Below, one piece after another: positions 1 to 44,412 of a DNA stretch of 44,412 bases. The notes beneath the pieces are model-generated. The model did no database searches. It was not told the DNA's origin and was given only the letters and a program-made list of their open reading frames with translations. A program made the position numbers and the translations under genes. Location of the stretch: positions 1-44,412 of the IMG/VR virus record IMGVR_UViG_3300022173_000053. One strand, given 5' to 3'. Position 1 is the stretch's first letter. Every line of letters starts with the position of its first letter. This stretch comes from a virus (taxonomy: Duplodnaviria; Caudoviricetes).

Positions 1-2
1 AA

Positions 3-128
3 GCACTACCTACGGCCTGCTGATGGCGGCCTGCGTTGGTGCCTACATCACCGGCAACACCACCCAGAAGGTGAAGCAGGCCACCGCTGACGCGCAGGCG
101 AGCGAGGCGGGGGCATGAACCCATACAT
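3..128 (+). repeat. 126-bp terminal direct repeat, left copy (assembly circular overlap)
   Basis: Identical to 44286-44411. It falls in the middle of the holin gene, which fits an assembler overlap rather than a physical end. Confidence 0.95.
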
Positions 129-456
129 CATCATCGCCGCGCTGCTGGCCGTGCTGGGCGCTGGAGCAGGGGGCTTCAAACTCGGAGCCGACCACGAGCT
201 CGCGGCCCAGGCGCGCGAGGACAAGCACGTCACCGCGGCAGTCGAGGCGGCCAACGGCATCGCAGCCAAGGCCATCGCCGGCATCAAGGTGACGAACACC
301 ACCATCCGCCAGGAGCTCGAACGTGAAATTCGCACGAACACTATTTACGCTGAGTGCAAGCATAGCCCTGGCGGGCTGTCACGCGTCAACGAAGCCCTTG
401 CAAAACCCCAGCCCGCTGGTGGTCGCAAGCTGCCCGGATCTGACGCCACTCGTTGA
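115..456 (+). CDS. Rz-like inner-membrane spanin
   Basis: N-terminal TM helix (YIIIAALLAVLGAG) followed by a helical periplasmic part. Follows the holin across the circle junction and overlaps a lipoprotein gene. Confidence 0.8.
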   Translation: MNPYIIIAALLAVLGAGAGGFKLGADHELAAQAREDKHVTAAVEAANGIAAKAIAGIKVTNTTIRQELEREIRTNTIYAECKHSPGGLSRVNEALAKPQPAGGRKLPGSDATR

Positions 457-541
457 CGATTCATTCGGCGCCACGGCCTCCAAGCTCGTCGAGGTCGCGG
501 GGATTTACTACCAGTGCCGGTCTGCTGCCGGCGTCCCATAG
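323..541 (+). CDS. Rz1-like outer-membrane lipoprotein spanin
   Basis: GTG start with AGGAG RBS, signal peptide and lipobox LAGC, Pro-rich with two further Cys. Overlaps Rz in another frame. Confidence 0.82.
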   Translation: MKFARTLFTLSASIALAGCHASTKPLQNPSPLVVASCPDLTPLVDDSFGATASKLVEVAGIYYQCRSAAGVP

Positions 542-549
542 GGAGGTTT

Positions 550-1080
550 ATGACGACGTTCGTACCCGCGGCCATGATGGCCGCTGATGTTGCATCCCAG
601 GCCGAGCTCGATGCGGGGCTGGCCGTCAAACTCACCGGCGACGTGATCCAGCGCGCCCGGTTCGCCACGGGTGAGGTGTCCACCGGCACCACGGTGCACG
701 CGAACGGCAACATCCCTGCGATCACCGAGGGCAACCAGGTGATGTCGTTGGCCTTCACTCCCACCTCGGCCACCAGCATCCTGCGCATCCGCGTCGTGAC
801 CCATTGCGGCACGTCGGTGGTGAACACGATCGCCATGGCCTCGCTGCATGCGGGCGGTGCTGCGATCGCGGCGGCGGCGGGCTACTGCGACACGGTGGCC
901 GGCATGCGGCAACTGGTGATCGACCACGAGATGGTCGCAGGCGTCACCACCGAGATCACGTTCACCGTGCGCCAAGGCTTGAACCTGGCCGGCACCATGA
1001 CCTTCAATGGCACGGGCGGCATCCGGCGTTTTGGCGGGGTGCTGTGCTCGCACATCACGATCGAGGAAATCAAGGCGTGA
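550..1080 (+). CDS. Short tail-fibre/receptor-binding protein, paralog of the C-terminal domain of the 40673-42229 fibre
   Basis: ATG 550 after GGAGG. Shares TGTT..IP..TEG and TF.VR.G...AGT.T.NG.GG.RR.GGV motifs with the fibre tip. Confidence 0.7.
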   Translation: MTTFVPAAMMAADVASQAELDAGLAVKLTGDVIQRARFATGEVSTGTTVHANGNIPAITEGNQVMSLAFTPTSATSILRIRVVTHCGTSVVNTIAMASLHAGGAAIAAAAGYCDTVAGMRQLVIDHEMVAGVTTEITFTVRQGLNLAGTMTFNGTGGIRRFGGVLCSHITIEEIKA

Positions 1081-1086
1081 TGGCCC

Positions 1087-1104
1087 GGGTTGCGCGAGCG
1101 ACCC
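1087..1104 (+). terminator. GNRA-capped hairpin at the end of the late operon (possible terminator)
   Basis: GGGTTGC-GCGA-GCGACCC just after the last late gene. No strong U-tract. Confidence 0.35.
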
Positions 1105-1118
1105 ACTAGATGTAGTGT
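1103..1118. promoter_or_regulatory. NrdR-box-like palindrome A
   Basis: CCACTAGATGTAGTGT (reverse complement ACACTACATCTAGTGG) fits the consensus acaCwAtATaTwGtg. Confidence 0.5.
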
Positions 1119-1210
1119 GAATTTCGGATTTGGGCGGAGCGGGCGCTGGCGCGTGCAGGGTCTTGAAACTGCTGGGCGTTCGGGCAAGCGTGGCCGCAAA
1201 GGTAAACGCT

Positions 1211-1238
1211 CCCGCGCATAAGGTATAGTATGGTACTA
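1211..1238 (+). other. dif-like XerC/XerD recombination site (candidate attP or resolution site)
   Basis: CCCGCGCATAA-GGTATA-GTATGGTACTA versus E. coli dif GGTGCGCATAA-TGTATA-TTATGTTAAAT: 19/28 identities, 19/22 in the core. AT-rich island between the convergent arms. Confidence 0.62.
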
Positions 1239-1248
1239 CATTCTGCGA

Positions 1249-1264
1249 ATACTACATATAGTCT
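1249..1264. promoter_or_regulatory. NrdR-box-like palindrome B
   Basis: ATACTACATATAGTCT. A degenerate tandem copy, GTACTACATTCTGCGA, lies at 1233-1248. Confidence 0.5.
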
Positions 1265-1596
1265 TAGAACTTATTGCGTGATTTCTTCGGCCGCCCTCTC
1301 CCTCGTACCCGATCCAGCTTGCGATTGCACTGGCGAACTACCCGGTAGACCTCCAGCATGGTCATCGCCGGGCGCTCGGTGCTGAACCTGGAGATGCAGT
1401 CGAGCCGGGTGGCCAGGCCGTGCAGTTCCTCGGCGACACGGCGCAGGGCCTGCACCGAGCGCAGCGGGATCTCCAGCCTGACGACATCGCCGATCCAGAC
1501 TGTTTCGTTGTCGGCCGGCTCGTCGATCAGGCGGCCTCGGAGGTTGAAGCTGTCGCGGGGGCCGGTGGCCGGCGGCTTGGGGGGCTGATGTTCCAT
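1264..1596 (-). CDS. Hypothetical protein with C-terminal AT-hook (RGRGRPKK)
   Basis: Last gene of the leftward arm. Start MEHQPP at 1596 chosen; the ORF track extends to 1644. Basic C-terminus. Confidence 0.65.
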   Translation of the reverse strand: MEHQPPKPPATGPRDSFNLRGRLIDEPADNETVWIGDVVRLEIPLRSVQALRRVAEELHGLATRLDCISRFSTERPAMTMLEVYRVVRQCNRKLDRVRGRGRPKKSRNKF

Positions 1597-1616
1597 TCGC
1601 AATGCGTACCACATAT

Positions 1617-1633
1617 GGTGTGAATATCGCAAT
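1617..1633. promoter_or_regulatory. 17-bp operator-like site
   Basis: GGTGTGAATATCGCAAT, matching the genome-wide GDTGYGA-N3-YCRCAHC motif. Confidence 0.6.
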
Positions 1634-1640
1634 GGAGAAA

Positions 1641-2324
1641 TCACGGCTTGTTGGCGAGAGTCACACCCAGCCGCGCTGCTGTTGCTTGCTCGACTGCTCG
1701 GTCAAGTCGCTCGATTTCGGCAATGATGAGCGCGCCAGCGCGAACAAGGTTGGATCGAAACGTCTTTGGCTTCCATGTGGCAAGCGGCCAAGGCCAATCC
1801 ATTGGAGCCGGGGTGGACTCCACAGCGGTGGCGTAGCACGCTGCTGCTTGAGCGAGCGTCCCTTCGCCGTATTCATCGTCCTCAGCGGCGTTGTAGCCCT
1901 CCACATTGACCTGACGCTTGCGCTCGGCCAGCACATCCCGCTCCGCCTCGCTCATCCGCACAGCCTCTGTGGGTGGGGTGGCGAGAACGCCGAGTGCGCG
2001 GACTTCGTAGCAGGGTTTTCCGTCATAGGTGTAGTGCGCAATTTCAGCCATGCGCTCTGCCATCGTTTCGCTGCCGCGTGGCTCCAGCGCCTTCCATGCA
2101 AGTTCGTCGGGGTGCGCGTTGATGTTGTCGCCGGGATTGGTCCAGCGGAACTGCCACGCCACCGGCTCCCCTTGTGGCATTGAGCGCAGAGCAGCGAGGG
2201 CGGCGCTCCATCGCTTCATTTCGGGCGAGTGGTCGCGGTAGGCCTCCCATGCGATAGGGCCGTGAAAAAAGCGCACTGCTTCAATGGCCTCTTCCAGCGA
2301 TTCGATTGCTTGCTTGATGCTCAT
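1641..2324 (-). CDS. Phage hypothetical protein with conserved C-terminal 'RDVLAER.RQ...EG...DD...AACY...WPW...L.RAGALI.AEIERLDR' domain
   Basis: Signature commonly seen in temperate-phage early accessory genes. Overlapping start and stop with neighbours. Confidence 0.75.
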   Translation of the reverse strand: MSIKQAIESLEEAIEAVRFFHGPIAWEAYRDHSPEMKRWSAALAALRSMPQGEPVAWQFRWTNPGDNINAHPDELAWKALEPRGSETMAERMAEIAHYTYDGKPCYEVRALGVLATPPTEAVRMSEAERDVLAERKRQVNVEGYNAAEDDEYGEGTLAQAAACYATAVESTPAPMDWPWPLATWKPKTFRSNLVRAGALIIAEIERLDRAVEQATAARLGVTLANKP

Positions 2325-2836
2325 TTCGTTCCTTTAGATGCGCGGGCTGCAAGAATCGAATCGATGGCAGCGTCAAGGTCATCGCCTCGCAAAACGTCTC
2401 CAACGCCGTCGATCACGCTCCAGTGTTGGCCGCGTCTCAGAAGCTGATAGCGGTCCTCATCCTGAGGCTCAACTACCGAGGATTGCTCGGCTGTTGGCTC
2501 TACCGCTGTTGGTGCGCTGGGAGTGGCGGCGATGCCGCGCTTGAGTTCTGCAAAACGAACGCCAGCCTCAAACGCTTGACCCCGGCTGCCAAGGATGCCC
2601 ATGGATGTCTGCGAGTCCTTCCATCCGGTGTTTATCTCGATCTCGCTCAGTGGCTCGGCCTGTGGTGCGTCGCGCAGTGCGGCTTCGACTGCGGCGCGGA
2701 GTTCGGCAGTGCGCTTGATGGACGCCTCTACTTTGTCCGGCCTGTTGCCGACGCCAACTAGCGTGCCTGTGTGGTAGCTCGCCAGTGAAAGCGCGTCCAC
2801 CAGCGCCATGATTTTCGCGATTTGGGCGGGGGTCAT
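2321..2836 (-). CDS. Hypothetical protein
   Basis: ATGA-coupled member of the leftward operon. Confidence 0.65.
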   Translation of the reverse strand: MTPAQIAKIMALVDALSLASYHTGTLVGVGNRPDKVEASIKRTAELRAAVEAALRDAPQAEPLSEIEINTGWKDSQTSMGILGSRGQAFEAGVRFAELKRGIAATPSAPTAVEPTAEQSSVVEPQDEDRYQLLRRGQHWSVIDGVGDVLRGDDLDAAIDSILAARASKGTK

Positions 2837-2976
2837 GGCTTGTCCTCGTATTCAATGGTCATGTGCATGAACCGGATAAGGCCTTTTGGCACGCCCATGC
2901 ACCGGTTCATGGTCGCAATTACGCATGCTGTCAGTGGGTCACAACCCGCAATGCGAAGGGCTTTGTAGCGGCTCAC
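2833..2976 (-). CDS. Small hypothetical protein (47 aa, MSRYKALRIAGCDPLTACV...)
   Basis: Absent from the ORF track. Fills the gap exactly, with GTGA and ATGA overlaps on both sides. Confidence 0.6.
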   Translation of the reverse strand: MSRYKALRIAGCDPLTACVIATMNRCMGVPKGLIRFMHMTIEYEDKP

Positions 2977-3572
2977 GGCTGGCCTTTCTTTGCGCTGATG
3001 GCTGCGCGGATCGCGTCACGGGCAAGATCACGCAAATCGTCGCGTTCTCTTTCAGGGCCTCTGTCCCATGGGTGGCCGATGGACGCAGCGATCACTTTTG
3101 CAGCCGCTTCAACTTGCTCCGCATCCACAGCGTCTTGCTGCGCTGGCTTTGCCTCTGTGGGTGCGGCTGCGTAGTCTTTGGGGCGTGGTGCGTTGCCGTA
3201 GTTCAGCAGCCACGAATTGCGGCCGTCGTGGTCTTCGGGCAGCTGCCGGATCAAACCCTCGGCCCAGTTCACGCGGCTGTGGTTCGACTGGATTTCGGCG
3301 GGCGTGAGAGGAATTGCAGTCCCAACCGCCTCGGCCTGGGCTGCTTGTACTGCTGCGCAAGCGTAGGCTTGCATTTGCTCGGCGGTATAGATCGGCAGGT
3401 TTTCGTGAACCTCTGGATGGCAGTTCCAGTCGTCGTCAATGCCGTTGCCCGGTCCGCCGTAGTAAACGGTTTGGGTCGCAGGAAAGCCCCCATGAGTAGC
3501 CCACTCGCACAGGAATCCAAAAGGGGCGGGCAGGGCTGTGCCCACACTCGGCAGATCGTTGGGGGTGGTCAT
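2973..3572 (-). CDS. Hypothetical protein
   Basis: ATG 3572 (MTTPNDL) coupled to the upstream stop, with GGAG RBS. Confidence 0.65.
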   Translation of the reverse strand: MTTPNDLPSVGTALPAPFGFLCEWATHGGFPATQTVYYGGPGNGIDDDWNCHPEVHENLPIYTAEQMQAYACAAVQAAQAEAVGTAIPLTPAEIQSNHSRVNWAEGLIRQLPEDHDGRNSWLLNYGNAPRPKDYAAAPTEAKPAQQDAVDAEQVEAAAKVIAASIGHPWDRGPERERDDLRDLARDAIRAAISAKKGQP

Positions 3573-3817
3573 GCAAGTCTCCAGAAAAACAGGATGGTGA
3601 TCGCGACGACGAACGCCACCAGGGCGGCGATGCGCCAACGGATGGGCTCAGGGCCGGCGAACTCGATCTGCGGCGAGTTGACAGGTGCGGCGCGCCATTC
3701 GGTTTCGGCGGCGCGTGCATCGGCGGCTGAATCACAGAACCCAAGGCACTGGCCCTGGATCGGATCGCAGCCGAGGAAACCCTCGGGGCAGGGGTGTAGT
3801 GGGCGGGCGCGGGTCAT
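3569..3817 (-). CDS. Small protein with C-terminal TM helix
   Basis: IAALVAFVVAITILFFW, Cys-containing N-terminus, coupled stops and starts. Confidence 0.6.
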   Translation of the reverse strand: MTRARPLHPCPEGFLGCDPIQGQCLGFCDSAADARAAETEWRAAPVNSPQIEFAGPEPIRWRIAALVAFVVAITILFFWRLA

Positions 3818-4056
3818 GTGCGAAACCCCCGGCTGGGCACAGCCAGAAAGTCCTCACCACCAGCGCGCACGGCGGCCACACGCGGCGGCACGTACACAGG
3901 CTGGTGCATGGGCACGATGCCGGTGAAGTCGACGCGCTTTGCGACGGCGAGGCCAGCGGGCGCCAACCTGGCAGCGAGCATCTTGCGGCGCTCGGCAACC
4001 ACAGCGGGATGCGTTGCGGGGTCGGGCTTCGCGCCCGGGGCGGTTTTCTTTTTCAT
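3814..4056 (-). CDS. Hypothetical basic protein
   Basis: First gene after the AT-rich intergenic segment 4057-4141. Confidence 0.55.
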   Translation of the reverse strand: MKKKTAPGAKPDPATHPAVVAERRKMLAARLAPAGLAVAKRVDFTGIVPMHQPVYVPPRVAAVRAGGEDFLAVPSRGFRT

Positions 4057-4141
4057 GTCGGGTGGATGTGTGGGCCGGGAAATGCCGGTGATGCAATTAT
4101 AACAACGTGTTGCGTTTTAATGAGCGCCGTTCGTCGCCGCG

Positions 4142-4612
4142 TCATAGCTTCAGCACCTCAACGTCATGCGGCTGCCGGCGGCCGGTCAGGATCTCGTGAA
4201 TCCGTTTTTCCGTGCGGCGGTGGGCGCGCACCATGGTCCTGTGCGGCACTGCCTCCAGCACGGCGGCGTAGTCCTCCAGCACCGCGCGCACAGCCTGGAT
4301 GCCTGCGCCGTCGAGCCGGATCGGTTTGCCCTGCTGGGCCCTGCGACCTGCCATGGCCAGCGCGGTGATCGCGTCCATGAGCAGGCCGCTGGAATCCTCG
4401 ACGACCTCCATGGCGATGAGGGTTTCCATGAGGTTCACCGCATCCGAGCACAAACGCCAGTCGTTCGTGCTGGGCGCCGGGCTGGACTCGATTGCGGCCA
4501 GGCCCTGCCACATCAGGCTGAGTTGATGCGTGCGGCTGGTGGCTGGCGTGGGCTCTGTGGGGCTCGCGGTGATCTCGTCGAGCAGGGTGTAGGTGGGGCG
4601 GTACTTTTTCAC
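4142..4612 (-). CDS. Conserved phage hypothetical protein (all-helical)
   Basis: 156-aa ORF, GTGA-coupled to the HTH gene, typical codon usage. Confidence 0.7.
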   Translation of the reverse strand: MKKYRPTYTLLDEITASPTEPTPATSRTHQLSLMWQGLAAIESSPAPSTNDWRLCSDAVNLMETLIAMEVVEDSSGLLMDAITALAMAGRRAQQGKPIRLDGAGIQAVRAVLEDYAAVLEAVPHRTMVRAHRRTEKRIHEILTGRRQPHDVEVLKL

Positions 4613-4818
4613 CGCGTCTCCACCGTTCGCGCCTTGATGTACGCCGTGATCACCTTTTGCGAGTACCGAACCGGCGAAGTAGGCCGGTCCCCGAGCTTCA
4701 CGTACTCCGGGCCGACGCGACGCGCGCGCCAGCTTTCGAGGGTGGTGGGTTTGATGCCGAGTTGGGCCCCAGCTTGCGCCGGGGTCAGCATCGCATCGCG
4801 GTCAGATTGGCGAGTCAC
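4609..4818 (-). CDS. AlpA/excisionase-like HTH DNA-binding protein
   Basis: LTPAQAGAQLGIKPTTLESWR...GPEYVKLG...VRY signature. GTG at 4818 follows GGAGG (alternative starts 4830 or 4791). Confidence 0.8.
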   Translation of the reverse strand: MTRQSDRDAMLTPAQAGAQLGIKPTTLESWRARRVGPEYVKLGDRPTSPVRYSQKVITAYIKARTVETR

Positions 4819-5650
4819 TGCCGCCTCCATCGTATTCGTGCTGATCAGCCGGCGCCGATTCCATGTCGATCACGCCGTCGTCGTCGGGCTGTGGCGCGGG
4901 GGCTTGCGCTGCGACTTTGGCCAGCCGGCTCGGGCGGCGGGGTGCCTCGGTGGCCGGCTCGGCTGCAGGCTGCGCTGGCGCCTGCTCGGCCTCGGGCGGC
5001 GCAAACAGTTCGTCGTCGGAGCGCAGCACGTCGTCCAGATCGGTGCTCATCGGCAGGCGCTTGGAGTGGCGGCGCACCACGGTTTTCTTCGCCATCTCGG
5101 AGAAGTCGGACACCCAGGGCCCGGACGTGCCCGAGCGACTGCGCTTGCGGATCGCCTCGATGTCCTCCACGCTCATGAATTCGCGCGACTTCTCGCCGTC
5201 TTTCATGGTGACGATCGAGTACGCGCCGATCAGTTTCCCGCGGCCCGACAGCGCCGGCTTGTGCACGATGCGCTCGTTGTCGCCGAGCTCGTAGTCAAAA
5301 CTGTCGTGCTCGTAGACCGACTGCACGCTCCAGGTGCTGATCTCGCCGGAGTTGCGTACCAGCTTCATGATGCCGGCCACCATGGGCATGAACTGCGCAA
5401 CCTTGCCGAACGTGACGATGGCACCCTCGCGGCCGTCGGGCAGCAGTCCCATCTGGCTGGCGCGCATTGCGCTGGCGAACAGCGTGCGGCGGTCGGCATC
5501 GAGCAGCGCCGGGGTCATCTGAATGGCGGTCATCACCACGCGGACGAACCGGGCGGGCTCGACGTGCTTGGGGAGCGCGGCCGCGAACTGCGGCTGCATG
5601 GCGGTCAGCTGCTGGCGGACCTGATCTACGGGGGCGAGTTGGTTGCTCAT
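4802..5650 (-). CDS. recT: RecT-family ssDNA annealing protein
   Basis: QFAAALPKH...RF.R, GL.PD, S.GPW.SDF.EMAKKTV.RR..K.LP.S motifs. Confidence 0.93.
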   Translation of the reverse strand: MSNQLAPVDQVRQQLTAMQPQFAAALPKHVEPARFVRVVMTAIQMTPALLDADRRTLFASAMRASQMGLLPDGREGAIVTFGKVAQFMPMVAGIMKLVRNSGEISTWSVQSVYEHDSFDYELGDNERIVHKPALSGRGKLIGAYSIVTMKDGEKSREFMSVEDIEAIRKRSRSGTSGPWVSDFSEMAKKTVVRRHSKRLPMSTDLDDVLRSDDELFAPPEAEQAPAQPAAEPATEAPRRPSRLAKVAAQAPAPQPDDDGVIDMESAPADQHEYDGGGSDSPI

Positions 5651-5689
5651 TGGATTCCTCTGGGCATCACCGGCAGCCGGCCGGCACGG

Positions 5690-5706
5690 GTTGTGATTTC
5701 CGCATC
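5690..5706. promoter_or_regulatory. 17-bp operator-like site upstream of recT
   Basis: GTTGTGATTTCCGCATC. On the minus strand it directly follows a TATACT -10-like hexamer. Confidence 0.6.
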
Positions 5707-5714
5707 AGTATACA

Positions 5715-6674
5715 TCAGGCTTTAGCGGGTTTGCGCACGTTGATCCGAAGATTGCGAAAACCTTTCCGGCCGCCATACGAAGTCCCCACCATCTCGGCGG
5801 TGATCAGGGTCGGCGGCGTCTCGGCCTGCATCGCGGCGCTGATCGTCCAGCCTGGTAGCAGCACTTTTTCGGCGTCGCCGATGGCAGCGAGCAGCGCGGC
5901 TTTGGCGATCTGTTTGCGTTCTTCCTCGCGGTCGACGGCGATGCCTGCGGCTTTGTATTCGGTCACCAGTGCAGCGATATTCTCATCAGCCGACGCGTCC
6001 AGAATCTTGCCGGGCTTTGCGTACTGGTTCAAGCGGATCACGGCGGCGGCGTCCTCGGGCATCACGGGCGGCGGCTCGACACCCTCGTCGACCGTTCGCC
6101 AGAACTCGGCCACGCGGTGGCGGATCGCTGCAATCACTTCGTCGTCGCGCTGGCGCTCGATAATCTCAAAGCGGTTGCCGCCGATGAACGCGCCGATGAA
6201 TGCGCGCTTGAAACCCGAGACGGCCATCTGGTGCTGCACCTGCATCTCGATGTGCTCGGGCGCCTGGATGCCGAAGCCGTCGCCCTCGTCGACCCAGCCG
6301 TCGCGAAACGCCAGATAGTCCACGTTCTTGATCTCAAGGTGCGCGGGCTCGCCCAGGCTGGTGATCACGAAGTCGAACGACGAGCCCATGCGTGCGGCCG
6401 GGTCGCGCATGTATTCCTTCAGCGGGCTGATGGTCCAGCCGCGTTCCTCGGCGATGCCGTACGCAATGGCGGCTTCCAGGCGGTTGCCCCACCTTATTCT
6501 TGGGTTGGTCTGAAAATCCACATCGTCGCCGGATTTTTTCCTGTGCCATAACTCAAACCGAGTTACGTATGGCGACATGCCAAATAGCGCCGAGCTCTCG
6601 GTGCTTGTTACGTCGGCTTTTCTCATTTCAAGCCAGTGCTTTTCGTCAACCGGCGAGATGATTTCAACTGTCAT
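5715..6674 (-). CDS. YqaJ-like viral recombinase (lambda-exonuclease family)
   Basis: WL..RK..VTS.E...L.G.SPY, WGN.LE..IA, S.D, LEIK and Q.QHQM.V motifs. Paired with recT. Confidence 0.92.
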   Translation of the reverse strand: MTVEIISPVDEKHWLEMRKADVTSTESSALFGMSPYVTRFELWHRKKSGDDVDFQTNPRIRWGNRLEAAIAYGIAEERGWTISPLKEYMRDPAARMGSSFDFVITSLGEPAHLEIKNVDYLAFRDGWVDEGDGFGIQAPEHIEMQVQHQMAVSGFKRAFIGAFIGGNRFEIIERQRDDEVIAAIRHRVAEFWRTVDEGVEPPPVMPEDAAAVIRLNQYAKPGKILDASADENIAALVTEYKAAGIAVDREEERKQIAKAALLAAIGDAEKVLLPGWTISAAMQAETPPTLITAEMVGTSYGGRKGFRNLRINVRKPAKA

Positions 6675-7228
6675 TACATCCGTCCCTTCTTAATTGATTC
6701 GCAAGTTTTGCAACGGCGCGCTTTGGCGGCGCCCTCTATTCGCAAGTTATCGCCAAACAAAGGGTGCCCAGAATTGCAGTGCGTTTTCAGTCGGTTATAG
6801 GCTCCGACACCATTTTCTCTCTGCCGAAGCCGCATATCTGACAAGTTGTCTTGCTGGCTACCGGTAGACAGGTGCTGTGGGTTGACGCAAAGCGGAGTGT
6901 CGCAATCATGGCGAACAACAAGCGACTTTTTCAATGGCCCATTGTTGGCTGCGTATGAAACACGATGCGCTCGCTGCGGGTATTGTTTCCCATCGGGTTT
7001 GCGCAGCATGATCCTTCCATAGCCATCGCCATATGTGCATCCGGTCCAGACCCAGCACCCAGACTCTGGAATTCTGGTAATGTGTCGCTCAATCCTTTTT
7101 TGCATTTCAAGCGCATCAACAATTAGATATTCGTCTGTCATGTGATCCTTACAGTGAGAAAAACCCGCATCGCCCGGCCCGAACTCGGCGCCGCATTGCG
7201 AGCAGTAGGTGGTGGGGAAGCGAGGCAT
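6674..7228 (-). CDS. HNH homing endonuclease fused to an N-terminal zinc-ribbon peptide
   Basis: CSQCG...SHC at the N-terminus, then CWVWTG...GYG...AHRVSY...VRHDCD.P.CVNP.HL..G...DN, then KTHC..GH...RRCKTC. Confidence 0.85.
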   Translation of the reverse strand: MPRFPTTYCSQCGAEFGPGDAGFSHCKDHMTDEYLIVDALEMQKRIERHITRIPESGCWVWTGCTYGDGYGRIMLRKPDGKQYPQRAHRVSYAANNGPLKKSLVVRHDCDTPLCVNPQHLSTGSQQDNLSDMRLRQRENGVGAYNRLKTHCNSGHPLFGDNLRIEGAAKARRCKTCESIKKGRM

Positions 7229-7422
7229 CACAGCCACCGCCAGATGGCGCCGAGCGTGCGCTGCACAGCAGTCTGCCGGCCAGCGGTGCGCGGCTCCAGC
7301 AGGGCGCGCTGCAGCGTCTCGCCGTCGCGCGTCATCCAGGCGGCAGGCCGGGGCACGTGCGCGATGCCGATGCGAACTTTGCCCGTGTTTACGCAGCGGG
7401 CGACGGGTGGGGTGTAGGTCAT
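7228..7422 (-). CDS. Hypothetical protein (64 aa)
   Basis: MTYTPPVARCVNTGKVRIG..., coupled to neighbours. Confidence 0.55.
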   Translation of the reverse strand: MTYTPPVARCVNTGKVRIGIAHVPRPAAWMTRDGETLQRALLEPRTAGRQTAVQRTLGAIWRWL

Positions 7423-7637
7423 GACTGGGTTCCGGCTGGCTGGTTGATGATGGCGCGCTCGCGGAACCGACGGGGGAAAAAGTCGCAGTAGGTGTCTGTC
7501 GGCTTGTGGCCGTAGAAGGCTTCGCAGTGGCGGAAGTTGGCGCAGTCGCCGCATGTCTTGCCGTCCGCAAGCTCCATGCAAGTTTTGTCGTTGCACGCCT
7601 TGTCGGCGCAGCATCCGTGTGTGTGGGCGCTCATCAC
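7419..7637 (-). CDS. Cys-rich small protein
   Basis: CC...C...CM.L..GKTCGDC..F.HC...CDF.P, a probable metal-binding protein. Confidence 0.6.
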   Translation of the reverse strand: MMSAHTHGCCADKACNDKTCMELADGKTCGDCANFRHCEAFYGHKPTDTYCDFFPRRFRERAIINQPAGTQS

Positions 7638-7825
7638 AGCGGCCCAATCACATCAGCAGCGTCGTCGAGCAGCTGCACGTCGGCGTCGCAGAAGTCTGCG
7701 TCGCGCATGCGGCACGCCATGGTGCACAGGATGCGCTGGATCGCCGACGGGCTGAGCTCAGCCATGGCGCGGATTGCGTTGCAGACCGGATCGGCTGCGA
7801 GGTCGGGGGGTGTGAGGGTGAGCAT
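7634..7825 (-). CDS. Hypothetical protein, first gene of the leftward early operon
   Basis: ATG 7825 after AAGGA RBS, downstream of PL. Confidence 0.55.
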   Translation of the reverse strand: MLTLTPPDLAADPVCNAIRAMAELSPSAIQRILCTMACRMRDADFCDADVQLLDDAADVIGPL

Positions 7826-7851
7826 ATGGTTCCTTGATGTGGCCCGCAGAC

Positions 7852-7895
7852 GTTGCGGTAATCGCATCATAACGCATAAATAGCAACGCTTGCAA
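7852..7895 (-). promoter_or_regulatory. PL-like promoter with overlapping operator
   Basis: Minus strand TTGCAA-18-TATGAT. Operator GTTGCGGTAATCGCATC at 7852-7868 overlaps the -10/+1 region. Confidence 0.65.
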
Positions 7896-7900
7896 CAGCC

Positions 7901-7926
7901 ATAAACGGGCAGCTTGCGCCGCCCGT
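7901..7926 (-). terminator. Intrinsic terminator of the repressor gene
   Basis: Minus strand ACGGGCGGC-GCAA-GCTGCCCGT-TTAT, just downstream of cI. Confidence 0.6.
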
Positions 7927-7945
7927 CGGAAACTCTTGGCGTCGG

Positions 7946-8527
7946 TCAGGTCTGGATCAGCACCACGGGCGTGGCCCATTCAAGATCCACGTCGGTGATC
8001 GCCGCCACCGGCCCCGACAGGTTCCAGCGCCCGGCCTGGTAGCCCCGGCGCACCTGCGCGATGGAGGTCATGCCTTTGCGGATCTTCACCAGCGACAGGC
8101 GCTCAAGGGCCTCGGTCTGCACGGCATCGCTCGGGTTTCCCACGAACAGCAACCAGCGGTCCATGTAGTCCAGCGGCGTGCCGGCCGTCCTGCACTGAAT
8201 AGCCTTGGTGGCGCTCACTGCGCCCGGCATGGGGACTTTCCCGAGCCCGGTGGCCCACGACACCTCGCCGTGGCCGTCCATGGTGCCGGCGATCTGCACC
8301 TGCGCGCCACCAGCGCCGAGGCGAACCCCGGCATTGGCCATCACTTCCTCGGCGGGCACACCCAGCAGGCGCGCAATCTCTGCGGCTTCGGTGAGCTTCA
8401 TCTGGCGTTGCCCCCGGAGCATGAGGGAAACAGCCGCGGAGTCCAGGCCCATGCGCCGCGCCAGTTCGCGCTGCGACATCTCCCGGTCGGACAATCTGGC
8501 TCGGAACCACTTGGTATTGATGGGCAT
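7946..8527 (-). CDS. cI: CI-like repressor (XRE HTH plus degenerate S24-like C-terminal domain)
   Basis: MSQRELARRMGLDSAAVSLMLRGQRQM HTH, divergent from a cro-like gene. Confidence 0.85.
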   Translation of the reverse strand: MPINTKWFRARLSDREMSQRELARRMGLDSAAVSLMLRGQRQMKLTEAAEIARLLGVPAEEVMANAGVRLGAGGAQVQIAGTMDGHGEVSWATGLGKVPMPGAVSATKAIQCRTAGTPLDYMDRWLLFVGNPSDAVQTEALERLSLVKIRKGMTSIAQVRRGYQAGRWNLSGPVAAITDVDLEWATPVVLIQT

Positions 8528-8550
8528 GATGCCGTTACATCTGGCATACA

Positions 8551-8604
8551 TTTGCGTCGATTGCAACACTGTTGGGTTTTTGCTATCATTGCGATAATCT
8601 CAAC
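8551..8604 (+). promoter_or_regulatory. PR-like promoter and OR-like operator array
   Basis: TTGCAA(8561)-17-TATCAT(8584). 17-bp sites at 8588-8604 (ATTGCGATAATCTCAAC), with weaker copies at 8551-8567 and 8571-8587. Confidence 0.7.
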
Positions 8605-8617
8605 ACGCAGGAGTTCT

Positions 8618-8860
8618 ATGAACGACAAGAAAAACGCGCCGGAAAAACGCTCGCCGGCTCAGAAAGTCATCGCTGTATTTGGCGGCGTTCGGGCAACCGC
8701 GCGCATCCTGGGGCGCAACGGTTCCACCGTCAGTCGTTGGCAGAAGCCCCGCGCCGAGGGTGGCACCGGGGGTCGAATTCCAACGTCGGCACAGGGGCCT
8801 CTGCTGGAGCATGCGCGGGCCAATGGACTGCCACTCACCGCCGACGACTTGATCGCCTGA
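8618..8860 (+). CDS. cro: Cro-like repressor
   Basis: VIAVFGGVRATARILG....TVSRW...GG.IP HTH. AGGAG RBS. Confidence 0.85.
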   Translation: MNDKKNAPEKRSPAQKVIAVFGGVRATARILGRNGSTVSRWQKPRAEGGTGGRIPTSAQGPLLEHARANGLPLTADDLIA

Positions 8861-8950
8861 CGATCAGGCCATGCCTGTGACGCAGGCACAACGGCCAAGC
8901 TGAGTCGTGGTGAATATTTATGCAACACGGCGCGTAAACACGCATTAAGT

Positions 8951-8967
8951 GGTGCGATAATCGCAAC
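8951..8967. promoter_or_regulatory. 17-bp operator-like site (near-perfect palindrome)
   Basis: GGTGCGATAATCGCAAC, immediately before the next RBS. Confidence 0.7.
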
Positions 8968-8980
8968 AAAGGAGATTGTT

Positions 8981-9091
8981 ATGGATGACGAAAAAGACGA
9001 CGGCCTTGGTTTTTTCCGCGGTCTGCTGGTTGGCGCGGCCATGAGCCTGGTGATGTGGCTGGGCGCTTTTCTGGCTGCGGGGTGGGTGTGA
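8981..9091 (+). CDS. Small membrane protein (36 aa)
   Basis: AAGGAG RBS. MDDEKDDGLGFFRGLLVGAAMSLVMWLGAFLAAGWV. Not in the ORF track. Confidence 0.6.
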   Translation: MDDEKDDGLGFFRGLLVGAAMSLVMWLGAFLAAGWV

Positions 9092-9273
9092 AATGCGCCG
9101 TCTGCGGCCGGCCGTTGGTGCGCGCCACGGTTGAAGTCGGCCAGATGAAACTCGGGCGCGTGTGCGCCGTACGCGTGGGGCTGCTGCAGCCGCGGGTGCC
9201 CAGGGCGGGCGAGCGGCAGGTGGTGGTGCGGGATACCAAAACGGCGGATTTGTTCGCGGGGCTGGCGCCATGA
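9088..9273 (+). CDS. Small zinc-finger protein
   Basis: GTG start. KCAVCGRPL...LGRVCA motif. Confidence 0.65.
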   Translation: MKCAVCGRPLVRATVEVGQMKLGRVCAVRVGLLQPRVPRAGERQVVVRDTKTADLFAGLAP

Positions 9274-9914
9274 TCGGCCAGGTATTTGGCCGACTGACCG
9301 TCGTTCGGTTCAGTCACTCCAACAATGGGCGGTACTGGCTCTGCGCATGTTCGTGCGGCGGCGAGAATGTTGTTCGAACTTCCATACTCAGGAGTGGCGC
9401 CGTCGCCAGCTGTGGGTGCGGCTCACGTGATGCCTCCCACAAAAACATTGCCGCCAGCGCCGTCACTCGCACGCTGCCGTTCCCGCATCCACGCAAGTTG
9501 AAAGACCTCTACCGCAACATGATCGACCGGTGCACGAACCCGGCGAACAAGCGGTTCGCCAACTACGGCGGCCGAGGGATTGAGGTTTGCGACGCCTGGC
9601 TGCAGGACCGACACGGCTTTTACAAGTGGGCGACAGAGAACGGCTACGAGCCAGGGCTCACCATTGACCGCGAGGACGTGCACGGGAACTACGAGCCCGG
9701 CAACTGCCGGTTTGTGGACGCCGTGACGCAACAGAACAACACCACCCGAAACCACTTTGTTGAGTGGCAGGGTGAGCGGCTGACGATCGCGCAGTGGGAG
9801 GCCCGTTTGGGGTGGCCCCGTGGCCGGCTGCAGGCGCGTTTTAACCTTGGCTGGACTGTTGAGCGTGCGATGACGCAGGCGCCGCGGCGCGCGCCAGTGA
9901 AGGCGGCCGCATGA
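9270..9914 (+). CDS. HNH-type homing endonuclease
   Basis: G..FGRLTV...W.C.C.CG...SCGC, M..RC.N...YGGRGI.VC..W, TIDR.D..GNYEP.NCR motifs. Confidence 0.85.
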   Translation: MIGQVFGRLTVVRFSHSNNGRYWLCACSCGGENVVRTSILRSGAVASCGCGSRDASHKNIAASAVTRTLPFPHPRKLKDLYRNMIDRCTNPANKRFANYGGRGIEVCDAWLQDRHGFYKWATENGYEPGLTIDREDVHGNYEPGNCRFVDAVTQQNNTTRNHFVEWQGERLTIAQWEARLGWPRGRLQARFNLGWTVERAMTQAPRRAPVKAAA

Positions 9915-11317
9915 TCGAGCTTCGCCCCCGTCAGGTTAAGGCGATCCATGACATCCGAGCAGCCTACCAGGCCGGGTACATTGCGCCCCTTCTCCGAGCC
10001 GCCACCGGTTTTGGGAAAACTGCAACAGCCATCAACATGATTGCGGCCGCTGTCGCAAAGGGCCGGCGTGTGTGGTTTTTGGCCCACCTGAAGGAAATCA
10101 ACCACGACACCGCGCGGCGCCTGGCTGCGGAAAATCTGCCGTTTGGCTACATCATGGCCGGCCAGTTGTCCGATCGACGCAAGCCCATTCAGGTTGCGAT
10201 GGTGCAGACTGCTGTGCGCCGGCTCGATAGGCTGGAGCCGCCCGACCTGATCTTGGTCGACGAGGCGCACCTGGCGGTGGCCCCGACGTACCAAGAGATT
10301 TTCCGATGGGCGAAGGCTGGGCCGAAGTTCTACGAGCCTGGCGGTGCGAAGCTGCTTTCGCTGACAGCCACCGCGGTTCGTCTCGATGGACGTGGCCTCA
10401 ACGAAATTGCAGATGTCATCGTCGAAACCTGCTCGACGCAAGACCTGATCGACGAGGGGCTGCTCGCGCCGATCCGCTACTACGCCCCGAAGTCCGAGGA
10501 TCTGGCCGGCATCAAGACCCGCGGCGGCGACTTCGCGCAGGACGAGCTCGCGCGCATCATGGACAAACCCAAGATCACCGGGTCGGCGGTGGCCGAATAC
10601 CGCAAGGTCGCGCACGGCCGGCCTGCGGTGGCGTTCTGCGTCTCCATTGAGCACGCCCAGCACGTGGCCGAGGAATTCCGGGCGGCCGGGTATCGCGCCG
10701 TGGCCATCTCTGGCGAGTCCGACCCGACCGAGCGCGACGCTGCGCTCTCAGGCCTGCAGGATGGCCGACTCGACGTGGTGTGCAACTGCGCGCTGTGGGT
10801 GGCCGGTGTCGACGCGCCGGCTGTGGCCTGCATCATCATGCTGGCGCCCACGCAGTCGCTCACGAAATACCTGCAGTCGATCGGCCGTGGCCTGCGCACG
10901 CACCCGGGCAAGGATTGCTGTGTCGTGCTCGATCACGCCGGGAACCTGGGCCGCCATGGGCCGCCTGCCGCGGTGCGCGAGTGGAGCCTGGAGGCGACCG
11001 AGAAAAAGAAGGGCGCGAAGAAATCCGAGGTGCCGGTGAAAACGTGCCCGTCGTGTTTTGCCGTGGTGCACTCGGCGGCGACCGACTGCGGTTGCGGCCA
11101 CCATTTCGTGACCGAGGGCCGCAAGCTGGAGGAAGTCGAGGGCGAGCTCCAGGCGGTGGATCTGACGGCCGCACGCGTGGAGCAGCGGCGCGAGCAGGGC
11201 AGGGCGCAGACCGAGGCGGATCTCGTGGCGCTGGGCCGGGCTCGGGGGATGAAGCGTCCAGAGTTGTGGGCCCGCCATGTGATCCGTGCGCGGCATGCGA
11301 AGGAGGCTCGCGTATGA
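9911..11317 (+). CDS. SF2 DEAD/DEAH-box helicase with C-terminal zinc ribbon
   Basis: ATGFGKT Walker A, DEAH, LTAT, QSIGRGLR, CPSC...CGCG. Confidence 0.93.
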   Translation: MIELRPRQVKAIHDIRAAYQAGYIAPLLRAATGFGKTATAINMIAAAVAKGRRVWFLAHLKEINHDTARRLAAENLPFGYIMAGQLSDRRKPIQVAMVQTAVRRLDRLEPPDLILVDEAHLAVAPTYQEIFRWAKAGPKFYEPGGAKLLSLTATAVRLDGRGLNEIADVIVETCSTQDLIDEGLLAPIRYYAPKSEDLAGIKTRGGDFAQDELARIMDKPKITGSAVAEYRKVAHGRPAVAFCVSIEHAQHVAEEFRAAGYRAVAISGESDPTERDAALSGLQDGRLDVVCNCALWVAGVDAPAVACIIMLAPTQSLTKYLQSIGRGLRTHPGKDCCVVLDHAGNLGRHGPPAAVREWSLEATEKKKGAKKSEVPVKTCPSCFAVVHSAATDCGCGHHFVTEGRKLEEVEGELQAVDLTAARVEQRREQGRAQTEADLVALGRARGMKRPELWARHVIRARHAKEARV

Positions 11318-11790
11318 GCCTGTCATCGCACCAGAAAAACGGCGGCCACGACGAGTGGCTGACCCCGCCCGAGATCGTCGGCGCGCTTGGCGAGTTTGAT
11401 CTGGACCCGTGCTCGCCGATCGTTCGGCCATGGGACACTGCGCGCAAGCACTACAACGTCAACGACGACGGATTGTCGCAAGAATGGGCCGGTCGCGTTT
11501 GGCTCAACCCGCCATTCGGGCGCGAGGCCGCCAAGTGGATGCGCCGCATGAAGGCCCACCGCCAAGGCATAGCCCTGCTGCCGGCGCGCACAGAAACCGC
11601 GATGTTCTATGAGTCGGTCTGGGATCACGCCTACGCGATCTGCTTTCTCAAGGGCCGTCCGCACTTTCACTACGTGGACGGTCGGCGCGCAAAGTCGAAC
11701 AGCGGCGCACCTATTTGCCTGATCGCCTACAGCCAGTTCGACACCATGGTGCTGCAGGACTCCGGGCTCGGAAAGGTTGTGGCGCTATGA
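11314..11790 (+). CDS. Phage DNA N6-adenine methyltransferase (phage Dam family)
   Basis: DEWLTP, FDLDPC, VWLNPPF, LLPARTET, FLKGR.HF. Confidence 0.9.
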   Translation: MSLSSHQKNGGHDEWLTPPEIVGALGEFDLDPCSPIVRPWDTARKHYNVNDDGLSQEWAGRVWLNPPFGREAAKWMRRMKAHRQGIALLPARTETAMFYESVWDHAYAICFLKGRPHFHYVDGRRAKSNSGAPICLIAYSQFDTMVLQDSGLGKVVAL

Positions 11791-12071
11791 GCGACTGCCT
11801 CGGCTGCGTCCGCTGCGAAACCGACGAGATGGTGACGCTGATCTCTGGAAACAAAGTGTGCAGTTATTGCCCCGCGTGGCGCATGGAGTGCGAGGCCCGC
11901 ACCGTGCTGGCGATGCCTGGGCAGGCGAAGCGCCGCGCGTATCTGTTCGGTCTGACCGAGGGCGGGAAAATCGTCGAGCGTGGCGTGGCGCAGGTGCGCG
12001 GGCAGGCTGCGGCGGATGAGCTCGCCGACATGGTGAAACGGGTGTGGGAACACCAGAAAGGCGGGCAATGA
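11787..12071 (+). CDS. Cys-rich hypothetical protein
   Basis: CLGCVRC...CSYCPAWRMECEAR, with ATGA coupling. Confidence 0.65.
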   Translation: MSDCLGCVRCETDEMVTLISGNKVCSYCPAWRMECEARTVLAMPGQAKRRAYLFGLTEGGKIVERGVAQVRGQAAADELADMVKRVWEHQKGGQ

Positions 12072-12445
12072 CCGAAGGCGGCGAGATGCGGCGCGGCATG
12101 GTGGAACTGTCCAAAGACGGCCACACCATTTTTCGCGCCAACGTGGGCACGGGCTGGGCCAGCAGCGCGCCACCGATCAAGGCCACGCGCCCCATGCAGG
12201 TCATGCTGATGCCTGGCGACGTGCTGCTGCGCGCGGCGCGGCCGTTCTCCAGCGGTCTGCCGCCCGGGTTCGGAGACACGTTCGGGTTTACCTACGATGT
12301 GCGCCCGTTCTTCATCGAATGGAAATCGGCGTCCGGCCGGCTGCGTCCCGAGCAAAAAGCATTCATTGCAGCCATGCAGGCGCGCGGTGCGCTGGCTGGG
12401 GTGGCTCGGTCTGTCGATGAGGCGAAAAATATTCTGGCCGGCTGA
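12068..12445 (+). CDS. VRR-NUC domain nuclease
   Basis: FR.NVG...GLP.G..D..G...FIE.K...GRL.PEQ..F.......G..AGVARS. Confidence 0.88.
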   Translation: MTEGGEMRRGMVELSKDGHTIFRANVGTGWASSAPPIKATRPMQVMLMPGDVLLRAARPFSSGLPPGFGDTFGFTYDVRPFFIEWKSASGRLRPEQKAFIAAMQARGALAGVARSVDEAKNILAG

Positions 12446-12460
12446 TGCGATAACCGCACC
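12444..12460. promoter_or_regulatory. 17-bp operator-like site upstream of the primase
   Basis: GATGCGATAACCGCACC, followed 8 nt later by TACACT. Confidence 0.6.
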
Positions 12461-12484
12461 ACATCGGATACACTGCATACGGCT

Positions 12485-12566
12485 CGGGATAGCTCGACGG
12501 AGTGACAAGCCGGATTCATCACCCGGTTTCCCGGTGTCCTTATTTCGTGATGCTGCTCTTGATGAA
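12485..12566 (+). ncRNA. Candidate structured leader RNA (three-way junction plus pseudoknot) of the primase mRNA
   Basis: Stems CGGGA/TCCCG, CTC/GAG and GCCGG/CCGGT. The loop TTCATCAC is complementary to TGATGAA at 12560-12566. Confidence 0.4.
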
Positions 12567-12573
12567 AGCGCCT

Positions 12574-15162
12574 ATGACACCCACCGACTCCTTCCGCGAA
12601 GCCATCGCAGCGGCAGGGCTCACCCCTCCTGATGACATCATCGGCGACGGGAAAATCCACAGATTCTCCAGCAGCGGCAAGCCCCGCGACAACGCCGGGC
12701 GCTACATCTTCCACGACGACGATCGGCCCGCTGGCTGGTTCAAGTGCATGCGCGAGGGCATTGAGGCCACGTGGACCTCCAAGCAAGAGCGCGAGTTCAC
12801 GGCCGAGGAAAAAGCCGAGTGGCGCCGGCGCATGGATGCCGCGCGCGCACAGCGTGACGCCGAGGCCGCGGTGCTGCGTGACGAGGCCGCCAAGAAGGCC
12901 GCCAGCATGTGGGCAGCGGCGAGCGACGCCACCGAGCGCGGTCACCCCTACACAGCCCGCAAGCAGGTGTCGGGAATCGGCGCCCGCGTCATGCGCGACA
13001 TGCTGCTCATCCCACTGCGGCACGGCCCTGGCGCGCTGGTGGGCCTGCAGATCATCCAGCCCGACGGCGGTAAAAAATTCCTCACCGGCACACCGAAAGC
13101 CGGCGCGTACACCGTGCTCGGCAAGCCTGCGCGCACCGGCCCCGTGATCATCTGCGAGGGCTGGGCGACCGGCGCGTCGATCCACATGGCCACCGGCTGG
13201 TGCGTGGTCGTGGCGTTCGATGCCGGCAACCTGGAGGCGGTGGCGAAAAAGATCCGCGCGGCGCTGCCCGAGGCGGCCATCACCATTGCGGCCGACGACG
13301 ACGCGTGGACCGAGGGCAACCCTGGTGTGTCGGCTGCCAACCAGGCGGCGCGCGCCATTGGTGGCACCGTTGCCGAGCCACGCTGGGCTGGCGATCGCGT
13401 CGAGAAACACACCGACTTCAACGACCTGCACGCCGACGAGGGCCTGGACGCTGTGCGGGCTTGCTTCGACGATCCGCGCGAGCCGGATCCAGAGCCGGGC
13501 CGCGACGAACCGAATAACGGGGTGCTTCACAAAGGCGGGGTTCTGGCCGCCAGCAGCAATCCGGGGCCGGCAGCCTCGGGCCCCGACCCAACCGGGACTG
13601 GTGCACCCCAACGCACCCCGGCGCCCCCGTCGCCGGAACGGGTCAAGCCGGCCAGTGACCCAGTGCCCGAGCGTGGCGCGAACAACGCCGGCAGCGACGC
13701 AGGGGGTACTCCTTTCCCCTCGGGCGTCGCCGTCCACGATGAGCCTCACCCCCCGGTAATTCTGCCGGGGGGCGGCTCGGACGTTCAGATCCTGCCGGCC
13801 ATCAGCGACCAACTGGCCCCTGAATGCTCGGACGACGACATCGCCGCGCAGCACCTGCAGCGCATGCAGGGCAATACCCTGTGGTGCGAGATGTGGGGCC
13901 GCTGGATGGTCTGGAATGGCGACCGCTGGCTGCGCGACGAGACGAACATGGTGCTCGACGTGGTACGCCAGTCCTGCCGCCTGGTGGCGAACAACGTGCT
14001 GGGCAATCCCGAGCTCGACCCAGGCAAGCGCCAGCGCCAGGCCGACAAGATCGCCAGCTACCGCACCATTTCCAACGTGGAGCGCCTGGCCCGCACCTAC
14101 CGCGCCGTGGCCACGCACCCGGATGAGTGGGACCGCGACCTGTGGGCCCTGAACACACCCGGCGGGGTGGTGAACCTGCGCACCGGTGCCAGCCGCCCAC
14201 ACGCGCCAGAGGACCGGTTCACGAAGATGACCGCGGTTGCCCCGGGCGGCGCATGCCCCACGTGGCTCCAGTTCCTGCAGCGCGCAACCGGCGGCGACGA
14301 CAAACTGATCGCGTTTCTGAAGCGCATGTGCGGCTACGCGCTGACTGGCGAGGTGCGCGAGCACGCGCTGTTTTTCGTGTACGGCACCGGCGGCAACGGC
14401 AAAGGCACATTCCTGAACACCATCACCCACATCATGGGCGACTACCAGCGCGTGAGCGGCGCGGAGACGTTCACCGAGTCCCCGGGCGACCGGCACACCA
14501 CCGAGCTCGCACGGCTGCAGGGCGCTCGCCTGGTGACCGCGCAGGAGACTGAGGAAGGCAAACGCTGGGCCGAGTCACGCATCAAGGCGCTCACCGGTGG
14601 CGACCCGATCACGGCGCGGTTCATGCGCCAGGACGATTTCACGTTCCTGCCACAGTTCAAACTGGTGATCGTGGGCAACCACAAACCGGCGTTCCGCTCG
14701 GTCGACGATGCCATCAAGCGGCGCCTGCACCTGATCCCGTTCACCACTGTGATCCCAGCCGCCGAGAAAGATCCGCTGCTCGCTGACAAGCTGAGAGCCG
14801 AGGCCGCGGGCATTCTGGCGTGGATGATTGAGGGCTGCCTGGAGTGGGAGCGCGACGGCCTGATGCCACCCCAGATTGTGAAGGAAAGCACCGCTGAATA
14901 TCTCGGGGCAGAGGATTCATTGCAGCAATGGATTGATGAATGCTGTGACATCGGGCCGGGATTTGAATCGTCGAAAGCCCTTTTTTATTCGTGGACGAAG
15001 TGGTGCGAATTGTCCGGCGAATACGTTGGAACGATGAAGCGGCTGATGGCGAAGCTGGAGAGCAGGGGCATTTTGACCGGCCAGAAGATGCGCCACGTGC
15101 GCGGATGCCAAGGCATCAAGATCAAGCGCGACGATGAAGAATATGAAAACAACCCGTATTGA
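12574..15162 (+). CDS. Primase-helicase (Toprim primase plus D5/P4-type SF3 helicase)
   Basis: ICEGWATG...AFDAGNL...IAADDD Toprim. YGTGGNGKGTF Walker A, IKALTGGDPITARF, GNHKP. Start 12574 (alternative 12562). Confidence 0.92.
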   Translation: MTPTDSFREAIAAAGLTPPDDIIGDGKIHRFSSSGKPRDNAGRYIFHDDDRPAGWFKCMREGIEATWTSKQEREFTAEEKAEWRRRMDAARAQRDAEAAVLRDEAAKKAASMWAAASDATERGHPYTARKQVSGIGARVMRDMLLIPLRHGPGALVGLQIIQPDGGKKFLTGTPKAGAYTVLGKPARTGPVIICEGWATGASIHMATGWCVVVAFDAGNLEAVAKKIRAALPEAAITIAADDDAWTEGNPGVSAANQAARAIGGTVAEPRWAGDRVEKHTDFNDLHADEGLDAVRACFDDPREPDPEPGRDEPNNGVLHKGGVLAASSNPGPAASGPDPTGTGAPQRTPAPPSPERVKPASDPVPERGANNAGSDAGGTPFPSGVAVHDEPHPPVILPGGGSDVQILPAISDQLAPECSDDDIAAQHLQRMQGNTLWCEMWGRWMVWNGDRWLRDETNMVLDVVRQSCRLVANNVLGNPELDPGKRQRQADKIASYRTISNVERLARTYRAVATHPDEWDRDLWALNTPGGVVNLRTGASRPHAPEDRFTKMTAVAPGGACPTWLQFLQRATGGDDKLIAFLKRMCGYALTGEVREHALFFVYGTGGNGKGTFLNTITHIMGDYQRVSGAETFTESPGDRHTTELARLQGARLVTAQETEEGKRWAESRIKALTGGDPITARFMRQDDFTFLPQFKLVIVGNHKPAFRSVDDAIKRRLHLIPFTTVIPAAEKDPLLADKLRAEAAGILAWMIEGCLEWERDGLMPPQIVKESTAEYLGAEDSLQQWIDECCDIGPGFESSKALFYSWTKWCELSGEYVGTMKRLMAKLESRGILTGQKMRHVRGCQGIKIKRDDEEYENNPY

Positions 15163-15311
15163 TCCGTCCCATCCGTCCCATCCGTCCCCAAAAACACAAT
15201 CGGGGACGCTTCGGGACGCTTGGGACGGATTCTACGGTAACTCTATACACGTACGCGGGTGCGTGAAGAAACTATCCCTAGAACCCGTCCCATCCGTCCC
15301 AATCCGTCCCC
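15162..15311. repeat. Iteron array, probable replication origin
   Basis: Nine CGTCCC units: three tandem ATCCGTCCC (15162-15188), three inverted GGGACG (15203-15227) and three direct (15285-15310), right after the primase. Confidence 0.75.
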
Positions 15312-15339
15312 GGGTTGTTTGTAGCTAAAAAGTAATATC

Positions 15340-15585
15340 ATGATGATCTACGTAGGTTTTCGTCGCTGGTTGCGCAATTACTCTGGTGACAATCTCGCAA
15401 TTAAGGAATTTCAGACGGCTGTGTTTTCTAATCCACCGACAGCGGGGTGGGGTTATTTTGAATTGGTCACGCACATGCATATGACGAAACATTTGAATTG
15501 GAATTGGCGGGCAATTAACACAGCGCGCAAAGCGTACGAACGCGACCTCGCCCGCCACGTTGCGAAAACCACACAACCGTTGTAA
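15340..15585 (+). CDS. Low-GC hypothetical protein (possibly YozE/SAM-like)
   Basis: 81-aa ORF, visibly AT-rich. F..WL....D...I..F...A...A...Y pattern. Confidence 0.45.
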   Translation: MMIYVGFRRWLRNYSGDNLAIKEFQTAVFSNPPTAGWGYFELVTHMHMTKHLNWNWRAINTARKAYERDLARHVAKTTQPL

Positions 15586-15595
15586 ACTGCCCACC

Positions 15596-15688
15596 ATGGA
15601 AAACCTCACCGACATCGCATGGTTCGCCGCCGAGCTCGCAACGCTGACGGCGGCGTATCTGCTGCTGCTGAAGATCGCGGGGCGTTGA
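15596..15688 (+). CDS. Small hydrophobic peptide (30 aa)
   Basis: MENLTDIAWFAAELATLTAAYLLLLKIAGR. Its stop abuts the terS ATG. Confidence 0.45.
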   Translation: MENLTDIAWFAAELATLTAAYLLLLKIAGR

Positions 15689-16180
15689 ATGGCGAAGAAG
15701 CCAGCCACTGAGGTCGTGACGGTCGCGCCGAAGCAGACAGGCCGGCCGAGCAAGTTCGCGCAACACATCGCCGATGAGGTTGTGCGCCGCGTGTCTGAGG
15801 GCGAACCACTGGCGCCTGTTGTGCGCGATCTCGGCATCGGGCTAACGACTTGGTATGAGTGGGTGAAGACCCGCCCTGACCTTGCGGAAGCCATCGCGCG
15901 CGCGCGCGAGGCCGGCGAGGAGATCATTCTGGCCGACACGCTGTCGATCATCGACACGAAGCCAGAACGACAGGCCACAGCAGAAGGCGACAAGGTGGAC
16001 TCGGGCCACGTGGCATGGCTCAAGAACCGCGCCGAGCAGCGCCTCAAGCTGCTGGCGAAATGGAACCCGCGCAAGTGGGGCGACAAGGTGCAGGTGGGTG
16101 GCGCCGACGACTTGCCACCCGTGCAGCAGAACCTGACCATGGACGCGGCCGAGGCCTACAAGCGGCTGCTGGGCTCATGA
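15689..16180 (+). CDS. terS: Terminase small subunit
   Basis: GRPSKF...I...GE.L...TWYEW...ARARE...L.I.D...R..LLAKWNPRKWGDK (Sf6 gp1-like). Confidence 0.88.
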   Translation: MAKKPATEVVTVAPKQTGRPSKFAQHIADEVVRRVSEGEPLAPVVRDLGIGLTTWYEWVKTRPDLAEAIARAREAGEEIILADTLSIIDTKPERQATAEGDKVDSGHVAWLKNRAEQRLKLLAKWNPRKWGDKVQVGGADDLPPVQQNLTMDAAEAYKRLLGS

Positions 16181-17673
16181 CGCACGCCGTCGACTGGAAG
16201 GCACCGAACTACGAGCCGGTGTGGCTGGAGCGCACAGAGCGCCTGAAGCGCCTGCGGGCTGACCCGGGCATACTGCCAGGCCTCAAGGCGTTCTACGCCG
16301 ACCACCCGGTCGAGTTCATCACGGATTGGTTGACCACGTTTGACCCACGAAACGTCGAGCGCGGCATCGAGGCGGTGACGCCGTTCCTGCTTTTCCCGAA
16401 GCAGGCCGAGTTCGTGAACTGGGTCGTGGCGCGCTGGCGGGCTCGTGAGGATGGCCTCGTCGAGAAAAGCCGCGACATGGGCGTGTCGTGGCTTTGCGTG
16501 GCCATCGGCGTGTGGATGTGGCTGTTCCACCCTGGTGTGGTAGTCGGCTTCGGCTCACGCAAGGAGGAATACGTCGACAAGCTCGGCGACCCGAAATCGC
16601 TTTTCTGGAAAGTGCGCGAGTCGATCAACCTGCTGCCGGGTGAGCTCCGGCCCAAGGGCTACACCGAGAAGGTCCACGCGCCCAGCATGCGCATCGTGAA
16701 CCCTGAGACGGGCAGCACCATCGTTGGCGAGTCGGGCGACAACATCGGCCGCGGCAACCGCACATCGGTTTACTTCCTCGACGAAGCCGCGTTCATTGAG
16801 CGGCCCGAGGCCGTCGACGCAGCCCTGTCGCAGACCTCGAACTGCAAGATCCACGTGTCCACACCCAACGGCGCTGGCAATCCGTTCTACCGCAAGCGCC
16901 ATGGCGGCAAGATCCCGGTTTTCGTGTTCGACTGGCACGACGACCCACGCAAGGACGAGGCATGGTACGAGCGGCAGAAGAACAGCCTTGACCCCGTGAT
17001 CGTGGCGCAGGAGATCGACCGCGACTATTCCGCGTCGGTGGCCAACGCGTGGATCTCGGGCCACATCGTGCTGGCAGCCATGCAGCGCGGCCCGGCTGAC
17101 GTGCGCGCCGAGGGCCCGCTTATGGTGGGTGTGGACGTGGCCAGGTTCGGCAACGACAAAAGCTGCATCACGTTCCGCAAGGGCCGCGTGGTGTACCCGC
17201 AAATCGTGTTCGGCATGTGCGATGTGGTGGATGTGGCCGGCCGCGTGAAGCAGGCCGTGGAAGCTTGGGGCGAGAAGCCCAGCCAGATCGCGGTGGACAC
17301 CATCGGCATTGGCTCGGGCGTGGCTGACATCCTGCGCCGGGACTACAAACGCATCGTGGTCGATGTGAATTCGAGCCTGCGCCTGTCCGATGGCCAGAAC
17401 TACAACTTGCGCGCGCGAATGTGGCGCGACCTGCGCGAGTACCTGAAAAACGGCGCCAGCCTGCCCAACGATCCCGAGCTCTCGGTCGACCTGACGGCGC
17501 TGCAGTACGAGTTCCGCGGGGGCGAGATGCTGATGGAATCGAAGGACGACGCGAAGAAGCGGGGCATCAAATCCCCGGACAGGGCGGACAGTTTGGCGTT
17601 AACATTCGCCATCCCCGCGCGCGATGTTGCGGATACGCCACGTCAGGCGGTTACCGAGTACCAGGTTTTTTAG
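16177..17673 (+). CDS. terL: Terminase large subunit
   Basis: EKSRDMGVSW, YFLDEAAF, VSTPNG, GVDVARFGND, SPDRADSLALTFA. Confidence 0.95.
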   Translation: MTHAVDWKAPNYEPVWLERTERLKRLRADPGILPGLKAFYADHPVEFITDWLTTFDPRNVERGIEAVTPFLLFPKQAEFVNWVVARWRAREDGLVEKSRDMGVSWLCVAIGVWMWLFHPGVVVGFGSRKEEYVDKLGDPKSLFWKVRESINLLPGELRPKGYTEKVHAPSMRIVNPETGSTIVGESGDNIGRGNRTSVYFLDEAAFIERPEAVDAALSQTSNCKIHVSTPNGAGNPFYRKRHGGKIPVFVFDWHDDPRKDEAWYERQKNSLDPVIVAQEIDRDYSASVANAWISGHIVLAAMQRGPADVRAEGPLMVGVDVARFGNDKSCITFRKGRVVYPQIVFGMCDVVDVAGRVKQAVEAWGEKPSQIAVDTIGIGSGVADILRRDYKRIVVDVNSSLRLSDGQNYNLRARMWRDLREYLKNGASLPNDPELSVDLTALQYEFRGGEMLMESKDDAKKRGIKSPDRADSLALTFAIPARDVADTPRQAVTEYQVF

Positions 17674-17683
17674 GAGCCACACC

Positions 17684-17890
17684 ATGGGCGGATTGTTCGG
17701 CAAACCAAAAGTGCAGCAGGCCCCGACGCCTGTCGAGATCAAAGCCCCCGTGGTGCAACAGGAAGTCGTGGACCGCCAGGCGCAAGACCTGATGCGGCGC
17801 CGGCAGGGCTCGGCTGCGACCGTGACTGGCGCGTCGGGCATGGGCTCGACTGCTGGATCTGTGGCTGCAAAAACCTTGCTGGGGCAATGA
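17684..17890 (+). CDS. Small virion protein preceding the portal (T7 gp7.3-like position)
   Basis: MGGLFGKPK...RRRQG...KTLLGQ pattern. AGGAG RBS. Confidence 0.7.
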   Translation: MGGLFGKPKVQQAPTPVEIKAPVVQQEVVDRQAQDLMRRRQGSAATVTGASGMGSTAGSVAAKTLLGQ

Positions 17891-18031
17891 ATGGGACCAC
17901 TACCTGACATGGGCCCAGCCATCAGCATCATGCTGGTGCTTTCAGTTGTCGGCATCATTGCGCTTGGGGTTGGCTTCGGCTGGCTCCTGTGGTGGGCTTT
18001 CAACAACATCTCCATCGTGATCGGAGCCTGA
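17891..18031 (+). CDS. Small membrane protein (46 aa)
   Basis: MGPLPDMGPAISIMLVLSVVGIIALGVGFGWLLWWAF..., filling the gap exactly. Confidence 0.55.
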   Translation: MGPLPDMGPAISIMLVLSVVGIIALGVGFGWLLWWAFNNISIVIGA

Positions 18032-18034
18032 ACC

Positions 18035-19693
18035 ATGGCCGACAGCCGCGCACACGACTGCCTCAACCAGCATGGCCGGCTGATCACCCAGCGTCAGGAG
18101 TTCGAGCGGGTGTGGCAGGACATCGAGGACCGGATCAACCCGACTGATGTGCAGTTCACCGAGAAATCAAGCCAGCGCAACAAAGGCGTGCAGCGCACCG
18201 AGAAGGTGTTTGACGCGACCCCAGGCCTGGCGCTCGACCGGTTCAAGGCCGCGATTCACTCGCTGGTGACGCCGCGCAACCAGACCTGGCACAAGCTCAA
18301 GACCGTCGACGAGGATCTGGCCGAGGATTCTGAGGTCACGCGCTACCTGGAGGAAGTCACGCGCCGCCTGTTCGCCGCGCGTTATGCCGCGAACTTCGAT
18401 ACCGAGGTGCAGGGCTGCTACTACACGTCTGGCAAGTTCGGCAGCATGGGCATGTTTGTTGGCGAGCGCCCGGGGCAGTCGCTGTACTACCGCGCCGTGC
18501 CCATGAAGCAGTTGTACTTCGCCGAAAACGAGTTCGGCGTGGTCGACATGGTGCACCGCGACTGGATGTGGACCGCGCGCGCTGCTTACCAGAAGTGGGG
18601 CGACAAGCTGCCGGCGGTCATCCGCAACGCGGCCAAGAAGTTCCCCGATCAGGAGTTCCGGTTCCTGCACGTGGTGAAGCCATCGAACGAGGTGGACGTG
18701 AACCGGCGCGACTACCGCGGCATGCAGTTCGCTTCGCTCTACATCTGCTTCGAGACGCGCGACGTGATCGACGTGGGCGGGTTCCGATCGTTCCCGTACC
18801 CGGTGGGCCGCTATGACCTAAACCCGGGCGAGGTGTACGGCCGCAGCCCGTGCATGACGATCCTCCCCGACGTGAAGATGCTCAACGAGATGAACCGCAC
18901 GACGATCCAGGCCGCCCAGCTTGGACTGCTGCCGCCCATGCTCGCGCACCGTGACGGCATTCTGGACGCCATGCGGCTGACACCCGGGGCGATCAACTAC
19001 GGCGGGGTCGATGACAACGGCCGGCAGATGGTCGTGCCCATGAAGCTCGGCGAGAACGTGCAGATCGGCCTGGAGATGATGGACCAGAAGCGGGCGGTCA
19101 TCAACGACGCGCTGCTGTCCACGCTGTTCCAGATCCTGGTGGACAAGCCGAACATCACGGCGACTGAGGCCATGCTGCGCGCGCAGGAGAAGGGCCAACT
19201 GATCGGCCCCACCGGTGCACGCATCGAGTCCGAGTTCCTGTCCACGATGCTCACGCGCGAGATCGACATCATGGCGGCTGCTGGCCAGTTGCCCGAGATG
19301 CCTGAGAAGCTGCGCGAGCGTGGCGGGTTGTACGAGGTGGAGTACGACAGCCCACTCAGCCGGGCGCGCGAGGCCGAGGGCGGTGTGGCCATCCTGCGCA
19401 CGTTCGAGCAGCTGGCGCCGATCGCCAGCGTGGCCGGGCCCGTGGCTTACAAGCGGTTCAACATCGACGCGGTGTCGAAAGAGCTCGCGCGCCTGAACGG
19501 CATGCCGGCCAAGCTGATGTTCTCCGACGAGGAAATGGAGGAGATCGACGCCGACGCGGCCCAGCAGGCGCAGGTGGCGCAGATTTTGGAGGCGGCACCG
19601 GTGGCTGCCTCGGCGGCGAAGGACATCGCGCAGGCGTCGGCGATTGCTGGCTCGGACACTGGCGAGATGCTGCCGGGTGTGGTGCCGCAATGA
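18035..19693 (+). CDS. Portal (head-to-tail connector, T7 gp8 family)
   Basis: FD.T...A...F.A, GE.YGRSP....LPD.K.LN, TATE...R..E. Confidence 0.93.
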   Translation: MADSRAHDCLNQHGRLITQRQEFERVWQDIEDRINPTDVQFTEKSSQRNKGVQRTEKVFDATPGLALDRFKAAIHSLVTPRNQTWHKLKTVDEDLAEDSEVTRYLEEVTRRLFAARYAANFDTEVQGCYYTSGKFGSMGMFVGERPGQSLYYRAVPMKQLYFAENEFGVVDMVHRDWMWTARAAYQKWGDKLPAVIRNAAKKFPDQEFRFLHVVKPSNEVDVNRRDYRGMQFASLYICFETRDVIDVGGFRSFPYPVGRYDLNPGEVYGRSPCMTILPDVKMLNEMNRTTIQAAQLGLLPPMLAHRDGILDAMRLTPGAINYGGVDDNGRQMVVPMKLGENVQIGLEMMDQKRAVINDALLSTLFQILVDKPNITATEAMLRAQEKGQLIGPTGARIESEFLSTMLTREIDIMAAAGQLPEMPEKLRERGGLYEVEYDSPLSRAREAEGGVAILRTFEQLAPIASVAGPVAYKRFNIDAVSKELARLNGMPAKLMFSDEEMEEIDADAAQQAQVAQILEAAPVAASAAKDIAQASAIAGSDTGEMLPGVVPQ

Positions 19694-19797
19694 AACGCAG
19701 CCTGATCGCACTGGCGGTGCACACGGTGTGCGTAGAGGCGGCGCGGCGCGGACGAAAGGCCCAGCCGAAAAGGCGTCGGCCATGGTGGCTGCAATGA
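19690..19797 (+). CDS. Small basic peptide (35 aa)
   Basis: ATGA-coupled to the portal. MKRSLIALAVHTVCVEAARRGRK... Confidence 0.35.
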   Translation: MKRSLIALAVHTVCVEAARRGRKAQPKRRRPWWLQ

Positions 19798-19804
19798 GCC
19801 CAGC

Positions 19805-19987
19805 GTGATGGACACCACCTACTTGGTGGAGTCAGACCTTGGCATCGTGGCCGACGATCATGGCCAGTGGCGCGCGGTGTGCGACCTGACCGACGCGGTG
19901 GCCGGCGAGGGCGACACCGAAGCCGGCGCGATGAACGACCTGTGCGAGAAGCTGACGGCGTTCATGAACAACCGGGTGTTGCATTGA
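19805..19987 (+). CDS. Small protein with HicB-like N-terminal fold
   Basis: W.AVC.L....GEGDT...AM.DL.E.L pattern. Confidence 0.5.
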   Translation: MMDTTYLVESDLGIVADDHGQWRAVCDLTDAVAGEGDTEAGAMNDLCEKLTAFMNNRVLH

Positions 19988-20018
19988 TTGCTGCGCGGCG
20001 CGGTGTGATAATCGCATC
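19984..20018 (+). promoter_or_regulatory. Promoter with overlapping 17-bp operator
   Basis: TTGATT-17-GATAAT, with site GGTGTGATAATCGCATC at 20002-20018. Confidence 0.6.
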
Positions 20019-20195
20019 ATGAAATTCACCGAGCGCCTTGCATCATGGCGAATTGATGCCCGCATGGCCTGGCGGCAGATCAAGCTGGCCCCGCAGGAGT
20101 ATCGCTACTGGCGGCGCGAGCGCGATGCGGCACCATTGACCGCCATCCTGCTTTGCGTGCGCGACGTGTGGCACGCATGGAGGCTGCCGTTTTGA
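20019..20195 (+). CDS. Trp/Arg-rich hypothetical protein (58 aa), possibly leaderless
   Basis: ATG immediately after the operator. Stop overlaps the next TTG start. Confidence 0.45.
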   Translation: MKFTERLASWRIDARMAWRQIKLAPQEYRYWRRERDAAPLTAILLCVRDVWHAWRLPF

Positions 20196-20470
20196 GCAAC
20201 TACCTCCGATTCTGGAACCTGCGCAACGCGTACCGCGCCGTGTTCCGCACCGAGTCCACCCTGCCAGCCCACACGAAACCACTGCTTGACGACCTGCGCG
20301 AATTCTGCCGGGCCGACACGTCCTGCGTAGTGGTGGCGAAGGATGGGCGCATCGACACGCACGCGACGGCTGTGGCGGAGGGCCGGCGCGAGGTCTGGTT
20401 GAGGATCACCCAGACGCTGAATCTCTCCGATGAAACCCTGATGAAGATGAAGGAAAACGAGAATGTCTGA
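20192..20470 (+). CDS. Bbp19-like head protein
   Basis: AYRAVF...LLDDL..FC...A.AEGRREV.L.I. TTG start after GGAGG. Lies between portal and scaffold. Confidence 0.75.
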   Translation: MSNYLRFWNLRNAYRAVFRTESTLPAHTKPLLDDLREFCRADTSCVVVAKDGRIDTHATAVAEGRREVWLRITQTLNLSDETLMKMKENENV

Positions 20471-21197
20471 CGCATCCACGACGGCACCTGCCGCGCCCGC
20501 AGCCGCACCACTGACCGCAGCCAGCGCGCTGATCGAAACCCCGGCGGCACCTGCGGCTACCACACCCGATACGCAGGCGGCTCCCGATGCGGGGACCGCT
20601 ACGGAAGGGGCCGAGGGAACTCAGCCGACGCCGCCTGCACCTCTCGTCATGCCCGGCAAAGACGCCACGCCCGAACAGTGGGCCGAGTTCTACACGGCAA
20701 TCGGCCGGCCCGAGACGCCCGACGCCTACGAGCTCCCGCTGCCCGAGGGCGACGACGGCTCGTTCGCCAAGCAGATGGCGCCGGTGCTGCACAAGCACGG
20801 CATCACGGCCGAGCAGGCGAAGGGCCTGGCCACCGACTGGAACGCCATGGTGCAGGCGCAGACCGACGCCGCGGCGCAGACCGCAGCCGACGAAGCCAAG
20901 GCCATGGACACTCGCAACAAAGCCGAGGCCGCGCAGCTGCAGAACGAGTGGGGCCAGCAGCACGATGCGAACATGCACTTCGCGAAGTTGGCGGCCAAGC
21001 AGTTCCTGCCCGCGGACAAAGCCGGCGACGTGATCGCGGCCATCGAGTCCAAGATAGGCTACAAGGCCACCATCCAGTTCCTGCACTCGGTAGGCAAGGG
21101 CTTGGGTGAGCACGATGCAGCCGGCATGGGCCAGCCCGCGAGCCGGGGCACGAAGTCTGCGGCCGAGATCCTGTACGGCGGCCCGGCGGCGAAGTGA
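20463..21197 (+). CDS. Capsid assembly/scaffolding protein
   Basis: Ala/Pro-rich N-terminus, GRPE.PD.Y, L..EWG, C-terminal AEILYG. Confidence 0.8.
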   Translation: MSDASTTAPAAPAAAPLTAASALIETPAAPAATTPDTQAAPDAGTATEGAEGTQPTPPAPLVMPGKDATPEQWAEFYTAIGRPETPDAYELPLPEGDDGSFAKQMAPVLHKHGITAEQAKGLATDWNAMVQAQTDAAAQTAADEAKAMDTRNKAEAAQLQNEWGQQHDANMHFAKLAAKQFLPADKAGDVIAAIESKIGYKATIQFLHSVGKGLGEHDAAGMGQPASRGTKSAAEILYGGPAAK

Positions 21198-21445
21198 CGA
21201 ACCCGAAGCCGCTGCCCGAGCGGCTGGGCCAGCGTGTGCCCATGCTCACAGGGATGCGCTCTGGCGCGTTCCGGCTGGGCTACCCGTTCGCCAGCATGGC
21301 GGTGCTCGACTACTTCATCGTGCCCGAGCGCGTCCGCACCCCCGAGATGGTGAAGCAGGCGGCCTGCCGGCGTGGCCAACGGCATGGCGAGACGTACCAG
21401 ACGAAGCGCCAGGCTGACGGGATTCTGGTGGTGCGGATAGCCTGA
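21194..21445 (+). CDS. Conserved small phage protein (YPF..M...D.F.VP...RI signature), possibly DNA-binding
   Basis: GTGA-coupled, basic, 83 aa. Confidence 0.55.
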   Translation: MTNPKPLPERLGQRVPMLTGMRSGAFRLGYPFASMAVLDYFIVPERVRTPEMVKQAACRRGQRHGETYQTKRQADGILVVRIA

Positions 21446-21594
21446 CGCGCCCGCCAGAAAAATCTTGAGTTGACACGATTGTTGTTTTCACATCACGCGG
21501 CCTACACTCCGGGCCAGCGTGGTGAGAAAGCCACATCGCGCAGATCCTGCCACCCGGCTAACCCCGCACGGCGCCTACTCAACTCGGAGGTCCA

Positions 21595-22614
21595 ATGGCC
21601 ACTCTCGCTACCAATGCGCTCACCCTTGCCGATTGGGCAAAGCGCCGTGATCCTGACGATCGTGTCGCCACGATCATCGAACTGCTCGCGCAGTCCAACC
21701 CCATCCTCGAAGACATGCTGTGGACCGAGGGCAACCTGCCCACCGGCCATCGCACCACTGTGCGCACCGGTCTACCCGATGTCGCATGGCGAAAACTGAA
21801 CTACGGCGTGCCGCAGTCCAAGAGCACCACCGTGCAGGTCGACGACACCTGCGGCATGCTCGAAGCCTTTGGCCAGGTCGACAAAGACCTCGCCGAGCTC
21901 AACGGCAACACCGCGGCCTTCCGCTTGTCCGAGAACATGGCTTTCCTCGAAGCCATGAACCAGGAAATGGCCAGCACGCTGATCTACGGCAACAGCGGCA
22001 CCGAGCCAGAAGCCTTCACCGGCTTGGCCCCGCGCTACTCCAGCCTGTCGGCAGCCAACGGCCAGAACATCCTGTCGGCCGGCGGCGCAGCGACCAACAC
22101 CTCGATCTGGCTCGTGGGCTGGGGCGACAACACCGTGACCGGCATCTACCCCAAGGGCTCGACCGCTGGTCTGATCCACCAGGATCTCGGCCTCGACACG
22201 ATCACCGATGCCGCTGGCGGCAAGTACCGCGCGTACCAGGACCACTACCAGTGGAAGTGTGGTTTCTCGCTGCGTGACTGGCGCTACGCCGCGCGCATCG
22301 CGAACATCAACACGACCCATCTGGCCGGCCTGTCGGACAGCCAGGCTCTCACCGCGTCCACCAGCATCATCAAGCTGATGGCCCGCCTGATCGACCGCAT
22401 CCCGAACATGGGCATGTGCCGCCCGGCGTTCTACATGAACCGCACGGTGCTGTCGCTGATGCGCATTCTGGCCATGGAGAAAACCTCCAGCGTGCTGTCG
22501 ATCCAGGACGGCCTGGACCAGTTCGGCAACCCCACCCGCGGCAACGTCCAGTTCCTCGGCATCCCGATCCGCAGCGTTGACGCGCTGCTGAACAACGAAG
22601 CCACCGTGGCCTGA
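21595..22614 (+). CDS. Major capsid protein (epsilon15 gp7/BPP-1 type)
   Basis: LTLADWAKR, N.IL.D....EGN, VRTGLP...WR..N.GV, DWRY..RIANI. Strong codon bias, GGAGG RBS. Confidence 0.93.
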   Translation: MATLATNALTLADWAKRRDPDDRVATIIELLAQSNPILEDMLWTEGNLPTGHRTTVRTGLPDVAWRKLNYGVPQSKSTTVQVDDTCGMLEAFGQVDKDLAELNGNTAAFRLSENMAFLEAMNQEMASTLIYGNSGTEPEAFTGLAPRYSSLSAANGQNILSAGGAATNTSIWLVGWGDNTVTGIYPKGSTAGLIHQDLGLDTITDAAGGKYRAYQDHYQWKCGFSLRDWRYAARIANINTTHLAGLSDSQALTASTSIIKLMARLIDRIPNMGMCRPAFYMNRTVLSLMRILAMEKTSSVLSIQDGLDQFGNPTRGNVQFLGIPIRSVDALLNNEATVA

Positions 22615-22639
22615 CCCGCCGACTGACCCGGAGAAAACC

Positions 22640-23104
22640 ATGATCCTCGACAAGTTCAATGAGTTCTCGGATGCGCAGGCGGTCACGGCCACTGCCATCT
22701 CGACCAACGTGATCGACCTGTACCCCCTGGGCAACAGCGTCGGCACCAACACCACGCGCGACATCGGCACCGGCGAGGACATCTACCTCGTCGTGATGAC
22801 CGAGACTGCAGCCACCGACACCAGTTCCGACGCCACGCTGACCGTGACGCTGGAGTCTGACGACAACGTGGGCCTGACCTCGGCCACCACGCACTTCTCG
22901 ACCGGCGCGCTGGCCTTCGCGGCATTCTCGCCAGCCGGCACCGTGGTGGCAAACGTGAAGCTGCCCGCGGGCAGCTACGAACGCTACCTCGGCGTGCGCT
23001 ACACGGTGGCCTCGGGCCCGCTGACGGCCGGCACGTTCAACGCCTTCCTGGTGAAAGACGCGCAGGCATACCGGTCCTACGCCGTCGGCTCCACGATCGT
23101 CTGA
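22640..23104 (+). CDS. Bbp16-like capsid cement/decoration protein
   Basis: MILD....FSDAQAVTATAISTNVIDL...ERYL...YTV..GP.TAG...AFL..D. Confidence 0.85.
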   Translation: MILDKFNEFSDAQAVTATAISTNVIDLYPLGNSVGTNTTRDIGTGEDIYLVVMTETAATDTSSDATLTVTLESDDNVGLTSATTHFSTGALAFAAFSPAGTVVANVKLPAGSYERYLGVRYTVASGPLTAGTFNAFLVKDAQAYRSYAVGSTIV

Positions 23105-23109
23105 GCGAC

Positions 23110-23331
23110 ATGAAGTACCGCGCAACACTGCCGGGCTTCATCGTTGGCCGCATCAAGGTCGGCGACGTGGTGGAGTGTCCAGACCCGGACAAGCTGCCCA
23201 TCGCCGGCCTGGTGCCGATCGAGGATGAGCCCGAGCCAGCGCCTGTCGCACGCCGGGGCCGCAAGGCTCGGGAGCACGCGGCTGCAGAGCCGGCGCAACC
23301 TGGCGACGACGAACCCGCTGACGTGATCTGA
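23110..23331 (+). CDS. Small hypothetical head-associated protein
   Basis: MKYRA...GFI.......GDVVE followed by an acidic/Pro tail. Confidence 0.6.
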   Translation: MKYRATLPGFIVGRIKVGDVVECPDPDKLPIAGLVPIEDEPEPAPVARRGRKAREHAAAEPAQPGDDEPADVI

Positions 23332-23333
23332 AC

Positions 23334-23355
23334 GAGCGGCCCCACGGGGCCGTTC
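23334..23355 (+). terminator. Stem-loop after the capsid genes
   Basis: GAGCGGCCC-CACG-GGGCCGTTC, with a weak U-tract. Confidence 0.45.
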
Positions 23356-23371
23356 TCACATGGAGCCTGAG

Positions 23372-23614
23372 ATGCAGCAGTATTCAAGCGACAGCGCGCC
23401 TTCGCGCAAGTTTGCGCCCGTGACGAAAGCCGACGCAGATCTGCCTGGTGGCCCATGCCGTGGGCTGTTGGTCGGCACGGCCGGCACTGCGAACCTCGGC
23501 GAGCAGGATGGCACTGTGCGCACGAACGTGCCCCTGGTGGCCGGGTACAACCCCTTGACGGTTCAGCAGGTGCGCACTGGCGGCACGGCCACCGACATCT
23601 GGGCGCTGTACTGA
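23372..23614 (+). CDS. Head-spike base protein (RcGTA Rcc01079-like)
   Basis: AP.R.F..VT..D.DL....R.L.VG.AG.......G..RT.V...G..PL.V..V...GTAT.I.ALY pattern. GGAG RBS. Confidence 0.7.
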   Translation: MQQYSSDSAPSRKFAPVTKADADLPGGPCRGLLVGTAGTANLGEQDGTVRTNVPLVAGYNPLTVQQVRTGGTATDIWALY

Positions 23615-23615
23615 C

Positions 23616-26069
23616 ATGGCCGTTGCGACGCCCGACAGCTACACGTTCACGCCGGGCACTCCGCTTTACGCGGGGTTGCCGACGCCATCAGTGGGCGGGC
23701 TCATCACGACGCTTAGTCTGGTGAACACCTCTGGCAGCACGCAGGCGGCGAACTTCGTCAGCCCGATGCTTGGGATGCCGTTCAAGGCTGGTGATCTCCC
23801 AAGCGGCGAGTACCCGGTGTTCACGCTGGAGGATGACACGCCGGTTCCCGCCACGGTGTACAGCGATACCTCGTGGCCGGATTCGTCCAAGAAGTTCTGC
23901 GGGGTGTTGCTGCGCACTCCCACGTCAATTGCAGGCTCTGGCACTCTCTCCGTTGAGGTCAAGGGCGGCGGCTCTGCGCCTGCGGCTAGCTCACGCACGT
24001 TGAGCGACCTTACAGCGGCGGACATCACGGTCGAGTTGACGGGCATCACCAACCTCTCTGGTGTTTGGACGGCCTCGCTCAACACCGCGATCACGGACGC
24101 GACCGACATTGTTGTCATCGGTGACGGTCCAGCGGGTAAGGTATGGCGTATTGGTGGCCCGTTCAAGCAATCCGGTGCTGCCCATGGGCAACTGCATTGC
24201 TGGCATTACGTGGCCGCTTTGCAGAACAGTGTGGGTGGCCTGCTCGGCATTCGCTACCTCGGCCGCATTGCGCAGCCTTGGGCCGATGTCTCAAGCCCGA
24301 CACCGAACAACCGCCGCGCGACTGGTGTACTCAAATCTGGTGCCTCCACGATCCGCACGCTGCAAGGCGTCACCGGATCTGAGGTCACTGGCAACAACAT
24401 CGACATCGACCACTACACATCGTTCTTCACGGCTGGCGCAGACGCCAAGTGGGACTACGTGCAGGGTGGCGGATCAGCCTCGGCTGACTGCACCGTTCGT
24501 GTGGTGTTTGATGAGTCGTACTTCATCAAAACGCGCATGGTGCCGCCGTATGACACCGCTTTGAACCCTACGGCTGGCTCCAGCGTGGACTATGTGGCGT
24601 ACTGCAAAGGCCCCTACGAGCAGCGCAACATGACCTCATCAGGTCCACGCGCCGAGGTTGGCATTCTCCCGACATGGGTGGCACGGCATGTGCTCACGCA
24701 GTCCGCAGTGGACGAGCGCGTGTGTCGTGTGGCCGGTTTGGCTGCTGGTGGCTGGAATACAACCCTTCGCCGCAGCACGACCAATCAGCCGATCCCATGC
24801 GTTGACATTGACGCGAGCTACACCGGCCTGGGCACCATTCAGACCACATGGCGGTTCATCACGGGTGGCAACAGCGGCCCGGTCACCCCATCTTCTGGTG
24901 TTGACATCTGGCCCAGCTCGCACGAATCCAGCCACCGGCCATCGGGCACGTATTACCCGTATCTCATCACGGGCGAGCCGCAGTATCTGGACATGCTGGT
25001 GGAAGAGGCGGCAGAGATTGTCATGGCGGCTGTGCAAGGATCAACCACCTTCAATACCTCGCTGCCCATCACTGCGGTTACAGGTGCCTACGGCGGCACG
25101 CGCAGCGTCATCATCAACGGCACAACCTACAAGAACGGCGGCGGGTTCATTCGTGGAGACCTGTACCGCGTGTCTGCGTGGCTGATGCGTGATCTGGCGC
25201 AAGCGGCTGCGATCTACCCTGACACCTGCCCATCAGGAACGGCGATCCGCGACTACCTGCGCGACCTTGTAACAGACGCCTATTCCGCTGTTGCAGCCTA
25301 CAACGCACTGATGGCGACAAGCTGGCGTGACACCGGCATGTGGACGATGTTGGGCAATGGGTCCACCGACGCCGATTTTGAATCGCCTTGGGCTTTGGCT
25401 TACGTGTCCGACACGGTTTGCCACACTGAAAGTATTTTGCCCGGCTTGGGTGCACTGGCCTTCCGTCAGCACCTCGCCAAGTTCTATTCGTCGCTCGCCG
25501 CGTCCATCGACATTGCAAGCATCACGGCGTACCGAATGAGCCAGTTCAAAGGCGACGGTACGCGGGTGGACTCGACCGATGATTTGGTGTTCACCTTTGG
25601 CGGCACGCTGACCTCCAGCACCACGGACAGCAGGTTTACCACGCCTGACGCATGGAACCCCACAAATGGTGATGTGTTCATGTTCACTACGGTGGCCAAC
25701 ATCGGAGATGCCGACAAGCCGTTTGCCGCCGCAACAAACAACACCCGCCTGTACGCCGTGAACGTGTCGGGCAAGACCTTTCAGCTTTCGCTCACGCTGG
25801 GCGGTTCGCCGATCACAGTGACCAGCAACGTGACGATCACGTCATGGCTGTGCCGCCTGCAAAACGCAGCACCCATCAACAGTTTTGAGGGGTTGTTCGG
25901 CACCAGTTCGATGCTCTCCAACATGCGCGCAGCGGTCAGCCATCACGTCGCTTGCGGAGACTCTGTGGCATCAGCGGCACGCACTGAGATTGACGCTCGC
26001 GCAACGTCTGCGGGCCTCACGTACACAGCCGATCCCAAGTGGGCATTCGTGCCCGCGTACCCGGTGTAA
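23616..26069 (+). CDS. Large virion appendage protein, polysaccharide-lyase-like (YetA/PL26-type architecture)
   Basis: G.PF..GD.P...W.D.S.K N-terminal sandwich, then G.R.E.G..P.W and SH.P...Y.PYL.TG...YL..L helical-barrel motifs. Confidence 0.55.
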   Translation: MAVATPDSYTFTPGTPLYAGLPTPSVGGLITTLSLVNTSGSTQAANFVSPMLGMPFKAGDLPSGEYPVFTLEDDTPVPATVYSDTSWPDSSKKFCGVLLRTPTSIAGSGTLSVEVKGGGSAPAASSRTLSDLTAADITVELTGITNLSGVWTASLNTAITDATDIVVIGDGPAGKVWRIGGPFKQSGAAHGQLHCWHYVAALQNSVGGLLGIRYLGRIAQPWADVSSPTPNNRRATGVLKSGASTIRTLQGVTGSEVTGNNIDIDHYTSFFTAGADAKWDYVQGGGSASADCTVRVVFDESYFIKTRMVPPYDTALNPTAGSSVDYVAYCKGPYEQRNMTSSGPRAEVGILPTWVARHVLTQSAVDERVCRVAGLAAGGWNTTLRRSTTNQPIPCVDIDASYTGLGTIQTTWRFITGGNSGPVTPSSGVDIWPSSHESSHRPSGTYYPYLITGEPQYLDMLVEEAAEIVMAAVQGSTTFNTSLPITAVTGAYGGTRSVIINGTTYKNGGGFIRGDLYRVSAWLMRDLAQAAAIYPDTCPSGTAIRDYLRDLVTDAYSAVAAYNALMATSWRDTGMWTMLGNGSTDADFESPWALAYVSDTVCHTESILPGLGALAFRQHLAKFYSSLAASIDIASITAYRMSQFKGDGTRVDSTDDLVFTFGGTLTSSTTDSRFTTPDAWNPTNGDVFMFTTVANIGDADKPFAAATNNTRLYAVNVSGKTFQLSLTLGGSPITVTSNVTITSWLCRLQNAAPINSFEGLFGTSSMLSNMRAAVSHHVACGDSVASAARTEIDARATSAGLTYTADPKWAFVPAYPV

Positions 26070-26072
26070 GCC

Positions 26073-28280
26073 ATGGCATTCAACGACGCTTTTACCGGGA
26101 CCGCTGGGCAAAAGATCATCGCCCGCTCGGGCTGGGCCATGCTCGGCTCTGGCTCCACTGGCGACAACCCGGAAATCAACGCCGCAGGCACTCGGATGGC
26201 CTCCGCTGCGTCAAACGGCGATGCCGGAATGATCGGGCAGGACACCGGGACGACTGACCACTACGTCCAAGCGAAGCTCTACACCGGGTTCCAATGGGGC
26301 GAGTCTGGCAACCTTCCTTTGCTTTGCGTCAGGACCGACAGCCGCAACGAGGGCTGGGGCCTGATGTACCGCACATCGACGAGTTCTTGGCAGATTTACA
26401 AGGCTGGTGCGGGTGCTGGGTTGCGCGGTTCATACGCCGCAACTTTTGTTGATGGCGATGTCGTTCGGCTTGAGGCTGAAGGTGCTGACATTCGGTTTTA
26501 TCTGAATGGAACCCTGCGACTGACAGACCCCGGCGTTACGGATGGCCTGACACAAACCGGCGTTGGCATCCTAGTGCGCAACGTGGCATCGTCTGTGGAC
26601 ATTGCTGACGACTGGGAGTCGGGCGCGCTTGCGCCAGCCGACACTACCGCCCCCACGCTGACCAGCGCAGCACTGGATGCAATCAGCCCCACGGCCTTGA
26701 ATGGCTCCGTGACGACCGATGAGGCTGGCCCTGCATGGGCAGTCATCACCACATCGGCCACGACGCCAACGGACACGCAGATCAAGGCGGGCGAGGACCA
26801 CACGGGATCGGCTGCGGTGGACTCCGACACCGCCACGCTTTCGATTGGCGCGAACGCCGATGTATTCAGTTTCACCGGCTCGGCTTCGACCACGTACTAC
26901 ATGCATGTGGTGCAGGACGATGAGGCGGGCTCGCCTAACACGTCCGACCCGATCAGCTCGGCAGGCGAGACGACACCAACGCCTGACGCTATCGCTCCAC
27001 TCGTGACTTCGGTTGGCGCATTAGTGAAGTCCAACGCGCTCGCGGTGATTTCGGCCACGACGAACGAAGCCAACGGCACCATGTACTTGGTGACGACCAC
27101 CAGCGCGACACCTCCTGACGCGGATCAGGTGATGGCTGGCACGGACCACGCTGATGCTGCGGCTGTGTTTGACGACTTGCAGGCCATCGGCTCTACGGGC
27201 GTCAAGACGTTCAACGCGACGGGCCACACGGCGCTGCAAACGTACTACGGGTACGTGATGCACCGCGATGCCGCGGGCAACAACTCGGATGTGGAAGCCA
27301 CCGGCTCGTTCGTCATGTTCGACGACGGCGCCACCGGCCAGGCAATCATCGACGACACGTCCGCCATCCCCGGGGTGCAGGAAGACGGCATCCTGGTCAA
27401 CGACGTGGAGTTGCCAGCCGATGCCGACAAGTGGTTCACCTACGATGTCGTGACCCCGGTGGTGGACACGGCGAGCCTGACGCTGTTTCCCAATGGCTCG
27501 CTGATCTGGACCGGCACGTCGGCGGACTCGTTCACCTACCAGCTCAAGGTCGATGGCGTCGATGTCGGCGCGCCGCAACTGGTGACGCTGGCGCCCGTTG
27601 GCCCGCCAGACGACGAAGACCCTGTGCTCACCGGCGATCTGGTCGCCACCGACATCACAGACACCAGTTACACCCTGACCTGGCCCGCCGCCACCGACAA
27701 CGCGGGCGTTGCTGGCTACGAGGTGAGCCTGAACAACGGCAGCAGCTACACGAACGTCGGCCTGGTGCTGACAACGGGCATCACCGGGCGTACGCCAGAA
27801 GCCACTGATCTGACGCGCGTGCGAGCCTACGATGCCGCCGGCAACCGCAGCGACTTCCTGGCCGAGTCGGTGACGCTGCTTGAAACCCCCGAGCCTCCCG
27901 ACGAGATCGCGCCTGAACTCAGCCTGCCCACGGCCACGACCACGGGGGCGACCACCGCCGACGCGACCGTCACCACGAACGAGGCCGATGGCGCGCTGTT
28001 CTGGGTGCGCACGGCCAACCTGACCGAAGACAAGAACGCCGTGGTGGCCACTGCTACGGCCGCCGGCGCCACGCAGGCGGTCACGGCCAGCGGCCTGCAG
28101 TCCTACGGCGTGACCGGGCTCGACCCAGCGTCGACTGGCCGGGTGCACACCGTCCACCGCGACGCCGCGGGCAACGTCTCCGACACGATCAGCACCGCTG
28201 AATTCACGACCAATGCATTCGGCGGCGGCGCGGGCGGAAACTCGACGGGATTGAGCATCGGGCTGCGCATCGGTTTGTAA
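26073..28280 (+). CDS. Head fibre-like protein: lectin/ConA-like N-terminus, Ig/FN3 repeats, C-terminal GLSIGLRIGL
   Basis: FN3 motif LTW.AATDN.GV.GYEV...VRAYDAAGN.S. Three DxxAP...TT.EA.G...H.D.AGN.S-type repeats. Confidence 0.65.
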   Translation: MAFNDAFTGTAGQKIIARSGWAMLGSGSTGDNPEINAAGTRMASAASNGDAGMIGQDTGTTDHYVQAKLYTGFQWGESGNLPLLCVRTDSRNEGWGLMYRTSTSSWQIYKAGAGAGLRGSYAATFVDGDVVRLEAEGADIRFYLNGTLRLTDPGVTDGLTQTGVGILVRNVASSVDIADDWESGALAPADTTAPTLTSAALDAISPTALNGSVTTDEAGPAWAVITTSATTPTDTQIKAGEDHTGSAAVDSDTATLSIGANADVFSFTGSASTTYYMHVVQDDEAGSPNTSDPISSAGETTPTPDAIAPLVTSVGALVKSNALAVISATTNEANGTMYLVTTTSATPPDADQVMAGTDHADAAAVFDDLQAIGSTGVKTFNATGHTALQTYYGYVMHRDAAGNNSDVEATGSFVMFDDGATGQAIIDDTSAIPGVQEDGILVNDVELPADADKWFTYDVVTPVVDTASLTLFPNGSLIWTGTSADSFTYQLKVDGVDVGAPQLVTLAPVGPPDDEDPVLTGDLVATDITDTSYTLTWPAATDNAGVAGYEVSLNNGSSYTNVGLVLTTGITGRTPEATDLTRVRAYDAAGNRSDFLAESVTLLETPEPPDEIAPELSLPTATTTGATTADATVTTNEADGALFWVRTANLTEDKNAVVATATAAGATQAVTASGLQSYGVTGLDPASTGRVHTVHRDAAGNVSDTISTAEFTTNAFGGGAGGNSTGLSIGLRIGL

Positions 28281-28333
28281 CTTTCCTTCCGTCGCCATTG
28301 GTGCGAAAATCCCCCCAACATTGAGGGCATCAC

Positions 28334-28981
28334 ATGGCATCGAAAGTCTCCATCGCAAACCGCGCGCTGACCAAACTCGGCGACCAGCGCATCCTGCTGT
28401 TGTCGGATGACAACAACGCGGCCCGCACGCTGAACTCGATGTTCGACGATGTGCGCGACGCCGAGATCCGGCGCCACCGGTGGAAGTTCGCATTGAAGCG
28501 CGACCAACTTTCCGCCCTGGTGGCAGCGCCGTCGTGGGGGTTCCAGTTCCAGTACCCGCTGCCGACCGACTTCCTCGGTCTGGTGCAGGTCAACGAGTTC
28601 TACATCCGAACGGGCCTCACCTACAAAACCGCGTGGTCGGTGGAGGCGGGCAACATTCTGACCGACTTCCCGGCGCCGCTGAAGATCCGCTACATGGCGC
28701 GCATCGACAACCCGGCGCTGTACGACCCGCTGTTCGTCGAGGTGCTGGCCTGCAAACTGGCGCTGGAATCTTGCGAGGCGCTGACGCAATCCAGCGCGAA
28801 GAAACAGTCGGCCATGGAGGAATACAAGTTCGCGCTGTCCGAGGCGCTGCGCCAGGACGCGATCGAGAACCCGCCCGATGAGATGCCGCAAGGCTCGTGG
28901 CTGGACTCGCGCCAGTCGGACAATCGCTACGGCGGTGGTGGGAATCCTTGGGAAGCGTTCCCCGGGGGCTTCACGGTATGA
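28334..28981 (+). CDS. Tail tubular protein A / head-tail adaptor (T7 gp11-like)
   Basis: S.V.IANRAL..LG...I, H.W.FA..R..L, Y.LP.D.L, F...LA..LA. Confidence 0.88.
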   Translation: MASKVSIANRALTKLGDQRILLLSDDNNAARTLNSMFDDVRDAEIRRHRWKFALKRDQLSALVAAPSWGFQFQYPLPTDFLGLVQVNEFYIRTGLTYKTAWSVEAGNILTDFPAPLKIRYMARIDNPALYDPLFVEVLACKLALESCEALTQSSAKKQSAMEEYKFALSEALRQDAIENPPDEMPQGSWLDSRQSDNRYGGGGNPWEAFPGGFTV

Positions 28982-31209
28982 GCAAGGCCAGCCCGATCCT
29001 CGAGAACTTCAACACCGGCGAACTCTCGCCGCTGATCGCGGGGCGCGTCGGATTCGAGAAATACCCGAACGGCGCGTCGCTGCTGGAGAACTTCATCCCG
29101 ACCACGCAGGGCCCGAACGTGCGCCGCGCAGGCACGCGGTTTGTGGGCGAGGTAAAAAGCTCGGCGGCCAAAGTGCTGCTGGTGCCATTCGAGTTCTCGG
29201 TCACGCAGGCCTACATGCTGGAGTTCGGCAACCTGTACGTGCGGTTCTACACGTGGGACGCTGTGACGAAAGTGCGCGGCATTTTGGAGTCGAGCCCGGG
29301 CGTTCCTGTTGAGGTGGTGACGCCCTACACGACAGCCGATCTCTACAACGCTGACGGAACTCCGCGCCTGCGGTTCGCGCAGTCAGGCGACTTCCTGTAC
29401 CTCACCCACTCACGCCACAAACAGCGCGTGCTGCAGCGCACCACGGTCACGTCGTTTACGCTGACCGAGTACGCGGCCAAGGGTGGTCCGTGGAAGTCGC
29501 TGAACGACACAGCCATTACGGTGTATGCCTCGGCCGAAACTGGCTCGGTGACGCTGACCGCGAGCGCGCCGATTTTTCAGGCCGGCCACGTGGGTTCGCT
29601 GTTCTACCTGGAGTCGCGCGACGTGAACGCCATCCCCGCGTGGGAGGTGGGCAAGGTTATCGCGCTGGCGGCGCGGCGCCGATCGGATGGGAAAACCTAC
29701 GAGGCACTGAGCGCGGCCACCACCGGCACGAACCGGCCTGTGCACACCGAGGGCGCGCTGCTCGATGGCGACGCGGGCGTCTCGTGGGAGTTCCGTGACC
29801 CGGGCTACGGCTATGTGCTGATCACGGCGTTCACATCGTCCACGGTTGTGACGGCCACGGTGATCGACCGGCTGCCGTCGCAGGTTGTTGGCGTCGGGCT
29901 GCCCACGACACGCTGGGCCTATTCCGAGTGGAGCGATGTGGAGGGCTGGCCATCGGATGTCACGTTCTACCGCGAGCGCCTGTGGTTCGGGAAGCGGCAA
30001 ATGGCCTGGGGTTCGGTGTCGGCAGACTTCACCGACTTCTCACCGCGCTCGTTCGGCCAGGTCACGGCGGACATGGCGATCACCGTCACGCTATCGTCGG
30101 GCAAGATCAACGACATCCAGTGGATGGTGCCCGACCGCGACCTGGTGATCGGCACGGCCGGCGGAGAGTTTGCTGTGGGCGAGCTCACCAACGGCGAACC
30201 CTTGGGCCCGACCAACCGACGCAGCAGGATCATGAGCCAGTTCGGATCGCGCGCCATCCCACCGATCAAGAACGTGGAGGCCCTGCTGTTCATCCAGCGA
30301 TCGGGCCTGAAGGCGCGGGAGACGTACTACGACTTCGGCAGCGACGGGTACAAGTCGAGCGACGCCACGGTGCTTGCCGAGCACATCACCCGCACCGGTG
30401 TCACGCAGATGGCGTTCGCCCCAGACCCTGATCAGATCGTCTGGGCGGTGCGCGCCGACGGCTTGCTGCTGGGCTTCACGTGGAACAACGAGCAGGCGGT
30501 GCGCGGCTGGCACCGGCACCCGATTGGTGGCGCTGGCGAGGTGGAATCCATCGCCGTGATGCCGGCAGCCGAGGGTGATCGCTCCGAACTTTGGATGGTG
30601 GTGAAACGCACGATCGACGGCGTGACGAAACGGTACGTCGAATATCTGGAGCGCGCCTACCGCACCGGCGACGCGCAGACCTCGCAGTTTTATGTGGACT
30701 CGGGCCTGTCGTACTCGGGCGCCGCGGTGACGACGATCTCGGGGTTGGGCCACCTGGAGGGCGCCACCGTGTCGGTGCTGGTGAACGGCGCACCGCACCC
30801 GAATGTGGTGGTGACAGCCGGCGAGATCGAACTGCAGCTGCCGGCGACCACCGCGCAGATCGGCCTGCCATGCCCGGCGCGCTACCGGTCAATGCGCTTG
30901 GAGGCGGGCGCGCGCGACGGTACATCGCAGGGCAAGACGAAACGGATCTCAAAGGTTGTGCTGCGGCTGGACAACACCGGGGGCGGCAAGTACGGCCCGC
31001 TGCAGGATGGCGGCCAGATGGACACACTGCAACTGCGGCGCGCGTCCGACGCGATGGACCAGCCGGCGCCGTTGTTCACGGGTGACAAAGTGGTTTCCTG
31101 GCCGAACGGCTACGACCTCGACGCGTACCTCGGTTTCGAGATCGACCAGCCGGTGGCGGCGACCTTGGTGGCGCTTATGCCACAAGTCACGACACAGGAC
31201 GCGCGGTGA
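28978..31209 (+). CDS. Tail tubular protein B / nozzle (T7 gp12-like)
   Basis: NFNTGELSP...GR, RR.GT.FV, LEFG..Y.RF, GWP..V.F...RL.F, WHRH. Confidence 0.9.
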   Translation: MSKASPILENFNTGELSPLIAGRVGFEKYPNGASLLENFIPTTQGPNVRRAGTRFVGEVKSSAAKVLLVPFEFSVTQAYMLEFGNLYVRFYTWDAVTKVRGILESSPGVPVEVVTPYTTADLYNADGTPRLRFAQSGDFLYLTHSRHKQRVLQRTTVTSFTLTEYAAKGGPWKSLNDTAITVYASAETGSVTLTASAPIFQAGHVGSLFYLESRDVNAIPAWEVGKVIALAARRRSDGKTYEALSAATTGTNRPVHTEGALLDGDAGVSWEFRDPGYGYVLITAFTSSTVVTATVIDRLPSQVVGVGLPTTRWAYSEWSDVEGWPSDVTFYRERLWFGKRQMAWGSVSADFTDFSPRSFGQVTADMAITVTLSSGKINDIQWMVPDRDLVIGTAGGEFAVGELTNGEPLGPTNRRSRIMSQFGSRAIPPIKNVEALLFIQRSGLKARETYYDFGSDGYKSSDATVLAEHITRTGVTQMAFAPDPDQIVWAVRADGLLLGFTWNNEQAVRGWHRHPIGGAGEVESIAVMPAAEGDRSELWMVVKRTIDGVTKRYVEYLERAYRTGDAQTSQFYVDSGLSYSGAAVTTISGLGHLEGATVSVLVNGAPHPNVVVTAGEIELQLPATTAQIGLPCPARYRSMRLEAGARDGTSQGKTKRISKVVLRLDNTGGGKYGPLQDGGQMDTLQLRRASDAMDQPAPLFTGDKVVSWPNGYDLDAYLGFEIDQPVAATLVALMPQVTTQDAR

Positions 31210-31643
31210 ACATCGTGGCCTTCAAACCCGCCCATCTGCACGCCTTGGAACTGCAGGACGCGCAGGCATACCTCAGTGGGCAGATCACCAGCCCGGGATA
31301 TGCCGAGAGCCTGGCCACCGTCGGGCAGTCGTTCACCGTGCTCGACGGCGAGACGGTCATCGGTTGCGGCGGATGCATGGAGATGTGGGAGGGTCGGGCG
31401 ATCGTGTGGGCCATCGTCTCGCGCCACGCCGGCCGGCTCATGGTGGGCATTCACCGGGCGGTCGCCGGGTTCCTTTCTGCGTCAAAATACAGGCGCATCG
31501 AGGCGTGGGTCGACGAGGGTTTTGAGCCCGGCATGCGCTGGGCGGAGATGCTCGGGTTCACGCTGGAGACGCCCGAGCCTATGCGGGGCTTTCGGCCGAG
31601 TGGCGGGGCCTGTTTTTTATACGCGAAGGTGAAACATGGCTGA
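31206..31643 (+). CDS. GNAT-fold virion assembly protein (T7 gp13-like position)
   Basis: RIEA.V...F....RW..MLGF..E, in the conserved slot after tube B. Confidence 0.7.
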   Translation: MNIVAFKPAHLHALELQDAQAYLSGQITSPGYAESLATVGQSFTVLDGETVIGCGGCMEMWEGRAIVWAIVSRHAGRLMVGIHRAVAGFLSASKYRRIEAWVDEGFEPGMRWAEMLGFTLETPEPMRGFRPSGGACFLYAKVKHG

Positions 31644-32127
31644 TCCGATTTCATGGATGGCGATTCTGTCGGCGGGCACGGCGGCCGTTGGTGCTATTGG
31701 CGCCATTCAACAGGGCCAGCAGGCTAATGCCGCGGCGCAGTCCGACGCCAACATGGCCGAATACAACGCCAAGATGAACGAGATCCAGGCGCGCCAGGCC
31801 TATGCCGGGGCAGGGCGCCAGGAGGAAGAGCAACGCCGTCGCGCGCGTGCGCAGATCGGGCAGTCGCTGGCGGCCAGCGCTGAAGCCGGAGCGGGTCTGA
31901 ATGGTGACGTGCTGCGCACCTCGGTGTTCGACGCCGAGTCCGATGCGCTGGCCATCCGCTACGAGGGCGACCTGAAGGCGCAGGGATTGAAAGACTCGGC
32001 TGCGCTGCAGCGTTCGTCGGCTGTGGTGGCGCGTGACCGCGGCAAGCAGGCAATCACCGGCAGCTACCTGAACGCGGGCTCGGCGCTGCTGAGTGCCGGA
32101 ACCAGCTACTACAAAGGCATGAAGTAA
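31636..32127 (+). CDS. Internal virion (ejection) protein, gp14-like
   Basis: Hydrophobic Ala/Gly-rich N-terminus, Q/A-rich helix, conserved synteny. Confidence 0.75.
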   Translation: MADPISWMAILSAGTAAVGAIGAIQQGQQANAAAQSDANMAEYNAKMNEIQARQAYAGAGRQEEEQRRRARAQIGQSLAASAEAGAGLNGDVLRTSVFDAESDALAIRYEGDLKAQGLKDSAALQRSSAVVARDRGKQAITGSYLNAGSALLSAGTSYYKGMK

Positions 32128-34736
32128 TGGCGCGCAGCATCCCATCCTATGATCGGCGCGTGATCGCCGACGGCATCCAGTCGGCGCCGAACGCATCAAG
32201 CAGCGTCTCGGCATCCAGCCCTGTCGGCCAGGGCTTGTCGAACTTGGGCCAGTCGCTCGGCGGCGTGGTGAACGTGCTGCAGGACGAGGCGCGGGAGAAG
32301 CGCGAGAACATGGCGGCCGTCGATGTGACGAACGTGTTGTCGCAGGGCGACGTGTACTGGCAGGAGCAGGGCACGCGCGCCATGCAGTCGTGGAAGGTGG
32401 GCGATCCTGACATCCGCGAGAAGATCGGCACCGACTTCGACAAGTGGATGAACGACTCCGAGGCGAAGCTGCCGACCGACAAGGCCCGTCAGTATTTCCG
32501 CAAGCAGGCCGTGTCGATGAAGTCGCGCCTGCAGCAAAACGCGTTCACCTACGTGGAGCGCGCGACCACTGCGAAACTGAACGCCGACAGCGACGCCGGC
32601 ATGCAGGCCGACGAGAATGTGGTGTTCGGCGACGCATCGCGCGTCGACGAGGTATATGCGCGTCGCGTCGAGCCGCTGCTGGCGCGCACCGATCTCAGCG
32701 AGGCCGAGAAGATCACGGCGGCCAACAAGTTCAAGCGCGGCCTGTACGTGGCGGCCGAGCGCGGCGAGATGGAGCGCGACCCGGTGGGCTGGTATCGCCG
32801 CCGGTTCGGTGAGTTCAATGTGAACCAGCCGGCGGGGGCGCCTGGGGCTCCGACGGGCGCGGCACCAGCCACAGGGTCCACCGCCATTGCGAACGCGATC
32901 TATGGGCAGGAATCCAGCAGCGGCAAGGCTGACACCTCGCGCGTGAATTCGCAGAACGTCACCGGCCCGATGCAGGTGCAGCAGGGCACGTTCGACGGCA
33001 TGAAGCGCATGGGCATCATCCCGAGCAGCTACGACTGGCGCAACCCCGAGCACAACAAAGACGCCGGATTCAAGTGGGTCGACTACCTGTCGGGAAAATA
33101 CAACGGTGACGCGGCCAAAGTGGCGGCGGCCTACTACGGCGGCGAGAAGGCGGTCGCAGCCGACGGCACGATCAAGCGCGAGATGCGCAACCTGCAGCGG
33201 CCTGGTGACCCGACCGTGGGGCAGTACGTCGATCAGGTGCTGGCGCGGATCAAGAAGGATTCTGGCGGCATTGTGCTGGCCTCGGCGTCAACGGGCACTG
33301 TGTCGGACGCCGGCAACGGCATGCCGGCCATCGCACCGACGCCGCCCAAAACATTCTCGGGCATGGACTACGAGCAGCAGCTTGCGCTCAAGTCGCTGGC
33401 CGAGACGCGGCTGAAGCAGCAGGCCACTGTGGCGCGCGCGCAGACCGAGACGGCGGTGCGCGACGCGACGGCCATGCACCGCGACGGCATCGTCGAGCCG
33501 CGGCCACTGGCGCGCGAGCAGTTTTCAGTGTTCGGCGCCGACGGCCCGAAGATGTATGAGGAATACGAGAAGTCGCGCCAGATGGGTGCCGACATCGCCG
33601 GCTTCAAAACGCAGAGCGAGGCCGAGATTCAGGCGGCGCTGACGGGTTCGACCCCGCAGCCTGGTGAGGGCTACGCCACCGCCGACGCGCGTCAGGGTAT
33701 CCGCGTGCAGGCCGCCCAGCAGGTGCTGCAGCAGCGCGCCGCCGATCCGGCTGGCTACGTGGTGAAGAACAGCGACAGCCTGCGCAAGCAGCGCGCACTG
33801 ATCGACGACCCGGCGACGCCCGCCGACCAGCGCCCGGCACTGGTGCAGAAGTACGTGGCCGAGAGCATTGCCGAGCAGCAGCGCCTGGGCATCGCGGCGC
33901 CGAAGATCCTCACGCCAGGCCAGTCGGATGCGATCGCGCGCAAGGCCATGACGGCCCAGAAGCCCGAGGACTCGGCGAACTTGATCGGCGGGCTTGAGGC
34001 TGAGTACGGCCGTTTCTTCCCGCAGGTGTTCAACCAACTGGTGGCCGAGAAGAAGATCGCTGGCGAGTTGCTGATCATCCCGAACCTGCCGTCGCCGGTG
34101 GCGCGCGAGATGGTGTCGCGCTTGGCCCGGGTGAAGGAATCGGATCTCACCCAGGGCCTGAGCAACGACGTGCAGAAGTCGGTGAAGGAGGAAACGGTCG
34201 CCACCATGGGCGAGTTCTCCAAGACCATCCCGTTCATGACCGAGCAGGCCGCCGGCACAGTGAACGCCTACGAGACGACCATGCGCAAACTGGCGTTCTC
34301 GCTGACGCAAGCCGGCATGAAGCCCGTGGAGGCCGCCGACAAGGCGCGCGAAATGTTGCTCGGGCACTACACATTCGAGGACACGGCGCGCATCCCGCGC
34401 GGGGTCGACGTTCGCAAGGTGCTGCGCGGCGGCATGTTCATGCTGCAGAACGACCTGAAAGGTATCGACGCGCCGCCCGACGTGGCCGGCAACCGCACGC
34501 CCGAGCAGGCTGCTGCCGAGTGGCAGGACACGGTGCGCGCGCGGCCGCAGTGGTTCACGTCCGAAGATGACGGCGGCTTGCAGTTGTTCGCCACCGGCTC
34601 GAACGGTGTGCGCTACCGCGTGACCCGCGGGGGCAAGCCTGTGTCCTACACTTGGGCAGACCTCGCTGGCCGCGTGAGCACGAACTCCGGCCGCGTTTCC
34701 ACCGGTGTGATTCAAGACATGACTGGAACCCGCTGA
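32127..34736 (+). CDS. Internal virion (ejection) protein with a lytic-transglycosylase domain
   Basis: AI..QESS, GPMQV...TF, N..AG..YL...Y.GD....AAYY.G at about 32890-33250. Confidence 0.8.
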   Translation: MARSIPSYDRRVIADGIQSAPNASSSVSASSPVGQGLSNLGQSLGGVVNVLQDEAREKRENMAAVDVTNVLSQGDVYWQEQGTRAMQSWKVGDPDIREKIGTDFDKWMNDSEAKLPTDKARQYFRKQAVSMKSRLQQNAFTYVERATTAKLNADSDAGMQADENVVFGDASRVDEVYARRVEPLLARTDLSEAEKITAANKFKRGLYVAAERGEMERDPVGWYRRRFGEFNVNQPAGAPGAPTGAAPATGSTAIANAIYGQESSSGKADTSRVNSQNVTGPMQVQQGTFDGMKRMGIIPSSYDWRNPEHNKDAGFKWVDYLSGKYNGDAAKVAAAYYGGEKAVAADGTIKREMRNLQRPGDPTVGQYVDQVLARIKKDSGGIVLASASTGTVSDAGNGMPAIAPTPPKTFSGMDYEQQLALKSLAETRLKQQATVARAQTETAVRDATAMHRDGIVEPRPLAREQFSVFGADGPKMYEEYEKSRQMGADIAGFKTQSEAEIQAALTGSTPQPGEGYATADARQGIRVQAAQQVLQQRAADPAGYVVKNSDSLRKQRALIDDPATPADQRPALVQKYVAESIAEQQRLGIAAPKILTPGQSDAIARKAMTAQKPEDSANLIGGLEAEYGRFFPQVFNQLVAEKKIAGELLIIPNLPSPVAREMVSRLARVKESDLTQGLSNDVQKSVKEETVATMGEFSKTIPFMTEQAAGTVNAYETTMRKLAFSLTQAGMKPVEAADKAREMLLGHYTFEDTARIPRGVDVRKVLRGGMFMLQNDLKGIDAPPDVAGNRTPEQAAAEWQDTVRARPQWFTSEDDGGLQLFATGSNGVRYRVTRGGKPVSYTWADLAGRVSTNSGRVSTGVIQDMTGTR

Positions 34737-37700
34737 TGCCTCTCTACCTCGGCCAAGACGACGCCGGCACCTCGCAGTTCTCGCTGCAGGACTTTGAGCC
34801 ATCCTGGGCTTCGAAGATGAACGCATCCGTGCGTGAGGCTTGGCTGGAATCGTATGGCCCGGCGGCGCTGGATTACGCGATCCCGAAAGTGGCGCAGTTC
34901 CTCGGTGATGACACCAGCGCGAAACTCTCGGCGGCGGAGGCTGGCGACAAAATCAAGGAGTCGGGGGTCAAGTGGACCAAGCCGCTGGCAGACGGCCAGT
35001 ACACGCGAACGCAACTCGACATCATGCTCGAACGCCAGCGCGAACTGCAGGCCGTGAAAGACATCCGCGAGCGCACGCCATGGGATCTGAGCTCACCCCT
35101 GCGCGGCGCGGCCATGTTCGGCGCCGGCATCGCTGACCCGATCAACCTGGCCACCGCGTTCGTCCCGTGGACCAAAGCGCTGCCCATGGCGGCCGGCCTG
35201 CGCGCCGCGACGGTGGGTGGCTCGCTCGCTAGTCGCACCGGTGCGCGCTTTGCTGTCGGCGCGGCTGACGGCGGCATCTCAACACTGGCGCTGGAGCCGG
35301 CCTACTCGTTCGTGCGCAACGAACTCGGCGACGACTACGGCGCATTCGACTCGCTGGCGAACATTGCGTTCGGCACGGCATTCGGTGGCGGCATCCATGC
35401 CATCGGCGGGGCAGGGGCTGACGCGTTCCGCGCGCTGCGCTCGCGCCGGCCGGATGCCGTGCTGCCGCCGACGCCTGATGCCATGGCTGCCGCGCGCGAC
35501 ATGACGCCGGAGCAGCGCGCCGAGGCAGGTGTGGCGCCTGAGTCTGCGCGGGCTGGCATGCCTGAGATCGTGGAGCCGCGGGCACCCGCCGAGCCTGAAA
35601 TCCAGCCGGCGGCGCGCACGGCCGACGAACTGGCCGCGCAGATGCCCACGAAGCGCAACGACCTGATGGTCTACCTGCGCGACAACGGCGGTATCTCCCC
35701 GAAGCTGGCGCGCGATGCTGCCGGCGAGAACGGCGCGCTGCTGAACCGCAAATTGCCGGGCGTGATCAAGTCACGCGGCGCGCAGAACTACGACCAGATC
35801 GCCCAGAAACTGAGCGAGGACGGCTGGCTTCCTGAGGGCCTGGACCCGGCGAGCGCCGAGGGCGAGCGCATGACAGCCGACATTGTTTCGCGCGCGCTGA
35901 ATGGCGAGACGGTGCTGCGGGCTGCCGACGAACTGCAGCAGGCCGAACTGCGCGCGCGCCAGGCGTTCGATGAAGCGGACGTGCTGCGGTTTGAACTGGA
36001 AACCGAGGCCCGACTGGAGCGTGAGGCGATCCAAGCCGAGGCATCCATGGCGCGCACCATCGCCGAGGAAATCGATCCCGAAACCCGCGAGGCCGCCCTG
36101 CGCTCTGCCGTGGCGCAATCCGTCGACGGCCGCACCGTGGATGTGGAGGCAGTCGTCGGGCAGGACCCGGTGCTCGGCACCGCCACGAAGCGTGACGCAG
36201 CCGAGGCGGCCCAGCGCGCGCAGGAGCCTGAGTCCGTGGACCTTGCAGACTTCGAAGCGTCGGACGCCGTGGCTGCGCGCGTGGATTCTGGTGCGCGCTG
36301 GGATGGGATCACTGATGCCGAGGCAGCGCTGGGTGAGGCCGATCTGGCGCTGAATGAGACGGTGAAGGCGGGGGGTGATGCGTTTCGGTACAGCCGAGAG
36401 GGTGTGACGGAGACGCCTGCGTTCAAGGCTTGGTTTGGTGAGTCGAAGGTGGTCGGCGCCGACGGCAGGCCGCTGGCGGTGTTTCACGGCACCACATCCG
36501 ACTTCAGTCAGTTCGACCCCGGCAAGCGTGGGTCTGTGACCGGCGTGAGCGACGCCAAAAAGGGTTTCTTCTTTGCCGCCAGTGGCAAGGCGGCCAGCGA
36601 GTTCACGTGGGCCAGTGGCGACATGACGGGCAGCGTGATGCCTGTTTACCTGTCTTTTCAAGACCCGCTTGTCGTGACGATTCCTGGCGAGTGGGCGCCC
36701 GGGAAATACGACGCGGCGCTTGATCGTGCCAAGGCGCAAGGCAATGACGGCGTGATTGTGCGAGGCGCGACAACGCTGGGAACCGTAGCGGATTACTACA
36801 TTGCCTTCGAGTCCACCCAGATCAAATCCGCCACCGGCAACCGCGGCACTTTTGACCCCAAAAACCCCGACATCCGCTACAGCCTCGGCGAGATGGGCAT
36901 CACCGGCGAGGCGTCGCTGACCGTGCTCGCCGACGCTCTGCGCCAGTCATTTGGCGCCAGCACCGACGCCATGCTCGCCCGCGGCCAAATCCAGACCGTG
37001 GCCACGCCAGCAGACATCCCCGGCGGCCCACACCCGGGCGACGTGAAGGCAGCCACAGCACCCGACGGCCGCGTGTACGTGGTGGCCGAGAACGTATCTC
37101 CAGCCGAGGCGCGCGGCATCCTGCTGCACGAGGTGGGTGTGCACGTGGGCATGCGCGACATGCTTGGCCCCGAGGTGTTCGATTCCGTGCTGGCTGACTT
37201 GGATGCCGCCATCATCGGCGGCGAGGCATGGGCCCAGGCAGCGCGCGCTGCCGTGCCTGCTGACACCCCGGCCGGCCTGGTGCGCGAGGAACAGCTTGCC
37301 TACCTCGTGGAGAACTCCCCCGAACTGCCGATCGTGCAGCGGATCATCGCGGCCATCCGCGCGTGGGCGTACCGGAATTTCGAGTTCGCGCGCGACGCCA
37401 TCGAACTGACCGAGGCGGATTTCCGGGCGATGGCTGTGAGCGCGTTGCATCATGTGGCGCGCAACCGGGTGACGCGTGACGGATCGTCGGCGTTCTCGCG
37501 CCTGTCCAGCGACGGCGAGCCCGTGCCCGAGGGCATCACCATCCGCGAAACCCCCGAAGGATTCGAGGCGATCGACGCCCTTGGCCAGCGCGTGGGCTAC
37601 CTGCAGGACAACCTGCCGCGTGGCGCGGCTGAGAAACTGAACGAGAACGCCAGCGTCGACATTGTGAAGGTCGACCCGACGATCAAGGGCCAGGGCATCG

Positions 37701-40600
37701 GCCGCGCGCTGTACGCCGCCTTCAATGAAAAGCACGGCGGGCGCATCACCCCGTCGGGCAAGACCTCGCTGGACGCATGGCGCCTGTGGAAGCGCAATTT
37801 CCCCGAGCGCGTCGACGCATTCATCGCTCAGGAAGCCGATCGCATCCGGGGTGGCGCCGACGCGCGCATGGTGATCGGCAACATCACCGACGCCGAGGTG
37901 GCCCAGCGCGTCATGGAGGAATCGGCTGGCTCCGGCATGAAATACAGCCGCGGCGAGACGCCCGACCCGTCGACCATCCCCGACGAACTCAAGCCCTACG
38001 AGGAACGCATCGTGCGCGCGAAGGCCTACGCGGCCGTGCTGCGCGCTGCGGCCGACAAGCTGGCGAACGATGCCCAAGCCACCGAGGCGATGCGCGCGGC
38101 CATGCCCGACATCACCCCGCAGGAGATCGGTGCGCTGCTCGACGGCCTGCGCAAACAGGTTGCAGGACTGCGTGGCGTGGCCCGGTATGCGGCCCAGGCT
38201 GTTCGCGCCGAGGACTTCGCCAACACGCTACAGATCGACGCCATGAAGGCCGCCGACGAACTGGCGAACAACCTGCAACTGGCGGCCGTGATCGAGAAGC
38301 GCAACGCGGCGCTGAACATCAACGCGCGGCTGAAAGCGACCTCGTACCTCAACCAGTTTCGCGCCGCGAAACTCGACTTCGAAGGATTTCGCGGCTTGCT
38401 GGTGGGCACCGAGCGCAAGCGGGCAGGGGGCCGGATCTCGGTCGACGCCGAGCAGAAGCAGTTTCGCGGCGAGTGGCTGGGCGGCCTGATCGCCGATCTC
38501 GAGAAGTCCGACCTGATGCCGCAGTTCACCTCGGGCGAGTTCGACCGCGACATCTACGCGGCGATGTGGAATCTGGGGAAAAACCGCGACGTGTCCAAGC
38601 TGCCGCCCGAGGCCGTGCAGATCGCCAAGGTGCTGGAGAAATACCAGACCGACGCGCGCGACACCCGCAACCGGTTCGGCGCATGGATTCGCGACCTGAA
38701 TGGCTACATCACCCGCCAGTCGCACGATATGTTCAAGATCCGCGACGCTGGCGAGCAGGCGTTCAAGGACTACGTGCTGCCACGGTTGGACATGAACCGC
38801 TCGCTGCGCGACTTCGAAGGCTCGGCCGACGACTTCCTGACGCGCGTGTATGACGACTTCGCGGCTGGCAGCCACATGAAAACGCAGGCCGGCGAGGTGG
38901 ACACGGTGGCGTTCGGCGCCGGCGCAAACCTGGCCCGGCGCGAGTCGGCAAGCAGGGTGCTGTACTTCAAGGACGGCAACGCGGCATTCGAGTACAACCA
39001 GAAGTTCGGCATGGGCACACTGGCGCAGTCGGTGCTGCAGGGCCTCGACCACGCGGCAAAGTCGGCCGGCCTGCTGAAAGTGCTGGGCACCAACCCCGAG
39101 CAGACTGCGACGCGCCTGTTCGACGAATACGCCGAGACGCTGCGCGGCGACCCTGCGCGCCGGGCGGCCTTCCTGAGCAAGCGCACAGAGCTCGCCAACC
39201 TGCTGGCCCAGGTCGACGGCTCAGTGAACATCCCGGGCAACGTCACGGCGGCGCGCATCTCGGCGTTCTTCCGGGCATGGCAGTCGATCTCCAAGCTGGG
39301 CGGCGCACTGATCTCATCCGTGACCGACCTGTCGAACTACGCGGCCGAACTGCGTTTCGGACAGGACAAGAACCTGCTGACCGGCACACTGGACGGCATC
39401 GGCGCGCTCACCCGGGGCCGGGCTGCCGGCGAGAAGAAGCAGATACTGTCCTCGCTCGGCGTGTTCCACGAGTCGACGCTGGGCTCGGTGTTCGCAAGGT
39501 TCGACAGCCCGGACCTGCTCGGCGGAAAAATGTCGTGGGCCATGCAGCAGTTCTTCAAGCTCAACGGCCTGAACTGGTGGACCGAGACGCTGCGCGACGG
39601 CTACGCGCTTACGCACTCGCACTACCTGGCGACGAACTCCAGCAAGGCGTTCGACAAGCTGCCCGACGGCCTGCGCGATATGTTGGGCCTTTACAACATC
39701 GATGCCGGCAAGTGGGAAGTGCTGCGCACCTCGGCCATGAAGGAAGCCGACGGCCGCCAGTACATGACCCCGGACGGCCTGCGCACAGTGCCGCGCGCGA
39801 CGCTGGAGGCCTACATCGCCAGCCGTGGGCGCACGGTGTCGGACACCTCGGTGCAGAACCTGGTGGACGACCTCTCGGGCGCGCTGCGGGCCATGACGAT
39901 CGACCGCATGCACCACGCCGTGATCGAGCCCGGCGCTCGCACCCGTGCATTCATGCTGCGCGGCACACAGCCTGGCACTGTGGCCGGCGAGTTGCTGCGG
40001 TTCATCGGCCAGTTCAAGTCGTTCCCCGTGGCGCTGATCCAATCGACGCTCGGCCGCGAGGTGTACGGGCGCGGCTACGACACGCTCGGCGACTACCTGA
40101 AGCGCGGCAAAGGCGACATGCTGGGCCTGGCCACGTTCATTGCGCTGTCGACCGCCATGGGCTACGCGGCGATGGCGGCCAAGGATCTGCTGCGCGGCAA
40201 GAACCCACGGCCTGTCGACGACCCCAAGACGTGGGCGGCCGCCATGGTGCAGGGCGGTGGGCTCGGCCTGTACGGCGACTTCCTGTTCGGCAAATACAAC
40301 CGCATGGGCGGCTCGCTGACAGGCTCGATGGCCGGGCCGGTGGCGAACCTGGCAGACACCGTGGCCGATCTCTGGACGCGCATTCGCACGGGGGACGACT
40401 TCGGCGCCGTTGCGTTCAATGCCGCGCTGCAGAACACCCCGTTCATGAGCCTGTTCTACACCCGCGCCGCGCTGGACTACCTGATCCTGTACCAGATTCA
40501 GGAGTCGCTGAACCCGGGGTTCTTGCGCCGCATGGAGCGCCGCATCCAGCGCGAGAACGACCAGACGTTTTATCTGCCGCCTTCGCAGGTGGTGAGGTGA
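34736..40600 (+). CDS. Large internal virion/ejection polyvalent protein (ART-like, zincin-like and GNAT domains)
   Basis: TPAFKAWFG.SKVV..DG.PL..FHGT (ART-PolyVal-like), LLHEVGVH, V.P..KGQGIGRALY. The C-terminal half is typical of podovirus gp16-like proteins. Confidence 0.82.
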   Translation: MPLYLGQDDAGTSQFSLQDFEPSWASKMNASVREAWLESYGPAALDYAIPKVAQFLGDDTSAKLSAAEAGDKIKESGVKWTKPLADGQYTRTQLDIMLERQRELQAVKDIRERTPWDLSSPLRGAAMFGAGIADPINLATAFVPWTKALPMAAGLRAATVGGSLASRTGARFAVGAADGGISTLALEPAYSFVRNELGDDYGAFDSLANIAFGTAFGGGIHAIGGAGADAFRALRSRRPDAVLPPTPDAMAAARDMTPEQRAEAGVAPESARAGMPEIVEPRAPAEPEIQPAARTADELAAQMPTKRNDLMVYLRDNGGISPKLARDAAGENGALLNRKLPGVIKSRGAQNYDQIAQKLSEDGWLPEGLDPASAEGERMTADIVSRALNGETVLRAADELQQAELRARQAFDEADVLRFELETEARLEREAIQAEASMARTIAEEIDPETREAALRSAVAQSVDGRTVDVEAVVGQDPVLGTATKRDAAEAAQRAQEPESVDLADFEASDAVAARVDSGARWDGITDAEAALGEADLALNETVKAGGDAFRYSREGVTETPAFKAWFGESKVVGADGRPLAVFHGTTSDFSQFDPGKRGSVTGVSDAKKGFFFAASGKAASEFTWASGDMTGSVMPVYLSFQDPLVVTIPGEWAPGKYDAALDRAKAQGNDGVIVRGATTLGTVADYYIAFESTQIKSATGNRGTFDPKNPDIRYSLGEMGITGEASLTVLADALRQSFGASTDAMLARGQIQTVATPADIPGGPHPGDVKAATAPDGRVYVVAENVSPAEARGILLHEVGVHVGMRDMLGPEVFDSVLADLDAAIIGGEAWAQAARAAVPADTPAGLVREEQLAYLVENSPELPIVQRIIAAIRAWAYRNFEFARDAIELTEADFRAMAVSALHHVARNRVTRDGSSAFSRLSSDGEPVPEGITIRETPEGFEAIDALGQRVGYLQDNLPRGAAEKLNENASVDIVKVDPTIKGQGIGRALYAAFNEKHGGRITPSGKTSLDAWRLWKRNFPERVDAFIAQEADRIRGGADARMVIGNITDAEVAQRVMEESAGSGMKYSRGETPDPSTIPDELKPYEERIVRAKAYAAVLRAAADKLANDAQATEAMRAAMPDITPQEIGALLDGLRKQVAGLRGVARYAAQAVRAEDFANTLQIDAMKAADELANNLQLAAVIEKRNAALNINARLKATSYLNQFRAAKLDFEGFRGLLVGTERKRAGGRISVDAEQKQFRGEWLGGLIADLEKSDLMPQFTSGEFDRDIYAAMWNLGKNRDVSKLPPEAVQIAKVLEKYQTDARDTRNRFGAWIRDLNGYITRQSHDMFKIRDAGEQAFKDYVLPRLDMNRSLRDFEGSADDFLTRVYDDFAAGSHMKTQAGEVDTVAFGAGANLARRESASRVLYFKDGNAAFEYNQKFGMGTLAQSVLQGLDHAAKSAGLLKVLGTNPEQTATRLFDEYAETLRGDPARRAAFLSKRTELANLLAQVDGSVNIPGNVTAARISAFFRAWQSISKLGGALISSVTDLSNYAAELRFGQDKNLLTGTLDGIGALTRGRAAGEKKQILSSLGVFHESTLGSVFARFDSPDLLGGKMSWAMQQFFKLNGLNWWTETLRDGYALTHSHYLATNSSKAFDKLPDGLRDMLGLYNIDAGKWEVLRTSAMKEADGRQYMTPDGLRTVPRATLEAYIASRGRTVSDTSVQNLVDDLSGALRAMTIDRMHHAVIEPGARTRAFMLRGTQPGTVAGELLRFIGQFKSFPVALIQSTLGREVYGRGYDTLGDYLKRGKGDMLGLATFIALSTAMGYAAMAAKDLLRGKNPRPVDDPKTWAAAMVQGGGLGLYGDFLFGKYNRMGGSLTGSMAGPVANLADTVADLWTRIRTGDDFGAVAFNAALQNTPFMSLFYTRAALDYLILYQIQESLNPGFLRRMERRIQRENDQTFYLPPSQVVR

Positions 40601-40622
40601 TCCGCCTTGCGTTGACGCCTGT

Positions 40623-40639
40623 GGTGTGAAACCCACATC
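40623..40639. promoter_or_regulatory. 17-bp operator-like site upstream of the tail fibre
   Basis: GGTGTGAAACCCACATC, followed by TAGAAT at 40645. Confidence 0.6.
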
Positions 40640-40672
40640 GTTGTTAGAATGCCGCAACCACTGGAGCCCTGA

Positions 40673-42229
40673 ATGACCGTCGCCACCTCCACCTCGAAGT
40701 CGGGACCATACGCCGGGGCCGGGACCACTGGCCCGTTCACGGTCGGGTTTCGCTTTCTCGCGACCGATCACCTCCAGGTGGTGCAGACAGATGACGATGG
40801 CGTCGAGACGGTGCTGGTGCTGGACACCGACTACACCGTCGCTGGCGTTGGCGCCGGCTCTGGCTCCGTGACGCTGCTGGCCGCGCTGCCTGTTGGCGAG
40901 ACGCTGACGATCACGCGCGACGTGCCGTTCACGCAGGAAGCCGACTACGTGGCGAACGACGCGTTCCCCGCCGAGTCGCACGAGCGCGCGCTGGATCTGC
41001 TGACCATGCAGACGCAGCAACTGAATGAGCAGGTGGCGCGCGCTGCAAAACTTCCAGTCTCCAGCACGGCCGATGCCGACGCCCTGGTGGCCGACATCGT
41101 GCTGCTCGCTGACAACCTGGCCACGCTCGACGTGGTGGCGAGCAGCATCGACGACGTGCAGGCGGTGGCAGCCATTGACGCCGATGTGTCTGTGGTGGCT
41201 TCAAACGTCGCAGACGTGACGAACTTTGCCGACGTGTACCTTGGGCCATCGGCGACAGACCCGACGCTGCGCGCCGACGGCTCTGCGCTGCAGATCGGCG
41301 ACCTGTATTTCAACACCGGCACCTCGCTGATCCGGGTGTATTCGTCGCTCGGCTGGGTCGATGCGCAGACACCGGTGCCGATCACAATCACGCGCCAGCA
41401 GTTCAACGGCACGGGCGCGCAAACGGCATTCACGCTGTCCTCGGCGCCGGCCTTCCTGAACGCTTTGTTCGTGGAAATCTCTGGCGTGTCGCAGGTGCCA
41501 TCGGTGGACTACACGCTGTCGGGCACGACGCTGACGTTCACGGCGCCGCCACCGTTGGGCACGGGGAACATTCTGGCGCGGTGGTTTACCCCGATTGCGG
41601 CAGGTGTGCCCAACGATGGGTCTGTGACGCTGGCGAAACTGGATGGCGCTTTCATTTTGCCTATTGCGCAAGGTGGCACAGGTGCTGCGACAGCCGCAGC
41701 GGCGCGGTCGTCGCTCGGGTTGGCCATTGGTACGGACGTGCTGGCCCCAAATGGCAGCGGGACGGCGCTGACCGGGATCAGCAGACTGGCTCAAACCGTC
41801 TCAAACTTGAGCGGCAACGTAGCCACGGGGACGACGCAAATTCCGTGGGACGACACCATCCCACAAAACACTGAGGGCGATCCTTACGCGAGCGTGGTCA
41901 TCACCCCGCAGAACGCTGCGAGCACGCTTGTGGTGGAGGTGATCATGAATATCACCAACAGCAGCGTGAGTCAGAACACTGTGGCTCTGTTTCGGGACTC
42001 TGGCGCAAACGCCTTGGCCGCTGCGGCGAACTACAACCCAGCATCGGGCCAGCCTGGCCGCATCGTGTTCACCCACTCTGTAGCGGCGGGAAGCACGGCA
42101 GCGACAACCTTTGTTGTCCGCGCTGGTGGTTCTGTCGCCGGGACCATCACTGTCAACGGATCAGGAGGGGTAAGGCGATATGGCGGCGTCATGGTGTCTG
42201 GCTTGGTTGTGCGGGAGTATCTGCCATGA
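40673..42229 (+). CDS. Tail fibre protein (T7 gp17-like N-terminal anchor)
   Basis: Y.G.G.T..F...F.F....L.V, DY.V.G, TI.R..P.TQ, E.ALD.LTM..QQ anchor, plus a distal jelly-roll-like tip. Confidence 0.88.
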   Translation: MTVATSTSKSGPYAGAGTTGPFTVGFRFLATDHLQVVQTDDDGVETVLVLDTDYTVAGVGAGSGSVTLLAALPVGETLTITRDVPFTQEADYVANDAFPAESHERALDLLTMQTQQLNEQVARAAKLPVSSTADADALVADIVLLADNLATLDVVASSIDDVQAVAAIDADVSVVASNVADVTNFADVYLGPSATDPTLRADGSALQIGDLYFNTGTSLIRVYSSLGWVDAQTPVPITITRQQFNGTGAQTAFTLSSAPAFLNALFVEISGVSQVPSVDYTLSGTTLTFTAPPPLGTGNILARWFTPIAAGVPNDGSVTLAKLDGAFILPIAQGGTGAATAAAARSSLGLAIGTDVLAPNGSGTALTGISRLAQTVSNLSGNVATGTTQIPWDDTIPQNTEGDPYASVVITPQNAASTLVVEVIMNITNSSVSQNTVALFRDSGANALAAAANYNPASGQPGRIVFTHSVAAGSTAATTFVVRAGGSVAGTITVNGSGGVRRYGGVMVSGLVVREYLP

Positions 42230-43278
42230 CCGCGATTGACCTGACGCAAGGCCCGGTCACGCTGGTTGTTACGCCTGTTCCGGGGCCACAGGGACCGGCT
42301 GGACCTGCTGGCATGGGGGCCTCTTTCCCAGGTGGGCGCCTGACGCTTGTCAGCGGTCACCCGGAGATGCCGCAGAACGCCGACCACATCAGCACCGTTT
42401 TGTATTACGCGCCGTTCGAGAGCGACAAGATCCCACTGTTCGACGGCACCTCTTGGGTATCGCACACTTTCACCTCTGGACCCCTCGACCCTATTGGCTT
42501 GTCCATGGTTGGTGGCGCTGCGTGGTCTGCTGGCACAAAACGCGATGTGTTCGTGACGCTGGTGGATGGCTCACCCGCTTTGTGCACCGGCCCTGCTTGG
42601 CCTGGCGATTCAACAGCGTCTCGCGGGCTTGTTCGCCGCAATGGCCTGTGGGTCAACGCTGCGGCCATGACGTGCGATGTGGGCCTCGTCATCGCGGAGC
42701 ATCAGGCAACATGGGTTGGCTCGATCAACATCGGTGCGACTGGCGCGCTGGAGGCAAAATTCACGCTGGGCCAGAACCGACGCTGCGATGTGTGGAACGT
42801 GTACCACCAGCGAGAGATTCTGCTGGGCGTCGGCGCAACTCCACCGGCAGGCTCACCAATCATCGTGTGGAAGCCACAGAACCAGTACCCCGCATGGCAA
42901 GCCTTCAACAACGATCTGAACAACGCAGGCTGCTACTTCACCGGCCTGCCTCAGACGGTTGAGTGCGAGTACATCCAGCGCGGCTTCATGGACAGCTTGA
43001 ACTTTGGTTACTGCGCGTTTTTCACGGCGGTCTGCAAGGGGTCCATTACCAACGCAAAAGGCACGCTGGGCACGGTCTCATCGGACACGCTGAAGGACGC
43101 GCTCGGGGTGCAGACGTTCGCGGTTTTCAAAGATCGAGGCACCGTTGGCGCCCATCGTGTCTTCATGGGCACGGCCAACGCCAATCAACTGCGCGGCATC
43201 AGCATGTGGGGGATTACCAACCTCGGCGCTCGGGCGCCCGAAGAATCCCACGTCATGTGGATCAAGTACCAAGGCTGA
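42226..43278 (+). CDS. Second fibre/receptor-binding-associated protein with a short collagen-like stretch
   Basis: PGPQGPAGPAG followed by a PGGRLTL.SG.P motif. ATGA-coupled to the fibre. Confidence 0.6.
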   Translation: MTAIDLTQGPVTLVVTPVPGPQGPAGPAGMGASFPGGRLTLVSGHPEMPQNADHISTVLYYAPFESDKIPLFDGTSWVSHTFTSGPLDPIGLSMVGGAAWSAGTKRDVFVTLVDGSPALCTGPAWPGDSTASRGLVRRNGLWVNAAAMTCDVGLVIAEHQATWVGSINIGATGALEAKFTLGQNRRCDVWNVYHQREILLGVGATPPAGSPIIVWKPQNQYPAWQAFNNDLNNAGCYFTGLPQTVECEYIQRGFMDSLNFGYCAFFTAVCKGSITNAKGTLGTVSSDTLKDALGVQTFAVFKDRGTVGAHRVFMGTANANQLRGISMWGITNLGARAPEESHVMWIKYQG

Positions 43279-43279
43279 A

Positions 43280-43576
43280 ATGACCACACCGCACAACGAC
43301 ATCCCCGCCGAATTCGCATCCATCTACAGCCGCATTACCGCCATCGAGCAGCGCATGGAAGCGCGGTTTGACTCGGGGAACGAGCGCATGGGCCGGATCG
43401 AACACCTGCTGGCCGACAACAACGCGTCGACCGAGGAAGTGCGCGAGATCGTCGTCATGGGGAAGTCGTTTTTCAAAGTGCTGGAGCACCTGGGCAACGC
43501 GATCAAGTGGGTGGTGAGTGTGGGCGCGGCCATTGCAGCGATCTGGTACGCCACGAAAGAGTGGTGGGCCAAGTGA
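43280..43576 (+). CDS. Coiled-coil plus C-terminal TM protein (holin/antiholin-like)
   Basis: Soluble helical N-terminus, one TM (WVVSVGAAIAAIWY). Precedes the endolysin. Confidence 0.55.
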   Translation: MTTPHNDIPAEFASIYSRITAIEQRMEARFDSGNERMGRIEHLLADNNASTEEVREIVVMGKSFFKVLEHLGNAIKWVVSVGAAIAAIWYATKEWWAK

Positions 43577-43601
43577 TGCGCGCGAGTGACGCGCCACGCG
43601 T

Positions 43602-43618
43602 GATGTGATATTCACACC
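43602..43618. promoter_or_regulatory. 17-bp operator-like site upstream of the endolysin
   Basis: GATGTGATATTCACACC. Confidence 0.65.
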
Positions 43619-43636
43619 AGACACAGGAGCCAGCCC

Positions 43637-44176
43637 ATGAAAATTGATCAGTACGTCGACGACTTGATCGCGCGCGAGGGCGGCTACGTGAACCACCCGG
43701 CAGACCGCGGTGGCGCCACGAACTGGGGCATCACCGAGCAGGTGGCCCGCGCGTTCGGCTATCACGGGAAAATGCAAGACATGCCGCGATCGGTGGCGAA
43801 GCAGATTTACGTCGAGCGGTACTGGCGCGCGCCAGGCTTCGACCATGTGAACGAGCACAGCGCGGCGGTCGCCGAGGAACTGCTCGACACCGGCGTGAAC
43901 ATGGGCCAGGCGGTGGCTGGCCGCTTTCTGCAGAAGGCGCTCAACGCGTTGAACCTGGAGGCCAAGACCTACCCGGATGTGGTGGTCGATGGTGCCGTGG
44001 GGCGCATGACCATCGCGGCGCTGCGGGCCTACCTGTCGCACCGCGGCAAGGATGGCCACGTCGTGCTGTGCCGGGCGCTGAACTGCCTGCAGGGCGCGCG
44101 GTACATCGAGATCGCGGAGGGGCGCGCATCGCAGGAGGCTTTTGTTCATGGCTGGTTTTTGCACCGGGTGGGGTGA
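43637..44176 (+). CDS. Endolysin, glycoside hydrolase family 108 with peptidoglycan-binding domain
   Basis: EGGYVNHPADRGGATNWGIT, D.GVN.G, VDG..G..T, F..GW...R. Confidence 0.93.
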   Translation: MKIDQYVDDLIAREGGYVNHPADRGGATNWGITEQVARAFGYHGKMQDMPRSVAKQIYVERYWRAPGFDHVNEHSAAVAEELLDTGVNMGQAVAGRFLQKALNALNLEAKTYPDVVVDGAVGRMTIAALRAYLSHRGKDGHVVLCRALNCLQGARYIEIAEGRASQEAFVHGWFLHRVG

Positions 44177-44179
44177 GGT

Positions 44180-44401
44180 ATGCGCAACCTGATCGAACAA
44201 TCTGGCGGCCGGCGGTTCCTGCTGTCGGTCATGGCGGGCGTCTCGGCGACTGCGCTGCAGTGGTTCGGCAAGCTCGACCCGTCGGGCACTACCTACGGCC
44301 TGCTGATGGCGGCCTGCGTTGGTGCCTACATCACCGGCAACACCACCCAGAAGGTGAAGCAGGCCACCGCTGACGCGCAGGCGAGCGAGGCGGGGGCATG
44401 A
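44180..44401 (+). CDS. Holin (two TM helices)
   Basis: GGRRFLL...; GAYI.GN motif. Lies between endolysin and Rz. Confidence 0.7.
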   Translation: MRNLIEQSGGRRFLLSVMAGVSATALQWFGKLDPSGTTYGLLMAACVGAYITGNTTQKVKQATADAQASEAGA

Positions 44402-44411
44402 ACCCATACAT
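44286..44411 (+). repeat. 126-bp terminal direct repeat, right copy
   Basis: Identical to 3-128. Confidence 0.95.
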
Positions 44412-44412
44412 T

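Follow-up and report, generated by a model that had tools for sequence, protein, structure and literature searches.

The window, by which we mean the whole 44.4-kb stretch of DNA that was analysed, is a BPP-1-like phage genome. The earlier note on this DNA had judged the genome to be complete, and this holds, as CheckV gives a completeness of 100% and the ends of the window overlap over 129 nt at 97.7% identity, so that the record represents a complete circle. PHROG and Pfam scans covering 82, 27 and 79 ORFs revealed the gene set of a BPP-1/epsilon15-type podovirus with terminase, portal, capsid, tail tubes, internal virion proteins, Bbp16, Bbp19 and endolysin. Beside these structural and lysis genes the same scans detected a helicase, a Toprim-D5 primase-helicase, RecE/RecT, cI, a weak cro-like match and an HTH_17 protein. 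The best cultured match of the tail tube comes from the Burkholderia phages KL4/BcepC6B (41–42%), and the matches of terminase and tail tube (41–53%) are spread over several host groups. Two large genes inside the head-tail module (23616–26069 and 26073–28280, 817 and 735 aa) show almost no family match and a slightly lower GC content. Of the sequencing runs listed as sharing words with the window, six do so at 5–6% and none is an RNA run; four of the six were mapped and none of these four covers the site described here. The features at and around the locus are the following:

550..1080, plus strand: final gene of the late arm, with a homologue next to the integrase of the relative G017 (tblastn)
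1103..1118, no strand: box C, NrdR-like, 22.1 bits, on the XerC side, 111 bp from the XerC arm
1211..1221, plus strand: the dif-like site's XerC arm, positions 5–11 near-invariant in 22 distinct sites, 8/11 against E. coli dif
1222..1227, plus strand: 6-bp central (crossover) region, variable among phages and identical within each pair of sites flanking a cassette
1228..1238, plus strand: degenerate XerD arm, with T2, G5, G6, A8 and C9 kept across related sites
1249..1264, no strand: box B, palindromic, NrdR-like, 18.0 bits, on the XerD side, overlapping the stop codon of orfX
1264..1596, minus strand: orfX, encoding a 110-aa protein of no known family; it adjoins the dif-like site and is a candidate Xer activation or synapsis factor
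1606..1621, no strand: box A, NrdR-like, 17.6 bits, just upstream of orfX, likely an operator on the orfX promoter
4609..4830, minus strand: excisionase-like HTH_17 gene (PHROG/Pfam), which integrase-bearing relatives have too
7946..8569, minus strand: cI-type repressor (HTH_3, E 9e-8), kept in relatives, part of the temperate switch
within 8270–8860: cro-like ORF, weak matches

No recombinase, partition or Rep family was found in the PHROG and Pfam scans of these window ORFs. Six-frame searches of the window were likewise negative for tyrosine integrase (PF00589), resolvase (PF00239), large serine recombinase (PF07508), ParA (PF13614), ParB (PF02195) and protelomerase (PF16684), with the controls being detected each time. 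ParA and ParB were also absent from the 11 records searched for them, and the scanned window ORFs contain no ribonucleotide reductase family. The earlier note had missed neither a tyrosine nor a serine recombinase, ParA/ParB or a protelomerase when it reported none of them, and its cI and excisionase-like genes were found again, with the cro gene being represented by weak matches only.

The 28-mer at 1211–1238 agrees with E. coli dif at 19 of 28 positions (XerC arm 8/11, core 5/6, XerD arm 6/11) and at 19 of 22 in its inner part, and the recomputed values are the same as those first given for it. It is the best E. coli dif match of the genome, and as a score of 19 was reached in 2 of 200 whole-genome dinucleotide shuffles the comparison with E. 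coli alone is modest evidence. A matrix made from 21 other related sites gives 25.6 bits for the window site and 5.4 bits for the next-best position in the genome. With leave-one-out matrices the true site ranked first in 6/6 genomes (25.6–35.0 bits, next best 5.4–12.7), and the full phage-site matrix applied to a 1.5-kb E. coli stretch returned dif as its top match with 25.8 bits, followed by 3.6 bits. A second dif-like match in the window (1242–1269, 17/28) overlaps box B and was taken as chance.

Among the 22 distinct sites the XerC arm is conserved from position 5 to 11 (22, 22, 21, 22, 22, 22 and 20 of 22), the core is variable apart from its last base, and the XerD arm keeps T2 (20/22), G5 (20/22), G6 (21/22), A8 (15/22) and C9 (14/22), with positions 1, 3, 4, 10 and 11 being variable. 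The good XerC arm and degenerate XerD arm that had been described for the window are a pattern of the whole set, and conservation of the 28-mer in relatives, which had been proposed as a check, was found. Compared by eye with the tables of PMC2731167, the kept XerD-side positions are closer to the Rhizobiales-type arm than to the E. coli arm, the window core is that of the Bradyrhizobiaceae dif (Table S1 there), and the core of locus L030 is that of the Agrobacterium dif. The commonest phage core is absent from this 2009 dif table, of which one strand was searched. Cores differ also between close relatives, as the loci L123 and L137 are 80% identical around the module and yet have different ones. 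Integration driven by XafT requires the first or the fifth base of the XerD arm (PMC9226527), and the fifth innermost base is present in the window arm.

orfX and the three boxes next to the site add to what had been observed in the earlier note. Using a count matrix of 38 boxes, boxes C, B and A are the only matches above 11 bits in the window. They resemble NrdR operators in being 16-bp partial palindromes with invariant C4 and G13 (by eye against Table 1 of PMC13584703) and in their near-identity to published boxes, with box C sharing 12 consecutive bases with box 2 of E. coli nrdEF (by eye, same source). They differ from them in their arrangement: NrdR requires two boxes 15–16 or 26–27 bp apart (PMC13584703), and its operators are paired at 15–16 bp upstream of ribonucleotide reductase genes, whereas the boxes described here are single and lie around a recombination site, with box A preceding orfX and no ribonucleotide reductase gene. 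No partner at 31, 32, 42 or 43 bp was found for any window box, and being unpaired at the NrdR spacing they fail the definition of an NrdR operator. The protein binding them would probably be NrdR and not OrfX. A strong NrdR-like box (18.8 bits) was also observed in a relative lacking orfX, where it is situated upstream of the integrase at a distance of about 230 bp (L107 704, G017 5058).

The spacing of the boxes is regular. Measured from the inner end of the XerC arm, the centre of box B is 34–35 bp away in 23/24 modules (16/17 and 7/7, where for G009 the search window was placed relative to the site), the exception being L031, whose site is decayed. For box C the distance from the XerC arm falls into three classes of 88–90 bp (7 modules), 99–102 bp (5) and 110–113 bp (5), which among these 17 modules with a scoring box step by about one helical turn; the box is missing from G009, G011 and L027. 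Box A scores above 17 bits in 14/17 modules and would overlap the orfX promoter, for which a sigma-70 scan called no promoter at box A/orfX. Boxes B and C are 124–148 bp apart and might be bridged by looping or in trans.

A profile search yielded 177 homologues of OrfX, and an exhaustive search extended the family to 221 clusters at 50% identity. The window protein matched no PHROG family, neither it nor its homologues matched a Pfam family over the cut-off, and no match to OrfX was found in GenBank phages or PLSDB plasmids and no usable one in the Atlas. DUF3653/XafT (PF12375) was absent from five genomes as well as from 105 and 136 proteins of the OrfX family. The third-codon-position bias of orfX, compared with L003, is 30/24/49. 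A structural model (pLDDT 85) shows a helical hairpin (helices 48–71 and 76–98) followed by a basic tail, which is AT-hook-like, with the motif scoring weakly in 7/105 members. A ribbon-helix-helix fold, which the sequence had brought into consideration, is not borne out by the monomer model, which has no strand. Structure searches returned nothing specific (VIA-align, best Z 7.3, generic helical pairs), and the best match in BFVD (E 0.02) was to uncharacterised phage proteins. From its position and conservation, and by analogy, we regard OrfX as a candidate Xer helper. One further protein, P0122 (427 aa), combines a weak DEAD-helicase match with a full OrfX domain at its end and could be a fusion or a frame artefact.

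Together orfX, the dif-like site and the three boxes form a module spanning 1103–1621, which we followed through viral and metagenome contigs. Within the close family, all distinct loci that extend far enough downstream have, behind the orfX stop codon, a dif-like site of uniform orientation, except L031 (L010 and L026 were left out as false pattern matches, L009 and L024 because they end too early). At L031 (500–720) the XerC arm is decayed, and about 130 bp further on a complete dif-like site of alphaproteobacterial type is found in opposite orientation. In the distant family 13 of 22 new wide-pattern matches scored above 25 bits, while the 9 matches below 25 bits were left out of the locus comparison. 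Six of the 13 have the same module, four low-GC loci have a dif-like site in opposite orientation with boxes not matching, and three weak loci (28 bits) have no site. In the low-GC loci (L115, L122, L133 and L143) the site lies 70–137 bp downstream and the box pattern is absent, and one low-GC record (G051) carries a second, complete site with a box near a terminase gene. Three records (G009, G020, G044; loci G009 36260–36740, L110 and L129) carry an inserted HNH endonuclease gene, which separates orfX from box B and leaves the spacing between box B and the site intact. The module is located 3.9–7.3 kb from cI and is inverted in 4/12 genomes, as expected of a self-contained cassette.

The module and integrases exclude each other. 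PF00589 was found in 0/13 close and 0/13 distant orfX records, of which 5 and 3 are at least 90% complete, and including the window there are nine near-complete orfX genomes without integrase. Among 27 further records found through cI, nine encode an integrase, including 6/7 of the near-complete ones; none of these nine has orfX, and among the 27 records orfX turned up only in a single genome fragment, which has no integrase. Altogether 13 near-complete cI relatives divide into six with orfX only, six with integrase only and one with neither (Fisher p 0.005, with the genomes being related and not independent, the orfX genomes having been selected through orfX and one integrase genome, G037, being only a weak cI match). 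In a close relative of 94% completeness (G014) the searches detected neither an integrase nor orfX. No site above 9.5 bits is present at the integrase-bearing loci (7 loci, 6 records). In G017 the PF00589 gene (locus L107) converges on the homologue of window gene 550–1080, showing that the integrase occupies the same slot as the orfX-Xer module.

In three records two Xer-type sites, directly repeated and identical in their cores, enclose additional DNA of 710, 599 and 734 bp, respectively:

G004, 25511–26248: cassette between direct-repeat sites
G012, 10413–11039: cassette between direct-repeat sites
L033, 10229–10990: cassette between direct-repeat sites

A comparison of G004 with its near-identical empty allele L008 shows identity up to the XerC arm of the first copy, which resumes at the first core base of the second copy, and only 14 bp are shared. 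L033 and its empty allele G001 switch in the same way. G012 contains a duplication of about 50 bp that takes in box, arm and core, and with no empty allele to compare homologous recombination is possible there. All three cassettes carry a box of their own at 41 bp from their end; a 113-bp end with an inverted repeat is common to two of them (88% identity) and was found only in the two records already known. The cargo identified comprises a protein resembling Tad2 (PF11195, E 7e-24), a member of PF13876 (E 3e-15) and an HTH_3 gene accompanied by a small partner of no known family. Inverted pdif modules of Acinetobacter plasmids are a parallel for these cassettes. PF13876 is the family of the anti-CBASS sponge Acb4 (bioRxiv 2024.12.30.630793). 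The cassette structure fits either direct insertion into attP or excision together from a tandem array located at dif, a process described for TLC and CTX (PMC6744903). The cassettes point to a predicted site-specific route by which phages may gain anti-defence genes.

A second class of sites was found in other viral records, where 37 distinct complete dif-like sites have the same box 87–111 bp out on the XerC side. The box reaches at least 15 bits in 24/37 of them and in 3/17 background cores (p 0.003); since the scan pattern itself required the box core, only the excess score counts as evidence. orfX was absent from 12/12 of these records searched whole, so that such sites need not come with orfX and a host protein is indicated at the box. 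An integrase was lacking in 15/16 records and in 3/4 of the near-complete ones searched, and a box pair at the NrdR spacing occurs at 1/37 sites. Box B and orfX occur together with the weak XerD arm and are missing from the complete-dif class. The loci L162–L212 of this class come from many unrelated records, with several being located beside terminase or portal genes. In the related records L058, L060 and L062 a complete dif-like site directly adjoins terminase genes. In one provirus (L167, G066 28364–30150) box C accompanies a complete dif-like site in the interior, and a gene for a tyrosine recombinase lies about 1.3 kb away.

We searched for integrated copies in 185,579 GTDB genomes (one per species) with a pattern that catches 102/120 of the known OrfX homologues, and found no true match to an integrated prophage: 80 pattern matches were without any relative and one further match was false (9.4 bits). 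The family is rare, with 15 pattern matches in 2.9 million viral contigs, and thus its absence from GTDB is weak evidence. Among viral contigs, 12 matches to a complete dif with matching cores and 51 matches to an attR-like hybrid included no attL/attR junction of the orfX group, with 2/51 being known orfX modules. The longest contig listed for the 120 OrfX homologues is 44 kb. The proposal that the phage integrates at host dif via XerCD gained a conserved Xer-type site in the integrase slot, and the prophages bounded by dif that had been expected in bacterial genomes, or their attL/attR junctions in GTDB and viral records, were not found.

From these data the feature is a mobile, integrase-replacing Xer module of tailed phages with an uncharacterised protein family, phased NrdR-like boxes and cassette footprints. 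The 22 distinct sites, the mutual exclusion with integrases and the insertion footprints at the core together make a real, conserved Xer-type site, and that a site of XerC/XerD type stands in the integrase slot is well supported by the sequence comparisons. The site is very probably a substrate of XerC/XerD of one kind or another. What the recombination serves is less certain, and we favour, with a probability of roughly 55%, that the module at 1103–1621 is a TLC-type, XerCD-dependent attachment site, because of the weak XerD arm keeping its fifth base, the small dedicated gene beside the site, the boxes on both sides, the position in the integrase slot and the lack of partition genes.

According to this model host XerC and XerD would insert the phage at the chromosomal dif, with XerC binding the good arm and XerD binding the degenerate arm poorly. 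OrfX and the protein at box B, which lies one helical turn outside the XerD arm, would stabilise the synapse with dif or activate it, without need of FtsK, like XafT does for TLC. After integration one side would again have a working dif and the other side would hold a hybrid site that combines the weak XerD arm with box B and orfX and that would not be excised by FtsK, and the boxes on both sides of the core would become separated. Box A would repress orfX, and if the box protein is NrdR, both helper expression and excision would depend on the cell's dATP/ATP state. The same reaction could admit or co-excise small cassettes carrying their own site and box B. Integration as such has points against it, namely the lack of an integrated copy, the longest listed contig of 44 kb, the cores varying between close relatives and the commonest core being absent from the dif table. 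Further points count against the TLC-type reading, as OrfX is not DUF3653/XafT, the boxes are single, and the box-bearing complete-dif sites without orfX fit a role in resolution. We predict that the module works like the site of a TLC-type IMEX and, as no integrated copy was found and XafT is absent, do not file it as a member.

A broader version of this model is tentative and, taken as a whole, rather doubtful: OrfX would be a new class of Xer activator at dif, NrdR would both repress the activator and bridge the phased boxes, entry and exit would thereby be tied to the nucleotide state, and the site would act as an integron-like port for anti-defence sponges (Tad2, Acb4).

The main competing explanation, which we consider less probable than integration, is a resolution site like cer or psi, at which host XerC/XerD, with the help of a host accessory protein at the boxes and perhaps also of OrfX, would resolve dimers of the phage DNA without integration, in a multicopy episomal prophage or during theta replication. 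At cer the accessory position of ArgR is about 100 bp out. The box about 90–110 bp out on the XerC side recalls such accessory sequences (PMC5357621), and a resolution site needs a core that matches only itself, which agrees with cores varying between close relatives. The 37 complete dif-like sites with the same XerC-side box, several of them next to terminase genes and without orfX in 12/12, fit equally, RecE/RecT of the phage would make dimers, the encoded Toprim-D5 primase-helicase could serve autonomous replication, and no integrated copy was found in GTDB. Against a resolution site speaks the lack of a partition system in 11 records. A Rep family was not found among the scanned ORFs, nor an OrfX match in PLSDB plasmids. 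The module moreover replaces integrase and attP in the same slot, its degenerate XerD arm with a small dedicated gene is the pattern of TLC and the gonococcal island (GGI), and box B and orfX go with this weak arm and not with the complete-dif class. Cassette insertion is, or follows, an intermolecular event, and boxes flanking the core on both sides are unlike cer.

That OrfX itself binds the boxes as an autoregulated directionality factor, with the likeness to NrdR being convergent and the Xer basis unchanged, appears unlikely. Box A on the orfX promoter region, the AT-hook-like C-terminal motif (weak in 7/105) and the unpaired boxes would agree with it, but the same box occurs beside dif-like sites in phages without orfX and, with 18.8 bits, upstream of the integrase in the orfX-less G017, and the 12 consecutive bases common to box C and E. 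coli nrdEF box 2 (by eye) as well as the invariant C4/G13 point to NrdR.

Quite improbable is an origin of the double sites from RecT-type short-homology recombination or duplication, with the 28-mer being only a XerC-binding or regulatory element. The duplication of about 50 bp including box, arm and core in G012 and the RecE/RecT encoded by the phages could be read this way, but G004 and L008 switch exactly at the first core base with 14 bp shared, L033 and G001 do likewise, each of the three cassettes has its own box 41 bp from the end, and the XerD-side positions 2, 5, 6, 8 and 9 are kept. A chance match, for which the 19/28 in 2/200 shuffles could be quoted, or an integrase lost only in this assembly is refuted by the circular record, the 22 distinct conserved sites and the nine near-complete orfX genomes without integrase.

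If the TLC-type attachment site is the correct reading, tailed phages without an integrase that are classed as lytic may turn out to be temperate. OrfX would then represent a Xer helper not belonging to the XafT/DUF3653 family, which the XafT paper considers possible for the gonococcal island, and NrdR would be added to ArgR, ArcA and PepA among the host proteins that assist Xer. With a size of 0.5 kb the module is small enough for direct testing. In the literature found, hijacking of XerC/XerD for integration is known from filamentous phages, tailless phages, satellites and islands; going by titles and the opening lines of abstracts, no report of a tailed phage integrating by XerC/XerD was found, and supplementary lists of DUF3653 elements (PMC6744903) could include tailed prophages. 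No paper holding both NrdR and Xer was found among the matches listed.

Among known systems the TLC-phi satellite of Vibrio cholerae is alike in having no integrase of its own and in pairing a good XerC arm with a degenerate XerD arm in which the fifth innermost base is kept (PMC6744903, PMC9226527), and also in the small gene directly beside attP, which is true of both xafT and xafV (bioRxiv 2026.06.12.731946). In contrast, the phages described here are tailed and 37–55 kb in size, and the protein encoded next to the site has no relation to DUF3653. Flanking boxes are conserved here at fixed spacing, whereas XafT does not require flanking DNA, and integration at dif is a prediction only. The dif-type double jelly-roll prophages and inoviruses of Vibrio are similar in that relatives of the integrase type and of the dif type have a core genome in common and exchange the lysogeny module (PMC12715192), but they are non-tailed, use XafT/P15 and have curated attL/attR junctions (PMC12715192). 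The gonococcal genetic island with its difGGI is likewise a large element whose XerD arm is degenerate and which has no protein like XafT (PMC6744903), and differs in being no phage and in being found integrated. With cer (ArgR/PepA) and psi (ArcA/PepA) the module shares a Xer core and a box of host-regulator type on the XerC side, from which it is set apart by NrdR-like boxes on both sides, a dedicated phage gene, a core of 6 bp (8 in cer) and no partition genes found. Cultured BPP-1/epsilon15-like podoviruses typically encode their own tyrosine integrase. The window is like the BPP-1/epsilon15/BcepC6B-type temperate podoviruses in Bbp16, Bbp19, portal, tail tubes, cI and RecE/T, and it differs from them in carrying the orfX-Xer module instead of the integrase.
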